Shown: positions 1 to 64,000 of the stretch, one piece after another
How positions within the stretch are numbered: the first letter of the stretch is position 1
Layout of the letters: each line of letters opens with the position of its first letter
Assembly (NCBI GenBank): GCA_963706595.1
Contig: OY970166.1
Coordinates: forward strand, 1,440,001 to 1,504,000
DNA length: 64,000 bases
Source: an uncultured cyanobacterium
GTDB taxonomy: Bacteria; Cyanobacteriota; Cyanobacteriia; Cyanobacteriales; Nostocaceae
Direction: 5' to 3'
Program-made: the position numbers and the translations under genes
The notes under the pieces: generated by a model
What the model was told of the DNA's origin: nothing
What the model saw: only the letters and a program-made list of their open reading frames with translations
Database searches by the model: none

Positions 1-189
1 TAGCCTTGGGAATTGCTTGCATGGACTTAAATTAAATTTTGCAAAAAGAATATATATCTACTGATCAGTAGTGTATCTTTCAGCATTTTTATGCCATTTA
101 TTTAAATACACTATTCTGGTACGCTTTTTTGAGTTTTAAGCAAAATTTAACTATTTTGGCATTTTTACTGAGCTACTTAGTTGAATATT

Positions 190-1473
190 TTATTCCTTGC
201 GAGTCTCTTGAAAAGCAAGACCCATCACTACTAATCCTGGCCAATATAAATAAACTAATATCTCTAAGTTTTCACCAAAGGTATAAAGAAAAAGAATCAT
301 CACAACACTCAAGCCTACTTTAGCAGTTGGCCGTCTACTATCCATTGACTTAATTAACAAATCAACAAAACTGAAAGCCAAGGGAACAGCTAGAGCGATA
401 AATCCAACAATGCCCTTGACAAACAATAAACCCGCCCAGCTATGATGTGAACCAATGGGCATATACTCAACAAGATGGGGTCCTTCTTCAACCACACCAT
501 GTCCCCAAATTGGAGCTTCGGTTCTCCAGCGATAGACAGCAATTTCTTTTAAAGCCATGCGTACTCTTGTTGATCCGGCTCTTGCTGCCTTGAAACCTTC
601 CCAAAAATTCTTAAAAGCCACAATGATTGATGGGGCGAAAATGCCACTTAGGTAACTAAAAAAACCCAGTCCAATGAGCATCTGTGGCCGAGCTAAACCA
701 GATAAGACTTTTGTGAGTAAGGGGATAATAATGATGCAAACTTGAGCTAGACGGGATTTACAAACAAGACACATGACAACTGATCCTACTAGTCCTAACC
801 AGCGCCATTTATGATTTTTTTCTTGCAAGGCCAGCATAAAGTTAACATTGCCCACAAAACCCAATGCTGGTCCCCAAGGGGTAAATAGCCGCCAGCGTAA
901 ATCACCCGTGCTGCCATCAACTTCATAGAGAGGCACGTCAAAAAATTCATTACCAGGTCCACCTACGGCTTTTAGTGGTGAGACATAAAGGACTTGGGGT
1001 AGGTGCAGTAAGGGAGTTAATAATAAAAAAGGGATAATCAACAGGGTATGAAGACCCACGATACAAACGGCTCGATAAATTATCTGGGGGCGGATGTTTA
1101 AGCATCCTGCTAAGGGATAAAGAGCTAGTGCAGCCCAACCTTTAGCCCAGCCAATGGAGGATTTAATGATTAAACCTGTTGGTAAATTATAGTCAAGATG
1201 TCCGGCTATCAATGCCACTTCCATCATCAACATCGAGATAATCCATATCCATAAAGACCAAGAAAGTGTAATTTTTTCTTCGTCTGGGGTGTCTTTAGTT
1301 TGAGCGAGAATTTTAATTAGTAACAATAGTAGTAGTAGCCAACCTAAGACAGCGCCGACAACATAAAGCCCGCCGAAAAGCCAGATGTAATAGGTATTAG
1401 CGATCGCCCACCACACTACTTTTTCTGGTATATTCTCCGGTTTGATATCATCTTTTTTGGTATGCTTCAACAT
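190..1473 (-). CDS. Wzy-type polysaccharide polymerase / O-antigen ligase family membrane protein
   Basis: Many hydrophobic segments, late periplasmic loop with GSHH motif (PIGSHHSWAGLLF), located in an EPS cluster. ATG at 1473 preferred over TTG at 1476. Confidence 0.75.
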   Translation of the reverse strand: MLKHTKKDDIKPENIPEKVVWWAIANTYYIWLFGGLYVVGAVLGWLLLLLLLIKILAQTKDTPDEEKITLSWSLWIWIISMLMMEVALIAGHLDYNLPTGLIIKSSIGWAKGWAALALYPLAGCLNIRPQIIYRAVCIVGLHTLLIIPFLLLTPLLHLPQVLYVSPLKAVGGPGNEFFDVPLYEVDGSTGDLRWRLFTPWGPALGFVGNVNFMLALQEKNHKWRWLGLVGSVVMCLVCKSRLAQVCIIIIPLLTKVLSGLARPQMLIGLGFFSYLSGIFAPSIIVAFKNFWEGFKAARAGSTRVRMALKEIAVYRWRTEAPIWGHGVVEEGPHLVEYMPIGSHHSWAGLLFVKGIVGFIALAVPLAFSFVDLLIKSMDSRRPTAKVGLSVVMILFLYTFGENLEILVYLYWPGLVVMGLAFQETRKE

Positions 1474-1614
1474 CAATTTCCTGGGAAAATTCCTGATTGA
1501 TCAATAGGGTATTGGGAATCACGGAGAAGAAAAACAAAAATTTTTCAATGTTTAAGCCTCTTCTTGATCAGGAGAGGTCAATCCCAAATCCAAAATTGAG
1601 GGACTTTGGCTATA

Positions 1615-3012
1615 TCATGATATCCACTTAGATAGCTTGTCTATCCAGGGTTTACGAATCCACAGCACACCAAGACCGAAAGTAGAAAAGAGCGAACCAA
1701 CCGCCGCTCCAGCCAGGATAAAGTTCTTTTTAGGAGCCGTGGGTTCATCTGGCAAAGTAGGCTCCATTGCCATTTGAATTAAAGGATAGGTAGAAAATAC
1801 ATCCCCTTGCCCTAAATCTAATTTGGTGAGAGTAGAGGCAAAAGTCGCTTCAGCAATCTGTTGATCTCGCTTCAAGTTTTCTAAAATCGACTGCTTTTGA
1901 GAAAGATTATCTAGACGCTTTTCCAATTGAGCGATCGCTAAGTCCAACCCTTTAACTTGGGCTTTGAGTCCCTGTTGATCTGATTGGTAAGTCACCAAAT
2001 TCTGGAATAGTATATCCCGCCCAGATCCGTTAACGGCCAAAGCTAAACGATTGAGTGTCGCGGGAGTCAGAGGCTGACCTGATAAGTATTCACTACGCTC
2101 AAGTAAGGCATCCCAAGCAGCTTCTTGGCGTTTGCTTTCTTTAATTATTTGAGGATGGTTAACACCAAACTTAGTTATTAAGACTTCCAAGGAAGTTGTA
2201 GCTTCACTGTACTCCTTGAGGTTTTGTTGAAAGATTTGGTCTACATGGAGAAAAAAAGCTGTTGCTGCTTCAGCAGGGGAAAGTCTGAGATCCTGAGATA
2301 ACTGCTGCATTCGTTTGTCAGTCAGTTCCTCTTGGGCATGAGTTTCTGCTCGCAATCGGCGCAGTTGCTCAATATTAGTAGATAAATTACCTACTTGATC
2401 AGGAAAATTTAAACCAGAACGCATTTTATAATCCGAGAGTCGTTTTTGCGCGTCCTCTAGTTTACGCTGGGCAGAGAGCAGAATTTCCTGGGAAGGTTTC
2501 CCTCGTTGACTAATTTCCCCAGATCGTAAGACATTGATGTGGCTAACTATTGCTTCATAGAGAGCTAAAGATTTATCCCGTGCTTCTTCTGGACTTTTGC
2601 CAGTGACTTCAAACTGCATGATTGTTGTGTTGTTTAACAGTTTGATGCGGGGCTGATTGAATTGATCAACCGGAATTTTAGCGATCGCTGCTGCGGCTTC
2701 TAACACGCGGTCACTTGTAAAAATATATTGCAGATTTGCTCTAGGATCATAAGTAGAACTCCCTAAAGCAGAGCCAGTAGAAGAAGACGCTTGACCAATC
2801 CCTGGCAGGTTGACGCTCACCCCTAAACTACCGCTACTGAGTATTAACCCCCACTCACTAGTATAAGTAGGTTTGGTAATTTTCAAATACTGGAACGATG
2901 ACCCCCAAATCAAAGTATTACCCAATATACTGAGGATGAGATAGCGCAGCCAACGGCCTTTAAGGAAACTCCCCAGATGTGCCATCTTAAAAATTAATAG
3001 CCTTTGTGTCAT
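1615..3012 (-). CDS. Polysaccharide co-polymerase / chain-length determinant (GumC/Wzc-like, no kinase domain)
   Basis: N- and C-terminal TM helices, long coiled coil, Pro-rich motif before the last TM (EPTLPDEPTAPKK). Overlaps the wza-like gene by ATGA. Confidence 0.8.
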   Translation of the reverse strand: MTQRLLIFKMAHLGSFLKGRWLRYLILSILGNTLIWGSSFQYLKITKPTYTSEWGLILSSGSLGVSVNLPGIGQASSSTGSALGSSTYDPRANLQYIFTSDRVLEAAAAIAKIPVDQFNQPRIKLLNNTTIMQFEVTGKSPEEARDKSLALYEAIVSHINVLRSGEISQRGKPSQEILLSAQRKLEDAQKRLSDYKMRSGLNFPDQVGNLSTNIEQLRRLRAETHAQEELTDKRMQQLSQDLRLSPAEAATAFFLHVDQIFQQNLKEYSEATTSLEVLITKFGVNHPQIIKESKRQEAAWDALLERSEYLSGQPLTPATLNRLALAVNGSGRDILFQNLVTYQSDQQGLKAQVKGLDLAIAQLEKRLDNLSQKQSILENLKRDQQIAEATFASTLTKLDLGQGDVFSTYPLIQMAMEPTLPDEPTAPKKNFILAGAAVGSLFSTFGLGVLWIRKPWIDKLSKWIS

Positions 3013-4040
3013 CTGAATAAATCTCGCAAAATGGGAATAGGGGAGAGGATGGTTTGGATAATATCCCGAAATTGAACAACTTTTGAGTCATAGCAGGTGA
3101 CAATATCATTGGCCTGTAGAAAAGGGTTGTTAACATCGCTGGTAGAATCAGTCAGTAAATTGTTGACATGACGCTGCAAGTACGTGGTTTTCCCAGTCAA
3201 ATGCTCAGTAGTTACCAAGATGGCTTTGCGTTCGGCATTAGTACCCCTTGTCCCCCCAGCACAGTTGGCTGCTGTCACCGCATGGGAAAAGCGAGAACCA
3301 TAAGGAAATGATGTTGCATCACGTCCAATCCCAGAAACAGCATTACCCGTAGCTGGTACGGTGAGATTGGAAAGAAATACCTTCACACCAACCGGGGTAA
3401 TTGGGGAAGGACGCACGAGTTCATTGTGCATCTGTCCCGAATCTGGAACGATGATGCGATCGCCCGCAATCAATGCTATATCAACAAAGGGTTCACCTGT
3501 GAATAGACCAGATAGGTCAATAATTCGGGTTTTTTTGTCGCGAATCAATTGAATGTTTTTGATATCAGCAGTGGGTTTGACTCCTCCTGCATCACGGATA
3601 GCAGATGCCAAGTAACGGTTTATGGGATATTGTCCCGCCACTGGCACAGGAGGCTGTGTTTTCTCTGCTGGGGAAGGTTCATTGATCAATACCCTTCCTG
3701 GTGAAAATGTTGCCCCACTAACAAACACCTCCACCGGCCCCCACTGCACTACTCTTAAACTTACCTGGAGAAAAGAGGGCTGGAAAAAAGCGCCATCAAT
3801 CAAAACTGTCTTCAGATTCTCCTCGACTTGCTCTGGTTCTAAACCCACAACTGGCAACAGGGTGAGATAGGGAATCTCTAAATTGCCTTCTAAGTTGACT
3901 TCAAAAATCCCACTAAACTCTTCTCCTTCTGGGATAGTTACCTTGACGCGATCGCCCGGAGATAGAGGCAATGCCAAACTAGGTTTCGCGAATATTAATG
4001 TTGCAACTATGGCATTACAAAGTAAACGTTTAAGCATCAC
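3009..4040 (-). CDS. wza: Polysaccharide export protein (Wza/OPX, SLBB domains)
   Basis: Signal peptide, LSPGDRVKV Poly_export motif, AGGVKPTADIKNI and GDRIIVP SLBB motifs. Confidence 0.85.
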   Translation of the reverse strand: MMLKRLLCNAIVATLIFAKPSLALPLSPGDRVKVTIPEGEEFSGIFEVNLEGNLEIPYLTLLPVVGLEPEQVEENLKTVLIDGAFFQPSFLQVSLRVVQWGPVEVFVSGATFSPGRVLINEPSPAEKTQPPVPVAGQYPINRYLASAIRDAGGVKPTADIKNIQLIRDKKTRIIDLSGLFTGEPFVDIALIAGDRIIVPDSGQMHNELVRPSPITPVGVKVFLSNLTVPATGNAVSGIGRDATSFPYGSRFSHAVTAANCAGGTRGTNAERKAILVTTEHLTGKTTYLQRHVNNLLTDSTSDVNNPFLQANDIVTCYDSKVVQFRDIIQTILSPIPILRDLFR

Positions 4041-4760
4041 TAGAGAAAATACGTAAGTGGCTATTTCGCTAATTTGTGAGAATAACAGACCAAAACTAGT
4101 AAGTAGTTTCCACTAGAATATCTAGTTTTAGTTGTCCCTAATAACTAATATTTATTTTACAGTATTATTTTAGATGCAAATACCCTGTTTCCCAGTCTAA
4201 CTAACTATCTAACCCTCTGAAAGCAGTAATATTACGTATTTTCTGCTGCCAATTACTGATATAAATCAGGGGAATTAGTGAGATGGAATAACTTAATTAT
4301 TTAGTAGCTATTTTTTTAAAAAATATACAAATTTTATTTGACAACTTGAGGAATTGAGTGTATAAAAATAATACAGGGTTTAAAAAAGAATGCATCTCTC
4401 CTAAAAAGTTGTTTGCCATCCCAGTAAATGCTGGACATTTACCAAGAGAAAGGCAATCAACAATCACAGCAAGCCAGTGGCTTTTCGGGTGGAAGTCCGT
4501 CTACATGGGTTTTAAATCCTGATAGTAGCTATCAGCTATAAGCGGTCAACAGTCAGCAGTCAACCCCTCTTGGGACACGGCATTTTGATTGACCTATAGT
4601 ATGCTGTAAAAATTTCTTGATACCACAAGCCTCTAGATTTATCTGTGGGGTGAATCCAAAATCTCAAATTGGATAAAGCTTTTTTTGGGTAGCGTTGTTG
4701 CTTAACCCAAGCGATTTTTTCGGGGCATCTACCAGTCAATTAATTCTGAGAATCTCCATT

Positions 4761-5837
4761 ATGGGACTCACCGTTGGTCTGGTAAACACTTATTCAACAC
4801 TCAATATTGGTGATGCAGCCATCTATAGTGCCTTAACTGCTCTAGCATCAGAGGCTGAAGTTGTTGCTCAATTTCAAGATTCCGAACCGGAATACATTCC
4901 TGGTTTGCAAATTGTGACGCAGATTAGGCATTGTGATGCCTATATTAGTGTCGGTGGCGATATTTTTAATAATGCCCGTGAAGCTTTAATTACCAAATCC
5001 TTCATTAGGAATTTGCTTCAGTTAAGGCGATCGCCCAAGCATACTTTTGTATTTGGGCAATCTATTCCCCGCTCATGTCACAGTTTGAGTTTTCAAGCTT
5101 TGACCTATTGCTTGCGTCAATTGGCAGCTGTTTGTGTGCGCGATGTCGAAAGCCATCAACGTTTAACTAGGGCTGGCATCCCAGCAATTTTATCTTTTGA
5201 TGCAGCATTTACTTTATCAGCGAGTGAGCAAGCTAAAGACTTAGCTCAACAGGTGTTAAAAACACTGGAAATCCAACCAGAATCAGCAGCTTTGATTTCT
5301 CTGCGTACCTTTGATTCCATGTATCGCCATGACAATCAGCAGTTTCAACGACAACTTGTGTCCTTAAGTCGTAAATTCTGCCAACAGGGATATCAACCTG
5401 TATTGGTGATTCAGTCTCAAGCTTACGGTGCTGATCATGACTTAGCCATGGCCAAGGAAATTGTCCAACAAGTACCTCAGCTAAAAATTTTTAATCCCTT
5501 TGCCTTGAGCCATCAACTACCTAAATGGGAATTGGTAATGGGTGCATTGGCTATTTGTCGTTTGATTGTGGCAGTCAGATATCATACATCAGTTTTAGCC
5601 TTAGCAAGTGGTCGAGTTCCATTTAACTTGTACTACTCAAATAAGGGTAAAGATTTAACCAAACGCTTACAAATCCCTGGTTGTAGCCTAGAAGAGTTTA
5701 ACCCAGATATTCATTGGGATGCGATCGCTGCTACCTCTGTTACTACCTTTGATGATCAAATCATTCGCCAACAGGTCAAACAGGATTTTCAGAATTGCTA
5801 TAGCCGAGTCGTTGATTATGGCAGGGAAAAGGGTTAA
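4761..5837 (+). CDS. Polysaccharide pyruvyl transferase family protein
   Basis: NIGDAAI, VGGDIF, GQSI, VRDVES and RYH motifs. ATG at 4761 is more plausible than TTG at 4695. Confidence 0.85.
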   Translation: MGLTVGLVNTYSTLNIGDAAIYSALTALASEAEVVAQFQDSEPEYIPGLQIVTQIRHCDAYISVGGDIFNNAREALITKSFIRNLLQLRRSPKHTFVFGQSIPRSCHSLSFQALTYCLRQLAAVCVRDVESHQRLTRAGIPAILSFDAAFTLSASEQAKDLAQQVLKTLEIQPESAALISLRTFDSMYRHDNQQFQRQLVSLSRKFCQQGYQPVLVIQSQAYGADHDLAMAKEIVQQVPQLKIFNPFALSHQLPKWELVMGALAICRLIVAVRYHTSVLALASGRVPFNLYYSNKGKDLTKRLQIPGCSLEEFNPDIHWDAIAATSVTTFDDQIIRQQVKQDFQNCYSRVVDYGREKG

Positions 5838-5992
5838 AAGTCTTTTGGTGTCAAGCTTTTTCGGTAAATTTTGTCCCTGATCCAAGCGCATACCGCTATA
5901 AACCTTTAAGTTGCACATTGAGGTATGTGGGGGAGCAGAGATGCAGGGGGAGAAGTTTCTACCTAATTTAAAAATGAGGAAAATAAAACTCT

Positions 5993-6136
5993 ATGAAACC
6001 GAAAACTTGCCATTTGGTAGGTGGTTCCGGCATGGGTTGGACTGGTGACATGAAAGCCACATTACCAAGTTCAGCCATAAATTCTTGGCAAACGTACCTA
6101 TCTAACTGGGACAAGTTGCTAGAGGACTGGACATGA
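5993..6136 (+). CDS. Putative 47-aa small protein, translationally coupled to wzx
   Basis: Read by hand: MKPKTCHLVGGSGMGWTGDMKATLPSSAINSWQTYLSNWDKLLEDWT*. GAGGA at 5976-5980 lies upstream; its TGA overlaps the wzx ATG (ATGA at 6133-6136). Confidence 0.5.
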   Translation: MKPKTCHLVGGSGMGWTGDMKATLPSSAINSWQTYLSNWDKLLEDWT

Positions 6137-7401
6137 AAGCATTAATCCAAACTTTATCTGCTTTCAAAAAAGACCGCTTTATCCGCAATATTGGCTGGAT
6201 GGGGGCTTCTGAATTAGTAGTTAGGGTATTTCGTCTTGTTACTACAGTCATTCTCGCTCGTTTTCTGAGTGCTGAAGATTATGGTTTAGCTGCCATTGTG
6301 TTGATGACTTACGAATTTATTCGCGTCTTCACCCGCAACGGTATTGCTGACAAAATCGTGCAAGCAGAAGCAGAAGAGGTGGAAGAGTTATGCCGCACTG
6401 CTTATGGGTTGAACTGGATAATTGCCTTAGTTTTATTTATAGTTCAATGTTTGGCATCATTAGCGATCGCACAATTCTATAATAATTCCCATCTCATTGT
6501 TCCTATCTGTCTCATTGCCATTACTTACCTAATTTATCCTCTGGCAATGGTACAAACAGCCTTAATTAGAAGAGAAAACCGCTTAAATATTCTCGCCCTA
6601 ATTAGTTCAGTCCAAGTATCTACAGATAATGTACTGACGGCAATTTTTGCCCTCTCAGGTATGGGAATGTGGGCAATTGTTTTACCAAAGTTTTTAGTCG
6701 CACCCATCTGGATTATTATTACCTTTAAATATCATCCTTGGCGGATGACGAAATCTTTTAATTTTGATAGATGGCAACGAATCACATCATTTGCTAGTCG
6801 TATTTTGGGGATAGAATTACTAACAATATTCAGAGAAAATATTGATTATCTTTTGATTGGTAGATTTGTTGGCGTGGAAGCTTTAGGAGTTTATTATTTT
6901 GCTTTCAATGCTGGATTGGGAATTAGTTTAAGTGTAATTAATGCTATAAGAATCTCACTATTTTCTGACCTATGTGATCTCAAATCTCAGACAGAGTTAT
7001 TTACCCAACGCTATAGCCAAAGCCTACGCAAAATAGCTTTAATGATTGTGCCTTTGGTAGTGTTGCAATCTAGTTTAGCCCCCTTTTATGTTCCCCTAAT
7101 CTTTGGACAGAAATGGGTAGAACGAGGAGCAGTACCGATTTTAATCCTAATTTGTATTTCGGCTTTATCCCGTCCCTTTGCTGATGCTGCTTCTTTAATG
7201 TTTCGTGCTTTTGGTCAACCAGAAATTGAATTGCGTTGGAATCTCTTGTTTACTGCCTGTTTAGCTACTACTATTTGTGTCGGTACAAACTGGGGAATTT
7301 TGGGTGCTGCGGTGGCCGTAACGGTGACACACCTAACTTTGCAACCTCTGTACACCTTATGGGCAAATCGGCAAAAATTATCCAAAGAGGTGAACCCATG
7401 A
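6133..7401 (+). CDS. wzx: Wzx flippase (PST/MOP family)
   Basis: ILARFLSAEDYG and ALGVYYFAF motifs, about 12 TM segments. Confidence 0.9.
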   Translation: MKALIQTLSAFKKDRFIRNIGWMGASELVVRVFRLVTTVILARFLSAEDYGLAAIVLMTYEFIRVFTRNGIADKIVQAEAEEVEELCRTAYGLNWIIALVLFIVQCLASLAIAQFYNNSHLIVPICLIAITYLIYPLAMVQTALIRRENRLNILALISSVQVSTDNVLTAIFALSGMGMWAIVLPKFLVAPIWIIITFKYHPWRMTKSFNFDRWQRITSFASRILGIELLTIFRENIDYLLIGRFVGVEALGVYYFAFNAGLGISLSVINAIRISLFSDLCDLKSQTELFTQRYSQSLRKIALMIVPLVVLQSSLAPFYVPLIFGQKWVERGAVPILILICISALSRPFADAASLMFRAFGQPEIELRWNLLFTACLATTICVGTNWGILGAAVAVTVTHLTLQPLYTLWANRQKLSKEVNP

Positions 7402-8363
7402 CAAATATTAATCCAATGGTGACAGTAATTATTCCCGCTTACAATGCTGCTGAGTTTTTACCAGCAGCCATAACATCTGTTCAACAACAAACTTGCTCTG
7501 ATTGGGAATTATTAATAATAAATGATGGATCTACGGATGACACAGTTGCAGTTGTCAGGCAATATCAAGAAATAGATCATTGCATTCATTTAATTCATCA
7601 ACTAAATCAGGGAGTTTCTACGGCTCGTAATTTAGGAATTGAAAAAAGCAAAGGTCAAATTATTGCTTTTCTTGATGCTGATGATCAATGGTTTCCCGAT
7701 AAACTTCAACAACACCTGCAACATTTTCAATCTCATCCCCGTTTAGGAGTGAGCTTTTCGCAAGTCGAAATACTCAACCAATCAGGTGAATCAACTGGAC
7801 AGGTTTCGAGTTCTCGTTTAACTGATTTAAACCCAGAATATTTATTATCAGAAAATCCCACCACTACTACTTCTAATTGGGTAGTTCGTAAGGAAGTATT
7901 TGCTCAAGTGGGAGGCTTTTCTTCTGATATGAGTTATTCGGAAGATTTGGAATGGTTACTGCGGGTAATTTGCACTGGTGTTTGGGAAATTGCGGGGATA
8001 AATCAGGTTTTAACTCGCTATCGAACCAGTTCTGCTGGACTGTCATCGAATTTGTATCGGATGGAAACCGGTTGGAATCAATTGGTGGAAAAGGCGAAAA
8101 TCTATGCTCCACAATTGGTCGAAAATCATTTTGCTTTGGCTCAAGCTCTGCATTTGCGTTATCTGGCTCGACGGGCTTTTCGGTTAAAGTTACCGGCTGC
8201 GGTAGGGGTGGATTTTATGACTCGTGCTTTGGTTTCTGATTGGCGTTTGTTGTTTCATCAGCCGCGACGAAGTTTATTGACTTTGGTTGCTGTGTTTGGC
8301 GCTTTGGTGATGGAGAAGATTTTTCTCACGCAGAGGCGCAGAGACGCAGAGAGGAAGAGTTGA
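7398..8363 (+). CDS. GT2 glycosyltransferase
   Basis: VIIPAYN, DGSTD, FLDADD and ED motifs. ATG at 7398 overlaps the wzx stop (ATGA). Confidence 0.92.
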   Translation: MTNINPMVTVIIPAYNAAEFLPAAITSVQQQTCSDWELLIINDGSTDDTVAVVRQYQEIDHCIHLIHQLNQGVSTARNLGIEKSKGQIIAFLDADDQWFPDKLQQHLQHFQSHPRLGVSFSQVEILNQSGESTGQVSSSRLTDLNPEYLLSENPTTTTSNWVVRKEVFAQVGGFSSDMSYSEDLEWLLRVICTGVWEIAGINQVLTRYRTSSAGLSSNLYRMETGWNQLVEKAKIYAPQLVENHFALAQALHLRYLARRAFRLKLPAAVGVDFMTRALVSDWRLLFHQPRRSLLTLVAVFGALVMEKIFLTQRRRDAERKS

Positions 8364-8388
8364 TAATTTTTAATTACTAATTAATATC

Positions 8389-9411
8389 ATGCCTAAAATA
8401 TCTGTGATTATTCCTGTTTATAATTCTGAGAAAACGGTTGCTGAAACGCTGGATTCGGTTCTAGCACAAACCTACGGCGATTTAGAAATTCTTATTGTTG
8501 ATGATGGTTCAACTGATAAAAGTATTGAAATTTGTCGGCAGTTTAAAGATGAGCGAATTAAGATTATTCATCAGCAAAATCGCGGTTTAGCTGGGGCGAG
8601 AAATACAGGGATTCGTCACGCGCAAGGGGAGTTTTTAGGTTTTGTTGATAGTGATGATTTATGGTTGCCACAAAAGGTGGAAAAACATCTTCAACATTTG
8701 GATAATTCGCCTAATGTTGGGGTGAGTTTTTCCCGTTCTCGATTTATTGATGAGCAAGGTAAACCTTTGGGTATTTATCAAATGCCTAAGTTAACAAATA
8801 TTACTCCCGAATATCTGTTTTGTCGTAATCCTATTGGTAATGGATCTTCGGTTGTAATTCGCAGGGATGTTTTGACAGCTATTAAGTTTGAAGCCAATCT
8901 TCATGGGGAGGTGGAAGATTTCTATTTTGATGATCGTTTTCGTCAGTCTGAAGATATTGAATGTTGGTTGCGTATTGCTTTACAAACAAATTGGAAAATA
9001 GAAGGTATTCCTGAAGCACTGACTCTTTATCGTTTAAATAGTGGTGGTTTGTCGGCTAATCTTCTCAAACAATATGAATCTTGGGAACAAATTCTTGTGA
9101 AAACTAAAGTTTATAATCCTGAATTTATTGAGAAATGGGGCAATAAAGCTAGAGCCTATCAACTACGATATTTGGCACGACGAGCTACAAGACAAAGAGC
9201 CTCACAAATGGCAGTTAGTTTACTAAATCAAGCTTTGGTTACTTATTGGCGGATTATTTTGGAAGAACCTCGACGCACGTTCATCTCTTTGATTGCTGCC
9301 TATCTATTATGGTTACTACCGCAATCAATCTACCAGTGGTTAGAGAAATTAATCATGCAAATTACAGGAGCAACTCAGCGACAACGTATTCAAAAGGAAC
9401 AAATCACTTAG
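8389..9411 (+). CDS. GT2 glycosyltransferase
   Basis: VIIPVYN, DDGSTD, FVDSDD and SED motifs; paralogous to the upstream GT2. Confidence 0.92.
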   Translation: MPKISVIIPVYNSEKTVAETLDSVLAQTYGDLEILIVDDGSTDKSIEICRQFKDERIKIIHQQNRGLAGARNTGIRHAQGEFLGFVDSDDLWLPQKVEKHLQHLDNSPNVGVSFSRSRFIDEQGKPLGIYQMPKLTNITPEYLFCRNPIGNGSSVVIRRDVLTAIKFEANLHGEVEDFYFDDRFRQSEDIECWLRIALQTNWKIEGIPEALTLYRLNSGGLSANLLKQYESWEQILVKTKVYNPEFIEKWGNKARAYQLRYLARRATRQRASQMAVSLLNQALVTYWRIILEEPRRTFISLIAAYLLWLLPQSIYQWLEKLIMQITGATQRQRIQKEQIT

Positions 9412-9428
9412 GAAATAAACTCTTTTTA

Positions 9429-9459
9429 ATCACCAATTACCAATTACCAATTACCAATT
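9429..9459 (+). repeat. STRR heptamer array (ACCAATT)n
   Basis: About 4 tandem copies visible. Confidence 0.85.
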
Positions 9460-9921
9460 ATGACAGTTTTATTAGTTTGTTCTTCTGGTGGACATTTTAA
9501 AGCTTTGCAACAATTACGTCCTTTTTGGGAAAATCAAGAGCGAGTTTGGGTGACTTTTCGCACTAAAACTACAGAAGCAGAATTAACTGAAGAACAGGTG
9601 TATTGGGCTTACAGTCCTACTAATCGAAATCTTCCAAATTTGTGCAGAAATCTGCTTTTATCTTGGCAATTAATTAGAAAAATTCGACCAGATGTAATTA
9701 TCTCTACTGGTGCTGGTGTTGCTGTCCCTTTTCTGATTTTGGGCAAATTATTGGGTAGCAAAACTGTATTTATTGAATCGGTAACGCGGGTTAATACTTT
9801 AAGTTTATCGGCGAAATTAGTTTTACCTTTTCTCAGTGTTTTATATGTGCAGTGGCCGCAATTACAAGCCCGTTATCCTCAAGCTGAACTTGTGATTCCC
9901 CAGGAGGTTTTAAGTTATTGA
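9460..9921 (+). CDS. Alg14/PssD/CpsF-like glycosyltransferase subunit
   Basis: CSSGGH, ISTGAGVAVP, FIES and VQWP motifs. Confidence 0.9.
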   Translation: MTVLLVCSSGGHFKALQQLRPFWENQERVWVTFRTKTTEAELTEEQVYWAYSPTNRNLPNLCRNLLLSWQLIRKIRPDVIISTGAGVAVPFLILGKLLGSKTVFIESVTRVNTLSLSAKLVLPFLSVLYVQWPQLQARYPQAELVIPQEVLSY

Positions 9922-9931
9922 AAAAAGTTTT

Positions 9932-9958
9932 ATTCCCTATTCCCTATTCCCTATTCCC
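9932..9958 (+). repeat. STRR heptamer array (ATTCCCT)n
   Basis: About 4 tandem copies. Confidence 0.85.
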
Positions 9959-9968
9959 TCTTTAATTT

Positions 9969-10454
9969 ATGATTTTAATCACTGTTGGTACAGAACAATA
10001 TCCTTTTAATCGTCTGATGCAATGGGTTGAGGTGTTGTTACAGTCGGAAATGATTCAAGAAGAAGTGGTTGTTCAGTACGGCAACTCCACTATTTTACCG
10101 GCTGGTGCAAAGGTTTACCGTTTTCTTAAGGAAGAAAAGTTTCAAGATTTGATTCAGCAAGCGCGAATTGTGATTGCTCATTGTGGTGAAGGAACTTTAC
10201 TGCTTTTGGATTCTTTGGATAAGCCTTATATTTTGGTTTCGCGCAGTCAAGAGTTTAAAGAACACGTTGATGATCATCAGGTAGAACTTGGTTTAGCACT
10301 ATCGCAAATTAATGTTCCTGTTGCTTGGTGTCCGGGAGATTTGGTGCGGTTTATAGATGCCCCTAGAAAGGTTTCTATTGCTGATGTTTCTCATGCTAGT
10401 GCGCTCGCTCTTTGTCAGAGTTTACAATCTCGTTTTGGTCAAAATCTTAACTAA
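9969..10454 (+). CDS. Alg13/PssE/CpsG-like glycosyltransferase (GT28 C-terminal domain)
   Basis: ITVGTEQYPFNRL, HCGEGT and EHVDDHQ motifs; partner of the upstream Alg14-like gene. Confidence 0.9.
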   Translation: MILITVGTEQYPFNRLMQWVEVLLQSEMIQEEVVVQYGNSTILPAGAKVYRFLKEEKFQDLIQQARIVIAHCGEGTLLLLDSLDKPYILVSRSQEFKEHVDDHQVELGLALSQINVPVAWCPGDLVRFIDAPRKVSIADVSHASALALCQSLQSRFGQNLN

Positions 10455-10470
10455 TTTTAAGTAGGTAAAC

Positions 10471-11472
10471 ATGATGGCTACTCATACCAATAAAACAATA
10501 TCGTTAGTGACTTCTCGTTTCAACAATACTCTTTTAGTGCAGTTACCACTGCGATTAACTGTGATAGAAGCTGTATCTTTTCGGGAGTCTTTTAAACAAT
10601 GGGTAGAAGATACTACTGTTACGAAAATCATCTTAGATTTTGGACAAACTACAATTATTGATAGTAGTGGGATTGGTTCACTTATTACTAATATCAAATC
10701 AGCAAAAGCCAAAAATATTCAATTAAATGTTTGGAGTCCTAATCCCCAAGTCAAATTGGCTTTTTCTATGGTTGGTTTGGATAAAATTTTGCATATTGAA
10801 CCCGATACTGAGGCAATTATCCCTACTGTCAGTCGCAAATCTCAACAGCGTCCACCTTTAACTCATCCTTCGGTGCGATCGCCTATTAAACGAATAATTG
10901 ACATTGTAGGGGCAATTCTAGGCTTGAGTGTGACTGCTGTGCTGTTTGCTCCCATTGCGATCGCCATTAAACTTGATAGTCCTGGACCTATACTATTTAG
11001 TCAAACTCGTTGTGGTTGGATGGGAAGACGATTTAAAATTTGGAAGTTTCGCTCAATGGTGACTAATGCCGAAGCCCTCAAATCTACAATTAAAAATCAA
11101 GCTGAGGGTGCTTTTTTCAAAAATGATCATGACCCCCGCATTACCCGTGTTGGTCGCTTTCTTCGCAAAACTAGTTTAGATGAATTTCCCCAATTTTGGA
11201 ATATCCTCAAAGGAGATATGAGTTTAATTGGTACTCGTCCACCCACTCCAGATGAGTTAGAACAATACGAAATCTTTAATTGGCAAAGGTTGGATGTCAG
11301 ACCAGGATTGAGTGGTGAATGGCAGGTGAATGGGCGCTCAAAAATTCGCAACTTTGAAGATGTAATTAAGCTCGATTTGCGCTATCAAGAAAATTGGAGT
11401 CTTGGTTACGATTTTCAACTCATCTTGAAAACATTTGTTGTGGTTTTTAACAAGGATTCAGGGGCTGTATAA
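10471..11472 (+). CDS. STAS domain fused to a priming (undecaprenyl-phosphate) sugar transferase
   Basis: N-terminal STAS (ILDFGQTTIIDSSGIG). C-terminal Bac_transf domain (KFRSM, DPRITRVGRFLRKTSLDEFPQ, GDMSLIGTRP). Confidence 0.92.
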   Translation: MMATHTNKTISLVTSRFNNTLLVQLPLRLTVIEAVSFRESFKQWVEDTTVTKIILDFGQTTIIDSSGIGSLITNIKSAKAKNIQLNVWSPNPQVKLAFSMVGLDKILHIEPDTEAIIPTVSRKSQQRPPLTHPSVRSPIKRIIDIVGAILGLSVTAVLFAPIAIAIKLDSPGPILFSQTRCGWMGRRFKIWKFRSMVTNAEALKSTIKNQAEGAFFKNDHDPRITRVGRFLRKTSLDEFPQFWNILKGDMSLIGTRPPTPDELEQYEIFNWQRLDVRPGLSGEWQVNGRSKIRNFEDVIKLDLRYQENWSLGYDFQLILKTFVVVFNKDSGAV

Positions 11473-11517
11473 GAGATTTTTTAAATTTAAAACAGCTTAC
11501 CTTTTTACGAAATTTTC

Positions 11518-11985
11518 ATGGACACAAATTTATTACTCCATAATTTTAGTCTACAAGTTGTTAGCGATATTGACGCAATGGCAACAGTTGTAGAATGGTT
11601 CGATCAATTCAAAAGTACACAGCTACCTTATCAAATCTGGCTAGAAGGACAGACTGCTTTACTGGAAGGTTTTACAAATGTTGTGCGTCATGCTCACAGC
11701 CACCTTAGTCCTACGACTCCTATTGATTTGGAAGTACAAATATCTTCTGAATATTTCCAAATTCGGATTTGGGATCAAGGTGATATTTTCGATTTAGAAG
11801 CAGCCATAGAAAGTTTCAATCAAGAAACCAGCCAAAGCGAATTTAATCCTTTAGATCATGAATCTCAATGGGGTTGTATTTTTTTACTAAGGCTCAGGAA
11901 AGACTATGGCTGGATAATTGGTTATAACCGTGATTTGGAAAACAGAAACTGTTTACTACTGCACAAAAAATTGGCTATGTCATGA
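11518..11985 (+). CDS. Anti-sigma factor / RsbW-like serine kinase (HATPase_c_2)
   Basis: EGFTNVVRHA N-box and WDQG G1 box; the G2 box is degenerate. Confidence 0.8.
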   Translation: MDTNLLLHNFSLQVVSDIDAMATVVEWFDQFKSTQLPYQIWLEGQTALLEGFTNVVRHAHSHLSPTTPIDLEVQISSEYFQIRIWDQGDIFDLEAAIESFNQETSQSEFNPLDHESQWGCIFLLRLRKDYGWIIGYNRDLENRNCLLLHKKLAMS

Positions 11986-12061
11986 TGCTAAATTGCTTAA
12001 TTTTCTGCTTTTGTGTGATGGGTTTTAAGTACGCTGTAAATTAATACCACCAAATTTCAAG

Positions 12062-12394
12062 ATGTCTATTTCAAGCAAAGTTATGAATTCGCAAGTCAAA
12101 GTGATTCAGCCCCAAGGCATTTTTAATAGTAAAAAGGGTAATCAACTCCGCGAAGAAGTGGATGAACTGATAACATCAGATATCAAAACTATTTTGATTG
12201 ATTTTAAAGATGTTACATTTATGGATAGTTCTGGTTTTAGTGCCTTGCTGATGACGCTAAAAATAGTTCGACAAAAAAATATTAGATTGGTACTTTGTTC
12301 TATTAACCAGCAAATAAATATGATCTTTGATATGACTAACACAAATCAATTTTTTGAGGTGTTACCGGATCAGGCATCATTCGTATCTGCTTAA
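12062..12394 (+). CDS. Anti-sigma factor antagonist (STAS; RsbV/SpoIIAA-like)
   Basis: IDFKDVTFMDSSG with the phospho-acceptor Ser. Confidence 0.92.
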   Translation: MSISSKVMNSQVKVIQPQGIFNSKKGNQLREEVDELITSDIKTILIDFKDVTFMDSSGFSALLMTLKIVRQKNIRLVLCSINQQINMIFDMTNTNQFFEVLPDQASFVSA

Positions 12395-12501
12395 TACAGC
12401 ACTTCCTACTGTTATAAGGTACAAGCCTAGCGGGCAATATGCCCGCACCACAAGGGTTTTATTCTTCCAGTTTGTACCTTTCATGAACAAAATATGCTGC
12501 A
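12395..12501. repeat. ~107-bp MITE/REP-like palindromic element
   Basis: Ends TACAGCA...TGCTGCA, inner inverted AAGGTACAA...TTGTACCTT, central hairpin GCGGGCA-ATA-TGCCCGC. Confidence 0.6.
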
Positions 12502-12546
12502 TTGTTTCTGGTTTACCTACGATTTTATACTGAGGAGTTTAAGTTA

Positions 12547-13107
12547 ATGTACGGTTTAGTCAACAAAGCAATTGAAGATATGATTTGCAAATACCACGGT
12601 GAAAATACCTGGGAAAGTATCAAGCAAAAAGCTAAACTGGAAGACATAGACTTTTTTATTGGCATGGATGCTTATTCTGATGATATTACCTATCGCTTAG
12701 TTGCAGCAGCTTGTGAGGTTTTAGGCATGGAGGCAGAAGAAATACTGCAAGCATTTGGTGAATACTGGGTGACATACACCGCAGAAGAAGGCTATGGAGA
12801 ACTTTTAGATAGCGCCGGTAACTCTTTAGGGCAGTTTATGGAGAACCTTGATAATCTGCACGCACGAGTCGGCTTGAGTTTTCCCCAACTCCGTCCCCCA
12901 TCTTTTGATTGCGAACACACCAGCGAAAAGTCAATGGAACTGCACTATCAATCAACTAGGCAGGGTTTAGCACCAATGGTGATTGGTTTAATTCATGGAT
13001 TGGGAAAACGCTTTCATACAAAGGTAGATATTACCCAAATTAGTTTTCGTCAACAAGGTGCATCTCACGATATTTTTGCTGTTGAATATGACAATTCTCA
13101 AGCCTAA
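12547..13107 (+). CDS. H-NOX heme NO-binding protein
   Basis: MYGLVN N-terminus, proximal His in LDNLHARV, YxSxR motif (HYQSTR). ATG at 12547 follows GAGGAG. Confidence 0.96.
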
Positions 13108-13303
13108 CCGCTTTCGTGACTATCGGATAAATTAACGAAGTTGTGTTATTGCAAACAACAAAAAATTAAAGTTTTATCCCCATTTAACTAAAGTAAGCTA
13201 AGTACCTGTGTACAATTAATTAAACATTTTTAAAATCTGCTTTCTTGCTTTGCTAGAGCAATTTTTTAGGTGTGCTGGTGTATGCAGTTTATAATGGCTA
13301 TTT

Positions 13304-16300
13304 ATGACAAAGGATCGGGTGATCGAATCAAAACAATTCAGTCTTAATCCAGACCAATTTGCAGCTTTGTTTCCCTTTCATTTGGTCATAGATCGAGATA
13401 TGAAGATTGTCCAAGCAGGTGGAGTGCTTCAGCGCATTCTTGAACCTATCTTAATGCTTGGTAGTTTTCTTGAAGAACATTTCCAAATTAATCGCCCCAA
13501 TTGTCCAGTCAACTTTGCAGCTATTAGCCAGCATACGCGCTCATCAAAAGCGGGTTCTTCTCCATCACTGTTTCTGTTGCAATCCCATCACAAGGAAATG
13601 CAGCTAAAAGGAGAGATAGTGTATTTAGAGGCATCCGATCATCTGCTGTTTCTTGGTTCTCCCTGGATTACCGAGATTACCGATTTAAAAAAACTAGACC
13701 TGAAGCTCGATGATTTTCCTCTCTACGACTCGGTTGGAGATTATCTGTTTCTTTTGCAGTCCAAGAATTCGGCTTTGACAGATGCCAAAAAACTCACCGC
13801 CAGACTTACATCTCAACGGGCTGAATTACGAGCAACAGCATCAAGATTGAGAACGGTGATTGAAAGCTTACAAGCTGGTGTGCTATTGGAAGACGAAACC
13901 CGACACGTTATCCTATCAAATCAGGAATTTTGTGATCAGTTTGGCATTCCCGTTGCGCCAGAAGCTTTACAAGGCGTGGATTGTCAGCAAGCAGCACAGA
14001 CGAGCAAACAACTCTTTGCTGAACCAGAGAAGTTTATCCAGCGTGTGGATGAGATTCTTGGACAGAATCAAATAGTTCTTAATGAAGAATTGCCACTGCA
14101 AGATGGGCGAATCTTTGAACAGGATTATATACCTATTTTGGTTGACCAAAAATTTTATGGACATCTGTGGAAATACCACGATATTACCCAACGCAAACAA
14201 GCTGAAAATGCACTTCGATTAAGTGAAGAACGGTTAAAGCTGGCTTTAGATGCTGTAGATGAAGGACTCTGGGACTGGAATCTGGTGACTGGGGAAGTTT
14301 ATCGTAGTCCACGTTGGTTTACAATGCTTGGTTATACGCCAGAAGAACTAGAAAACGATATCAAGCTGAAAATTCGGTTGATCCATCCAGAGGATCTGTC
14401 CCTCATGCAAGAGCGACTGATAGCACATCTGAAGGGTGAGACACCTTTTTATGAGGTAGAAGTTAGGTTTTTAACCAAATCTGGAGAATGGAAGTGGATT
14501 CTAGATCGGGGTAAGTTAGTTAGCCGCGATTCTCAAGGTAGAGCGATGAGAATGGTGGGAACCCATCTAGATATTACCGAACGCAAACTTTCAGAAGCTG
14601 CACTACAGCAACAATATGAACGGGTGCTACTGCTCAAGCAAATTACTGAAGAAATTCGCCAGTCTTTGCAATGGGAAAAAATTCTACAGACAACAGTGAC
14701 GGAAGTGCAACGGATTTTGCAGTGCGATCGCGTCGTCATCTTCCAAATTAACCCTGATGGTAATGGCAAAGTTGTCCAGGAGGCAGTAGTTCCCGGATGG
14801 TCAGTCACTCTAGACCAAGATATCAATGATCCTTGTCTGAAGGCTGGATACTTTGACTTTTATCGTCAAGGACGGATTACTGTTATTTCCGATGTGGAAA
14901 CGGCAGGATTTCAACCTTGTCATCTGGAATTTTTACGGCAGTTTCAGGTGAAAGCCAATCTGGTTGTCCCGATTTTAGTGCGGGAAGATTTATGGGGATT
15001 ATTAATTGCTCATCAGTGCGATCGCCCTAGACAATGGACCCAATTAGAATTGGATCTACTCAAACACTTGGCTGATCAAATGGGTATTGCCCTGACCCAA
15101 GCACAGTTACTAACTCAAGAAACCCATCAAGCCAATCTGTTAGTACTGCAAAATGAAGAACTAAATCTGGCCAAACAAACAGCAGAGACTGCCAATATGG
15201 CCAAAAGTAATTTCCTGGCTACGATGAGTCATGAAATTCGCACCCCTATGAATGCCATCATCGGCATGAGTGGAATGCTTTTGGATACTAGCTTGACTCC
15301 TGAGCAACTTGACTGCGTGGAAACCATTCGCAACAGTAGCAATGCACTACTGACGATTATTAATGATATTCTCGACTTTTCTAAGATTGAATCTGGCAAA
15401 TTAGAGTTAGAAGCACAGCCTTTTGATTTGCGTCTTTGTGTGGAAGAAGCCCTAGATTTATTAGCTCCCCAAGCTGCCTCAAAAGGGATTGAATTGATGT
15501 ACCTAATAGAAGCAGATGTACCTACATTTATTACTGGTGATATTACCCGTCTGCGGCAAATTCTCTGGAATTTAATGAGTAATGCCGTTAAATTCACTAA
15601 AATCGGCGAAGTAGTGGTGACAATCACAGCTAGGCAGCTAGTTTCAAGTTCTGGACGCTATGAGTTGCAATTTGCAGTCAGAGATACAGGTATTGGCATT
15701 CCCCGCGATCGCATACATCGACTCTTCAAACCCTTCAGTCAAGTTGATGTTTCCATGACTCGACGTTACGGTGGCACAGGCTTGGGATTAGTCATCAGCA
15801 AACGGCTGTGCGAGATAATGGGGGGGAGGATGTGGGTAGATAGTCAACCAAATCAAGGCTCGACTTTCTATTTCACTGTTATTTTGCCAGTTGATCAGTC
15901 GGCTATTAATAGTCTCACTACTGCTGATCCTGAATTAGTCGGTAAGCGGTTACTCTTAGCAGTCCATAACACCAATTTAAGAAAATGCTTAACGTTGCAA
16001 CTTCAGAGTTTGGGATTGGATGTCCAAGTTGGGGAATCTAATACTACTATCCTGCAATATCTGTGGGAGCAAAAACCCTTTGCTCTGGCTATCTTGGATA
16101 TTGATCATCCAGATTTAGATTGTCTCGACCTCACAGCTAAGATTCGTGCTATACCCAAACAGAAGGATTTACCTTTGGTGATGTTGAGTTCTAAAGGTAA
16201 GCACACCTTAGAAGTGAAACAGATAGCATCTGAGTTTACTGCTTTTTTACATAAACCTGTGCGTCAGTACCAGTTACACAATACGCTGTTACAAATTGTT

Positions 16301-17191
16301 CGTGGTAGCTGGTTTACCCAAGGTACTCCCCAGTCTATCATTCCTTCTTACTCTCGTTTGCCTAAACCCCATCTCCCCACCGTTGATAGGAAGTTTGCGG
16401 AAAGCTTACCCCTAAAGATTCTGCTAGTTGAAGATATATTAGTTAATCAGAAAATTGCCCTGAAGATGCTGCATCGGTTAGGCTATCGGGCAGATGTGGC
16501 TAATGATGGATGTGAAGCCTTAGAAGCGTTGCAAAGGCAACTTTATGATGTGGTATTTATGGATATCCAGATGCCGGAAATGGATGGGTGGGAAACGACT
16601 CGTCGTGTTCGTGGGGACTTTTCCCAGGATGCTCAACCTTGGATTATTGCTATGACTGCCCATGCTCGTCCAGAAGATCGCCAAGAATGCCTGAGTATTG
16701 GGATGAATGATTTTATTAGTAAGCCGATTAGTTTGGAAGGGCTGGAAGCAGTTCTGAAACAATATGGCATTCAGAGGCATCAAGGCACAGAACCTGTTAG
16801 AGATGGGGTATTAACCTCCTCTAACCAGCAATCAGTGATTGACCACAGTGTTCTGGAAAATCTGCGTAGTATGGCAGGGAGTGAAGGCGACCAGTTAATT
16901 AGGGAACTGATCCAAGCTTATTTAGAAGATGCCCCGGTCAGAATTCAAACAATTAAAAATGCTTTTACCTCTGAAAATCGAACTGATCTCAAGAAAGCGG
17001 CTCATGCTTTGCGATCGCCCAGTGTTAGTATAGGTGCAGTCAAATTGGGTAAAATCTGTGAGACTTTGGAATATAATGCACAGAATCAATCATTAGCACA
17101 AATCGCTGATCTGGTTAATCAAATAGAGAGCGAATATAAAAATTTAATTTCAGTTATAGAAAGTTTTTATATTAATATCAGATCAGATTGA
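13304..17191 (+). CDS. Hybrid histidine kinase: HNOBA/PAS - PAS - PAS - CBCR-GAF - HisKA - HATPase - REC - REC - HPt
   Basis: FPFHLVID and LFLGSPW (HNOBA), GLWDWN PAS, DPCL...CH GAF, SHEIRTPMN H-box, GGTGLGL, MDIQMPEMDG, AHALRSPS (HPt). Confidence 0.93.
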   Translation: MTKDRVIESKQFSLNPDQFAALFPFHLVIDRDMKIVQAGGVLQRILEPILMLGSFLEEHFQINRPNCPVNFAAISQHTRSSKAGSSPSLFLLQSHHKEMQLKGEIVYLEASDHLLFLGSPWITEITDLKKLDLKLDDFPLYDSVGDYLFLLQSKNSALTDAKKLTARLTSQRAELRATASRLRTVIESLQAGVLLEDETRHVILSNQEFCDQFGIPVAPEALQGVDCQQAAQTSKQLFAEPEKFIQRVDEILGQNQIVLNEELPLQDGRIFEQDYIPILVDQKFYGHLWKYHDITQRKQAENALRLSEERLKLALDAVDEGLWDWNLVTGEVYRSPRWFTMLGYTPEELENDIKLKIRLIHPEDLSLMQERLIAHLKGETPFYEVEVRFLTKSGEWKWILDRGKLVSRDSQGRAMRMVGTHLDITERKLSEAALQQQYERVLLLKQITEEIRQSLQWEKILQTTVTEVQRILQCDRVVIFQINPDGNGKVVQEAVVPGWSVTLDQDINDPCLKAGYFDFYRQGRITVISDVETAGFQPCHLEFLRQFQVKANLVVPILVREDLWGLLIAHQCDRPRQWTQLELDLLKHLADQMGIALTQAQLLTQETHQANLLVLQNEELNLAKQTAETANMAKSNFLATMSHEIRTPMNAIIGMSGMLLDTSLTPEQLDCVETIRNSSNALLTIINDILDFSKIESGKLELEAQPFDLRLCVEEALDLLAPQAASKGIELMYLIEADVPTFITGDITRLRQILWNLMSNAVKFTKIGEVVVTITARQLVSSSGRYELQFAVRDTGIGIPRDRIHRLFKPFSQVDVSMTRRYGGTGLGLVISKRLCEIMGGRMWVDSQPNQGSTFYFTVILPVDQSAINSLTTADPELVGKRLLLAVHNTNLRKCLTLQLQSLGLDVQVGESNTTILQYLWEQKPFALAILDIDHPDLDCLDLTAKIRAIPKQKDLPLVMLSSKGKHTLEVKQIASEFTAFLHKPVRQYQLHNTLLQIVRGSWFTQGTPQSIIPSYSRLPKPHLPTVDRKFAESLPLKILLVEDILVNQKIALKMLHRLGYRADVANDGCEALEALQRQLYDVVFMDIQMPEMDGWETTRRVRGDFSQDAQPWIIAMTAHARPEDRQECLSIGMNDFISKPISLEGLEAVLKQYGIQRHQGTEPVRDGVLTSSNQQSVIDHSVLENLRSMAGSEGDQLIRELIQAYLEDAPVRIQTIKNAFTSENRTDLKKAAHALRSPSVSIGAVKLGKICETLEYNAQNQSLAQIADLVNQIESEYKNLISVIESFYINIRSD

Positions 17192-17229
17192 ATACTGATT
17201 ATATTTGTTAGGTTAGGTAATTACCAATT

Positions 17230-18405
17230 ATGCTTGAAATATCTGATGATAAAATCAAAATTTTAGTCATTGATGATGATCGAATTATCCAAATAGTTCT
17301 TAAACAAACACTTCAAGGACAGGGATATGAAGTTCTTATCGCTTCTAGTGGTGTACAAGGTATTGAGCAAGCTTATCAGCATCATCCTGCCCTGATTATT
17401 TGTGATTGGCAAATGGATGAAATGGATGGCTTAGAAGTATGCCGTATTATTAAATCTGAACCATCTTTATCAAGCACATTTTTTATTTTGCTAACAGCAC
17501 GTACAGCAGTTGAAGATAGGGTTGAAGGTTTAGATAATGGTGCAGATGATTTCTTGAGCAAACCCATTGATGTGAGTGAGCTAAAAGCACGAGTGCGAGC
17601 AGGACTCAGGTTATATCAAACTAATCAAGAGCTTCAGAGATTAGCTGAAGATTTACAAATTCAGAAACAACTTTTAGAAACGGAATTGCATGAAGCTGCT
17701 GATTATGTAACATCTATTTTACCTGAGCCAATCTCAGGATTAGTGACTATCAATCACAGGTTTTTACCTTCTCATCAATTAGGTGGTGATTGCTTTGATT
17801 ACTACTGGTTAGATAAAGAGAACTTAGTTATTTATCTTTTGGATGTTTCTGGACATGGATTAGCCGCTGCACTCCCTTCCATTTCCGTGCATAATTTGTT
17901 GCGATCGCAAACTCTCCCTCAAGCAAATTTTCATCAACCATCTGAAGTTCTCAACGCTTTGAATGAAGTTTTCCAAATGGAAAAACATAACGCCCGTTAC
18001 TTTACCATTTGGTATGGGGTTTTTAACATTGAGTCTTATCGATTAACCTATTCTACTGCTGGACATCCACCAGCTTTATTACTTTCTCAATCAACTGACT
18101 CTAGTATAGATATCAAACAGTTAATTACTCCCAGTATGCCCATCGGGGCATTTGCAGAAGGAGAATATGAAAATGCTGTATGTACAATTCAACCATCTAG
18201 TAAAATCTATGTTTTTAGCGATGGAGTTTATGAAGTTGAAATGTCTGATGGTAAACTGTGGGGATTTAATGATTTTATCAACTTATTGACTAGATGTAAT
18301 CACCATTTAATGAATTTAGACGAAATTTTAGCAGCTATTAAAATTGCTACAGCTAGTCAATCATTTACAGATGACTGCTCTTTATTAGAAATAAACTTTG
18401 GATAG
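17230..18405 (+). CDS. Response regulator with SpoIIE/PP2C phosphatase (RsbU-like)
   Basis: REC domain (DDD, CDWQM); GGDCFD, DVSGHG, SDGVYE and DDCS motifs. Confidence 0.93.
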   Translation: MLEISDDKIKILVIDDDRIIQIVLKQTLQGQGYEVLIASSGVQGIEQAYQHHPALIICDWQMDEMDGLEVCRIIKSEPSLSSTFFILLTARTAVEDRVEGLDNGADDFLSKPIDVSELKARVRAGLRLYQTNQELQRLAEDLQIQKQLLETELHEAADYVTSILPEPISGLVTINHRFLPSHQLGGDCFDYYWLDKENLVIYLLDVSGHGLAAALPSISVHNLLRSQTLPQANFHQPSEVLNALNEVFQMEKHNARYFTIWYGVFNIESYRLTYSTAGHPPALLLSQSTDSSIDIKQLITPSMPIGAFAEGEYENAVCTIQPSSKIYVFSDGVYEVEMSDGKLWGFNDFINLLTRCNHHLMNLDEILAAIKIATASQSFTDDCSLLEINFG

Positions 18406-18512
18406 GCTCAATAATGCTTTGGAAGCAGAGAATAGTTAACGCAAGTGAGATCATTGGTTGTATATTGAAAAAACCACCAATGAACTTCGTGTCCTTCTTG
18501 GTTCGTTACTCC

Positions 18513-19337
18513 ATGATAAAAAGCCCATTACGTTACCCTGGTGGTAAATCAAAAGCCATTAACCAAATAGCCGCACACATACCAGATAACTTCTCGGAAT
18601 TTCGAGAACCATTTGTAGGTGGAGGTTCCGCATTTATTTACTTAAAGCAGAAATTTCCTCACCTCCAAATCTGGATAAACGATTTAAACCGCGAATTATT
18701 TCTGTTTTGGAAATATGCGAAATCTGATTTACCGCAGCTAGTCGAAGAAATCCGCCGTGTTAAAGATAAATATACCGATGGTAAAATCCTATTTAAAGAA
18801 TTAACCACCATAGATACTCAAACATTATCTGAGTTTGAGAGAGCAGTACGCTTTTTTGTTCTCAATAGAATTACATTTTCTGGTACTGTGGAATCAGGCG
18901 GATTTTCTGAGCAAGCTTTTCAGAAACGCTTTACATACTCCTCAATAGACCGCCTAGAGAAATTAGCAGAAATTTTAACAGATGATGTCAAAATAACTAA
19001 CTTAGATTACAGTCAACTATTAGACGCAGACGGGAAAAATGTATTTATATTTTTAGACCCACCTTACTTTGCTGCGACTAAATCCAGGTTATATGGTAAA
19101 GATGGTGATTTACACACAACATTTAAGCATCAAAGATTTGCGGAATTGCTCAGAGAATGTCATCACCGTTGGTTAATAACTTACGATGATTCACCTCAAA
19201 TTAGAGAAAACTTCCCAGACTCTCATCTGTTTGAATGGGAATTGCAGTATGGTATGAATAACTATAAACAAGGTAGCGCTGCGAAAGGTAAAGAGTTATT
19301 CATCAGTAATTATATTCACATTTTAAATATGAAATGA
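18513..19337 (+). CDS. Dam/D12-class N6-adenine DNA methyltransferase (no adjacent endonuclease)
   Basis: PLRYPGGKS, EPFVGGGS and DPPY motifs. Start placed at MIKSPLRY; upstream ATGs are possible. Confidence 0.9.
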   Translation: MIKSPLRYPGGKSKAINQIAAHIPDNFSEFREPFVGGGSAFIYLKQKFPHLQIWINDLNRELFLFWKYAKSDLPQLVEEIRRVKDKYTDGKILFKELTTIDTQTLSEFERAVRFFVLNRITFSGTVESGGFSEQAFQKRFTYSSIDRLEKLAEILTDDVKITNLDYSQLLDADGKNVFIFLDPPYFAATKSRLYGKDGDLHTTFKHQRFAELLRECHHRWLITYDDSPQIRENFPDSHLFEWELQYGMNNYKQGSAAKGKELFISNYIHILNMK

Positions 19338-19361
19338 TGGTATTGTAAAATAATGAAAGCC

Positions 19362-19538
19362 GTCAAAATAGGCAGCTATGATATCTAGCTCTATCTGCCT
19401 TGCTTTCATCTCAGCAACCCGTCTATTTTCGGCAATATCAACTAAATTTAAAGATCAGTATTTCTGATTACCACCAAACAAGGCTCTAGGCAATCTTAAT
19501 TTAAGACGACCTTTTAGAGATTCAATCCCAACTTTCAT
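19362..19538 (-). pseudogene. Remnant of the N-terminal arm-binding (DUF3596-like) domain of a tyrosine integrase
   Basis: Hand translation: MKVGIESLKGRLKLRLPRALFGGNQKY*SLNLVDIAENRRVAEMKARQIELDIIAAYFD. Internal TGA at 19455-19457, no catalytic domain, next to the tRNA 3' end. Confidence 0.75.
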
Positions 19539-19660
19539 TGACTATTACAGAGACTATAAGGTTTGCAGAGCATAGTCAGAACAGCTTAAACGACAAATTC
19601 AGCCCCCGATGACTATTCATGACTAGGAGCTGAAACCCTTATATAGTAAGCTTGATTAAA

Positions 19661-19734
19661 TGGCTCAGGTCAGATTTGAACTGACGACCCCAGGCTTATG
19701 AGTCCCGTACTCTAACCAACTGAGCTACTGAGCC
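19661..19734 (-). tRNA. tRNA with CAT anticodon (probably elongator tRNA-Met), CCA not encoded
   Basis: GGCTCAGTAGCTCAGTTGGTTAGAGTACGGGACTCATAAGCCTGGGGTCGTCAGTTCAAATCTGACCTGAGCCA. 7-bp acceptor stem with G1-C72 pair (so not initiator), D arm and TTCAAAT loop. Confidence 0.95.
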
Positions 19735-19922
19735 TTACGTTTGATACTTTGTCATCATAGCATATAGGTTTTGGTATGGCTAGTATTTTGAGAGATTAAT
19801 TTTTTCAGAGGGGGATGAGGGGTTTTTTGTCACGCACTAGGCGCAGAGGCGCACCAGAGGAAGAGAAGAAGAGAGGAGTTCATCCCGCAATATGCAATTG
19901 CTGTAAATCCTTACTTAGCAAA

Positions 19923-20366
19923 CTAGGAAGGGCTATGATGATTACTTTCTAAAATCAAATTCATTGCTTGCTGAATAATCGCATCCTGATTTACCATTTT
20001 TGTTAACTCATCTGCTGCATATCTTCCTTCATAAGCTTCTAAAGCAGCCTTTCTTAAAGCTGACTCATAAGCATCTTGTAGAGTTTCTAATAACTCCGCT
20101 TCGGTGAAATAACTACCTTTAGCCTTTGGGCGTTGATTAGTACGTTGAATGTGCTTAACAGAATTAAGAATAGAAGTTTCCCAAGACCTAGTGCTACGTT
20201 TTTCTGCTGCTTGTTTAATCAAATGCAACAAAACAATAATCGCGTAACTAAAAATCTTATTCAGCTTGTCAGATTTACTCATCTCCTCTAATTCATCAAC
20301 CAATTCCAACGCCTCTGGGATTTTCCCCTCCTCCAACAATTCCCTTAAAATTAATAACTCTTCCAT
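19923..20366 (-). CDS. DUF29 family protein
   Basis: ELEEMSKSD, LLHLIK and RSWETSI motifs. Confidence 0.85.
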   Translation of the reverse strand: MEELLILRELLEEGKIPEALELVDELEEMSKSDKLNKIFSYAIIVLLHLIKQAAEKRSTRSWETSILNSVKHIQRTNQRPKAKGSYFTEAELLETLQDAYESALRKAALEAYEGRYAADELTKMVNQDAIIQQAMNLILESNHHSPS

Positions 20367-20440
20367 AGTTCTTTACTCCTCCTATTTTGAAATTCACCTT
20401 TCCTCCTCTGCGCCTCTGCGTCTCTGCGTGAACCTAACTC

Positions 20441-23329
20441 TTATTTCCTCGCTACCGCATACTGCTTTAACACCTGCTGCAAATATTGTCCAGTATAAGA
20501 ACGGGGATTTTTAGCAACTTCCTCTGGTGTCCCCACAGCAATGATTTCTCCCCCTTTATCGCCACCTTCAGGACCCAAATCAATTACCCAATCAGAACAA
20601 CGAATCACATCTAAATTGTGTTCAATCACTAAAATTGAATTACCTTTATCGACTAATCTTTGCAACACATCCAACAATTTATGGACATCATAAAAAGATA
20701 ACCCTGTGGTTGGTTCATCTATTAAATAAAGCGTCTTACCTGTCGCCCGACGAGATAATTCCGTCGCTAATTTTACCCGTTGCGCTTCACCACCAGATAA
20801 GGTAGTTGCTGGTTGTCCCAATTTGACATAACCCAAACCCACATCATATAAAGTTTGTAACCGAGTCACAGCTTTAGGAATGTTTTGGAAGAATTCTAAA
20901 CTTTCCTCAACGGTCATATTCAGAACATCAGAAATAGACTTATCTTTGTATTTCACCTGCAAAGTTTCGCGGTTATATCTCGCACCTTTGCAAACTTCAC
21001 ACTGGACATAAACATCAGGGAGAAAATTCATTTCAATCACATTTACACCCTGTCCGCTACAAGCTTCACAACGTCCACCTTTGACATTGAAAGAAAATTG
21101 TCCAGGTTTATATCCCCTGGCTTTCGCTTCCACTGTTTGGGAAAATACATCCCGAATTGCATCGAAAATACCTGTATAAGTTGCAGGATTAGAACGTGGT
21201 GTACGTCCTATGGGCGATTGGTCAATAACAATGGCTTTATCTACTGCATTTAATCCCTGAATTTCCTGTAAGTGTCTTGGTAAAGGAACTTTCTTGGTTA
21301 AATGATGTTGTAATGAGGGATAAAGTAATTCGTTAATGAGGGTAGATTTCCCAGAACCAGAAACACCAGTTACAGCGACAAGTTTACCTAAAGGAATTTC
21401 GACATCGATATTTCTTAAATTATTGCGATGAGCATTTTTAATTCCTAAGCTGCGCCCGTTTCCTTTTCTCCGTTCCTCTGGTGTAGAAATTACTCTTCTT
21501 CCAGATAAATAAGCACCTGTTAAGGAATCTTCTGCTGCTAGTAAAGTTTCTAAATCACCTTGGGAAACAATATTTCCGCCGTGGATTCCTGCACCGGGTC
21601 CAATATCAACGATATAATTGGCGGCACGGATGGTTTCTTCATCATGCTCAACGACTATTAAAGTATTACCTAAATCGCGTAATTTAGTTAAAGTTTTGAG
21701 TAACCGTCCATTATCTCGTTGATGCAAACCAATACTTGGTTCGTCTAAAACGTAAAGCACTCCAGTTAAACCAGAACCAATTTGCGTTGCTAACCGAATG
21801 CGTTGGGCTTCTCCACCAGAAAGAGTCATGGCGGGACGATCTAAAGTAAGATAATCTAAGCCAACATCTAACAAAAATTGTAGTCTAGCTTTAATTTCTC
21901 TTAAGACTAAATCGGCAATTTGAATTTGGCGATCGCTCAATTCTAACAAATCTATTCTTTCCCGACAATCCCGAATCGAAACTTCAGTTAAATCTTTAAT
22001 TCCATATTGTCCCAATCGTACCGCTAAAGCCTCTGGTTTTAACCGTTTCCCCCCACAAACTTCACAAGGTTGATCAACCAAATATTGCTCTAACTTCTGC
22101 TTAACTAACTCCGTCCCACCTTCATATTGACGTTGCAAAATCGGAATCACACCCTTAAAACTCTGAGTCCTCCGTGCCTCTGCGGTTCGTTCCTCCTTCT
22201 CTCCATACATAACAGTGTGCTGCTGTTCTACTGTTAGCTGATTCCACTTAGCTTGTAACTCAAACCCAGTAGTCTGTCCCACACTATAAAGTAATTCCAA
22301 ATAATAAGAATTATCTTTTTCTGACCAAGGCGCGATCGCCGCGTAAATTGGTGCGTCGGGGTCTGGTACAATCAAATCAGGCGTAAATGTCTTTAAAGTG
22401 CCGATACCGTGACAGTGGGGACAAGCACCATAAGGCGAGTTAAAGGAAAACAGGCGCGGCGATAACTCTTCCATCACCGCCCCGTGAACCGGACAAGCAA
22501 AGTTTTCTGAAAATACTAATTCCTCTTCTGTATCTTCCCCATTCTCAGAAGTCAAGCTGACAAGAATGGTAGCAATCCCACCAGACTGTTTTAAGCACGT
22601 AGACAGAGAATCAACCAAACGCTCTTGAATACCAGCTTTTTTCACCAAGCGGTCAATAACAACTTCGATAGTATGGGTAATATTTTTATCTAATTCAATC
22701 GAGTCTGACAGTTCGCGGACTTCTCCATCCACACGCACCCGCACAAAACCCTGAGAAGCGAGACTTGATATCAGCTTGCGGTGAGTTCCTTTTTTACCTC
22801 TGACAACAGGCGCAAGAATTTGGAATTTAGTTTTGTCTGGTAAATCGGAGATGCGATCGCACATCTCATCGATGGTCTGGGGTGCAATAGAGCGATCGCA
22901 TATCGGACAATGGGGTTCACCAGCGCGACCAAATAACAGTCGCAAATAATCGTAAATTTCCGTCACCGTCCCCACCGTGGAACGAGGATTATGGGAGGTA
23001 GACTTTTGATCGATGGAAATGGCGGGACTTAAGCCTTCAATGGCTTCCACATCCGGTTTATCTAATTGACCTAAAAATTGCCGCGCGTAGGCGCTGAGGG
23101 ACTCTACATAACGCCTTTGACCTTCTGCGAAAATGGTATCAAAGGCTAAAGAAGATTTACCCGAACCAGAAACCCCAGTAAATACAATCAGGCGATCGCG
23201 CGGTAATTCCAAGTCAATATTCTTCAGATTATGCTGCCTAGCACCCCGAATCCGAATGGTATTCTGGCTGTTGTGGTGAGAATGAGGAAGATGTCCATTT
23301 AAGGATGGGGCTAGCTTTTGATCTGACAT
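20441..23329 (-). CDS. uvrA: Excinuclease ABC subunit A
   Basis: GARQHNLKN, two GVSGSGKS Walker A motifs, zinc fingers, LSGGEAQR twice. ATG at 23329; the ORF-track extension upstream is repeat-derived. Confidence 0.98.
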
Positions 23330-23359
23330 ATCGGCTTGGTGATAGTAAGAGGCGGCTGG

Positions 23360-23468
23360 AATAAGAGGCAGGGGAGCAGGGAGCAGGGGGGGAATTAAGA
23401 GGCAGGGGAGCAGGGTGCAGGGAGCAGGGGGGGAATTAAGAGGCAGGGGAGCAGGGTGCAAGGGGGAG
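23360..23468 (+). repeat. Composite purine-rich tandem repeat (AAGAGGCAGGGGAGCAGGG...) x3
   Basis: Three higher-order units built from GGAGCAG heptamers; similar array at 47290-47370. Confidence 0.85.
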
Positions 23469-23624
23469 TAAGAAATTACTTTAAACTTGCGGTTACTTAA
23501 CAACGATTCCTCTTCTCTCCTGCACCCTACCCCGTTCCTCTTCTCCCCTACCTCTTTTGGTCATTTCCCTCTGCTTCTTCGTTGAAACAATCCTTCATAA
23601 TACTATCTTTACTACGGTTCTAGT

Positions 23625-23638
23625 AGAACAGCCGTACT
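23625..23638 (-). promoter_or_regulatory. Cyanobacterial LexA box upstream of uvrA
   Basis: Minus strand AGTACGGCTGTTCT is an exact match to RGTAC-NNN-DGTWCB. A TAGTAT -10-like hexamer lies about 20 nt downstream. Confidence 0.8.
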
Positions 23639-24218
23639 GCTTTATTGTGGTTGTGATTATACCCCTAAGTATAGAGCAATATCCGCAGGTCAGTTTTCTC
23701 TAGTGCTTTAACTCAGCAGAAAAATAAAATCAGATTTCCCCTGTATAATTTACATCTATCAAAAGTAATACTTATAAATGGAAACCATAGAAAATTTTCC
23801 AAGTATGAGCAGATCATTTCTTATGTTTAATGCAGAAGATTAAATTAAACTTAAAATTAATATTAAAAACCTTTTAATATGATACTAAATTTGTTAGCCT
23901 TTCCTAGAGACAACAGAGGCGGTTAACAATTATTACTTAAATAGAACTCCTGTTTGCTTTTTGTAGGCGTACCCTGCGCTATACCCTGACAAGACTTGGT
24001 ACAAATTTATTCCATCTTCCCTGAGAAGATTACCCTAGACACATAAGTAAATTCACGACATCAAGTCAAATTACTAGAAATTCAGTAATCAATAATTCTG
24101 CCTAATGTTCCCGCAATAACTGGAGAAATTCTTCGTGAGTCAGATGGCCTGTGTAACACAAATACCTAAACTGGCAGACTGAAGAATTTATCAAAATAAT
24201 TTCGCAATGGAGTTGAAT

Positions 24219-26600
24219 ATGACTTTAACAAGTACCCCACAAGCCAAGCCCTTAGCAGATGAAGAACTGCGGAAAATAAACGCTTACTGGCGTGCGGCTA
24301 ACTATCTTTCAGTTGGGCAAATATATCTCTTCGACAATCCCCTACTCAAAGAACCGTTAAGACCGGAACACATTAAACCCCGACTTCTGGGACATTGGGG
24401 AACCACACCAGGGCTGAACTTTATTTATGTTCATCTCAACCGGGTTATTAAAAAGTACGACCTCAACACAATTTACATTGCAGGTCCCGGTCATGGCGGA
24501 CCTGGACTAGTAGCTAATACTTACCTAGAAGGGACTTACAGCGAATACTATCCTAACATTTCCCAGGATGCTGAGGGAATGAAGAAACTATTTAAACAGT
24601 TCTCTTTTCCTGGCGGTATTCCTAGCCACGTAGCACCAGAAACCCCTGGTTCAATTCATGAAGGTGGTGAACTGGGTTATGCTCTTGTTCATGCTTATGG
24701 TGCGGCTTTTGATAACCCAGACTTAATTGTGGCGGCTGTTGTAGGCGATGGTGAAGCAGAAACCGGGGCTTTAGCGACAAGTTGGCATTCCAACAAATTT
24801 CTCAATCCTGTCCATGATGGTGCAGTCCTGCCGATTTTGCACCTGAATGGTTATAAAATTGCTAACCCCACCCTATTAGCAAGATTGAGTTATGAGGAAT
24901 TGGAAAACCTCTTTTTAGGTTATGGTTACAAACCTTATTTTGTCGAAGGTGTTGAACCCGCCGATGTTCACCAGCAAATGGCTGCAACTTTAGATATTGC
25001 GATCGCGGAAATTCAAAGCATCCAGAGAGAAGCCCGTGTACACGGTTTCAGCAAGCGTCCCCAGTGGCCGATGATTATCCTCAGAACCCCCAAAGGTTGG
25101 ACAGGCCCCAAAGAAGTTAACGGCAAAAAAACCGAAGGTTCCTGGCGATCGCATCAAGTCCCATTTGGTAGTGTCACCGCCAACCCAGAAAACCTGAAAT
25201 TACTCGAAGACTGGATGCGGAGTTACAAACCAGAAGAACTCTTCGATGCTAACGGAACACTCATTCCCGAACTAGCAGAACTAGCGCCCCAAGGACATCG
25301 ACGCATGGGCGACAATCCCCACACCAACGGCGGTGCGCTGTTGCGGGATCTAAAAATGCCCGATTTCCCAGACTATGCTGTTGATGTTAGTCACCCAGGT
25401 ACAACTTATGCCGCAGCTACCCAAGTAACGGGAGAGTTCCTGCGGGATGTGATGAAACTCAACGAAGAAAGCAGCAACTTTCGCATCTTTGGACCTGACG
25501 AAACAGCCTCAAATCGCCTCGGTGCTGTTTTAGAAGTTACAGACCGGACTTGGGTAGCCGACATCCTCCCAGAAGATGAACATTTGTCTCCTAACGGTCG
25601 GGTGATGGAAGTCCTGAGTGAAACCAATTGTCAAGGCTGGTTAGAAGGCTATTTACTTACAGGTCGTCACGGATTTTTCTCCTGCTATGAGGCTTTTATC
25701 CACATCATTGACTCAATGTTCAACCAGCACGCCAAATGGTTGAAAACCACCCGTGATATCCCTTGGCGGCGACCCATTGCTTCCCTCAACTACTTACTAA
25801 CTTCACACGTTTGGCGACAAGACCACAACGGTTTCTCTCACCAAGACCCTGGTTTTATCGACCATGTACTCAACAAAAAAGCCGAGATTATTCGCGTATA
25901 TTTACCACCCGATGCGAATACTTTGCTATCAGTCACAGACCATTGTTTGAGAAGTCGCCACTATGTAAACGTCATCGTTGCAGGTAAGCAGCCATCATTA
26001 CAATACTTAGATATGGATGCCGCTATCAAGCACTGCACCAAGGGCTTAAGTATTTGGGAATGGGCTAGTAACGATAAAGGTAGCGAACCAGATGTAGTCA
26101 TGGCTTGTGCTGGGGACGTTCCCACCTTAGAAACCTTAGCCGCCGTGGATATTCTCCGCCAGCACTTCCCCGAATTAAAAGTGCGGGTAGTGAACGTAGT
26201 CAATTTAATGAAACTACAGCCCCAAAGTGAGCATCCCCACGGTTTAAGCAGCAAAGAATTTGATACCATCTTTACCACAGATAAACCGATCATCTTTGCT
26301 TTTCATGGCTATCCCTGGCTAATTCATCGTCTAACTTATCGCCAAACCAACCACAAAAACTTACACGTGCGTGGTTATAAAGAAGAAGGAACTACCACTA
26401 CTCCATTTGATATGGTAGTGCTGAATGATCTTGATCGCTTTCATCTAGTAATGGACGTAATTGACCGCGTACCACAACTAGGTTCTAGAGCTGCTTATGT
26501 CAAGCAGATGTTAGAAGATAAGCTGATTGAACACAAGCATTACATTCAGAAATACGGTGATGATATGCCGGACATTCGCGATTGGAAATGGCCTTATTAA
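24219..26600 (+). CDS. xfp: Phosphoketolase (XFP family)
   Basis: [24 protein letters not shown] motif, [12 protein letters not shown] at 24219 follows GGAG; 24207 is an alternative start. Confidence 0.96.
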
Positions 26601-26654
26601 TGGTTGACATTAAACCATTTTTAGGATTTCATTAATTTTTTGACTTAGCGAATC

Positions 26655-26687
26655 AGATCCCCGACTTCTTCAAGAAGTCGGGGATCT
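26655..26687. repeat. Perfect 16-bp inverted repeat (REP-like, possible terminator)
   Basis: AGATCCCCGACTTCTT-C-AAGAAGTCGGGGATCT; degenerate second copy at about 51994-52025. Confidence 0.85.
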
Positions 26688-26730
26688 TTGTGTTTGTGAA
26701 TCATTTTTTTGGTTGTTGTTATTGCTGAAC

Positions 26731-26886
26731 TAATACTGTTCGGTTAACGATATTTGCACATTGGAGATCCCCCTAAATCCCCCTTAACAAGGGGGACTTT
26801 GAGGACTTTAGCCCTGCTTTTCAAGGGGGGTTGGGGGGATTGCCTACGGCACGCTACGCGAACAAAACCTTAACCGAAAAGTATTG
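26731..26886. mobile_element. 156-bp MITE with ~17-bp TIRs and a degenerate 10-bp target duplication
   Basis: AATACTGTTCGGTTAA ... TTAACCGAAAAGTATT (1 mismatch). Flanks ATTGCTGAAC / AGTCCTGAAC (8/10 identical). Internal hairpins. Confidence 0.75.
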
Positions 26887-26972
26887 AGTCCTGAACCAAA
26901 CCACGCTGTTGTCTTGTATAATGACTTACACAAAATAATAATTTTTTTTTAATTATATTAAGGTTTGCCTAT

Positions 26973-28109
26973 ATGGGATTTGCTGAAGATATTACTAAAT
27001 TATCTAAACAAGTACGTAAGCGAATAGACAATGTTTTTGGTGAAGAAGCCACTAAGATGGCGCTAATTGTCCCTTTTTTAAGCGCCCTTGGTTATGATAT
27101 TCATGATCCTAGTGAAGTGATACCAGAATATATTGCAGATTTTGCTATAAAAAAAGCAGGACAGTTTGAAAAGGTAGATTATGCTTTAGCTATAAATGGT
27201 TCTATTGTCATGTTAGTAGAAGCTAAAGCCTATGGTGAAAAAGCTGAGGCACATGATGGGCAGTTAAGTCGTTATTTCAATGGTCTTTTAACAACAAAGA
27301 TTGCTATTGTTACTAACGGAATCGATTATCGGTTCTTTACAGATTTACGTCATAAAAATGTCATGGATAAGGAGCCATTTTTCATTTTTAATATTCTTGA
27401 ATATCAGACTAAAGATATTGAGAATATCCAGTTTTTTCACCGCAATATCTTTGATATTGAAGCTATTAGTCATCATGCTGAAGAAATGATCTATGTAAAA
27501 GCTATCACTCAACTGATTGGGAATGTTTTACGTTCTCCCTCGGAAGGATTTGTGCGTTTTTTAGTGAGTGAACTTGGTACAGTAGCTCCTGGTTATGAAA
27601 TTCCCGGTCGAATTACTGCTAAGGTGATTGAAAAATTCCAACCTATTATTAAAAAATCTATTCAATTTGGTGTATTAGAATTGATGACAAGTTCCCTCAA
27701 TCAAGAAATGGCACAGTCCGTTAAATCTATTAATGTTTATCAGTCTGATGAACCAAATATTGAAGCAGAAGAATTAGCAGCTTTTGAAAAAATCCAAACA
27801 ATTATTCAAAAATCTAGAAGCTATAAATTGCAAATTCAATATAAAAATACAGTAAATTATTTCGGCATTAACTTGGGGAAAGTCAAATGGTGGTTTTTAC
27901 GACTGTATTTAACTCCAACAAAGAAGGCTTTTATTGCCCGACTCAGTATAAATGAGGTGAAAAATTTAGCGTCAAGTTTCCTAGTTCAAGAAGTCACAGC
28001 ACCTACAGGGGAAGCATGGTCAAAGATAACAATTTCTTCCGTTGATGATTTAGATAGGCTAAGAATGGTTCTGATTAGGTCTTATGAACTAGAAGCTGCT
28101 AAACATTAA
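26973..28109 (+). CDS. Stand-alone HsdR-N-like PD-(D/E)XK endonuclease domain protein
   Basis: EEATK, LGYD, EKVDYA...[21 protein letters not shown]. No helicase motifs. Confidence 0.8.
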
Positions 28110-29308
28110 TTTACAAAGTTAGACGGGTCTTGATCTCGTCGATGCTGAATGGGAATGGGGGCTGGCTGTCCATTACCTGCAAGGGCTGCGGTTTTCTCCA
28201 GAGATTCCCTCAATCGCTTGGCTGCGTAGATGGACATATCTCGTGGTACATTAATGCGATCGCGCAAATATCGTAAAGCCACATCAGACCCCGATGGAGG
28301 TACACAGTCTTCACCAGTCATCATCTGAGTTAAAGCACAACGTAACGCTTGCTCAAACAAATTATCATCTAAGGGGTTAACTCGGATAATATTGATGCGA
28401 TGTTTGATAGTTCTTTGCAGAGCTTCCATGCGGGAGTTTTCGGGTTCTGGATAAGAAACATCTGGTAGTCCAAACCAAGGACCATTATCCACCCGCGCTT
28501 TATTGAGAAGCATCTGGGGTTCGCCGTTTTCCCAACAGCCCCCCATCTGGGGCGGTAAATCATGTGCGTGGGTGTGAAAGTCGCTCTGAGTACCGCAGTA
28601 AGTAGGTCGGCTTTCCATCGCCGCAAACCATGCGTTTAACCGAGGGTTTTCCTCTCGCAGCGAGTAGCCCTTGTAGTAGTAAAGACTCGCATTCATCCGT
28701 TCCAGATATGGCGTAAAAATCACATCAACAATACCGAAGCTATCGAGAAAGTAAGGGCTTGGGGTGCTACCCAGAGCCTCCTCGACCTTAGCCACCACTG
28801 CGATAAATTGTTCTCGGTTGCGTTGTTCTTGTTGAGAGGAAGCGGCTTTAGAACACAGCCAAACGCACCAAGCTCTAAATAAAAGTCGTTCTAATTGACG
28901 TAGAGGCAGCACCTTGCGGTCTTCCATCCCTTGGCTCAATGGAGCAAAAACCTGTTCCAAAGCGAGCAAAATATCATCGCTTTCCTTAATAATCCGTCCA
29001 TCTAGCTCAATCGCAGGGAGCATTCCTGATGGAACCTTACGTTTGTACCAACTTTCTTTTTCCCCGTAGCAGAACATTGTCACTTTTTCGATGCGATAGG
29101 GGATCTGTTTTTCCTCTAGCCATAACCAAACTTTTTGACAGTAAGGACACCAGGCGTGGTTATCGCGGTACAGCGTTACCCGCACATTAGATTCGGGCTG
29201 ACCAAACAAGCGTAACCTGGCTCTAGCATTGGTGAGACCATTAACAGTATCTATTTGATAGTCCGTGAGGGTTTCTAGTTCTTGCCAGCTTAAGGGTGCG
29301 GTAGTCAT
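28106..29308 (-). CDS. Glutathione S-transferase family protein
   Basis: WCPYCQK active site, [19 protein letters not shown] at 29308 preferred. Confidence 0.9.
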
Positions 29309-29365
29309 AGGGGGAGTTGAGTAGGTCAATACTTAGGACTTTTCTTGACTTTACAATTTTTCCGA

Positions 29366-29890
29366 CTACCTGCCAACATATTTACTAAACAATTGAATAG
29401 CGTCGGCAACATTCACATCTCCATCGCCGTTGGCATCCAAGAAAGAATTCAATACAGAATTTCCACTAGTTTGGGAATTTTGGGTATTAGCACCAGATTG
29501 CAATAAATTTAATACTATAGGCACAATCACAGGTAACAATTGCATAATTGTACCAGTATCTAATCCTGTATGTTGAGAAGCTATCTGTGCTACCTGCTGT
29601 TGGATTTGAGGGGAAAACAGGGAACTGACGGCTTGAGGGTTAGAAGAAGTACCAGCATATTGATTAACTAATGCTTGGGTTGCTTCATTACCTTCTGAGG
29701 CTTGCTTCTGTTGTAAAGCAGAACGTACATAATTACCTACTACACCAACGACAGATTGTATCGTTGAAGGATTTGTACCAGTGGCATTACTCAGCTGATT
29801 AACAGTGTTAATAATACTGCCGAGTTGACCTAAACTAGCTTGTTGATTGGGATTGCTCACAGCACCGATAATTTGATCAAACAGACCCAT
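29366..29890 (-). CDS. DUF937-family protein
   Basis: MGLFDQIIGAV start; C-terminal LDANGDGDVNVAD EF-hand-like motif. Confidence 0.75.
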   Translation of the reverse strand: MGLFDQIIGAVSNPNQQASLGQLGSIINTVNQLSNATGTNPSTIQSVVGVVGNYVRSALQQKQASEGNEATQALVNQYAGTSSNPQAVSSLFSPQIQQQVAQIASQHTGLDTGTIMQLLPVIVPIVLNLLQSGANTQNSQTSGNSVLNSFLDANGDGDVNVADAIQLFSKYVGR

Positions 29891-29955
29891 AATCATCTTT
29901 CTCCTGATGTTCTCATTCCTTGACTGTAGAACATCTGTTGTTATTATTAAACAAT

Positions 29956-30061
29956 TATAGCGGTATGCACTTCAATGAAGTACATCATAGCCCCCTCCTC
30001 GCTTGCGGGGAGGGGGTTGGGGGTGGGGTTCTTGTATCTCACTTAACTGATAACCGCTATA
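29956..30061. mobile_element. ~106-bp MITE/REP-like element with TATAGCGGT...ACCGCTATA ends
   Basis: Perfect terminal inverted repeats, inner GAAGTACA/TGTATCTC pair, central CCCCCTCCTCGC-TT-GCGGGGAGGGGG hairpin. Confidence 0.7.
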
Positions 30062-30106
30062 ACTCCGGAAAACCAGACACTTAAGGATGAAAAATCTGGT
30101 AAACAA

Positions 30107-31711
30107 TCATCTCTTCAAAAATTTCTGCCGCATCCGCACCACAAAAGTATTCACCTCTGGTATTTTCAAGAATGAAACAATGATGGCAAATACAGAAATC
30201 CCTACAAAGCCTGATACACACAACTGCAACAGTTGAATGATTAATCCCTGCGTACCTAACAATTGCTGCAAACTGACCAAAGTCCCAAAACTAGCTAACC
30301 CAGCGACAACACTACCCCCAGTCAAACCCAAAATTGGCAAACTCCACTCACGCCAAGGTAAACCATTGAGTTTGCGGTCAAGTAACCATAACAGCATTAA
30401 TATCGAACTGCAATTTACGCCTACTGTTGCTAACACAATACCAGTCGCGCCAAAAGGTTTCACTAAAATCGCATCTAGTCCAGCGTTGAGGAAAATGTTA
30501 AAAATACTAATGCGAAAAGGTGTCTGTCCATCGCCCAAGGCGTAAAACACCCGGACTAAAACATCACGCCCCAAATAAACAAACATCCCAATACCGTAAG
30601 CAATCAGCAGGGATGAAACCAACTGTGTAGCTTCTTGTTTGAAAGCACCCCGTTCATATACTATCTGCACAATTGGCACAGATAACACAATCATCAGCGC
30701 CCCTAAAGGTAGCATAGTCACGGCGGTGAGTAAAATTCCTTGGCGAATGCGTAGTTTTAAGTCTGGCCAATGTTCTGGATCAGCTAGTTTTGCAAACATT
30801 GGTAACAGAGGTAGCAGAATAATATTAGAAATAATGCCCAAAGGAGTCTGCACGAGGAGATTGGCATAGTTAAAACCAGCCGCCGCACCGGGAATCGGAC
30901 TAGCAAAATATAGGTCAGTGGCGACATTAATGGGCATCATCCCGGAGGAAATTGTTGCTGGTGTCATGATTCTAATGACTTCTTGCACCCCAGGGGATTT
31001 AAAATCAAACCGCAGGCGTAATGTACCCAGTCCTAAGCGCCACTGCACAATTAGCTGTACCACCCACTGGAGAATCGCCCCGGCTAGGGTTCCCCAGGCT
31101 AAGACCATACCACCAATGAGGGCGTATTCTGGTTTAATAATATCTTTACCTAGTTGCCCAGTTAAGATGGCAATGCCGGCAATGACAGTAATACTGGATA
31201 ATAAGGGACTGATTGAAAGTAACCAATATTGATTGGCGGCGTTGAGAGTGCCGAAACCAATGCCAATTAAACCCGCAAATAAAGCCATTGGGGCCATGAT
31301 GCGGATCTGTTGAATGGCGATCGCTCTTGTTGTAGGTTCTAAGCCATAACCAACAATATCAATAATTGTATCAGCAAAGAAAATCTGAGCCACCGTCACC
31401 AGCAACAGTAATCCACCCACCAGAGTTGTGACTGTTTCTACCAGTGGTGCGCCTTCTTCCCGTTTGCGCTTGGCTAAGACACTGACAACCGCACTGTGTA
31501 ATGGTCCATTGACACCACCCAGTAGAATTAACAGAAAACCAGGGATAATGTAAGCATAACTATAAGCTGTAGCCGCCGCACCCACACCAAAAGCAGCTGC
31601 GATCGCCTGCTGTCGCACCAAACCAAATACTTTACTAATTAATGTAGCCGCCGCTACAATGCCAGCAATTCCCGCAAAAGAACGAGAAGGTTTCGGATCT
31701 TCTTTTGTCAC
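30107..31711 (-). CDS. murJ: Lipid II flippase MurJ/MviN
   Basis: SKVFGLVRQQ, YERGAF and RVFYALGDG motifs; many TM segments. Confidence 0.95.
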   Translation of the reverse strand: MTKEDPKPSRSFAGIAGIVAAATLISKVFGLVRQQAIAAAFGVGAAATAYSYAYIIPGFLLILLGGVNGPLHSAVVSVLAKRKREEGAPLVETVTTLVGGLLLLVTVAQIFFADTIIDIVGYGLEPTTRAIAIQQIRIMAPMALFAGLIGIGFGTLNAANQYWLLSISPLLSSITVIAGIAILTGQLGKDIIKPEYALIGGMVLAWGTLAGAILQWVVQLIVQWRLGLGTLRLRFDFKSPGVQEVIRIMTPATISSGMMPINVATDLYFASPIPGAAAGFNYANLLVQTPLGIISNIILLPLLPMFAKLADPEHWPDLKLRIRQGILLTAVTMLPLGALMIVLSVPIVQIVYERGAFKQEATQLVSSLLIAYGIGMFVYLGRDVLVRVFYALGDGQTPFRISIFNIFLNAGLDAILVKPFGATGIVLATVGVNCSSILMLLWLLDRKLNGLPWREWSLPILGLTGGSVVAGLASFGTLVSLQQLLGTQGLIIQLLQLCVSGFVGISVFAIIVSFLKIPEVNTFVVRMRQKFLKR

Positions 31712-31748
31712 TAATTTTAACTAATTCGTAATTCGTAATTATATTATT

Positions 31749-31815
31749 TCCTACTCCCTACTCCCCACTCCCTACTCCCCATTCCCTACTCCCCACTCCC
31801 TACTCCCCACTCCCC
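31749..31815 (+). repeat. STRR heptamer array (CCC(C/T)ACT)n
   Basis: About 9 tandem copies. Confidence 0.9.
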
Positions 31816-31816
31816 A

Positions 31817-32323
31817 TTACCTACATCCCAAACTATCCCGTGTCGCTACCCCTGTAACTGGATTTACGCCCTCAGCGCGATCGCACATTAAAGAAACTTG
31901 ATACCGATCTATCAAAGCATCAGTAAAATCCGCCCCAGTAATATCCGCATCAAAAAACCGACTCCGGGTCATAGTCGCTTCGGTGAAAATAGCATTTTTT
32001 AAATTTGCCCCATCCATCGTTACACGGTCAACTAAAGCGCCTTCAAGATTGGCATTTTCCAAATTAGCATTGAGTAAAACACCCTTAGTCAGAATCGCAT
32101 TTTTTAAATTTGCACCTTGAAAATTTGCCCCCCGCATTTCCGCCGCCACAAAAGTGCCACCAGCTAAATCGGTGTTAGAAAAATCACGATTTTGGAGACT
32201 AGCATTGCTGTAATTAATGGTGTTGATTTGAGCAAAAGCCGGTTGAGGATTGATCAACACCCATAACCAAGCCAACACGAAAATCACACACAAACTTAAT
32301 AATCGCAGTAAAAACTTTTTCAT
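31817..32323 (-). CDS. Secreted/lumenal pentapeptide repeat protein
   Basis: Signal peptide ending in AFA; A(N/D)L repeats; C-terminal TRDSLGC. Confidence 0.93.
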
Positions 32324-32402
32324 AACTTTACAAACTTAATTGATCATCATTAGCCAATAGTCTAATAGACTCTTACCGCTACGCGGAAACTAAAAGTCAA
32401 AT

Positions 32403-32446
32403 AATGACCAATGACTAATGACCAATGACTAATGACTAATGACTAA
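32403..32446 (+). repeat. STRR heptamer array (AATGAC(T/C))n
   Basis: About 6 copies. Confidence 0.9.
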
Positions 32447-33957
32447 TTCCAATCTTTACCGATCCGAATTGTCAGATCAGATCCTAAATCCCCGGTGGAC
32501 GACACGTCAATTTGACCCAAGCCGATGACTTGTTGTAGTTCAAGTCCAGAAACGCGATCGCCTTTTTGGACTATAATCTGAGTTTGCCTTTGGGTATCAG
32601 GCCAATCCGACACCGCATAAACATTTGTAAAACCTTTTTCTTTGAGATCCTCAATCACCTTTTCAGTTAGCTGAGGTTGATTGGAAGCGTTTTGAATCGC
32701 AATTGTGAGGTTATTAACTGGACGCAAATCTGGCTTCATCCCAGGTACATCTACCCCAACATAATTATTCAATAGATTCTGTTGTCCATTCAGATTTAGC
32801 CAATAACTATTGGGATCTTGACTGAATCGGCTGAAATTACCCGGCAGAATAGTCATTTGCAAATTATCCCGTTCCAGGTTCACAGAATAATTTGCCAAAG
32901 CCATCATTTCTTCTATTTTGAGATTTGTGTCAAAATATTTCCGCATCAGGCGGGTTAATTGCGGTAATCTAGGTAAAACAGTAGGACTATTGAGACGTTG
33001 CAGTAACGCTGTGATCAGGGCTTGCTGTCGTTGTACTCTAGGTAGATCCCCTAGTCCGGCTTCTCGGAACCGGGCAAACGCTTCCGCCTTTTCACCATCA
33101 AGAGTTTGCCAACCACTGACCAAATTAATAGATAACTGACTGCTGGTGTGTTTATATTCCATTTCTTGGGGTACAAAGACATCAACCCCATCCAATTGAT
33201 CAACTAGCTGCCTTAAACCACTCGTAGAAATACGGATATAACGATGAATAGGGGCATTGTTTAAAGTCCGGCTGACTACCCGTGCTGCCAAAACAGGACC
33301 TCCTTGAGCATTGGCATCAGAGACCCTAGTCAACCCTTTTTCGGGGATAGCAATCATCGTATCCTTGGGAATTGACAATACCCGCATAGTTTTATCACTA
33401 GGGTTGAGCCTGACTAGCAACATAGTATCGCTAGTGCCAGCAAAACTTTCTGGTGAACCATCAACCGTACCTTGAATGGGATCAACTCCCATAATTAAGA
33501 TATTCATCGGTCGTGATAGTTTATACTGGAGGATATTTCCCCATACATCCCCTGGCAATGGCACTTTCTGGTCATCTTTGCCAGAAAATCCTAATTCTTC
33601 ATCTGTTCGGTCTAAATTGCTCCACAGTGGAGTCCACAGCGCCAAAGTCGATACCAGCAGACCTGACAAAACTATCCCCACCGCTACTGTCAGTGTCCAC
33701 AGTAGCCATCGAGGCATGGTTAAGCCTAATCTCTCGTAAAGCTCGTTGGGAATTGCACCCACAGAGTCAACAACACTACGGGAAACATTTTCTGGATCAT
33801 GAGTTACTACCTCCAGATTTGAGGCTGATGGCTGCTGAATTCCTAGCTCATTTTCTGCCCATTGTACTTGTTGAGGTCTTTCCTCTAGTTCTAGTTCTAA
33901 TTCTGGTACTTGTTGAGACGGCACCTGATTGTCTGACCATTGAAATTGTTTAATCAC
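32443..33957 (-). CDS. LytR-CpsA-Psr (LCP) family protein with LytR C-terminal domain
   Basis: NILIMGVD, SDTMLL, SIPKDT, FARFR, GDLPRVQRQQ; C-terminal DLTIRIGKDW. Confidence 0.92.
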   Translation of the reverse strand: MIKQFQWSDNQVPSQQVPELELELEERPQQVQWAENELGIQQPSASNLEVVTHDPENVSRSVVDSVGAIPNELYERLGLTMPRWLLWTLTVAVGIVLSGLLVSTLALWTPLWSNLDRTDEELGFSGKDDQKVPLPGDVWGNILQYKLSRPMNILIMGVDPIQGTVDGSPESFAGTSDTMLLVRLNPSDKTMRVLSIPKDTMIAIPEKGLTRVSDANAQGGPVLAARVVSRTLNNAPIHRYIRISTSGLRQLVDQLDGVDVFVPQEMEYKHTSSQLSINLVSGWQTLDGEKAEAFARFREAGLGDLPRVQRQQALITALLQRLNSPTVLPRLPQLTRLMRKYFDTNLKIEEMMALANYSVNLERDNLQMTILPGNFSRFSQDPNSYWLNLNGQQNLLNNYVGVDVPGMKPDLRPVNNLTIAIQNASNQPQLTEKVIEDLKEKGFTNVYAVSDWPDTQRQTQIIVQKGDRVSGLELQQVIGLGQIDVSSTGDLGSDLTIRIGKDWN

Positions 33958-34073
33958 AAATTATCTCCCCACTCAACCACTCCCTAAAGGTATGTTAATC
34001 GAAGCCATAAAGCTTGCCAGGGCAAAAGCTCACTGTACACTGATAATGATCTGAGCTAGGTGTGTATGACAAC

Positions 34074-35138
34074 ATGAGTAATTCACTGTTCCCTGTAATT
34101 CTTGCCGGTGGCAAAGGTGAGCGTTTTTGGCCCCTGAGTCGCAAAGACCGACCCAAACAATTTTTAAGTCTTGATGGTAGCTCTAGAAGTCTATTACAAG
34201 CAACTGCCGATAGACTAATTACAGTTACAAACGGTTGGAATGACCTCTGGGTGATTACTTCCAGTCAGGTAGCCGCCGGGGTGAGACAACAACTACCTGA
34301 ACTGCCATCTCAAAATTTATTAATTGAGTCACAAGGGCGAGACACCGCCGCAGCCGTGGCTTGGGCAAGTTTAGAAATTAAGAAGCGTTACGGAGAAGAC
34401 GCTATCATCGGCTTTTTTCCTTCTGACCACTGGATAGCTGATCAAGAAGCGTTTAAACGCACCTTAGATGCTGCTACCCAACTAGCGGCAAACACGGAGG
34501 CGATTGTCACTTTGGGAATCAAGCCTACTTTCCCATCAACTGGTTACGGCTACATTGAACAAGGCGAAAACATTGGTAGCTTTAATGATTTGCCAGCCTA
34601 TCACGTCAACCGCTTTACTGAAAAGCCCAACCGTGAAACAGCAGAAGCTTTTTTATCTACGGGGCGTTTTAGCTGGAATAGTGGAATGTTCGTGTTTCGG
34701 GCTGGGGTTGTTCTCAAGGAACTATATACCCATGCACCAGAAATCATCGAACCCTTAGAACAACAAGGCCCTGATATATATCCTCAGTTGCTTAAACAGA
34801 GTATAGACTATGCACTCATGGAAAAAACAAATTTAGCATACGTCTTGCCAGTTGAATTTGGTTGGGATGATTTAGGAGACTGGAATGCACTGGAGCGCTT
34901 ACTGAAAAAAGCCGATAATCCCAATGTGGAACTAGCTACCCATGTAGGGTTAGATACGCAGGGTGCGATTGTTTATGCTACTAATTCAGAAGATGTAATT
35001 GTTACAATTGGTTTAGAGGATGTGGTGATTGTGCGCGATCGCAACGTTACTCTAGTTGTCAACAAAAATCGTACCCAAGAAATTAAGCAGATTCTCAAAA
35101 CCCTCGCAAATGATCCCCGATTTACTGAACTCTTGTAA
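34074..35138 (+). CDS. manC: Mannose-1-phosphate guanylyltransferase
   Basis: VILAGGKGERFWPLSR, GYGYI, FTEKP, WNSGMF, WDDLGDW. Confidence 0.95.
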   Translation: MSNSLFPVILAGGKGERFWPLSRKDRPKQFLSLDGSSRSLLQATADRLITVTNGWNDLWVITSSQVAAGVRQQLPELPSQNLLIESQGRDTAAAVAWASLEIKKRYGEDAIIGFFPSDHWIADQEAFKRTLDAATQLAANTEAIVTLGIKPTFPSTGYGYIEQGENIGSFNDLPAYHVNRFTEKPNRETAEAFLSTGRFSWNSGMFVFRAGVVLKELYTHAPEIIEPLEQQGPDIYPQLLKQSIDYALMEKTNLAYVLPVEFGWDDLGDWNALERLLKKADNPNVELATHVGLDTQGAIVYATNSEDVIVTIGLEDVVIVRDRNVTLVVNKNRTQEIKQILKTLANDPRFTELL

Positions 35139-35319
35139 CTGTTAAGCTTGAAGAGTTAAAACCCTGAGCAGAGGTTAAAGATTTGTTGCCTCTATTATAA
35201 CTGGAATGTCTGTTTTCAAGACTAGGGATTAGGGAATAGGGGCTAAAGACTAAAAGATACAGCAAATTCTTCTCCATTCCCTAATCTTTCCATCCCCCTC
35301 ATATCCCCATTTCCCCACA

Positions 35320-36966
35320 ATGTTCCTCACCCAAACTGTTCCTCGTCAAAGAGAAATTATCGAAGTCGTCCTTCGCAATGGCTGGGACTATATGCGAAGG
35401 CTGCTGACTGGTGGTAAAGCTGATGAACCCCAGCTACCCACACCTGCGGTTTTAAAGAATATTCTTGTGGATTTGGGGCCAGTGTATGTCAAGCTGGGTC
35501 AGCTACTTTCTACCCGTCCCGACTTACTCAACGCCGCCTACATTGAAGAACTTTCCACTCTCCAAGACGAAGTACCGCCAGTTCCTTGGACAGAAGTAGA
35601 AGTATTCATCCGTAAGCACCTCAAACGCCCCCTGGAAGAAACCTTCCGTGTCATTAATCCTGTACCAGTAGCGGCGGGATCAATCGCCCAGACTCATCGC
35701 GCCACATTGGTAGATGGTCGAGAAGTAGCTTTGAAAGTGCAACGTCCGGGAATTGCGCTCACTGTTGCTCAAGATATTGCTTTAATTCAAGGAATTGCTG
35801 ATTTAGTCGCCCGCACAGATTTTGGGCAAACCTACGAAATTAAATCCGTCGCGGCAGAATTTACCAAAGCTTTAGAAGACGAGTTAAATTTTACCCTAGA
35901 AGCTGGTTTTACCGACGAGCTGCGAGGTAATTTATCTCGTAGTCACTGGTTTGATCCCACACAACTGGTAGTTGCAGAAATTTTTTGGGACATCACCACC
36001 GAAAAGTTATTAGTCATGGAATGGCTGGATGGAGTCCCGTTGCTGTCAGCGAATTTAGTCAGCATTGAAAACGGTAAAACTGCTCATACACAACGTCAAG
36101 AAATCACGACTTTGTTATTTCGAGCTTTTTTCCAGCAATTATATATTGATGGTTTCTTTCATGCTGACCCCCATCCTGGAAATTTATTTTATCTCGCAGA
36201 TGGTCGCATTGCCCTTTTAGATTGTGGCATGGTGGGTAGGCTTGATCCCCGCACTCAGCAGATATTAACAGAAATGCTCTTAGCAATCATTGATTTAGAT
36301 GCGGGGCGATGCGCGCAATTAACTTTACAGTTAGCCGATTCTTCTCAGCCGGTGATTTTGTCACGGTTAGAAAATGATTATGATCGGATGTTGCGGAAGT
36401 ATCATAATGTCAACTTGGGTGAAATGAATTTCAGTCAGGTAATTTATGAAATTTTGCAAGTCGCCCGTAACAATAAAATTCGCTTACCCAGCAATATGGG
36501 TTTATATGCTAAAACCCTGGCAAATTTAGAGGGGGTAGCCCGTGCATTCAACCCAGAAGTTAACTTATTTGACGAAGTACAGCCATTAATTACAGACTTG
36601 TTTCGGCGGCAATTATTAGGCGATAATCCAGTGCGATCGCTATTAAGAACAGCCTTAGATATTAAGAGTTTATCATTACAATTTCCCCGGCAAATTGAAC
36701 TGTTATTAGATCGAGTTACATCCGAAACCTTACAGTGGAATCTCTCCCTGCGTGGTTTAGATGGTATGCGGCGCACTCTAGATGATGCCGCTAACAGATT
36801 ATCCTTTAGCATCTTAGTAGGTTCTCTAATTATGGGAGCAGCCATTATTTCCACCAAAACCCAAACCACTCAACTTTCCTTTTTGAGTAGTGTCTTGTTT
36901 GCTGCGGCTAGTTTATTAGGTTTGTGGCTAGTTTTTAGTATTTTGCGGTCTGGGCGTTTAAAGTAA
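35320..36966 (+). CDS. ABC1/AarF/UbiB family atypical kinase
   Basis: LGPVYVKLGQ, VALKVQRP, HADPHPGN, LLDCGMVG. Confidence 0.95.
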   Translation: MFLTQTVPRQREIIEVVLRNGWDYMRRLLTGGKADEPQLPTPAVLKNILVDLGPVYVKLGQLLSTRPDLLNAAYIEELSTLQDEVPPVPWTEVEVFIRKHLKRPLEETFRVINPVPVAAGSIAQTHRATLVDGREVALKVQRPGIALTVAQDIALIQGIADLVARTDFGQTYEIKSVAAEFTKALEDELNFTLEAGFTDELRGNLSRSHWFDPTQLVVAEIFWDITTEKLLVMEWLDGVPLLSANLVSIENGKTAHTQRQEITTLLFRAFFQQLYIDGFFHADPHPGNLFYLADGRIALLDCGMVGRLDPRTQQILTEMLLAIIDLDAGRCAQLTLQLADSSQPVILSRLENDYDRMLRKYHNVNLGEMNFSQVIYEILQVARNNKIRLPSNMGLYAKTLANLEGVARAFNPEVNLFDEVQPLITDLFRRQLLGDNPVRSLLRTALDIKSLSLQFPRQIELLLDRVTSETLQWNLSLRGLDGMRRTLDDAANRLSFSILVGSLIMGAAIISTKTQTTQLSFLSSVLFAAASLLGLWLVFSILRSGRLK

Positions 36967-37051
36967 CCCTTGTGTTTGCCAAAGCAATCATCAATACAGA
37001 TAAATAATTGAAGTGCTTATCTGTATTTATCTGTAGTTTCAATATAAAATT

Positions 37052-38032
37052 ATGTCAATTATCACCGTTGAAAATCTGAGTAAATTTTACCCAGTAGCTG
37101 TTAAAGAACCAGGGCTAAAAGGCACACTCACCCACTTTTTTCGGCGTACCTACCGCCCCATTAAAGCAGTACAAGATGTTTCCTTTGAAATAGCACCTGG
37201 TGAAGTGGTGGGTTTTTTGGGGCCAAATGGTGCAGGTAAAACCACCACCCTAAAAATGCTTACAGGGTTAATTCATCCTTCGGAAGGTAAAGTCAGAGTA
37301 GCGGGATACGAACCATTTCTGCGCCAAGAGGCATTTCTGCAAAAAATCACCTTGGTAATGGGGCAGAAACAGCAGTTACTGTGGGACTTACCAGCACTCG
37401 ATTCTTTGAAAATTAATGCTGCTGTTTACAACATCTCTAATAAAGAATTTCAAAAGCGAGTCGGGGAATTAACAGAGATGCTGACCTTAGAAGGTAAGCT
37501 GACCCAACCAGTGCGGAAATTGTCATTAGGTGAACGGATGAAAGCAGAACTGTTAGCAGCACTTTTGCACCATCCTCATGTCTTATTTCTGGATGAACCG
37601 ACATTAGGACTCGATGTAAATGCACAGGTAGCGGTGCGCGATTTTTTGCGCGAGTACAATCAGCGTTATCAAGCCACTGTATTATTAACAAGTCATTACA
37701 TGGCTGATATTACTGCTTTATGTGAGCGTGTGCTGTTGATTCACCAAGGAAAGTTGATGTATGACGGTAGTCTAGATGGACTGCTGAAAAATTTCGCCCC
37801 CTACCGGGAAATTCATATTGAGTTAGCCGAACCGCTACCCAGAGAAAAACTCATGTTTTATGGTGATGTCAAACTTTTAGAGGGGCGTGCAGTCAGCTTT
37901 ATGGTACAGCGAGAAGCGCTAACTCGCACAGTATCCCAGATTTTGAATGATTTAGAAGTCATCGACTTAACAGTGACTGAGCCGGCAATAGAAGAAGTGA
38001 TTGGCAGGGTTTTTCATGCAGGTGTAGTGTAA
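37052..38032 (+). CDS. ABC transporter ATP-binding protein
   Basis: GPNGAGKTT, LSLGERM, LDEPT, TSH. Confidence 0.95.
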   Translation: MSIITVENLSKFYPVAVKEPGLKGTLTHFFRRTYRPIKAVQDVSFEIAPGEVVGFLGPNGAGKTTTLKMLTGLIHPSEGKVRVAGYEPFLRQEAFLQKITLVMGQKQQLLWDLPALDSLKINAAVYNISNKEFQKRVGELTEMLTLEGKLTQPVRKLSLGERMKAELLAALLHHPHVLFLDEPTLGLDVNAQVAVRDFLREYNQRYQATVLLTSHYMADITALCERVLLIHQGKLMYDGSLDGLLKNFAPYREIHIELAEPLPREKLMFYGDVKLLEGRAVSFMVQREALTRTVSQILNDLEVIDLTVTEPAIEEVIGRVFHAGVV

Positions 38033-38207
38033 CTCATATCTTGCACCTGGCGACTGGAAGTCACGGCTACACAGGCGAAACCCACCTACGTGGGTTCAAA
38101 ACCCTTGTTTTTCCGTTAGTCCGCGTAGGCGGACTTTGTTTGTATAGCCGCGTTCGCCCTTGGCGTTGCGTTAGCAATATTCTAATCGCCAGGGCTTGGT
38201 GCTGAGT
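38032..38207. mobile_element. Nested palindromic MITE/REPIN-like element
   Basis: Outer ACTCATATCTTGCACC / GGTGC[6-nt deletion]TGAGT, inner CCTGGCGA...TCGCCAGG, hairpins AACCCAC-CTAC-GTGGGTT and AGTCCGC-GTAG-GCGGACT. Confidence 0.65.
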
Positions 38208-38246
38208 AGTACCTTATAGTTAAAACTAGGGAATTTTAAAATTTCT

Positions 38247-39035
38247 GTGAAAAAAATTATTAGAAAAATCTTGACATTTCTTTCTGTTTACTACGCCTAT
38301 ATGCTTGAGTATCGGGCAGAATTGATATTATGGGTTTTGGCTGGGGCTTTGCCAATTATCCTCATGGGTGTATGGATACAGGCGGCACAAGGTGGACAGT
38401 TTGGTTTAACACCTGTGGATTTTGCCCGTTACTTTATTACGGTTTTCTTTGTTAGGCAACTTACTGTTGTCTGGGTAATTTGGGATTTTGAAAAGGAAGT
38501 AGTAGAGGGTAAGCTGTCATTCCGATTATTACAACCCATAGACCCAGTATGGCATCACGTGGCGGGTCATATTTCTGAAAGAGTTGCTCGTATACCGTTT
38601 ATATTGCTATTAGTTTTCTTGTTTTTCATCCTCTATCCCCAGGCTATTTGGTTGCCGAATTTGGGGCAGTTTTTGCTGTTTGGGTTAGCGGTGACGTTAG
38701 CTTTTGTCTTACGGTTTATAATTCAGTACACCTTTGGTCTGTTCGCCTTTTGGACAGAACGTGCTAGCGCTTTAGAAACTTTTTGGCTGTTATTTTATTT
38801 ATTTTTGTCAGGGTTAATTGCGCCTTTAGATGTGTTTCCTGAAACTGTGCGAACAATAGTCATGTTTACGCCTTTTCCTTATTTGATTAATTTCCCAGTT
38901 AGTCTTTTAGTGGGGCTACCTGTGGATGTAGTGCGGGGATTTTTATCACTTGTGGGTTGGATATTGTTGTTTTTGGGTGCAAATCGTCTGCTGTGGCGTG
39001 CGGGATTAAAACGATATTCAGGTATGGGTGCTTGA
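38247..39035 (+). CDS. ABC-2 type transporter permease
   Basis: 6 TM segments; GKLSFRLLQP, SGLIAPL, TPFPY. Confidence 0.9.
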   Translation: MKKIIRKILTFLSVYYAYMLEYRAELILWVLAGALPIILMGVWIQAAQGGQFGLTPVDFARYFITVFFVRQLTVVWVIWDFEKEVVEGKLSFRLLQPIDPVWHHVAGHISERVARIPFILLLVFLFFILYPQAIWLPNLGQFLLFGLAVTLAFVLRFIIQYTFGLFAFWTERASALETFWLLFYLFLSGLIAPLDVFPETVRTIVMFTPFPYLINFPVSLLVGLPVDVVRGFLSLVGWILLFLGANRLLWRAGLKRYSGMGA

Positions 39036-39038
39036 AAG

Positions 39039-39079
39039 AACCTCACCCCCAGCCCCTCTCCTTGCTAAGGAGAGGGGAG
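39039..39079. repeat. REP-like hairpin family (CCTCACCCCC...CCCCTCTCCTT-n-AAGGAGAGGGG)
   Basis: Near-identical copy at about 61835-61875; inverted degenerate copy at about 51817-51858. Confidence 0.8.
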
Positions 39080-39170
39080 ATTAGATTTTTTTTCGTAACT
39101 CATTTAAAGTTAGAATTGATCTAAAATATTGTTATCAATGGGTTAAATTTTGGCAGGTTGAAAAAATTAG

Positions 39171-39632
39171 ATGACAGCACCTCAACCAAAAGTCTCAACA
39201 AACTCCCAACTTTATGACGAAGATTTTTATCTCTGGCTAGAGACGACGGCTGAACAACTCAAAGCAGGTAAATTTGCTGAAGTTGATTTAGCCAATCTCA
39301 TTGAAGAAATTGAATGTATGGGGAGAAGTGAAAAAAGATCATTAGAAAGTAATTTAGTTATTTTATTAATGCACTTGCTGAAATATAAATATCAGCCAGA
39401 CAAACGCACCAATAGTTGGCTTTCTACTATATTTGAGCATCGGCGGAGATTAAATAAAAACTTGCAAGATAGTCCAAGTTTAAAAAACTACTTTTCTGAA
39501 ACATTTGCAGAGTGTTATCAAGATGCACGTCAACAAGCAGCCATAGAAACTGGATTATCACTTGATACCTTTCCTGTAGAATCTCCCTTCACCACCGATG
39601 AATCTTTGCATCAAGACTTTTTACCCGAATAA
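39171..39632 (+). CDS. DUF29 family protein
   Basis: LYDEDFYLW, LIEEIECMGRSE, HLLKY, SPSLKNY. Confidence 0.92.
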   Translation: MTAPQPKVSTNSQLYDEDFYLWLETTAEQLKAGKFAEVDLANLIEEIECMGRSEKRSLESNLVILLMHLLKYKYQPDKRTNSWLSTIFEHRRRLNKNLQDSPSLKNYFSETFAECYQDARQQAAIETGLSLDTFPVESPFTTDESLHQDFLPE

Positions 39633-39815
39633 CTCCCTACTCTTACTCTGGTGCGCCTTTTTTGCATAGTAGGGTGGGTTAGGCGCACGATATGACATGA
39701 TAAAAATGAATAGGATATTACGCCGTAACCCACCATTTACACTTCAAAACAGGTAAATTTTCTGAAGTTGATTTAGCCAACTAAATTCATATTTTCCATT
39801 ATAAAAGTCAAGAAA

Positions 39816-40781
39816 TTAGTATGTAATCTTCATATAAATTGGTTGCTTGTCAAATTTTAATTGTTCAATCTGTAATAGTTTTGGTTCAATGTGCTTATCC
39901 AATAAAGGATTTCGATAATCTAAAGTTTTTTCTTCCTTTTCTAACTGTTGTTTTTGATAATTAATACTAGATTTGTGATAGACAATACCTATAATAGCTA
40001 TTGTAATAATTAAAACTATAGCGAAGACTTTTTTTGTAAAAAATAGTTGGGGAAAACTTTTAATAAAACATGAAAAATCATTTTTTTTTAACTGGTCTGC
40101 GGGTACTCCCTGCTGTACATTATCCCATGCTTCATCGTCTGCATTAATTAGGCTTGATAAGCCTCGCCAAACTTTATATTTTTGTAAGTGCTGCTTTTTA
40201 CTTACTCCTGTTACCACCACCAATAAAGAATCTTTATTTGGTAAAGAGCCTAACGTTAAAAGTTCATCTGCTAACTTTGGTTTTTTGTCAAGATTTCCAA
40301 ATTTCTGGTAAAGGTGTTCTTTTGGCACTTCTTTTTGTTTTTTTTGCCCTCCTTCTGAATGTTGATTTAAAAACTCTTTAAGTTCATTTTTTTCTACAAA
40401 AAAACCGCCTTGATCCTCTTTTGTTACAATTGCATTTATTGTGCTACTTAACTTGTCTGACAGTGCTTCAATTGTGAGATTCAAGAAAAATTTTTCCTCA
40501 GAACTGTCACCTACACATACTATAGAATTACGAATTTTACGATTTCGGTTATCTGTGCGTTGAGATTCTAGACCATTTACTAGGAGAAGTAACTTATTCT
40601 CATCCTTAATTCTACATAAAACTATTGCAAATGCATTATTATCTATTAAATGATTAACTTCTTCTGGAATAGGAGGATCATTAGGATCATTATAAGAGTT
40701 ACCATCCTTCTCATAACATTTTAGCCAATAATAATCTTGAGACAATCCACGGCTTTGAACGTAAATATCTATCTTACGCAT
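39816..40781 (-). CDS. Hypothetical membrane-anchored protein; last gene of the GTPase operon
   Basis: Globular N-terminus (YVQSRG..DYYW, RTDNRNRKIRNS) and one TM helix near the C-terminus (VFAIVLIITIAIIGIVY). Starts 2 nt after the upstream stop. Confidence 0.75.
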   Translation of the reverse strand: MRKIDIYVQSRGLSQDYYWLKCYEKDGNSYNDPNDPPIPEEVNHLIDNNAFAIVLCRIKDENKLLLLVNGLESQRTDNRNRKIRNSIVCVGDSSEEKFFLNLTIEALSDKLSSTINAIVTKEDQGGFFVEKNELKEFLNQHSEGGQKKQKEVPKEHLYQKFGNLDKKPKLADELLTLGSLPNKDSLLVVVTGVSKKQHLQKYKVWRGLSSLINADDEAWDNVQQGVPADQLKKNDFSCFIKSFPQLFFTKKVFAIVLIITIAIIGIVYHKSSINYQKQQLEKEEKTLDYRNPLLDKHIEPKLLQIEQLKFDKQPIYMKITY

Positions 40782-40783
40782 AA

Positions 40784-41851
40784 CTATCTTTTATTTATTT
40801 TAAGTAAATTAGCACCCTGCAAAACTGCAAAAGCACCAGTATTTTTACAGCCATTGCTGAAATCCAATATTGCTTCTTTCAATGCATTATCTCTACCAAA
40901 ATAATTTAGTATGGAATTGATAATTGGCACACGCCGCTTTTCAATATGTAACCTTAGTAAAAAGCGCAAAAGGTATCTTAGTGGTTGTTCATTATCTCTA
41001 GGCTGATATACGTCTTTATAATCTTGCTTGCAGAAGCAAAAAATAGGTTTATGATCCTTGTCATATTTAATGCTAGAAAAAATTACACTACCTAAAGTTT
41101 GCACAGGAGTAACAACTACAGCGATATTAGGAAGTAAAGCATCAGCACTAAAAAACTCAAGCAAATTTGCATATTTTTCTCTAACACATCTTAGCAAATT
41201 GTTGGCATCTTTATCATTTTGCAGATAACTTTCACATTTGACAGGTACAAATATTACTAGCCTTGGGGAATCTAAATTTTGGTAAGCTTGTTTAAATAAA
41301 TTTCTTAATGTATCTGGTATGTTAAAGTATTCATGCCATTCACCATTAGTTTCCATCAAAGCTGGTGTATCGATTGCAATAATAACAGCTGCTGATTCTT
41401 TGAGAAAAGTTTTAACTTTGTTTATGTTCTCCACATTCTTTTGTGTTCCGTCTATGTAAGAACCTGGATAATCTTGAAACTCAAGCCTTAAGGAAGGAGA
41501 TACGCCAGTTTTTCCTAAATCAAAAAAGAAAGAACGCGGTTCAGGTGTACCTGTAACTTCATCTGTAAATTTAATGGTACTACCAGTAAATCTTTTTAAC
41601 TCTGCTAACCGTTGAGTAATAATTGCCTGATTTACTTCATTCTTTACATCATCAGGCATTGTAAGTTGGAGATTTGTCTGTCCAATAATTTTATCAAACT
41701 GGTCATACATAGAAGCTAAAAGGCTAGTTTTTCCTACACCTGAAGCCCCTAACATAGTTATTTTCAATGTTTGATTAGGTTCTTTATTTGCTGTAAATAA
41801 TTTGGCGAACATAGTTTTTAAACGTTGAGAAATTTGTTTGAACCTTAGCAT
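40784..41851 (-). CDS. TRAFAC-class P-loop GTPase
   Basis: G1 GASGVGKTS, G2 GT, G3 DYPG, G4-like VKCE. ATG at 41851 is 1 nt from the upstream stop; 41812 and 41884 are alternatives. Confidence 0.8.
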   Translation of the reverse strand: MLRFKQISQRLKTMFAKLFTANKEPNQTLKITMLGASGVGKTSLLASMYDQFDKIIGQTNLQLTMPDDVKNEVNQAIITQRLAELKRFTGSTIKFTDEVTGTPEPRSFFFDLGKTGVSPSLRLEFQDYPGSYIDGTQKNVENINKVKTFLKESAAVIIAIDTPALMETNGEWHEYFNIPDTLRNLFKQAYQNLDSPRLVIFVPVKCESYLQNDKDANNLLRCVREKYANLLEFFSADALLPNIAVVVTPVQTLGSVIFSSIKYDKDHKPIFCFCKQDYKDVYQPRDNEQPLRYLLRFLLRLHIEKRRVPIINSILNYFGRDNALKEAILDFSNGCKNTGAFAVLQGANLLKINKR

Positions 41852-41852
41852 A

Positions 41853-44052
41853 CTATTTGAGAAATAACATATTATTGGATTCATTTATTGAAAGTGTTTT
41901 TTCTATTAAAGTTAACCATTTTTCTTTGATTTGAGAATTTTCCACTAAAAATTTAAATTCTTCTGGCCGTACTTGTGTCCGAACTTCAAATAAGAAAATT
42001 CGCCATTCTTTCTTTGATTTTTCTGCCCGAAGCAGTCTATCTACAAATTCTTCTACCATTGCAAATGCAGCTTGACTGGGTTCTGGAAGCAAATCTTGCA
42101 ATGCTTGCTCACATTTATAAACTGCTTCTAGATAAATAACTTCTAATGTATCGAAAACATCCTGATCTGATGGATTTCTGGGAATGTGTACTGCTAAATT
42201 TGGAGTTAAACCATCAAGATGTTTGCGGATTCTATGCTGAACTAAGCCTCTGTATGAAATTTGAAAATCTGAGATAACTTGAAATCCTTCTTTAAGGCTA
42301 CTTAAGTTACTAGGTATTTGGTTGGCTACGGATTTAAGAAAATTAGAACCTCTTTCTCTTGTCAAACCTCCAAGAAAACACTTCTCAACCAAAACTTGTG
42401 TAACTTGAGCTTTTATTCCTTCTATAGTATGTTTTAATCCATCATCTAGAGATAGAAAGCGATAAGATAGCCTTGTGCGAATTTCATGCAAAAAGTCACT
42501 GTATGCAGATGAATAAGAACCACACTGATTAGCTTTTCTGTGAATTTCTTGAAGATTGGGAATACCAGGATTATTTCGACAGTCTTTAAAAATAGCTTCT
42601 AATGATTGCTTAAAATTTTCATCCCCTTCATCACGTCGGTTGCTTAATTTTTCTAATAGATCCTCTTTTAAACTATTTGTGATTGCATCCCAAAAATCAT
42701 CAAACAAATCATTAAACAAATTAAAAAATATAGTTTCGTCTGAGGTTATCAACATTTTATTAAAAATGCCTCGTACTTTGCACAATGCTTCTTTCACCGT
42801 ATTCTGAAGCTCGGTAATATTCTTTTGACAATCAGCAGCATAGTTTTGATCTAAAGACTCAATATGATTAGTCAGATAGTTGAGAATTATATCAAAAACT
42901 CTGTTAGCATCATCTGAATTGGAGCAATCAGCTATTTCACACTGGACAACTTTTATGGTATCAATAGTTGACTTGAGCTTTTCACAGCCTTCCAGGTTAT
43001 CAGTCCTAACACTATGATTGAGAACCATGAAAGACCTGTCTGACAGATTATTCATAGCTTTTGCTGCTTTATCATAAAAGTCTGTATCTAATTTATCCCA
43101 TTGATATCTTAATGAATCTGGTCTGCGGATGAATAAAACTACATCAACTTGATTTCCTAAAGTATTTAAAATCAGGCTCATCTCCCAATTTGGAGTCCCC
43201 TAAACCTGGTAAATCTACTAAAGATATTTGTCCGACATCTGAATTTTTAAAAGGACATAATATTTTGACTTCTCGTACTGCTAGATGTTCAAAAGTAAGT
43301 AAATTATCATAGTGATCACGTTTTTGAATGACATATTTGGAAATTTCTTCTTTTTTAATGATTAATCTACGGGGAAGTCCCGGCTGAAGTAAATGTTGGT
43401 ATTGATTTATATTAGAATGATAATCATCTTTGAGATGTTTGTACATTCTTTCATTGGTAGCACTAGCTCTTTCATTGGTAGCATTAGCATCGATTACTTG
43501 AGTTTGAGGAAATTTTTGCAGAGCAAAATCATTCAGGTTTAGGGGTTTATTTTCCAAACCTAGCTCTTTATAGTAAGGATAAATTACTTCTTCAAGAAAG
43601 GAGTTTTCTGAATGTATGATAACTTCAGTTACAATTTCTCCTTGGTGATTTTCAATAGTGCTGCGAACAGCAGTACAAGCGCCTCCTTTTAATGCTGGAA
43701 TTTCATTATCAGTGAGTCCACTTAAACTTTTAAGTAGTGTACTTTTTCCCTGTCCCATGAATCCAATCACTCCAATATTAAGAGTGTGGCGAGAAATCCG
43801 TTCTCGAAGAGTGCCAATTTTTTGACATTCGTCATCAATTTTCTTGTGAATTTCTGTAAAATCTAGTTCTTGTAAAGATTGTTTAACATTGCAGTCCTCA
43901 ACTCTTGTTAGTAGTTCATTGCGGTAAGCTTCTAAATTTTTAAGTTCTGAGGAAAGAGATTTTAAATTAGCCTCAGTATCGGCAATTTTGTTTACCAAAG
44001 GACGACGCTTTTCAATAATGCTGGCTATTTTCCTAGTTCTATCTGTGTTCAT
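41853..44052 (-). pseudogene. Dynamin-like GTPase split by a frameshift near 43175-43181 (pseudogene, sequencing error or genuine split gene)
   Basis: ORF 43144-44052: coiled coil, G1 GFMGQGKST, G2 CTAV, G3 DLPGLGD. ORF 41853-43181 continues the same G-domain (LGNQVDVVLFIR, FMVLN) and a long helical region. Confidence 0.75.
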
Positions 44053-44286
44053 TGGATGATGTATAAATATTACTTCAGCACTGATCTATAGTTAGGGAAA
44101 AGCTAAAAGAGGCAAATTTTAAAATAACATCCTAAAAATAGACCTTTTATCTCCCTAAAGCTATTGTTCCCACATAAATTCAAAAATGAACACTTCGTGA
44201 TGATGTAATTTATGGATAAAAAAAATGGACACTGATAAATCGGTGTTTATCTGTGTCCATCTGTGGTTGATTAAATTACCCGAAAA

Positions 44287-45906
44287 TTATTCCCATTCTA
44301 TGGTTCCAGGTGGCTTGGAGGTAATATCATAAACCACACGGTTAACACCTTTCACTTCATTAACAATGCGGTTAGAAATGTCTTCTAATATATCGTAAGG
44401 TATGCGCGCCCAGTCAGCAGTCATACCATCTTCACTGGTAACTATGCGGAGGACAATGGGGTAAGCATAGGTACGTTTATCACCCATTACGCCAACACTG
44501 CGAATTGGTAATAATACGGCAAAGGCTTGCCAAAAATCGTGATATAAACCACGTTTGTTAATTTCTTGGCGAACAATTAAATCAGCATCACGGAGAATAT
44601 TTAACCGTTCGGGGGTGACTTCCCCTAAAATACGAATTGCTAAACCAGGGCCGGGGAAGGGTTGGCGTTGGACAATTTCTTCTGGTAAACCAATGGAACG
44701 CCCCACTTTGCGGACTTCATCTTTAAAGAGTTTCCGCAATGGTTCTACAAGTTTAAACCGCAAGTCTTTCGGTAAACCACCAACGTTATGATGACTCTTA
44801 ATTTTTACTGCTACCCGTTCGCCAGTTTTGGGGTCTACGTTGGTATCAGCAGACTCGATGACATCGGGATATAGTGTACCTTGGGCTAAATAGTCAAAGT
44901 GTCCCAGGCGTTTGGATGTTTCTTCAAATACTTGGATAAATTCATGTCCGATGCGGCGGCGTTTTTCTTCGGGGTCGGTGATCCCCTCTATCATGTTGAG
45001 AAAGCGATCGCGCGCCATGACATATTCTACAGGAATATGAAACTGTTCTTTAAATAGTTTCAATAACCGTTCTGGCTCTAATTTACGCATAAAGCCTTGG
45101 TCAATAAACACACAGGTCAATTGCTCCCCAATAGCTTTATACAACAAAAACGCCAAGGTGGAAGAATCAACTCCCCCAGATAAGGCTAACAGTACCCGCT
45201 TATCACCAACTCTGGCGCGAATTTCCCGAATTGCTTCTTCAACAAATGCCTCTGTTGTCCAAGTAGGTTCACAATCGCAGATATGATAAACAAAGTTGCG
45301 AATTAATGGTAAACCACCCAGAGAATGTACTACTTCGGGATGGAACTGGACACCATATAGTTTCTTTTCGTGGTCAGCGATCGCCGCACAGGGAGTATTA
45401 TCTGTATGGGCTAACAATTCAAACCCTGGTGGCATTTTGGTGACTGAATCTCCGTGACTCATCCACATGGTAGTCCCATCTTCGACGTTAGTTAATAAGT
45501 CGGTGGGGTCATCTATATATAATGATGCTTTGCCATACTCACCTCGATCAGCTTTGGCTACTTCCCCATCAAGTTGGTTAACCATCAACTGCATTCCATA
45601 GCAAACACCCAGGATGGGAATGCCTAAATTCCAGATTTCTGGATCACAATGGGGAGCGTGATCATCATAAACTGAACTTGGTCCACCGGAAAGAATGATG
45701 CCTTTGGGATTTAGTTTTCGTAAATGTTCAGGTGTCGTGCGATAAGAGAGAACTTCGGAGTATACTTGAGTTTCTCGTATCCGACGCGCAATTAGTTCGG
45801 AATATTGCGAGCCGAAGTCTAGAATTACAATGATTTGACGATCTAGCCGCCCCAAATTTTCCGTTTGAGGCGCTTGTTCGGTTTGTAGAGTCACCGCTGT
45901 ATTCAT
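44287..45906 (-). CDS. guaA: GMP synthase (glutamine-hydrolysing)
   Basis: [42 protein letters not shown]. Confidence 0.98.
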
Positions 45907-46138
45907 GATGGGGGGAGTTGTAGATGTAAGGTAGATGTTCGTTCTTTGGTCTAAACTAGATCCCACTTATCGCCTGGTTGAGCTGGTAAATGGTTGGTTG
46001 AGTGGATAGCCCACAAACGCGAGGTTGAACGCGCTTGCTAGCCTATGCTGATGGCATGGTATTAAAAAGAATGATTTAACTGAGAATGACTACGGAAAAA
46101 AATATGTATTTGGATTATTTATGATTATTCATAATAAA

Positions 46139-47254
46139 TTAACACAATTTTTCCATTAAGATACAACCGATTTTGCTCTTGATGATAATTTGGCGATCGC
46201 GATCAAAAAGCATCGAGCCGCAGACTGTGGTATCTTTACCTCTACTGCTATGACTTTGAATGTATTCTAAAGAACGCGTATCAATAGCTTGAGCGATCGC
46301 ACTATAAATTTGATTCACCCAATCGCTACCTGTGTCAGCATCTAAAGATTTTAAGTATTTTAATGCTGCTTCAGCTGTAGAACTATTAAATACAGTGTGT
46401 ATGTCTTCTGATTTTAAACCTACGAGGGCGCAATGGGCGGCTAAAATTTCCCGCCGACCATCAGCCAAGTGATGATGGGTGTGAAAAATTCCCCCGGCTA
46501 ATTTCATCAGCTTCCCGTGATAGCCAAATAATAAGATTTCTTTAACACCCAAAACATCAGCTTCTACTAACAGTGGTCCGAGCCAGTTAGCAGTTTTTAC
46601 CAGTTGTTCGGGATTAATACCGAGTTTACGCGCCAAATCCAGACCATTTTCACCAATACAAAAGACCAAAGTTTCAAACCGACTGGCTTTATCTTGTAAT
46701 TCGCTGCGAAAAGTGGCTAATTGATCTGGTGTACTTAAAGGTTGAGAAATACCAGTTGTCCCCAATAGCGAAAGTCCTTCCACCACACCAAAGGCAGAAT
46801 TAGAAGTACGAACAGCAAGCGATCGCCCTTCAGGTAGAATAATACTCACCGTGATTTTCTCTTCAGGTGCTAACATTCGGCTGAGGTTTTCTTGTAGCAA
46901 CCTTTGAGCATAAGCATAAATCGCCGGCTGATTACCAGCATTTAGCTGTATCCCAATCCCTTCCCCACCTTGAATAATTACACGTTCCCCGTCTCCGGTT
47001 CTCCATTCCACTAACGCCCAAATGGGAGTATTTCTAGTTAAATCGAGATTATCACCCGGTTCGCTACGAGTAATCGCCAAAGCCATATTTTCAGATAGTC
47101 CTGCTACCTGTTCAATCGGTATTTCTGCTAATTGCGCTGGTGAAATCAAATCCACCGACACAGATGTGAGAGGTTGACGATGGCGCAACCAGTGTAACGC
47201 CGCAATAGCCGAAGCACAGGCAAAAACCGGGAGAGTGTATCCAGAACGAGACAT
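46139..47254 (-). CDS. cbiD: Cobalt-precorrin-5B C1-methyltransferase
   Basis: RSGYTLP, GGEGIG, TSNSAFGVVEGLSLLGTTG, GKLMKLAGGIFHTH. Confidence 0.95.
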   Translation of the reverse strand: MSRSGYTLPVFACASAIAALHWLRHRQPLTSVSVDLISPAQLAEIPIEQVAGLSENMALAITRSEPGDNLDLTRNTPIWALVEWRTGDGERVIIQGGEGIGIQLNAGNQPAIYAYAQRLLQENLSRMLAPEEKITVSIILPEGRSLAVRTSNSAFGVVEGLSLLGTTGISQPLSTPDQLATFRSELQDKASRFETLVFCIGENGLDLARKLGINPEQLVKTANWLGPLLVEADVLGVKEILLFGYHGKLMKLAGGIFHTHHHLADGRREILAAHCALVGLKSEDIHTVFNSSTAEAALKYLKSLDADTGSDWVNQIYSAIAQAIDTRSLEYIQSHSSRGKDTTVCGSMLFDRDRQIIIKSKIGCILMEKLC

Positions 47255-47255
47255 T

Positions 47256-47431
47256 AGGGAATGGGGAGTGGGGAGTGGGGAGTGGGGGGGAGAAGAGGCA
47301 GGGGTGCAGGGAGCAGGGAGCAGGGGGGGAGAAGAGGCAGGGGTGCAGGGAGCAGGGAGCAGGGGGGAGAAGAAGGTAACTTCCCAATGACTAATGACTA
47401 ATGACTAATGACTAATGACTAATGACCAATG
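47256..47431 (+). repeat. Mixed STRR block: (GGGGAGT)n, duplicated ~40-nt GAGCAGG unit, (AATGACT)n
   Basis: Visible tandem arrays fill the intergenic region. Confidence 0.9.
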
Positions 47432-47721
47432 ACTTCAAAGAGTAAACCTTCCATGGCTTCCGCAGAAATTCCTTGTTGGATATAACTGGGGGATTCAGGA
47501 TTGTAAGGACTTTTGAGGCGGTCAACACTGATAATTATGGCTTCATCTGGAATAACTGGCACATCGGGGTCAAATGCAGTGGGACGCATCAAGGAACTAG
47601 AAAAACCTTTAAAAATGGCAATTTGATCTTGCTCATCAGCGATTTTCACAGTTACTAGTAAGACTTCTTGGGGGCGTTTAATGGTGTATTCTTCCAGCCG
47701 CTTACCAATGGAATTATTCAT
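47419..47721 (-). CDS. Conserved cyanobacterial hypothetical protein
   Basis: IFKGFSSSL..PTAFDPD and DRLKSPYNP motifs; operon-like spacing. Confidence 0.75.
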   Translation of the reverse strand: MNNSIGKRLEEYTIKRPQEVLLVTVKIADEQDQIAIFKGFSSSLMRPTAFDPDVPVIPDEAIIISVDRLKSPYNPESPSYIQQGISAEAMEGLLFEVIGH

Positions 47722-47727
47722 CTTTCC

Positions 47728-48321
47728 TTACTGTTGTGTCGCTGAACGTCCCTGTTTGCCCAGCTTAACCAGGACAAAGTAAGTCAAGCACACTATATAA
47801 ATTACTAAACTCACGATGCCCAAAAAGCCTAAAAAAGTAGGCGTGCTGTTGTAATGGAAATATTGTTTAAAGAGTAAGGGTGCTTCTAACCAAACTTGGC
47901 AATAAGGAGTTTTGATTGCGGTTTCTGACACAGCACACCCCAAAAATGGAATCAGTGCGATCGCACCTAAAATAGAATAAACAGTGATTCCCCAGCGCCA
48001 AGAGTTAAAAGTCAGCTTTAAAGGGGTATTTGCTTGATAATCGATTTCATCATTCAGATCAACCCAAAACCACAGGGAAATGGGAATTAAAATTCGCGCC
48101 ATCCAGCCGGAGAGAAAACCAACTGGATACTGAGCAATCATCAAGTAAATTGTGATGGCTAGCAGACTGGATACTCGCCAGTAGATGGTTAACAGGCGTT
48201 GCATCCCTTCGGCTTTTTGTACAAATGCCCAAATTAGCAGAATTAGCGGAATAAATACTAAAAATAACAATGCCAGTCGATAGTCAATCCAGACAAACTG
48301 GCGAAACCAAACTTCATTCAT
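47728..48321 (-). CDS. DUF3177 family membrane protein
   Basis: VWIDYRLA, YWRVSSLL, LWFWVDLNDE, KQGRSA. Confidence 0.85.
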   Translation of the reverse strand: MNEVWFRQFVWIDYRLALLFLVFIPLILLIWAFVQKAEGMQRLLTIYWRVSSLLAITIYLMIAQYPVGFLSGWMARILIPISLWFWVDLNDEIDYQANTPLKLTFNSWRWGITVYSILGAIALIPFLGCAVSETAIKTPYCQVWLEAPLLFKQYFHYNSTPTFLGFLGIVSLVIYIVCLTYFVLVKLGKQGRSATQQ

Positions 48322-48702
48322 AACTTTTTTTTAGATTAGCAATAATAAATTTAAATCAATTATTCTGAGACTTGCTTAATTTCTCGTAAAAAAAACAAGC
48401 AACTGGCAGAAGTTAAACTTAAATATCTGCCGTAATCCTACAGCGCCATCGGGAGAGTTACGGAACTCGCCCCGAAGTTATGAACTAGTAAGTCCAAAAA
48501 AACCCCAATCTTTAAGTTGCAAAGATGTTCGTATTCAGGATCATATACTCTGAATAGAAACTTCCTAGACTGATCCAAACCTAGAATTTCTCATAGGCAT
48601 GGGTTTAGACTGGATATGGGGTTAACGCCAAGGTGGAAGATATCAGTAAGTAGATTCTAGTTGCTTGCTGATGCGGCAAAAACAAATTTACCGACTCGCT
48701 TT

Positions 48703-48936
48703 CTAGTCTTCGTAAACCCGGCACTCAGCAGCTTCTGGGTTATCGTCACAGTACTGTTCTAGTGAATTTTTGGGCTTCTTGCTACGCTGGTGGGCGGCTT
48801 CAGCTTGTAGTTCTTCCACTGCATCCCAAGCAGCAGCACACTCAGCCGAGTTGCTACCTGAAACGTCACAGATAGTCCGAGCTTGTTCTACTTCTGTTTC
48901 GATTGTTTCTTGGATTTTTTCTTGGATGTCGCTCAT
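48703..48936 (-). CDS. cp12: Calvin cycle regulator CP12
   Basis: CAAAWDAVEEL and YCDDNPEAAECRVYED; both Cys pairs present. Confidence 0.97.
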   Translation of the reverse strand: MSDIQEKIQETIETEVEQARTICDVSGSNSAECAAAWDAVEELQAEAAHQRSKKPKNSLEQYCDDNPEAAECRVYED

Positions 48937-49206
48937 AGTTTAGTCTCTTTGTGTAATTTTCGTACCAGTATAGAAAAACTTGAAGAATGGCATCTTTTTG
49001 TTCTATCGTTAACCATTCTAACCACTTAGCAGTTACGTTAAGTATTTTAGCTTAATGATCCATCCTCAACACAACAGTTCGGGATCTAGAAAAGCATTAT
49101 TTGTAGTATCCGTACTATAAAAGTATAATCATACAATAGATTTAGTGTATGTAGTTGGGGCAAAATAAAATACTACTAGACTAACAAAAAAATTAGCCCA
49201 AAATTC

Positions 49207-50445
49207 ATGGCAGACCAAATGCAGTGGGCAAATGCCCTATCAACCCGTCCTTCTTTAGAAGCAGCTGTTACAGATGTAGTACAACAGGCTGTCTCGTCGT
49301 TAACAGTACCTGCTGATTTAGGGCTGGTATTCATTTCGTCTGCTTTTGCGAGTGAGTTTTCCCGGCTTTTACCTTTGCTGGCTGAACAACTTTCAGTACC
49401 GATAATGATTGGCTGTAGTGGTCTTGGGGTAATTGGGACTACAACTACAGGAGAACCTCAAGAATTAGAGTCACAACCTGCTATCAGCCTGACATTGGGG
49501 CATTTGCCGGGTGTAAATATGCAGGTTTTTCATGTTCTGGCAGAAGAATTACCTGATTTGGATAGTTCACCAGATGCTTGGATAGATGTAATTGGTGTGG
49601 AACCATCTCCCGCGCCCCAGTTCATTTTGCTGTCTAGTGCCTTTTCTTCAAGAATCAATGATTTATTGCAGGGGCTAGATTTTGCCTACCCTGGCTCGGT
49701 AATCATTGGGGGACAAGCTAGTTCTGGGGGTGCAAATAGTCAGATAGCTCTGTTTTGTCATGATGCTGAAGGGGGGCAGTACCAACGCCTGTATCGTGAG
49801 GGAACAGTGGGCTTGGCATTAAGTGGCAATATTGTTTTAGAAACTATTGTGGCTCAAGGGTGCAGACCCATCGGCCAGCCGATGCAAGTCACAAAAGCTG
49901 AACGTAATATCATTCTGGAACTGGATGAAAAAGTGCCTCTGGTGGTATTACGAAATTTGATTAGTAGCCTGAGTGAACAAGATCGAATGCTGGCACAGCA
50001 CTCTTTGTTTGTGGGCATAGTGATGGATCAATTTAAGCTTTCTTTACAGCAGGGAGATTTTTTAATTCGCAGCATCTTGGGGGTAGATCCATCTGCTGGG
50101 GCGATCGCGATTGGAGATGTTGCTCGTCCTGGTCAACGCTTACAATTTCAACTACGTGATGCCGAAGCCTCGGCTGAAGACCTGGAATTACTTCTAGAAC
50201 GGTATCAAAATCAACAACTTTCCCAGCCCTCGGCGGCGGCGGCTTTCATGTTTTCCTGTGTCGGTCGTGGTGAAGGTCTTTACGGCAAGTCCAATTTTGA
50301 TTCGGAGTTATTTAGACGCTACATTCACGATATACCCATGGGTGGCTTTTTCTGTAATGGCGAAATCGGCCCTGTTGGTGGTAGTACCTTTGTACATGGC
50401 TACACCTCAGTTTTTGGCATTTGCCGCCAAATGACTGCTGAGTAA
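49207..50445 (+). CDS. FIST (NosP-related) domain protein
   Basis: GCSG, VAQGCRPIG, FSCVGRG, GFFCNGEIGP, HGYT. Confidence 0.92.
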   Translation: MADQMQWANALSTRPSLEAAVTDVVQQAVSSLTVPADLGLVFISSAFASEFSRLLPLLAEQLSVPIMIGCSGLGVIGTTTTGEPQELESQPAISLTLGHLPGVNMQVFHVLAEELPDLDSSPDAWIDVIGVEPSPAPQFILLSSAFSSRINDLLQGLDFAYPGSVIIGGQASSGGANSQIALFCHDAEGGQYQRLYREGTVGLALSGNIVLETIVAQGCRPIGQPMQVTKAERNIILELDEKVPLVVLRNLISSLSEQDRMLAQHSLFVGIVMDQFKLSLQQGDFLIRSILGVDPSAGAIAIGDVARPGQRLQFQLRDAEASAEDLELLLERYQNQQLSQPSAAAAFMFSCVGRGEGLYGKSNFDSELFRRYIHDIPMGGFFCNGEIGPVGGSTFVHGYTSVFGICRQMTAE

Positions 50446-50456
50446 GTTTCTTTGTG

Positions 50457-51626
<1,170 letters not shown>

Positions 51627-52139
51627 TGATTTATATGATAATGTGAGAAGATTGCTAAAAACCCTTTTCTACAAAGTATAACGCTTGCTTGTAAATCTTG
51701 TTTATTACCACTTGTAAGTCAGATTTGTCTCTAATTAGGTCTGATGAGGAATATGAATTAAATAACTTGCAAAGAAAGGTTTTTGACCTCACACCGTCTT
51801 TGACTTGAGTAAAACTCTCCCCTCTCCTTGATCAGGAAACGGGTTAGGGGTGAAGTTCTATATTTTATTAAATTTGCACACTTTCTGCTTGCTTGATTTT
51901 TCTGATTTATTCCGGCTTTATAGCTACCTAGATACTTTAAGTTTAGAAAAAAAATAATGGCATAAAGCAAATTTAATTAAGTCATAAATCCAAAGATCCC
52001 CCACTTTTTGAAGAAATCGGGGATCAGATCCAATGTTTGTGTTGGCAGAAAGTAATATCATGAGTATTGCGATCGCTTCGCAGCGCTGACGCGATCGCCT
52101 ATTCACGCTCGTTTTCTGAACCAAGGAGAAGTATCAATT

Positions 52140-52787
52140 TTGGCAGTAGTCCGAGTCCGCCAACACGTAAACCCACTGGCTAAAAAGTATCAAACGCCAG
52201 CAAATGCCCTAGAATGGGAAAAAGTTTATCCACAGCCAAACCAACCACTACATTTAGATATTGGCTGCGCTAAGGGCAGGTTTTTGGTGCAAATGGCGCA
52301 AATAGAAACCGACTGGAATTTTCTGGGTTTAGAAATTCGGGAACCGTTGGTGGTAGAAGCGAATCAGTTACGCTGTGAGTTGGGTTTAACAAATCTCCAT
52401 TATTTATTTTGCAATGTGAATAACTCGTTGAAGTCGCTGTTAACTTCTCTACCTACAGGCACTTTACAGCGTGTAAGCATTCAATTTCCTGATCCTTGGT
52501 TTAAAAACCGCCATGCTAAACGCCGAGTAGTACAACCGGAATTAGTGGCAGAATTAGCTCATTATCTGGCGGTTGGGGGCGTTGTGTTTCTGCAATCAGA
52601 TATTGAGTTTGTCGCCGTGGAAATGCGCGATCGCTTTGCCGAAAATCCCGCTTTTGAGCGAGTGGGTACAGCAGAATGGTTAACACAAAACCCTTTACCA
52701 GTACCGACAGAACGGGAAATAGGGACTCAAAATAAAGGTGAACCAGTATATCGGGCTATGTTTGTCAAAAAAACTTCAACACCCTAA
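52140..52787 (+). CDS. trmB: tRNA (guanine-N7)-methyltransferase
   Basis: [32 protein letters not shown]. Confidence 0.96.
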
Positions 52788-52851
52788 TTTATCTGTAATT
52801 TGCTAAAATTTCCTCAACGATAATTTTAAAACAGGGCAACTCTTCATCACT

Positions 52852-53835
52852 ATGCCAACATCTGCAACTGACGCTCAAGACGCAGCAGCGATCCAAGCCG
52901 CAACAGCAGGGGTTGCTGTATGCGATCGCTCGCATTGGGGGCGCATCCGGGTTTCTGATGATGACCGTCTGCGGTTTTTACACAATCAAAGCACTAACGA
53001 TTTCCAAAGCCTCCAGCCAGGACAAGGCTGTGATACCGTAATGGTGTCATCCACTGCCCGCACCATTGACCTAGTGAGTGCATACATTCTAGAAGATGCA
53101 GTTCTATTACTAACTTCCCCTAGCCGTCGTCAATCTCTCTTCCAATGGCTAGATCGGTATATCTTTTATGCTGATAAAGTGCAACTAAAAGATGTCACAG
53201 ATGAAACATCAACCTTTAGCCTCATCGGGGCAAAAAGTGATGCAATTGTGGAAAAATTGGGTGCTGGGGCGATTATTGGTAAACCCTATGGTAATCATCT
53301 AAAAATTGACGGGGTAATGGTGGCTGTGGGTAGCGGCTTGGCTGAACCAGGATATACGCTGATTTTGCCCAATTCACAAAAAGCGCAAGTATGGCAGCAG
53401 ATTTTAGAATTAGGGGCAGTAGAATTGAGCGATCGCGCCTGGGATATGTTACGTATTTTACAAGGAAGACCAGCCCCAGATGCGGAACTTACAGATGATT
53501 ATAATCCTTTAGAAGTGGGTTTATGGCAAACTATTTCTTTTAACAAAGGTTGTTATATCGGTCAAGAAACCATCGCCCGGTTAAATACATATAAAGGTGT
53601 AAAACAGTACCTCTGGGGTATCCGGCTGAATGCACCAGTGGAAGTTGGCAGTGCGATTACAGTTGGGGATGAAAAAGTTGGTAAGCTGACCAGTTATACT
53701 GAAACTGCAAATGGTCATTTTGGACTAGGTTACATTCGCAGCAAAGCTGGTGGTGTAGGTTTAAAAGTCCAAGTCGGAGAAACTGAAGGTGAAGTTGTAG
53801 AAATACCATTTGTTTCTCATGAATACCCACAATAA
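52852..53835 (+). CDS. ygfZ: Folate-binding Fe-S/tRNA-modifying protein YgfZ
   Basis: KGCYIGQE signature; GcvT-like fold. Confidence 0.93.
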   Translation: MPTSATDAQDAAAIQAATAGVAVCDRSHWGRIRVSDDDRLRFLHNQSTNDFQSLQPGQGCDTVMVSSTARTIDLVSAYILEDAVLLLTSPSRRQSLFQWLDRYIFYADKVQLKDVTDETSTFSLIGAKSDAIVEKLGAGAIIGKPYGNHLKIDGVMVAVGSGLAEPGYTLILPNSQKAQVWQQILELGAVELSDRAWDMLRILQGRPAPDAELTDDYNPLEVGLWQTISFNKGCYIGQETIARLNTYKGVKQYLWGIRLNAPVEVGSAITVGDEKVGKLTSYTETANGHFGLGYIRSKAGGVGLKVQVGETEGEVVEIPFVSHEYPQ

Positions 53836-53974
53836 ACAATTAAAAATTCAAAAGATAAATATAAAATTTCCTCCTATGTTAATTACATATTCATCTGCGT
53901 TCATCTGTGTTTATCTGCGTTAAATAAATCTTCTCTAACCCATTCTATCCTCGCCAGTTTCCCCAAATAAAATC

Positions 53975-56900
53975 ATGAAAACAGTCACCGCATTGCAAGC
54001 TCGTTTGGAACATTATTACCAGCAAATCAAGACGATTATTCTAGCGCGTCAAAATCCCATTACTGGTTTGCTTCCTGCGAGTACCGCAATAACCGCCCAC
54101 GGTGATTATACAGATGCTTGGGTACGAGATAACGTTTACAGTATTTTGGCAGTTTGGGGTTTAGCGCTGGCATACCGCAAGATTGACGAAGACAAGGGAC
54201 GCACCTATGAATTAGAGCATAGTGTCACCAAGCTGATGCGGGGGCTACTATTTGCGATGTTGCGTCAATCCCATAAAGTGGAACAATTTAAACATACTCA
54301 GTCGCCCCTGGATGGCTTACACGCCAAATACAACACCGCTACGGCCGATATTGTGGTTGGTGATGATGAATGGGGACATTTGCAACTTGATGCTACATCT
54401 ATATTTTTACTGATGCTGGCACAAATGACCGCTTCGGGATTGCAAATTATTTATACCCTGGATGAAGTAAATTTTGTGCAGAACTTGGTTTACTACATTG
54501 GCCGGGCTTACCGCACACCAGATTACGGTATTTGGGAACGAGGTAATAAAATTAATCATGGTAGTGCGGAGTTAAATGCTAGTTCAGTCGGTATGGCGAA
54601 AGCCGCTTTAGAAGCTATCAATGGACTAGATTTGTTTGGTGTGCGTGGTAGTCAAGCCTCAGTAATTCATGTCCTCCCCGATGAAATCGCCCGCGCCCGA
54701 ATTACTTTGGAATCTCTGTTACCCAGAGAATCGGCTTCTAAAGAAATTGATGCCGCACTATTAAGTATTATTAGTTATCCAGCCTTTGCTATTGAAGATG
54801 TGAAACTGCGCGAACGCACCTTTAATGATATTGTGACTAAACTCCAAGGAAAATACGGCTGCAAACGCTTCTTACGTGATGGACACCAAACGGTTTTGGA
54901 AGATGGCCAACGTTTACATTACGAACCTGGGGAACTGAAGCAATTCGAGCATATTGAATGTGAATGGCCTTTATTTTTCACTTATTTATTTTTAGATGGG
55001 CTATTTCGTGGTGACAGCCAGCAAGTTCAAGATTACCAACAACTTTTACAGTCATTATTAATTGAACGTGATGGAGTGGGTTTATTACCAGAACTTTATT
55101 ATGTACCAGCCGAAAACGTAGAAGCTGAAAGGTTACAACCACAAACTCAAACTCGCGTACCTAATGAAAATGTCCCTTTAGTCTGGGCGCAAAGTTTATA
55201 TTTTCTCGGTCAGCTATTAAATGAAGGCTTACTAGCCGTTGGAGATATTGACCCTCTCGGAAGACATTTGTGTGTCGGAAAAAACCGGGAGGCTTTGGTA
55301 CAAATTGCTTTACTAGCCGAAGACGAAGAGTTACAAGAAAAACTCGAAGTTTATGGAATTGAAACTCAAACACCCAAGCAAGTAGAACCAATTCAAGTCA
55401 GAAAAGCTGGCGAACTTTCCGCTATTTATACTCAAATTGGTAAGAATAATAAACTAGGTTTAACTGGTCGTCCAGTGCGGCGATTGCGGAGTTTGACCAC
55501 ATCTCGATTTTTTCGGATTCACAATGAGACAATTGTCTTTTTACCTTCGTTTTTGGATTCCCAACAGTTTTATTTAACCCTAGATTACCACTTTTTGCTC
55601 GACCAAATCAGAAGTGAATTGGCTTATATTCAAGATTATTGGCTTGATTTAGGTCGTCCGACTCTGACTTTAATGTTGACTCATACCATGTTAGAAATCG
55701 GTTCTGAGGCATTATTAGCACTGATGCAAGAACTGAAAGATGGTGTATGTAATGGTGTCAAGGTAAAATTGGGACGACTAAATCAACTGATGCTGACAGC
55801 CAGGATGCAAAGGATTGATTTTCTCCCAGATGCGGACTTCTCCCAATCACCGATGCAAAACGCCGGACCTCGTTGTTATTACTTAGCTTATCATCCTGGG
55901 GAAAACTGGCGTTTAGGACATACCCAAGAGTTCCAGATGGAATGCGAAACTAACTTGGGATTGTTGCTTTCTTCTTTGCGTTCATCGGAAAATATCTATG
56001 AACAAATTGAGTTATTACAAACTTTAATTCGTTTGCAGGGGCTAACTTTTGATACAGGTTTTGGTGGTCCACAGCGTCCTGTGACAGCAGCCGATTTACT
56101 AGATGAAGTTTACACCAAAGCCGGAGATTTAGGCATTTGGGCGGTAGTCCGTCGGGCGGCGGGATTAAGACAAATGGTTGATATCAGCTTGTCAGATACA
56201 GTCACGAGTATTTTGGTACGGGGTAAACAAATCGCTGTGGGTAGAGCTTACAGTCAATCCTCACTGATTTCTGTACCGATGCCCCACCGGGAAATTACTG
56301 AGAAAATTAATAATTTTTGTCGTGAAGATATTCGCGATCGCGTCCTCACACAAGAGATTATCATTTATCTTGGGGTCTTAATGCGATCGGAACCGGAACT
56401 ATTTCAAGGATTGCTAACTCTGAGAGTCGGCTATCTGATCTTATTAATTACCAGTGAATTAGCGCAAGAATTGGGTGTAACTCAAGATGAAGCCTATGAA
56501 CGCTTAATGGAACTTTCACCCTTTGAGGTGAAAATGCGCTTACATCAAGTATTAACAGGTTACACAGGTATCAGTAAATTATTACGCCAACAGGAATCAC
56601 TGCACGTTAAGCAAAAAGAAACTGATATTGCTTGGGTAGTGCTACCGACTGAAAAACAAGAAAGTCCAGTTCCCCCAGATGGCTGGCGGAGATTTCGCCA
56701 AGCAGAAGGAGGGCTAAACCGCGTCCCCAAAGACTTCTTCCAGCAGGTTTGGCTATTAATGAAACATTGTAAAGGAATTGTAATTGGCGATAAACTAGAG
56801 CGCCGCAATCGTTTAGATAGTGAATTGATTTTATCGGAAATGACCCCAGGCGAAAAGAACTTTGCCCTGAGAATCGAGCATTTACTGAATAAAATTGAAG

Positions 56901-57181
56901 CTCCAGAATACCGCAAAGTCAATATTGAAGCCTTAATGGAACTAGCCACAATTGTCGCCAATAACCCCAGCCTACAAATTGAAGAGTATATAGTATTAGA
57001 CGTATTAATTGGCCATGCAGTCAGATTAGCATGGTTAGAACAACATTCTGAAAGAGGCGATCGCTATGATGAAGATAAAGCCTCAGCCTGGAACTCCTTT
57101 TATAACACCTCACCCCAAGATTCCGTGAACTATATATTGAAAGCCTTCAGATTCTTAACAGAATTTGTCCAAGAGATTTAA
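53975..57181 (+). CDS. GH15-like / phosphorylase kinase alpha-beta family protein
   Basis: AWVRDNVY, HLQLDA, PDYGIWERG, RFLRDG, ECEWP, WAQSL, TPGEKNFA. Confidence 0.9.
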   Translation: MKTVTALQARLEHYYQQIKTIILARQNPITGLLPASTAITAHGDYTDAWVRDNVYSILAVWGLALAYRKIDEDKGRTYELEHSVTKLMRGLLFAMLRQSHKVEQFKHTQSPLDGLHAKYNTATADIVVGDDEWGHLQLDATSIFLLMLAQMTASGLQIIYTLDEVNFVQNLVYYIGRAYRTPDYGIWERGNKINHGSAELNASSVGMAKAALEAINGLDLFGVRGSQASVIHVLPDEIARARITLESLLPRESASKEIDAALLSIISYPAFAIEDVKLRERTFNDIVTKLQGKYGCKRFLRDGHQTVLEDGQRLHYEPGELKQFEHIECEWPLFFTYLFLDGLFRGDSQQVQDYQQLLQSLLIERDGVGLLPELYYVPAENVEAERLQPQTQTRVPNENVPLVWAQSLYFLGQLLNEGLLAVGDIDPLGRHLCVGKNREALVQIALLAEDEELQEKLEVYGIETQTPKQVEPIQVRKAGELSAIYTQIGKNNKLGLTGRPVRRLRSLTTSRFFRIHNETIVFLPSFLDSQQFYLTLDYHFLLDQIRSELAYIQDYWLDLGRPTLTLMLTHTMLEIGSEALLALMQELKDGVCNGVKVKLGRLNQLMLTARMQRIDFLPDADFSQSPMQNAGPRCYYLAYHPGENWRLGHTQEFQMECETNLGLLLSSLRSSENIYEQIELLQTLIRLQGLTFDTGFGGPQRPVTAADLLDEVYTKAGDLGIWAVVRRAAGLRQMVDISLSDTVTSILVRGKQIAVGRAYSQSSLISVPMPHREITEKINNFCREDIRDRVLTQEIIIYLGVLMRSEPELFQGLLTLRVGYLILLITSELAQELGVTQDEAYERLMELSPFEVKMRLHQVLTGYTGISKLLRQQESLHVKQKETDIAWVVLPTEKQESPVPPDGWRRFRQAEGGLNRVPKDFFQQVWLLMKHCKGIVIGDKLERRNRLDSELILSEMTPGEKNFALRIEHLLNKIEAPEYRKVNIEALMELATIVANNPSLQIEEYIVLDVLIGHAVRLAWLEQHSERGDRYDEDKASAWNSFYNTSPQDSVNYILKAFRFLTEFVQEI

Positions 57182-57275
57182 ACGCAGAGTCACGCTAAGG
57201 GAAACGCAAAGTAGCGCAGAGCCAGATTCTTCTTTGCGAACCTCTGCGCGAACCTTTGCGAACCTTTGCGTTTAA
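57178..57275. terminator. Inverted arrays of CGCAGAG/CGCAAAG-type repeats between convergent genes (likely bidirectional terminator)
   Basis: TTAAACGCAGAG... facing ...CTTTGCGTTTAA. Confidence 0.55.
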
Positions 57276-57279
57276 ACTC

Positions 57280-57561
57280 TTACTCAACAGATACAGCATC
57301 CACATCAACAGTTTCAGAGCTAGGTTCCTCAGAACCCTGACCAGCCTTCCAAGCAGCGAGGGCTAACCCAGACAGCTCAGAAAATAGCACGGACAACAGC
57401 AAAACGTCATCAATTTGACCGAGAATGGGTATAAAATCAGGAGCAATATCTATAGGGCTGAGAATATAAAGCAGTGTTGCTAAAACTACCCACCAACGAT
57501 ACATGGGATTACGAAGCAAATTGCGATACCAATCGTACAGTAATGGAATTGAAAATTTCAT
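57280..57561 (-). CDS. YkvA/DUF1232 family protein
   Basis: YILSPIDIAPDFIPILGQIDD signature. Confidence 0.93.
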   Translation of the reverse strand: MKFSIPLLYDWYRNLLRNPMYRWWVVLATLLYILSPIDIAPDFIPILGQIDDVLLLSVLFSELSGLALAAWKAGQGSEEPSSETVDVDAVSVE

Positions 57562-57817
57562 GTCTTGATTCTCCAGTTATTTTTAATTTTGACAAATTAT
57601 TTTAGAAGTTCCCGGTAGAAATAACCGCCCCACCTTCTAATTTTACATTTTTGCCCGTATTGTGTTAATTTAATACATATTGCCAACGGTGTTTAAGTAA
57701 TATCCATAAGGTAGAGCGTGATGGTATTCGCTAGTACTGGATGTTTTAAAAGATTTAGATGATTTAGAAAATACCTATATGCAACTTTTGGCTCTATACT
57801 TTTTGTGATTTTCATCT

Positions 57818-58372
57818 ATGGAAGAAACAGTTCACGAATACTTTTTCAGAAACTTTACCGTAGTAACGGCAACTATATCCGCCGCAGATTCCCTTCCTGA
57901 GACATCCGGTATTTATGCTTTCTATCATGCGTTTGATTTTTTAGAAAACAACTTGTCTGAGTATATAGATACTCGTATAAAAAATACAGTATTTAAAACA
58001 AAGTTCTCTGAGAAAGATAACAGAAGTAAGTTTATTGTCGATACTTGTGGAGAGTCAGTTGGGTTGTCTCCAAAAATGGAGCAATTTATCAAAGCTGTTT
58101 CTCAGCCGAAAGAACGAAGAATTTTAAAAAATCTCCTAATCTCATGTAGCATTCTGCAACGCCCAGATTACATTGGTACTGCAATCAACTTAAGAAATAG
58201 ATTTATTCAGCATTTAGAACGAGACGATGGTTTTTTCTCAAAGTACGCAGAATCAAGGCAGAATGATGAATTTTTATTCATTTGTTTACCTTGCCCAAAA
58301 AACATTTCTAGAGAGTTAGAAAGTCTGTTAATTCAACTATGTCAGCCTAAGTTTAATACACAAAGAAGTTAA
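57818..58372 (+). CDS. GIY-YIG nuclease-like protein with a long insert
   Basis: GIY (aa 31-33), YIG (118-120), NLRNRFIQH, catalytic-type E168, PKFN (N180). Confidence 0.75.
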   Translation: MEETVHEYFFRNFTVVTATISAADSLPETSGIYAFYHAFDFLENNLSEYIDTRIKNTVFKTKFSEKDNRSKFIVDTCGESVGLSPKMEQFIKAVSQPKERRILKNLLISCSILQRPDYIGTAINLRNRFIQHLERDDGFFSKYAESRQNDEFLFICLPCPKNISRELESLLIQLCQPKFNTQRS

Positions 58373-58375
58373 AAA

Positions 58376-59992
58376 ATGGAATTAGATAATCAGTCTCCAG
58401 AGACTATAGAATATAAGGCAATCAGTGGTAACTTTGGTGAGGTTAGGTACTTCATAACAACTCTTGATCAAAGTGATGCCGTTGAAAACCTTAGATTTGC
58501 TGATGATATTCAAGGCAGTTGGAGTTTTTCTGAACGCGTTCAAAGAAAACTAGATGAAAATAGGGCAAATACAGAAATATTCTCTTACCTAGCGCAGGGT
58601 GGAATTCGCTTTTTTAATTCAATTGTAGTCGTACTTTTGCCAAACTCGAATGATCAAAGAGAATTTTGGGACTTCTCTACAGTTAGTAGTCAGGGAAAAA
58701 CTGTTGAAAAATGGGTTAATTTAAAGCTATATAAGAATGTAGCTAGAATTGTCATTGATGGTCAACATAGACTTCTTTCATTAAAGAGACATTGGAATGC
58801 CCATACGGGAAAAGAGCCTTTGAACACTCAACAAATCAAGGAAAATTTCAGTTGTTTAGATACCTTTGATATACCAGTCGTTTATCTAGTGTTTGGAAAT
58901 CTTGGCAGAGTTGGTCATTCAGAGTTAAGCGAAACTGTAAGAGATGAGATAATTAAAGCAACTCGTAATATATTTACAGTTATAAACAAGACTGCAAAAT
59001 CAATTGATAAACAAACTCAATTATTACTTGATGACAGTAAAATATCCGCATTAATTCCTAGAAAACTTTTAGAGGAAGGAGTTCTTGAAGATAGATTCGT
59101 TAAATGGTCTTCCAAATCCCGAAATTTAACGCAATCAGAACCTTACCTAACGACTCTAGACTTGGTGAGCCAATGTACTATTGAACTATTGAAAGATTAT
59201 CCAAAGCAAGCTTTAAAAAAATCATTCAATTCACCAACAGAGCGTAATATTGCTCTGGAAACTTATTATGAATCTCATCCTAAACTTCATGAAATAGGTA
59301 CAAAAGTATTGCTTAAGTGGTTTTTCACTGAACTTCAGCCATTCAAGGATTGGGTATCTCAGATTAGCTACGTAGGTATAAATATTCCTATTCAACCGGA
59401 GCAACCTCGATTAAATGCAAGTCAAAAAGCAAGTCTAAAAAAATTACGAGAGTCCAGCATTTTGTATACTGTTCTAGGGCAAAAAATTCTTTTTTTCGCT
59501 ATTTCACGCTTCTTGCTTGGAAAATTAAGCGCGGAGTATCGTATTCCAAAAACTCTTAACGCCATCTCCCTTAGTATTACTAAAATGGATAAAGATGGTT
59601 TTTTCGGACGAGATCAATCTCATTGGTCTCATGTTCTAGTGGGGACAAATGAAAACCTAACCATAATAACTAGAGGATCTGGATATGAGAAATGTATAGA
59701 ACTTATTAGAATGATATTATCTAATTCCTCTGATGGCGTGAGAGAATTGATAAAGCGTACTAAAGAAGATGTAAGCAATGAGGTTAACTGGAATGAAAAT
59801 CAGATTTCCACTTGGAGAAAAGATTTTCATGTGATATTACCTGAAGTGGAATTCATTGATGAGCAGATAAAGGAATCTTCTCAATCAGATGACTCCTTTG
59901 CTGAAGTTCGAGATTTGCTTGACTCTTCTGAGGAGGACGAAGAGGAATCTGATGAAATTGAAGATGATGAGGATATTTTTAAAGAAACTTGA
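58376..59992 (+). CDS. DGQHR-domain (DndB/ParB-like) protein with an acidic C-terminal tail
   Basis: VQR (55-57), FFNSIVV, IDGQHRL (DGQHR at 128-132), FTVINKTAK; Asp/Glu-rich end. Confidence 0.85.
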   Translation: MELDNQSPETIEYKAISGNFGEVRYFITTLDQSDAVENLRFADDIQGSWSFSERVQRKLDENRANTEIFSYLAQGGIRFFNSIVVVLLPNSNDQREFWDFSTVSSQGKTVEKWVNLKLYKNVARIVIDGQHRLLSLKRHWNAHTGKEPLNTQQIKENFSCLDTFDIPVVYLVFGNLGRVGHSELSETVRDEIIKATRNIFTVINKTAKSIDKQTQLLLDDSKISALIPRKLLEEGVLEDRFVKWSSKSRNLTQSEPYLTTLDLVSQCTIELLKDYPKQALKKSFNSPTERNIALETYYESHPKLHEIGTKVLLKWFFTELQPFKDWVSQISYVGINIPIQPEQPRLNASQKASLKKLRESSILYTVLGQKILFFAISRFLLGKLSAEYRIPKTLNAISLSITKMDKDGFFGRDQSHWSHVLVGTNENLTIITRGSGYEKCIELIRMILSNSSDGVRELIKRTKEDVSNEVNWNENQISTWRKDFHVILPEVEFIDEQIKESSQSDDSFAEVRDLLDSSEEDEEESDEIEDDEDIFKET

Positions 59993-60381
59993 TAACCACT
60001 ATTGCTAATGCGATCGCTATTCCCGCAGAAGGAAATGATTTCAAACCTTTCTTTCAGCGATGTGGCAAATGTTACTCTATCAAAGAACAAGATGGTTGCT
60101 CTATGTGCGGTTAGCCGATAAACCCAGCATTGACATTGAACCCTTTGCTATCCCTCACTACAGACAAACAATTCTGGCAACATTACCCATTAGCACTGAA
60201 CTGTTATCAGAATTGAAAATCAAATGCTCTGCCCCAGGTAGTATGGAAGACGCTAGTGTTTATCTGTCGTTAAATATCTGTCCGACGATTTTGTATAAGA
60301 ATATGGTAATCATGCATTAATCTTTAAAATTAAAATGCTTTGGGATTGTTGCTGTAGAAGTGGAGGGAGGAAACCTAACCA

Positions 60382-61150
60382 GTGGATATTTTAGATTTGT
60401 TTGAAAAGGGCGGGCCAGCCATGTGGCCCTCTGCTTGTCTTGTCAGTGCTGTCGATCAGTGTGATTTTCGAGCGCCTGTGGTTCTGGTTGCGAATCATGA
60501 CTCAAGAAAAGGAAATAGTGGATCGTGTCCTCAAAGCTGCCCAGGATAGTTGGGAAGTAGCGGCGAATATTGCCAGAAATGCCAGCCATCAGCCTGTGGG
60601 ACGGTTTCTCTATGCCCCCTTAAGCTACCCGAAACGTGACCCAGAAACCTTTCGACTAGCACTGGAGTCCACCGCCGAAGATGAATTAGCAGGAATGCGC
60701 CGGGGTGAAAAACTTTTAGAAGCCATAATCGCCCTCTCACCTCTGTTGGGATTGCTGGGGACAGTTTTGGGTTTAATCCAGTCCTTGCGTTCAATTCGCA
60801 TTGGCGATTTGGGAACCGAATCTACTGCTGGTGTGACTACTGGTATTGGTGAATCTTTAATCAGTACTGCTACTGGATTGATAGTTGCGATTATCAGTTT
60901 GGTCTTTTATCGTCTATTCCAAAGTTTTGTAGTTGACCAAGTTAAAATTTTTCGCAAAGCGGGAAATGAGATGGAATTGTTATATCGTCAGTCTCCGCCT
61001 GACTATGACAAAATTGCCTCAGTCATCGTGGAGGAATCTTCACGAGAAAGTGCTGATCCTCCCCGCAAGCGAGATAAAAAACTGTTTCCTAAACCTCCTG
61101 AACCCACGAATACTCCTGATTCCTTAGATCCTGTAGATCCTGAGAAATAG
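60382..61150 (+). pseudogene. exbB: MotA/TolQ/ExbB proton channel protein with an apparent +1 frameshift at 60427-60429
   Basis: GGAGGGAGG then GTG at 60382 reads VDILDLFEKGGPAMWP. The body (LLVLSVLS...PLLGLLGTVLG...GIGESL) is in another frame; removing one C from CCC joins them. Confidence 0.75.
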
Positions 61151-61189
61151 TTAAGAATTCCCCACTTGAACCAGGCGTAATGTGAAACG

Positions 61190-61771
61190 ATGAAAGTTAA
61201 TCTCCAAACTCCAGTTGAAGAAACACAAATTCAAATCCTCCCGTTAATTGATGTCGTTTTTTGTATCCTGACGTTTTTTCTGTTAGCAGCTTTGCAATTT
61301 ACTCGACAACAGGCAATTAATATTGATTTGCCCAAAGCTAGTACAAGTACAGTTGCTGGTGCTACGTCACAGAGTGCTACTCAAATTGTCACTATTGATG
61401 CTGTTGGTAATCTTTACATCGAAAAACAGCCTGTACAACGAGAACAGTTAGCACAAGGCTTAAGGCAATATCTCCAAGCTAATCCTGGTGGAACTTTAGT
61501 GCTAAATGCATCACGCACAGCCACCTATAATGATGTGATTGAAATCTTAGATTTGATGCGGCAAGTAGGAGGCGATCGCGTATCCTTGGGGATTATCCCC
61601 GGCCCATCTCAACTACCCAACGACTCATTTAATCCCCCTAACTTTCCCATGAGTCCGGGAGAATTACCTGCACCAGTTCCGGGAGTTAATCCTGATTTGA
61701 TGTCTCCCGTTCTGCCCAACGAACTAGCGCCCCAAATACCTGTAGCACCTGAAACAACTCCTACCCCTTAA
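61190..61771 (+). CDS. exbD: ExbD/TolR family protein
   Basis: ILPLIDVVFCILTFF, IDLPKA, Pro-rich tail. Confidence 0.92.
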   Translation: MKVNLQTPVEETQIQILPLIDVVFCILTFFLLAALQFTRQQAINIDLPKASTSTVAGATSQSATQIVTIDAVGNLYIEKQPVQREQLAQGLRQYLQANPGGTLVLNASRTATYNDVIEILDLMRQVGGDRVSLGIIPGPSQLPNDSFNPPNFPMSPGELPAPVPGVNPDLMSPVLPNELAPQIPVAPETTPTP

Positions 61772-62020
61772 AGGTGAGGTTGATGAACAAAAAGACAAAA
61801 TTTCTCCTGAAAGTGCGGATTTAATTAAGTACAAAACCTCACCCCCAACCCCTCTCCTTACCAAGGAGAGGGGAGGTAAACCTAAAGATATCCGAAATAA
61901 ATTCTGTTTATAAAAAAATATCTGTTAATTTACAAATAATTGGTTAAGCTTCAAAAATTTCTTTATCGTCAGACTTAGTAATTTAGCGCCAATTACCGTT
62001 CGCGTTTCAAGGTTTGTGGC

Positions 62021-62383
62021 ATGAATATTGTGACGCTTTTAATTGTTTGGGTAGTAACATCTATCAGCTTGTTGATTATTAGTAGGCTGCCCTTCGGAGT
62101 TGAGGTTGACTCTCCACAAAAAGCCTTTTTTGCGGCCGCAGTTCTCGGTATTGTCACAGCAGTAGTAAGACCAATTTTAAGCCTCATATTTACATTACCA
62201 GACTTACTTACTCTTAACTTGTTATCCGGCATTTTCACTTTTATGATTGCCGTTGTGTGTTTTAGTATCGCGGCTTGGCTAGTTGAAGGGTTTCGCCTAC
62301 GTTTTGGAATCTGGAGTGCTGTACTAGGGGCTTTTGCTCTGACTATCATCAACAGCCTGATTTACAAATTGTTAGGCGTGTAA
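62021..62383 (+). CDS. YvlD/DUF360 (phage holin 4 family) membrane protein
   Basis: 4 TM segments; VRPIL...TL and LVEGF motifs. Confidence 0.85.
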   Translation: MNIVTLLIVWVVTSISLLIISRLPFGVEVDSPQKAFFAAAVLGIVTAVVRPILSLIFTLPDLLTLNLLSGIFTFMIAVVCFSIAAWLVEGFRLRFGIWSAVLGAFALTIINSLIYKLLGV

Positions 62384-62392
62384 ATAATTATT

Positions 62393-62510
62393 AATTCGTA
62401 GTTCGTAATTCGTAATTAATTAAGGTTACAACTCCTCAATCTATTTATGGAAAAAATAAAGTTTTTTCCGTAGATAACAATTACGAATTACGAGTTATCA
62501 ATTACGAATT
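62393..62510. repeat. Inverted STRR arrays (AATTCGT)n / (ACGAATT)n with a central hairpin between convergent genes
   Basis: Facing arrays around TATGGAAAAAA...TTTTTTCCGTA. Confidence 0.75.
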
Positions 62511-63210
62511 ATTCAGTTGGGGGAGCAACTGGGGTACTTGTTTGTTGTAGACGCTGTTCGCGTTTTTTGCGATCAGCCGAAAGCATATCTGCCATCACTA
62601 TGAGCGCTTGAGCCATCTTTTCTAGGTTAGAACTGTATAGTTCCAAATCCTTGCTGAGTTTTTCATCAGATAGATGTAAGCCCGCCGCAATAGCTTTGAA
62701 TGCCTCAGTCCGTTGCTTTTCATCCTTGACTAATTCCGGATCGGACTGTTCTAACAACGTGAATAAACCAACTGCAAATAAACGGCTGTATTTAAACTCA
62801 GGATTGTTAGCGATCGCTTGCAATTGTGCTTGCAAGTCAGAATCTCGATCCAAATGAGTGGTTTGGCTTAACCATGCAATTAAATCATTCCCTGCTAGGT
62901 CTTTAGCTATAGCTTGTAGCCGTTCAGCATCCTGACGGTAGCGTTGCGGATCTTGTTCTAAAGCTTGACATAAGGATTGGAAAATCGATTCCTGATCTCG
63001 TTCTGGTAGGTAGCCTTGCATAAAGCGGTCAAAGCTTGTGACGACACCCAAGGCATAAATTGGATTGTAGGTAAAACCGCTATTGACTGATAGTAGATGC
63101 ATTTCTACCATCAACTCTTCTACCACCCGACGATAAATTGTGTTAATTGGCCGGGTGTGAAGAGAGTAAAAAGCTCGCTTTGTATCTGAAACAGTACGGA
63201 CGTTATTCAC
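62509..63210 (-). CDS. thf1: Photosystem II biogenesis protein Psb29/THF1
   Basis: RTVSDTKRAF, YRRVVEELMVEMHL, YSRLFAVGL, KDLELY. Confidence 0.96.
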   Translation of the reverse strand: MNNVRTVSDTKRAFYSLHTRPINTIYRRVVEELMVEMHLLSVNSGFTYNPIYALGVVTSFDRFMQGYLPERDQESIFQSLCQALEQDPQRYRQDAERLQAIAKDLAGNDLIAWLSQTTHLDRDSDLQAQLQAIANNPEFKYSRLFAVGLFTLLEQSDPELVKDEKQRTEAFKAIAAGLHLSDEKLSKDLELYSSNLEKMAQALIVMADMLSADRKKREQRLQQTSTPVAPPTE

Positions 63211-63303
63211 AAATAAAATGTTAAGAATGTTAAGGGCGACGTTATTATATTTTGTCGCTTAAAGGCTACTTTGCCAAGTTCAGGTTTCCGATCAGTGTCA
63301 TCT

Positions 63304-63900
63304 ATGAGTTTTGCGCCAAATTTAATTGCCCTGGGTAAGTATTTAGCTGGTAAATTCGATAATCGAGAACAAGCTTTAGCAGATTCGGCTTGGTTTGTGC
63401 ATCTACATCTTTGGCAAAGACCAGTGGATCTGTTTACAGAAGACAGTATCACCTTGTTTGCCGAGCAAGCTAATATTGTCAAACTAGACCATCCCTATCG
63501 CCAGCGAATTATGCGGTTGATGTCGGGAAGCACCTCTGATGCACCATTGCAGCTACAATACTATATGTTCAAAGATCCCAGCGCCTTCAGTGGTGCAGGT
63601 CATAATCCGGCTTTACTCAAAGCATTGACGGTGGATCAATTAGACTTACTACCAGGCTGCATCCTCACAGTTAGCCAACAAACATTAGCTGTAAACAGCT
63701 ATAAATTTACTGCTACTCAACCTCCAAATACTCGTTGCTGCTTTAGTTATCTTAACCAGACTGTCCAAGTTGCTTTGGGATTTGCAGCCACAGCCGCAGA
63801 ATTTAACAGCTACGACAAAGGAATTGACTCTGATACTGGAAAAGCCACCTGGGGAGCAATATTAGGGCCTTATCGCTACACCAAGCGAGAACAGTATTGA
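63304..63900 (+). CDS. CpcT/CpeT-family chromophore lyase
   Basis: LAGKFDNREQA, FAEQ, PYRQR, LPGC, SYDKG, WGA motifs. ATG at 63304. Confidence 0.9.
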   Translation: MSFAPNLIALGKYLAGKFDNREQALADSAWFVHLHLWQRPVDLFTEDSITLFAEQANIVKLDHPYRQRIMRLMSGSTSDAPLQLQYYMFKDPSAFSGAGHNPALLKALTVDQLDLLPGCILTVSQQTLAVNSYKFTATQPPNTRCCFSYLNQTVQVALGFAATAAEFNSYDKGIDSDTGKATWGAILGPYRYTKREQY

Positions 63901-64000
63901 AACTCTGTAGTTTCTTGTGAAGACGCGATTAATCGCGTCTCTACCAAGCAGTCTCTCAACTGGCGATACTACGAGGTACACCTTCTAAAGCTTCCTCTTG

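Follow-up and report, generated by a model that had tools for sequence, protein, structure and literature searches.

We found that a cassette of three genes downstream of guaA, in a 64,000-nucleotide stretch of DNA from an uncultured cyanobacterium (the window), is a real, conserved, accessory and mobile unit, as judged from sequence comparisons. The genes encode a bacterial dynamin-like GTPase (gene 1), a GTPase of the DO-GTPase2 family (gene 2) and what looks like a membrane-anchored GAP1-like protein (gene 3). We interpret the cassette as a variant of the DO-GTPase/GAP1 systems, a predicted class of conflict systems, to which it adds a dynamin as third component; this variant is apparently undescribed.

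The locus and its proteins

The three genes form an operon on the minus strand, packed as tightly as the original prediction claimed. The stop of gene 1 (position 41853) is separated by 1 nt from the ATG of gene 2 (41851), and the stop of gene 2 (40784) by 2 nt from the ATG of gene 3 (40781). The operon had also been called AT-rich relative to its surroundings, and its GC content is 32.7%, compared to 41.3% for the genome; only 0.45% of 5,566 equal-sized genome windows were equally low. No HIP1 site was found between positions 36640 and 45004, again as predicted. Since 5.8% of the 5,566 equal-sized windows also lack a HIP1 site, its absence alone is a weak sign.

Comparison with DNA of congeners placed the operon in a strain-specific, low-GC insertion (39745..44219) between guaA and a DUF29 gene. 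Similarity to the congeners ends at ~44220, approximately 67 nt past the stop of guaA (44287..45966, minus strand; named from its sequence, without a family search), and restarts at ~39744, so the insert is approximately 4.5 kb. The DUF29 gene (39171..39632, plus strand; PF01724, E 4.5e-56) forms the left border and is at the same site in several congeners. guaA is a genomic-island hotspot in other bacteria, and the original prediction called its 3' end a known integration hotspot. The content of the slot after guaA varies among congeners. However, we found no integrase ORF within the insert and no duplicated guaA end at this locus.

Gene 1 (41853..44052, minus strand) would encode a protein of ~733 aa if read through. 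We found the GFMGQGKST and DLPG motifs, and the layout is an N-terminal helical hairpin, a G domain and a long helical trunk, without a transmembrane (TM) helix (maximum KD19 <1.4 in all 22 aligned rows). Its homologues are single proteins of ~720-790 aa. An intact homologue matched Pfam Dynamin_N (29.2 bits; cut-off 27), and its AF2 model (22-row alignment) had a pLDDT of 86. The best Foldseek match of this homologue was the Nostoc BDLP (2j69; E 6e-13, 12% identity), and further matches were to SynDLP, IniA, a Campylobacter pair and mitofusin. Global TM-scores against these matches were low, at 0.2-0.3, for which hinged arms are the probable reason. Based on the modelled homologue, gene 1 is a dynamin of the BDLP fold. 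The predicted ~730-aa dynamin-like GTPase thus stands in its motifs and fold, but the assembly has no single ORF for it and splits it between two overlapping frames (43144-44052 and 41853-43181; 302 aa and 442 aa).

The frames are broken near 43175 by a frameshift (43165..43185, minus strand) just past the G3 (DLPG) region. A second record of the same DNA (4,602 bases, error-rich and broken in many places) breaks gene 1 at the same codon but with a different tail. Both records could have arisen by different losses of one or two bases from a single in-frame sequence with a GGWCC motif. In cyanobacteria, HIP1 and GGWCC motifs carry methylation. The assembly also has frameshifts in 3 of the 113 conserved genes tested, one next to a HIP1 site and one next to GGWCC. 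The frameshift is therefore probably a sequencing or assembly error, and it is fairly likely that the cassette in this organism is intact.

The alternative, a question separate from that of function, is that the family works elsewhere whereas the dynamin of this copy is genuinely broken, which would make it a pseudogene. The frameshift is present in this assembly, and gene 1 is also split, at varying positions, in 5 of the 68 other loci that carry it among the best 80 of 221 GTDB loci. Among the matches listed there was no near-identical intact protein (the best full-length matches were 64-65% identical), and public sequencing runs do not cover the break. We nevertheless regard a dead copy as rather unlikely: genes 2 and 3 are intact and the lesion is the only one in the cassette, the two records differ at the break, and similar breaks lie beside the same motifs in conserved genes.

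Gene 2 (40784..41851, minus strand) is intact and encodes a DO-GTPase2-like TRAFAC GTPase of 355 aa, as judged from Pfam PF19993 and its alignment. It was predicted to be a distinct GTPase of this size with the motifs GASGVGKTS, DYPG and VKCE, and all of these are present, as an intact G1, a G3 and a G4, respectively. The match to PF19993 is marginal (27.5 bits; cut-off 27). However, there are 586 homologues, and PF19993 is found on most of the 120 listed; on this sequence evidence gene 2 is a DO-GTPase2-family GTPase, with a marginal score of its own. G4 is V[KR]CE in 110 of the 120. The residue after Walker B is Glu in 33 and Gly in 63, and the motif was not found in 7; in the protein studied here it is Ser (DYPGS). 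No zinc ribbons were seen in the alignment.

Gene 3 (39816..40781, minus strand; 321 aa) was predicted to have an unrecognised globular domain and one C-terminal TM helix, and both descriptions fit. Pfam and NCBIfam searches gave no match, and the family comprises 590 clusters at 50% identity. The globular part (residues 1-215) has a longin-like portion and a small alpha/beta portion, and is followed by a linker, a single predicted TM helix (residues 246-264; 39990..40046, minus strand; KD19 2.41) and a short tail of 57 aa. A C-terminal hydrophobic helix is present in 30 of 35 aligned proteins and in 95 of 113 scorable representatives. Of these 95, 57 have more Lys and Arg ahead of the helix than behind it, 10 have fewer and 28 the same number; the globular domain is thus probably cytoplasmic. 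The predicted single-pass anchor agrees with the earlier description of the module as membrane-associated.

The assignment of gene 3 to the GAP1-like proteins comes from structure. Its AF2 model (pLDDT 92.8) looks weakly longin-like, and the best alignments of residues 1-150 are to longin/uDENN domains. Residues 1-215 of the model of a homologue (P0006) matched 7 of 10 listed clusters with TM-scores of 0.49-0.58, and those 7 clusters carry GAP1 families (GAP1-N/M) on 11-40% of their members, which is below our bar for naming. No Pfam GAP1 match was found in 35 members of the gene 3 family, and hhalign was negative. Gene 3 thus looks GAP1-like at the level of models.

Distribution, insertion slot and neighbours

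We found gene 2 in 24 of 401 genomes of the phylum and in none of 10 congeners. In 26 other places gene 1 was directly upstream of gene 2 in every case (26/26), and downstream was a BLAST match to gene 3 in 24 and a similar, aligning TM gene in 2. Among the best 80 of 221 GTDB loci, 68 had gene 1, 74 had gene 3 and 64 had both; in 7 loci gene 1 was absent although at least 3 kb were available for it, and in 4 gene 3 was absent although 1.5 kb were. The 80 loci and the 26 places overlap, and related genomes among them are not independent. The original prediction named a lack of co-occurrence elsewhere, or core status, as grounds against it; the fixed order elsewhere (64/80) and the absence from all 10 congeners speak against both.

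Full cassettes were also found in Nonomuraea and on two plasmids, one of Nostoc and one of Streptomyces; genes 1 and 2 have similarly spaced matches on a plasmid of Aulosira. No cassette turned up in phages. By these sequence matches the cassette is mostly cyanobacterial and is also present in actinobacteria. Gene 3 is its most variable member, with a median identity of 40%, compared to 54% for each of the other two (51 complete copies).

In the 10 congeners, the slot after guaA held a HicB pair in 3, other or rearranged DNA in 3, an HTH-NACHT-NCAB1 gene in 2 (a third has this gene beside DUF29 on a broken contig) and the Mokosh gene MkoA in 1 (E 5e-129). Metabolic cargo was also seen in the slot of some congeners. 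One of two genomes from the same family had an empty slot.

Some cassettes carry additional parts. In 13 of 120 listed homologues an AAA_35 (STAND-like) domain, sometimes with HEPN_Swt1, is fused to the dynamin. This fusion subtype occurs in 2 of the best 80 of 221 GTDB loci, and a vWA gene lies downstream of the cassette in 12 of the same 80.

We surveyed two flanking genes on each side of 36 loci, roughly one per lineage (141 proteins). By an uncontrolled count, a specific defence gene adjoined approximately 4-6 of the 36: two type II R-M loci, one helicase-methylase cluster, PDC-M24 and possibly MzaA and PDC-S44. Generic kinase, Uma2-like and TnpB-like matches were discounted. For Eleos, the published figure (10.1101/2022.05.11.491447) is 60%, by a wider criterion than ours.

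Comparison with known systems

The closest likeness is to the DO-GTPase/GAP1 systems (Kaur et al. 2020, PMC7159879; PF19993, PF20012-14). In both, a DO-GTPase2-family GTPase lies directly upstream of a partner protein (with a GAP1 fold in those systems, GAP1-like by its models here), and both share membrane proximity through a C-terminal TM helix, mobility, patchy occurrence and variable add-ons. With a DO-GTPase encoded by gene 2 and a GAP1-like protein by gene 3, the cassette appears related to these GTPase-centric systems. Unlike them, it has one DO-GTPase, without zinc ribbons, and it lacks the Walker-B Glu that Kaur et al. named as conserved (absent here and present in 33/120 listed homologues). 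Its GAP1-like protein is short: after the 215-aa domain there are only the linker, the TM helix and a tail (median 58 aa), which leaves no room for GAP1-C. The insert has neither a GASH gene (N1 type) nor an FNIII-repeat gene (N2 type), and neither was found among recurrent-neighbour clusters of the best 80 of 221 loci, by sequence for all and by Pfam for part of them. Since the Walker-B Glu, GAP1-C and GASH/FNIII features are missing, we consider the cassette a variant and not a member. It also typically adds a dynamin upstream (68 of the best 80 of 221 loci). Neither Kaur et al. 2020 (main text and two supplements) nor Kaur et al. 2021 (main text; PMC8195603) uses the word "dynamin".

Kaur et al. 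(PMC7159879) describe the DO-GTPase/GAP1 systems as nearly absent from cyanobacteria; the cassette is mainly cyanobacterial. In agreement with that description, we found canonical GAP1-N2 in only 2 of 301 genomes of the phylum and GAP1-N1 in only 1 of 301.

Like the cassette, Eleos (LeoABC) and B. subtilis DynA (10.1101/2022.05.11.491447) combine a dynamin-like GTPase and another P-loop GTPase within a mobile operon. However, Eleos has two dynamin-like proteins, whereas the second GTPase here is a small DO-GTPase without a trunk, accompanied by a TM partner. The LeoBC profile matched 16 of 22 gene 1 rows (best E 2e-13), in the rows shown only over the N-terminal/P-loop stretch, and no Leo profile matched gene 2. 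Because gene 2 has neither trunk nor Leo match and the LeoA/LeoBC matches of gene 1 are weak, we rejected identity with Eleos.

Gene 1 shares the BDLP fold with the clades of Jilly et al. 2018 (PMC5827413), Nostoc BDLP (2j69) and SynDLP (7zw6), but is only 12-14% identical to the solved proteins and lacks the GKS/TxLINALL motif given there for the clades. According to the same paper, the HSR1 clade has a dynamin with a GTP-binding protein encoded downstream, as in the cassette. Among its six listed members we compared one, on the Anabaena sp. 90 plasmid pANA01, where the locus is a tandem dynamin pair. The gene 1 profile had no match at E<=10 on the whole plasmid, and on this one member of six we rejected membership.

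Residues 1-150 of gene 3 weakly resemble domains of longin/uDENN GTPase regulators (FLCN-FNIP, Lst4, TRAPP) and MglAB; such domains serve small GTPases as platforms, GAPs or GEFs. Finally, the subtype with two AAA_35 STAND-like genes resembles the two-gene nSTAND2 counter-invader system of Kaur et al. 2021 (PMC8195603). In that subtype the second AAA_35 gene is fused to HEPN and/or dynamin at the C-terminal (effector) position. The window has no AAA_35 genes, and the AAA_35 proteins are likened to it as STAND-like only. By analogy, the AAA_35/HEPN/vWA add-ons recall the grammar of nSTAND2 and of the ternary systems.

The original prediction did not recognise the architecture as a named system. 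This holds in that PADLOC gave only weak P-loop matches, but has to be qualified, since the cassette is a variant of systems that Kaur et al. had predicted. Neither a description of the three-gene architecture nor an experiment on phage protection by these genes was found in the literature searched, which lay largely outside subscription journals.

Function and proposed mechanism

On balance we somewhat favour the view that the cassette is a mobile conflict module that acts on membranes and descends from the DO-GTPase/GAP1 systems, with the dynamin as mechanical effector. This view draws on the conserved order, the mobility, the variability of gene 3 and the placement of a DO-GTPase before a GAP1-like gene, as Kaur et al. 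define. It draws also on the guaA slot with its MkoA, NACHT and HicB genes, on the STAND/HEPN/vWA add-ons and on Eleos and DynA, in which dynamins protect against phage (10.1101/2022.05.11.491447). An immune (anti-phage) role, as predicted, is plausible, although few of the 36 surveyed loci adjoin a specific defence gene.

The same mechanics might instead serve accessory membrane repair or remodelling under general envelope or thylakoid stress, without a phage-specific role. The closest structures to gene 1 (BDLP, SynDLP, IniA), the mostly housekeeping neighbours and a core without a nuclease or other toxic domain would fit. However, we think this the less probable account, as the cassette is very patchy and horizontally moved, gene 3 is hypervariable, some copies have STAND/HEPN/vWA add-ons, and the slot is common to Mokosh, NACHT and toxin-antitoxin genes. 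Still less probable, and in our judgement improbable, is a lineage-specific module for development or polarity, in which a switch like MglA/MglB directs the dynamin to places of division or septum formation. Many of the named hosts grow as filaments or show multiple fission, which counts for such a module. So do the partnership of longin and roadblock domains with small GTPases in MglAB and the observation of Nostoc BDLP at septa (PMC5827413). In contrast, the cassette is absent from 10/10 congeners of the same body plan and lies at unrelated loci and on plasmids.

If the cassette is a conflict module, gene 3 would be anchored in the membrane, its GAP1-like domain facing the cell interior, and its longin-like part would bind gene 2, acting on it as a platform, GAP or GEF. 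The trigger that flips the nucleotide state of gene 2 could be a phage protein or damage to the membrane in the course of infection. Genes 2 and 3 would then recruit the soluble dynamin to the membrane, where it would polymerise and use GTP to tether, seal or constrict. Lysis might be delayed, or the infected cell isolated or killed, limiting spread along the filament or colony. We infer these interactions, the trigger and the outcome; the basis, shown computationally, is the folds and families of the parts, their order, the predicted anchor, the patchiness and the faster divergence of gene 3.

A more tentative and doubtful reading is that the cassette is a bacterial counterpart, used as an immune effector, of the eukaryotic logic of small GTPase, longin/DENN regulator and dynamin. 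A membrane-anchored longin-like GAP or GEF would switch a small GTPase that aims the dynamin at the membrane.

One question on which the cassette bears is how bacterial dynamins get switched on and directed to their place on a membrane. Another concerns the DO-GTPase/GAP1 systems, which are predicted; no experiment on them was found in the literature searched. With its three genes the cassette is a minimal version of such a system, its mechanical output is of a known type, and intact natural copies are many, some of them in culturable hosts. Both questions are therefore testable in vitro (with the three proteins and liposomes) and in vivo (by phage challenge). Should a longin-like fold be confirmed for the GAP1-like partner, it would be relevant to how GTPase-regulated membrane remodelling is rooted in prokaryotes. 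If the counterpart reading is true, GAP1 proteins generally would be prokaryotic GTPase regulators of the longin/DENN-like kind.

Repeats and frameshifts at the cassette and in the assembly

We found a 21-nt tandem duplication (95% identical copies) in the interior of gene 1, the dynamin gene, at window positions 43447-43488. The duplication adds seven residues to a loop of the G-domain, and none of 20 aligned homologues has this addition. A second repeat lies at the left edge of the insert, where a 42-nt sequence (39739-39780) copies part of the DUF29 gene with 90% identity. This copy is perhaps a recombination scar.

Three conserved genes are frameshifted in this assembly, at approximately 485570, 2464827 and 2925396 of contig G000:C1; one looks like threonine synthase. 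HIP1 or GGWCC motifs immediately adjoin two of the three. Caution is needed with any pseudogene call made on this genome.

The guaA slot in a congener

At locus L029 of the congener genome G010 (216-7035), a 450-nt guaA 3' end is duplicated. Approximately 6 kb of cargo, including a methyltransferase, lies between the two copies, and Mokosh MkoA is located after the second copy.

Related and extended forms of the cassette

The domain of gene 3, the membrane-anchored protein, was matched twice in P0133 (515 aa), which suggests a tandem duplication.

Dynamin and DO-GTPase-like genes are also associated on plasmids. On a Stanieria plasmid (L173, 5989-13895), a dynamin (35% identical to a gene 1 homologue) is followed by a DO-GTPase-like gene and genes for proteins of 992 and 473 aa. 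This set is a sister cassette with a third gene different from gene 3. Another such association is the strand-aligned array on pANA01 of Anabaena sp. 90 (L179, 10833-22183): Hsp70, two DO-GTPase-like genes, further genes, a C39 peptidase and a tandem dynamin pair.

Long spacers separate the cassette genes in Okeania, Dapis and Trichodesmium (L144, L149, L153, L155, L157, L159, L161, L162, L164, L167), loci in which gene 1 was frequently outside the fetched flank.

Four loci (L079, L080, L146, L166) carry an extended subtype: an AAA_35 gene (with a winged-helix N-terminus, where scored), an AAA_35(-HEPN)-dynamin fusion, the GTPase, the anchor and an (AAA_35-)vWA gene. If any form of the cassette bears an effector, this subtype is the leading candidate.

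Follow-up and report, generated by a model that had tools for sequence, protein, structure and literature searches.

The locus comprises two open reading frames lying 3 nt apart on the same strand of the window (the whole 64,000-nucleotide stretch of cyanobacterial DNA that was analysed), the first encoding a GIY-YIG nuclease and the second a DGQHR protein of the DndB superfamily (Table 1). Both frames, the gap between them and the nuclease residues and DGQHR-protein motifs on which the original prediction relied were borne out, as was the AT-rich character of the cassette, its GC content being 34.6% against 41.3% for the genome and within the lowest 3.3% of equal-sized windows. The flanking genes, named in the same prediction as ykvA and exbB, are backed by Pfam matches, the DUF1232 gene on the left being the one that we take to be ykvA. 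An extra base near 60430 in exbB, relative to 10/10 congeners, is probably an assembly error. An 86-aa open reading frame at 60060-60320 has no Pfam match. As predicted, no HIP1 site is present inside the cassette, but this is not significant at the locus alone (1.7 expected, P0 = 0.18); over 16 cassette copies, which are not independent, none was observed, the flanks giving an expectation of 26.6. The HIP1 site following the DGQHR gene is the precise point at which homology with one congener (L116) sets in again, but it forms the boundary in that junction only and is not a conserved boundary in the other 15 copies. HIP1, repeats, promoters and terminators were all rejected as cassette boundaries, being either not conserved or not above chance.

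Table 1. Features of the two-gene cassette and its surroundings (positions are those of the window).
Feature	Position	Strand	Remarks
Left flank, DUF1232 gene (presumably ykvA)	57280..57561	-	Pfam PF06803, 52.8 bits
Variable slot between ykvA (DUF1232) and exbB	57631..60217	.	filled here by the cassette
GIY-YIG nuclease gene	57818..58372	+	184 aa
84-residue insert between GIY and YIG motifs (residues 34-117)	57917..58168	+	pI 9.0
DGQHR (DndB-superfamily) protein gene	58376..59992	+	538 aa
Predicted ParB/Srx-fold domain (residues 18-207)	58427..58996	+	QR, DGQHR and FxxxN motifs; predicted NTP-binding
DGQHR motif	58757-58771	+	
Basic helical domain (residues 221-493)	59036..59854	+	pI 9.1; candidate DNA-binding domain
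Acidic, largely disordered tail (residues 494-538)	59855..59989	+	22 D/E, 3 K/R; pI 4.05
HIP1 site	60010..60017	.	18 nt past the DGQHR-gene stop codon
Right flank, exbB	60382..61150	+	PF01618

The nuclease retains G31-I-Y33, Y118-I-G120, R128, H132, E168 and N180, with Y33, Y118, R128, H132, E168 and N180 invariant across 27 aligned homologues. Its Pfam GIY-YIG score of 21.5 bits lies below the cut-off of 22.6, and a Foldseek search with the model (pLDDT 76) returned no match at E <= 0.001. When the model was compared in VIA, the GIY-YIG domain of UvrC (1ycz) was matched with a Z of 10.1 (rmsd 2.3, 85 aligned), followed by 2wsh (Z 9.4) and 1ln0 (Z 8.2), with the best unrelated row at Z 4.1; the fold is predicted to be GIY-YIG. 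The spacer between the two name-giving motifs is usually about 10 residues long, and the 84 residues found here, a length on which the original prediction was silent, are read as an insertion because the GIY-YIG fold aligns across them. Modelled as helices plus a hairpin (pLDDT about 55-80), the insert is a candidate partner- or DNA-binding part.

The motifs of the DGQHR protein, QR (56), DGQHR (128-132) and FTVIN (200-204), are invariant (the last as FxxxN) across an alignment of 26 proteins whose identity falls to about 25%. It matches the DndB family PF14072 with 41 bits (cut-off 29.1) and scores 58.2 for TIGR03187 against a cut-off of 58.85, TIGR03233 (dndB) being absent from its NCBIfam matches, and its Atlas clusters are unnamed or weakly labelled as DndB (0.91-0.92). 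A sequence search of the PDB yielded nothing, and Foldseek with the model (pLDDT 83) gave no match at E <= 0.001, the top row being BrxU at E 0.023. With the whole 538-aa model as the query, the top rows of VIA included several ParB/Srx members at Z 3.6-6.5, none exceeding 8; those over residues 18-207 included PadC (Z 6.5), sulfiredoxin (5.6), KorB (5.4) and SspE (4.6), each weak alone. The N-terminal fold is predicted, from the model, to be that of ParB/Srx. Residues 221-493 are helical in the model, mostly at a pLDDT of about 90, and the C-terminal half, searched within the whole model, produced no clear structural match, which is in itself no sign of a new fold. A check of this half for a HEPN RNase site was prompted by the accessible text of PMC3632139, and the one candidate, RDQSHWSH as an RxxxxH site, was rejected since neither histidine is conserved in the 26 aligned proteins (alignment columns 405-421). 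The acidic tail is found mainly in the cyanobacterial branch and is missing from most distant members.

Conserved co-occurrence of the two genes, which the original prediction had proposed as its first check, was upheld: the GIY-YIG gene lies directly upstream in every one of the 23 cyanobacterial loci in which the start of the DGQHR gene is present (25/30 of all loci), with an intergenic gap of 2-3 nt in 15/15 intact copies. The median dN/dS over 15 copies is 0.13 for the nuclease and 0.16 for the DGQHR gene, and the intact copies are under purifying selection. Where 450 nt or more of upstream DNA could be inspected, 33/55 DGQHR genes are directly preceded by a GIY-YIG gene (28/50 once own-clade and duplicate rows are removed). 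Nucleases with long inserts (76-108 aa) pair with one branch of the DGQHR tree in 15/15 cases and those with short inserts (9-23 aa) with the other in 14/14, the two branches having SH-aLRT values of 88 and 91 in a quick tree. The identities of the two genes are also correlated (rho 0.71, Mantel p 0.002, 16 copies), a relation that any two linked genes should show and that was not counted as co-evolution. The pair moves and persists as a single unit; no published account of the pair was found in literature searches, and neither protein has a match in PADLOC, a check that the original prediction had suggested.

Such tight coupling would suit a toxin-antitoxin or abortive module, in which the DGQHR protein, perhaps via its acidic tail, restrains a constitutively toxic nuclease until infection. 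The tail (pI 4.05) and the nuclease insert (pI 9.0) are oppositely charged, a negatively charged loop inhibits the GIY-YIG enzyme CMoRE (PMC12923530, available text), and Rakesh et al. propose that stand-alone URI nucleases at Dnd boundaries act as suicide back-ups (PMC10853773, main text). In 5/28 genomes (L016, L027, L028/36, L032 and L033/34), however, the nuclease is intact and keeps each of its six key residues although the DGQHR gene is broken, the reverse case being seen once (L015); several of these genomes are MAGs, and L032 keeps the C-terminal half of the DGQHR gene in frame. A nuclease that outlives its partner would point to activation rather than to an antitoxin, and the absence of the tail from most distant members also speaks against the module, a branch of the original prediction that is weakened to the point of being improbable.

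The pair is patchily distributed, occurring in 2/401 cyanobacterial genomes and 1/11 genomes of the host genus, and the varied flanks of its cyanobacterial copies mark many unrelated insertion sites. Frequent gain and loss, together with the occurrence of GIY-YIG domains in homing endonucleases and UvrC, would be compatible with a selfish, homing-like element, or with an accessory of DNA repair, that owes its spread to the nuclease it encodes. The copies, though, have no conserved target gene in common and are bounded neither by terminal repeats nor by conserved HIP1 sites, and the nuclease sequence has no match on plasmids or viral contigs; this reading, which also sits poorly with a slot common to defence cassettes, is considered very improbable indeed.

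Homology with the congeners ends at about 57630 and picks up again at about 60196-60272, and the cargo carried in between varies among 10 of them. In 4/10, the slot is occupied by DUF262+HEPN pairs resembling PD-T4-2, whose DUF262 genes match PD-T4-2_A at E 1e-48 to 6e-51 (with a higher score still for NsnA of Menshen) and which include a PD-T4-2_B match in three of the four pairs. A PARIS-like AriA+AriB pair (E 5e-24 and 5e-27), an OLD/GajA-like ATPase and a PIN_8 gene were each found in 1/10 congeners. Most genes adjoining the cyanobacterial copies are of the housekeeping kind, and only 7/78 scanned have a PADLOC match at 1e-10, most to generic domains, which places these copies outside large defence islands.

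The relation of the cassette to phosphorothioate (PT) genes is less simple than first supposed. The statement that no dnd or ssp genes lie nearby is true of the window, where dndC/D/E, sspB/C/D and dptG/H have no match, but not of the genome, in which dndC, dndD and dndE lie at about 4.76 Mb, 3.3 Mb from the cassette, accompanied by a separate DGQHR gene and by a PbeA/PbeC-like part. The host dndC is frameshifted in the assembly, which may be an assembly error; as evidence of PT independence it was set aside, exbB having the same kind of extra base. Among the sequencing runs, no RNA run is listed, and the best DNA run is from another strain and lacks coverage of the dndC break. All 30 cyanobacterial loci of the pair are free of dndCDE/ssp genes alongside, so that homologues are not always housed in complete dnd clusters; had they been, or had the genes failed to co-occur, the original prediction would by its own terms have been refuted, and neither is the case. 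Independence from Dnd is not supported: dndC occurs elsewhere in the genome in 28/28 carriers, and 10/14 non-cyanobacterial long-insert dyads adjoin dnd/ssp-type genes. The former count is uninformative because dnd is near-universal in the family (dndE in 77/80 of the family; dndC in 10/10 of the family and 154/201 of the order), and the latter includes one dyad scored by a cysteine desulfurase only and one by a weak dndD match, in a set of distant loci gathered with a DGQHR pattern biased towards dnd regions. Just one distant orthologous locus, L054, has both genes, and it continues into dndCD, whereas 11/28 distant dyads are without PT genes on the available DNA, L096 (17 kb of prophage) and L100 (11 kb of plasmid) being two of these.

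Should the cassette be a displaced dnd accessory or remnant, it would consist of a DndB paralogue regulating PT genes and a passenger nuclease devoid of any defence role. DndB is indeed the closest curated family, L054 and many distant dyads lie inside dnd/ssp clusters, one cassette remnant (L038) adjoins PbeA/PbeC-like genes, and the cassette is broken in 12/28 carriers. Against this, selection is purifying on the intact copies, which occupy many unrelated sites, the host dnd locus has a DGQHR gene of its own, and the TIGR03233 match is wanting. In the quick tree, for which no AU test was made, the DGQHR protein moreover belongs to a separate branch (SH-aLRT 98) from the annotated dndB genes, whose branch (SH-aLRT 100) is one in which a nuclease lies upstream in 0/7 scorable genes. 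A remnant is judged highly improbable.

Several known systems resemble the pair in part. SspE (of SspABCD-SspE) and DndI (of IscS-DndBCDE-DndI), both linked to phosphorothioate systems, combine, as the pair is predicted to do, a ParB/Srx-fold NTP-binding domain bearing QR/DGQxR/FxxxN with a helical domain in the middle and a nuclease, as described in the available text of PMC10952713, PMC11662687 and PMC12065111. Each is, however, a single DUF262+DUF1524 (HNH) polypeptide beside modification genes, whereas the present pair consists of two genes with a DndB-type DGQHR domain and a GIY-YIG nuclease, away from modification genes; Pfam gave no PF03235 (DUF262/GmrSD_N) match at E <= 1, and no PF07510 (DUF1524), HNH or GmrSD match in the pair. 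GmrSD and BrxU share with the pair, as predicted, an NTP-dependent ParB-like part plus a nuclease, as well as the lack of cognate modification genes and, in some forms, a two-gene arrangement (PMC4619093, available text), but rely on DGQQR/DUF262 and HNH in place of DGQHR/DndB-type and GIY-YIG. PD-T4-2, Menshen and Dazbog also join a ParB-like gene to a separate effector within a small operon; their sensors are remotely related and their effectors are of the HEPN or OLD-type ATPase set rather than GIY-YIG, and the DUF262 and HEPN genes that define PD-T4-2 were not found here, there being no PADLOC match and no conserved RxxxxH. DndB of DndABCDE belongs to the same PF14072 family and has the same motifs, yet the present protein is longer (538 aa vs about 360), occupies a separate branch and always follows a GIY-YIG gene, and the dndC/dndD adjacency typical of canonical DndB was seen in 0/30 cyanobacterial loci and nowhere in the window. 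As a GIY-YIG nuclease in anti-phage defence, PD-T4-3/CMoRE (VIA Z 6.7) is comparable; the available text of PMC12923530 describes a GIYxY motif and an acidic loop that inhibits the enzyme. Its modification-sensing domain, however, is fused to the nuclease in a single polypeptide, it lacks a ParB/Srx partner, and no counterpart of the 84-residue insert was seen in that text. GIY-YIG genes of the URI type beside Dnd clusters were proposed as back-up effectors by Rakesh et al. in 2024 (PMC10853773), whose main text describes neither a coupling to a second DGQHR gene nor a stand-alone mobile pair.

Taken together, the pair is probably a split, SspE/GmrSD-like, sensor-gated anti-phage nuclease, whichever trigger it answers to. 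The DGQHR protein would bind NTP and DNA, as predicted, and by analogy hydrolyse NTP; it would recognise a mark on DNA, with host phosphorothioate from the unlinked dnd operon as the likeliest candidate, and then turn on the GIY-YIG nuclease made from the other gene, which would nick incoming DNA, giving an anti-phage or anti-mobile-DNA role. In effect, it would be an SspE, DndI or GmrSD that has been split and whose HNH has been replaced by GIY-YIG. The sensor-nuclease idea of the original prediction is supported, along with mobility and a defence-type context. We infer by analogy that the DGQHR protein hydrolyses NTP, binds DNA and touches the nuclease, that it activates and does not inhibit it, and that the pair acts against phages, as well as what triggers it. 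The available text of PMC10952713 provides the precedent: the DUF262 domain of SspE recognises PT, hydrolyses NTP and activates its own nickase.

Triggering by host phosphorothioate in trans is advanced tentatively, with somewhat less than even confidence. Further points against it are that sharing a defence island need not mean sharing a function, and that the dndC region varies strongly among congeners (71-95% DNA identity), so that the marked sequence may vary as well and a free cassette would have to tolerate this. Alternatively, and with only slightly lower confidence, the sensor-gated nuclease may be PT-independent, sensing a modified phage base, as GmrSD and BrxU do, or some other sign of infection, for instance an altered NTP pool, with the GIY-YIG nuclease released on phage or host DNA in the manner of PD-T4-2, Dazbog and Menshen. 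The 30 cyanobacterial loci without PT genes, the prophage and plasmid dyads, and a cassette taking the place of a DUF262+HEPN pair in the slot are all consistent with this, as are the existence of a GIY-YIG enzyme that cuts 5hmC DNA (PD-T4-3/CMoRE; PMC12923530, available text) and the weak BrxU row in Foldseek. Against it stand the distant long-insert dyads, most of which adjoin PT-type genes, the lack of any carrier without dndC (0/28) and a sensor of DndB rather than DUF262 type, hhalign giving a probability of 96.5 to canonical DndB (alignable over residues 12-276) vs 25.5 to the DUF262 protein of the slot. A bolder form of the phosphorothioate reading, rather unlikely as it stands, is that the pair is a free-roaming plug-in effector of phosphorothioate immunity which left the PT operons, circulates alone through defence slots and uses the host mark in trans. 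If so, the near-universal dnd of heterocyst-forming cyanobacteria would let the ancient-dyad branch live without a PT operon of its own, the 84-residue insert would be a docking part co-evolved with one DGQHR branch, and the pair would be one missing restriction arm of Dnd/Ssp systems.

The last point bears on a wider gap, as many genomes hold Dnd modification genes without the DndFGH restriction module; of 3416 taxa with a neighbouring endonuclease, the main text of PMC10853773 reports the module as present in 806. A stand-alone two-gene dyad is the simplest construct with which to tell a missing restriction arm from an independent system. The ykvA-exbB slot, for its part, is a small defence hotspot worth mining across the genus. 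If the gating holds, GIY-YIG would join the effectors controlled by ParB/Srx NTPases, and a function would be given to the non-canonical DGQHR proteins that are labelled 'DndB' in databases; the pair itself is likely an unnamed defence unit travelling between cyanobacteria.

The two open reading frames (ORFs) of the original prediction and the short gap between them are present as described, with every residue named for either protein in place. Flanked by a DUF1232 gene (ykvA) and exbB according to Pfam, the pair is indeed AT-rich: with 34.6% GC against 41.3% for the genome, it ranks in the bottom 3.3% of stretches of its size. The absence of HIP1 sites also held, although at this single locus it is not significant (0 against 1.7 expected, P0 0.18); 16 related copies, which are not independent of one another, likewise contain none against 26.6 expected from their flanks. 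The HIP1 density of the genome, together with the names of its homologues, suggests a heterocyst-forming cyanobacterium. Neither protein was matched by the PADLOC profiles. Upstream of the cassette, between a large glycoside-hydrolase-15/phosphorylase-kinase-like gene and ykvA, lies a short repeated element, many similar copies of which occur in congeners.

Coordinates of the features discussed (plain numbers refer to the window; L-numbers are loci extracted for comparison)
Feature	Location	Strand	Remarks
GIY-YIG nuclease gene	57818-58372	+	184-aa ORF
DGQHR gene	58376-59992	+	538-aa ORF; 3 nt downstream of nuclease ORF
CTTTGCGAAC-type repeat	57202-57273		three copies, with inverted arm
ykvA-exbB interval	57631-60217; L113-L122		window; congener slots
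exbB	60382-61150		extra base near 60430
Split host dnd-locus genes	L007:13013-14616; L008:642-2715		G000 C1 (host contig), about 4.763 and 4.771 Mb
Operon with long-insert pair	L054:245-7584		22% GC
Short pair on prophage-like viral contig	L096:7527-11184		
Contig with both dyad subtypes	L071:569-8921		9 kb
Pair in reversed order	L091:1-2381		DGQHR, then GIY_YIG_2 gene

At 21.5 bits, the nuclease falls just short of the Pfam GIY-YIG threshold of 22.6; it carries an 84-residue spacer between GIY and YIG, while its six catalytic-type residues are unchanged across 27 aligned sequences (the query and 26 of 65 homologues). Its predicted model (pLDDT 76) was superimposed on the UvrC GIY-YIG domain with Z 10.1 and rmsd 2.3 over 85 residues, followed by T4 EndoII (Z 9.4), I-TevI (8.2), and PD-T4-3 (6.7), against Z 4.1 for the best unrelated structure. 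The DGQHR protein lies above the PF14072 cut-off and narrowly below that of TIGR03187, and its QR, DGQHR, and FxxxN motifs are unchanged in 26 aligned proteins with identity down to about 25%. In its model (pLDDT 83), the N-terminal part gave individually weak top matches including PadC, sulfiredoxin, KorB, SspE, and BrxU (Z 3.6-6.5), residues 221-493 are predicted to be basic and helical, and the acidic C-terminal tail is disordered. In the part of PMC12065111 consulted, motifs of this type are assigned to the nucleotide site in DUF262 proteins, and the helical domain following the motif domain in DndB, GmrSD, and SspE is termed the DNA-binding domain; we infer that both assignments may carry over to the window's protein.

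A scan of species genomes revealed 30 loci in 28 genomes carrying the DGQHR gene or parts of it, all with cyanobacterial record titles apart from one "uncultured bacterium". The co-occurrence of the two genes proved conserved: the nuclease gene is present in 25 of the 30 loci and in every one of the 23 that include the start of the DGQHR gene. The other five loci are cut at a contig edge, hold just the 3' half of a split gene, or keep C-terminal remnants. The 15 intact copies keep an intergenic gap of 2-3 nt, with a median dN/dS against the window copy of 0.13 for the nuclease and 0.16 for the DGQHR gene. The cassette is sparsely distributed (DGQHR gene in 2/401 cyanobacterial genomes, nuclease in 1/11 genomes of the genus), and its flanks vary widely, being mostly housekeeping genes. 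That it is a selfish or repair element seems highly improbable. Eight loci (L015, L017, L019, L027, L029, L030, L032, and L036) have nearby a gene belonging to one and the same sequence cluster, of which the member scanned is a type IA topoisomerase (Toprim + Topoisom_bac); in most of them it lies directly downstream of the cassette on the opposite strand; these copies probably represent one common insertion site in Nostoc.

The best argument for a defence role is one of guilt by position: cassettes are swapped at the ykvA-exbB slot, where homology to congeners stops at ~57630 and restarts at ~60196-60272. The exbB-adjacent slot of 10 congeners holds DUF262+HEPN pairs in four, an AriA+AriB pair, an 896-aa OLD/GajA-like ABC ATPase, a PIN_8 gene, and a Rieske gene in one each, is empty in one (which also lacks ykvA), and has a rearranged neighbourhood in one. 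The DUF262 genes match PADLOC PD-T4-2_A at E 1e-48 to 6e-51, with NsnA scoring higher, and PD-T4-2_B was found in three of the four; PD-T4-2 and PARIS are named among anti-phage systems in the part of PMC10952713 consulted. The interval is a small cassette-exchange hotspot of the genus, with PD-T4-2-like, PARIS-like, OLD/GajA-like, PIN_8, and Rieske cargo. The neighbouring exbB has one extra base relative to 10/10 congeners, shifting its 5' end, which is probably an assembly error.

Decay of the cassette bears on the proposal, also raised in the original prediction, that the pair is a toxin-antitoxin module. Both genes are intact in 15 of the 28 carrier genomes, one genome could not be judged, and 12 hold a broken cassette: an intact nuclease beside a broken DGQHR gene in five, the reverse in one, both genes broken in three, DGQHR remnants without nuclease in two, and a DGQHR gene interrupted by a transposase at a contig edge in one. 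Several of these genomes are MAGs, and one of the five keeps the C-terminal half of the DGQHR gene. Since this 5:1 ratio is near the expectation from gene lengths, whereas a toxin-antitoxin pair should leave almost no lone intact nucleases, there is moderate evidence that the nuclease would be inert when alone. A toxin-antitoxin pair is hence unlikely. The other half of the original reading, a sensor-gated defence nuclease under one trigger or another, is probably correct.

The wider family was sampled in at least 48 loci taken from metagenomes, viral sequences, and four annotated records; a search of 1.84 billion representatives returned 579 matches at E <=0.001, among them full-length relatives of 465-524 aa with 28-38% identity. 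A nuclease HMM, trained on 14 upstream ORFs that had a GIY-YIG-type match in Pfam, recognised the window's nuclease at 4e-15 and matched 34 of 1401 ORFs among the matches listed, 33 directly upstream and one directly downstream of a DGQHR gene. Among the 63 DGQHR ORFs listed, the nuclease precedes 33 of the 55 with 450 nt or more of upstream sequence; excluding three own-clade rows and two duplicates, the count is 28/50, half of the 28 being HMM seeds. In a quick tree computed from just the DGQHR domain (75 rows, five duplicate or own-clade rows excluded), the window's protein groups with the 465-524-aa relatives (SH-aLRT 98). The 15 listed dyads whose spacer measures 76-108 residues all belong to one larger branch (SH-aLRT 88) and the 14 whose spacer measures 9-23 residues all to another (SH-aLRT 91), so the dyads appear to form two co-diverged subtypes. 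Both occur on the L071 contig, with transposase genes between them; on the prophage-like viral contig (L096), a short GIY-YIG gene and a 411-aa DGQHR gene are surrounded by accessory genes, with an MrcB_N-HNH gene two genes further downstream. DGQHR genes of 650-690 aa (L071, L078, L079, L083, L084, L085, L089, L090, and L094) are followed by a 350-420-aa gene almost without Pfam matches (one weak Csm6 HEPN), often near dptG/H-like or dnd genes.

The annotated-dndB branch is separate (SH-aLRT 100), with a nuclease beside none of seven members, and the host's own dnd-linked DGQHR gene also lies apart from the window protein's branch; that the pair is a dnd remnant or regulator is very unlikely. 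No match to dndC/D/E, sspB/C/D, or dptG/H was found in the window or any of the 30 cyanobacterial loci, one remnant of which (L038) adjoins PbeA/PbeC-like genes. The claim that dnd genes are lacking thus stands for the window but not for the genome (5.57 Mb, one contig), where a dnd cluster lies at a distance of about 3.3 Mb. In that cluster, frame changes in the assembly break both dndC and a PbeC/CxC-type ATPase gene into two ORFs each; given the extra base in exbB, an assembly error in dndC is plausible. Identity in the dndC region across four congeners (L124-L127) is 95%, 82%, 82%, and 71%, which suggests exchange of dnd alleles within the genus.

All 28 carrier genomes have dndC, against base rates of 154/201 genomes in the order and 10/10 in the family (dndE, 77/80 in the family). 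Dnd/ssp-type genes lie near 17 of the 28 non-cyanobacterial dyads listed, two by cysteine desulfurase only and one by a weak match, with some queries derived from the same loci; for the long-insert subtype the figure is 10/14. Context for the window's own branch comes from two distant members, L054 and L057, the latter having just 402 nt upstream. In L054, the long-insert nuclease (hhalign probability 95) and its DGQHR partner share an operon with a ParB-like gene (PD-Lambda-5_A match) and an unassigned gene of 316 aa, and the locus continues into dndC and a dndD-like gene. The other 11 dyads have no dnd/ssp-type genes on the DNA surveyed; many of them lie on short contigs, but one sits in 17 kb of prophage sequence and another in 11 kb of plasmid sequence. 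A nuclease triggered in trans by the host's phosphorothioate (PT) mark is our tentative first choice, and a PT-independent trigger is a somewhat more doubtful possibility.

Within the parts of the literature consulted, URI/GIY-YIG genes have been noted at Dnd boundaries (PMC10853773), bioRxiv 2024.10.26.620412 has only single-gene GIY-YIG systems, and PMC12839542, PMC12914056, and PMC12065111 contain no GIY term; no description of the pair was found in searches of open full texts on DGQHR, DndB, SspABCD, PD-T4-2, and PD-T4-3. In the sections of PMC10952713, PMC11662687, and PMC4619093 consulted, mark reading is tied to nuclease activation in SspE, DndI, and GmrSD/BrxU, which fuse DUF262 and HNH in one protein, whereas the window's cassette divides a DGQHR protein and a GIY-YIG nuclease between two genes. 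Most likely, the DGQHR protein would bind DNA and NTP, read a mark, and switch on the nuclease within a putative complex. The cassette is of a known kind, a ParB/Srx NTPase with a nuclease effector, standing outside every named system tested.
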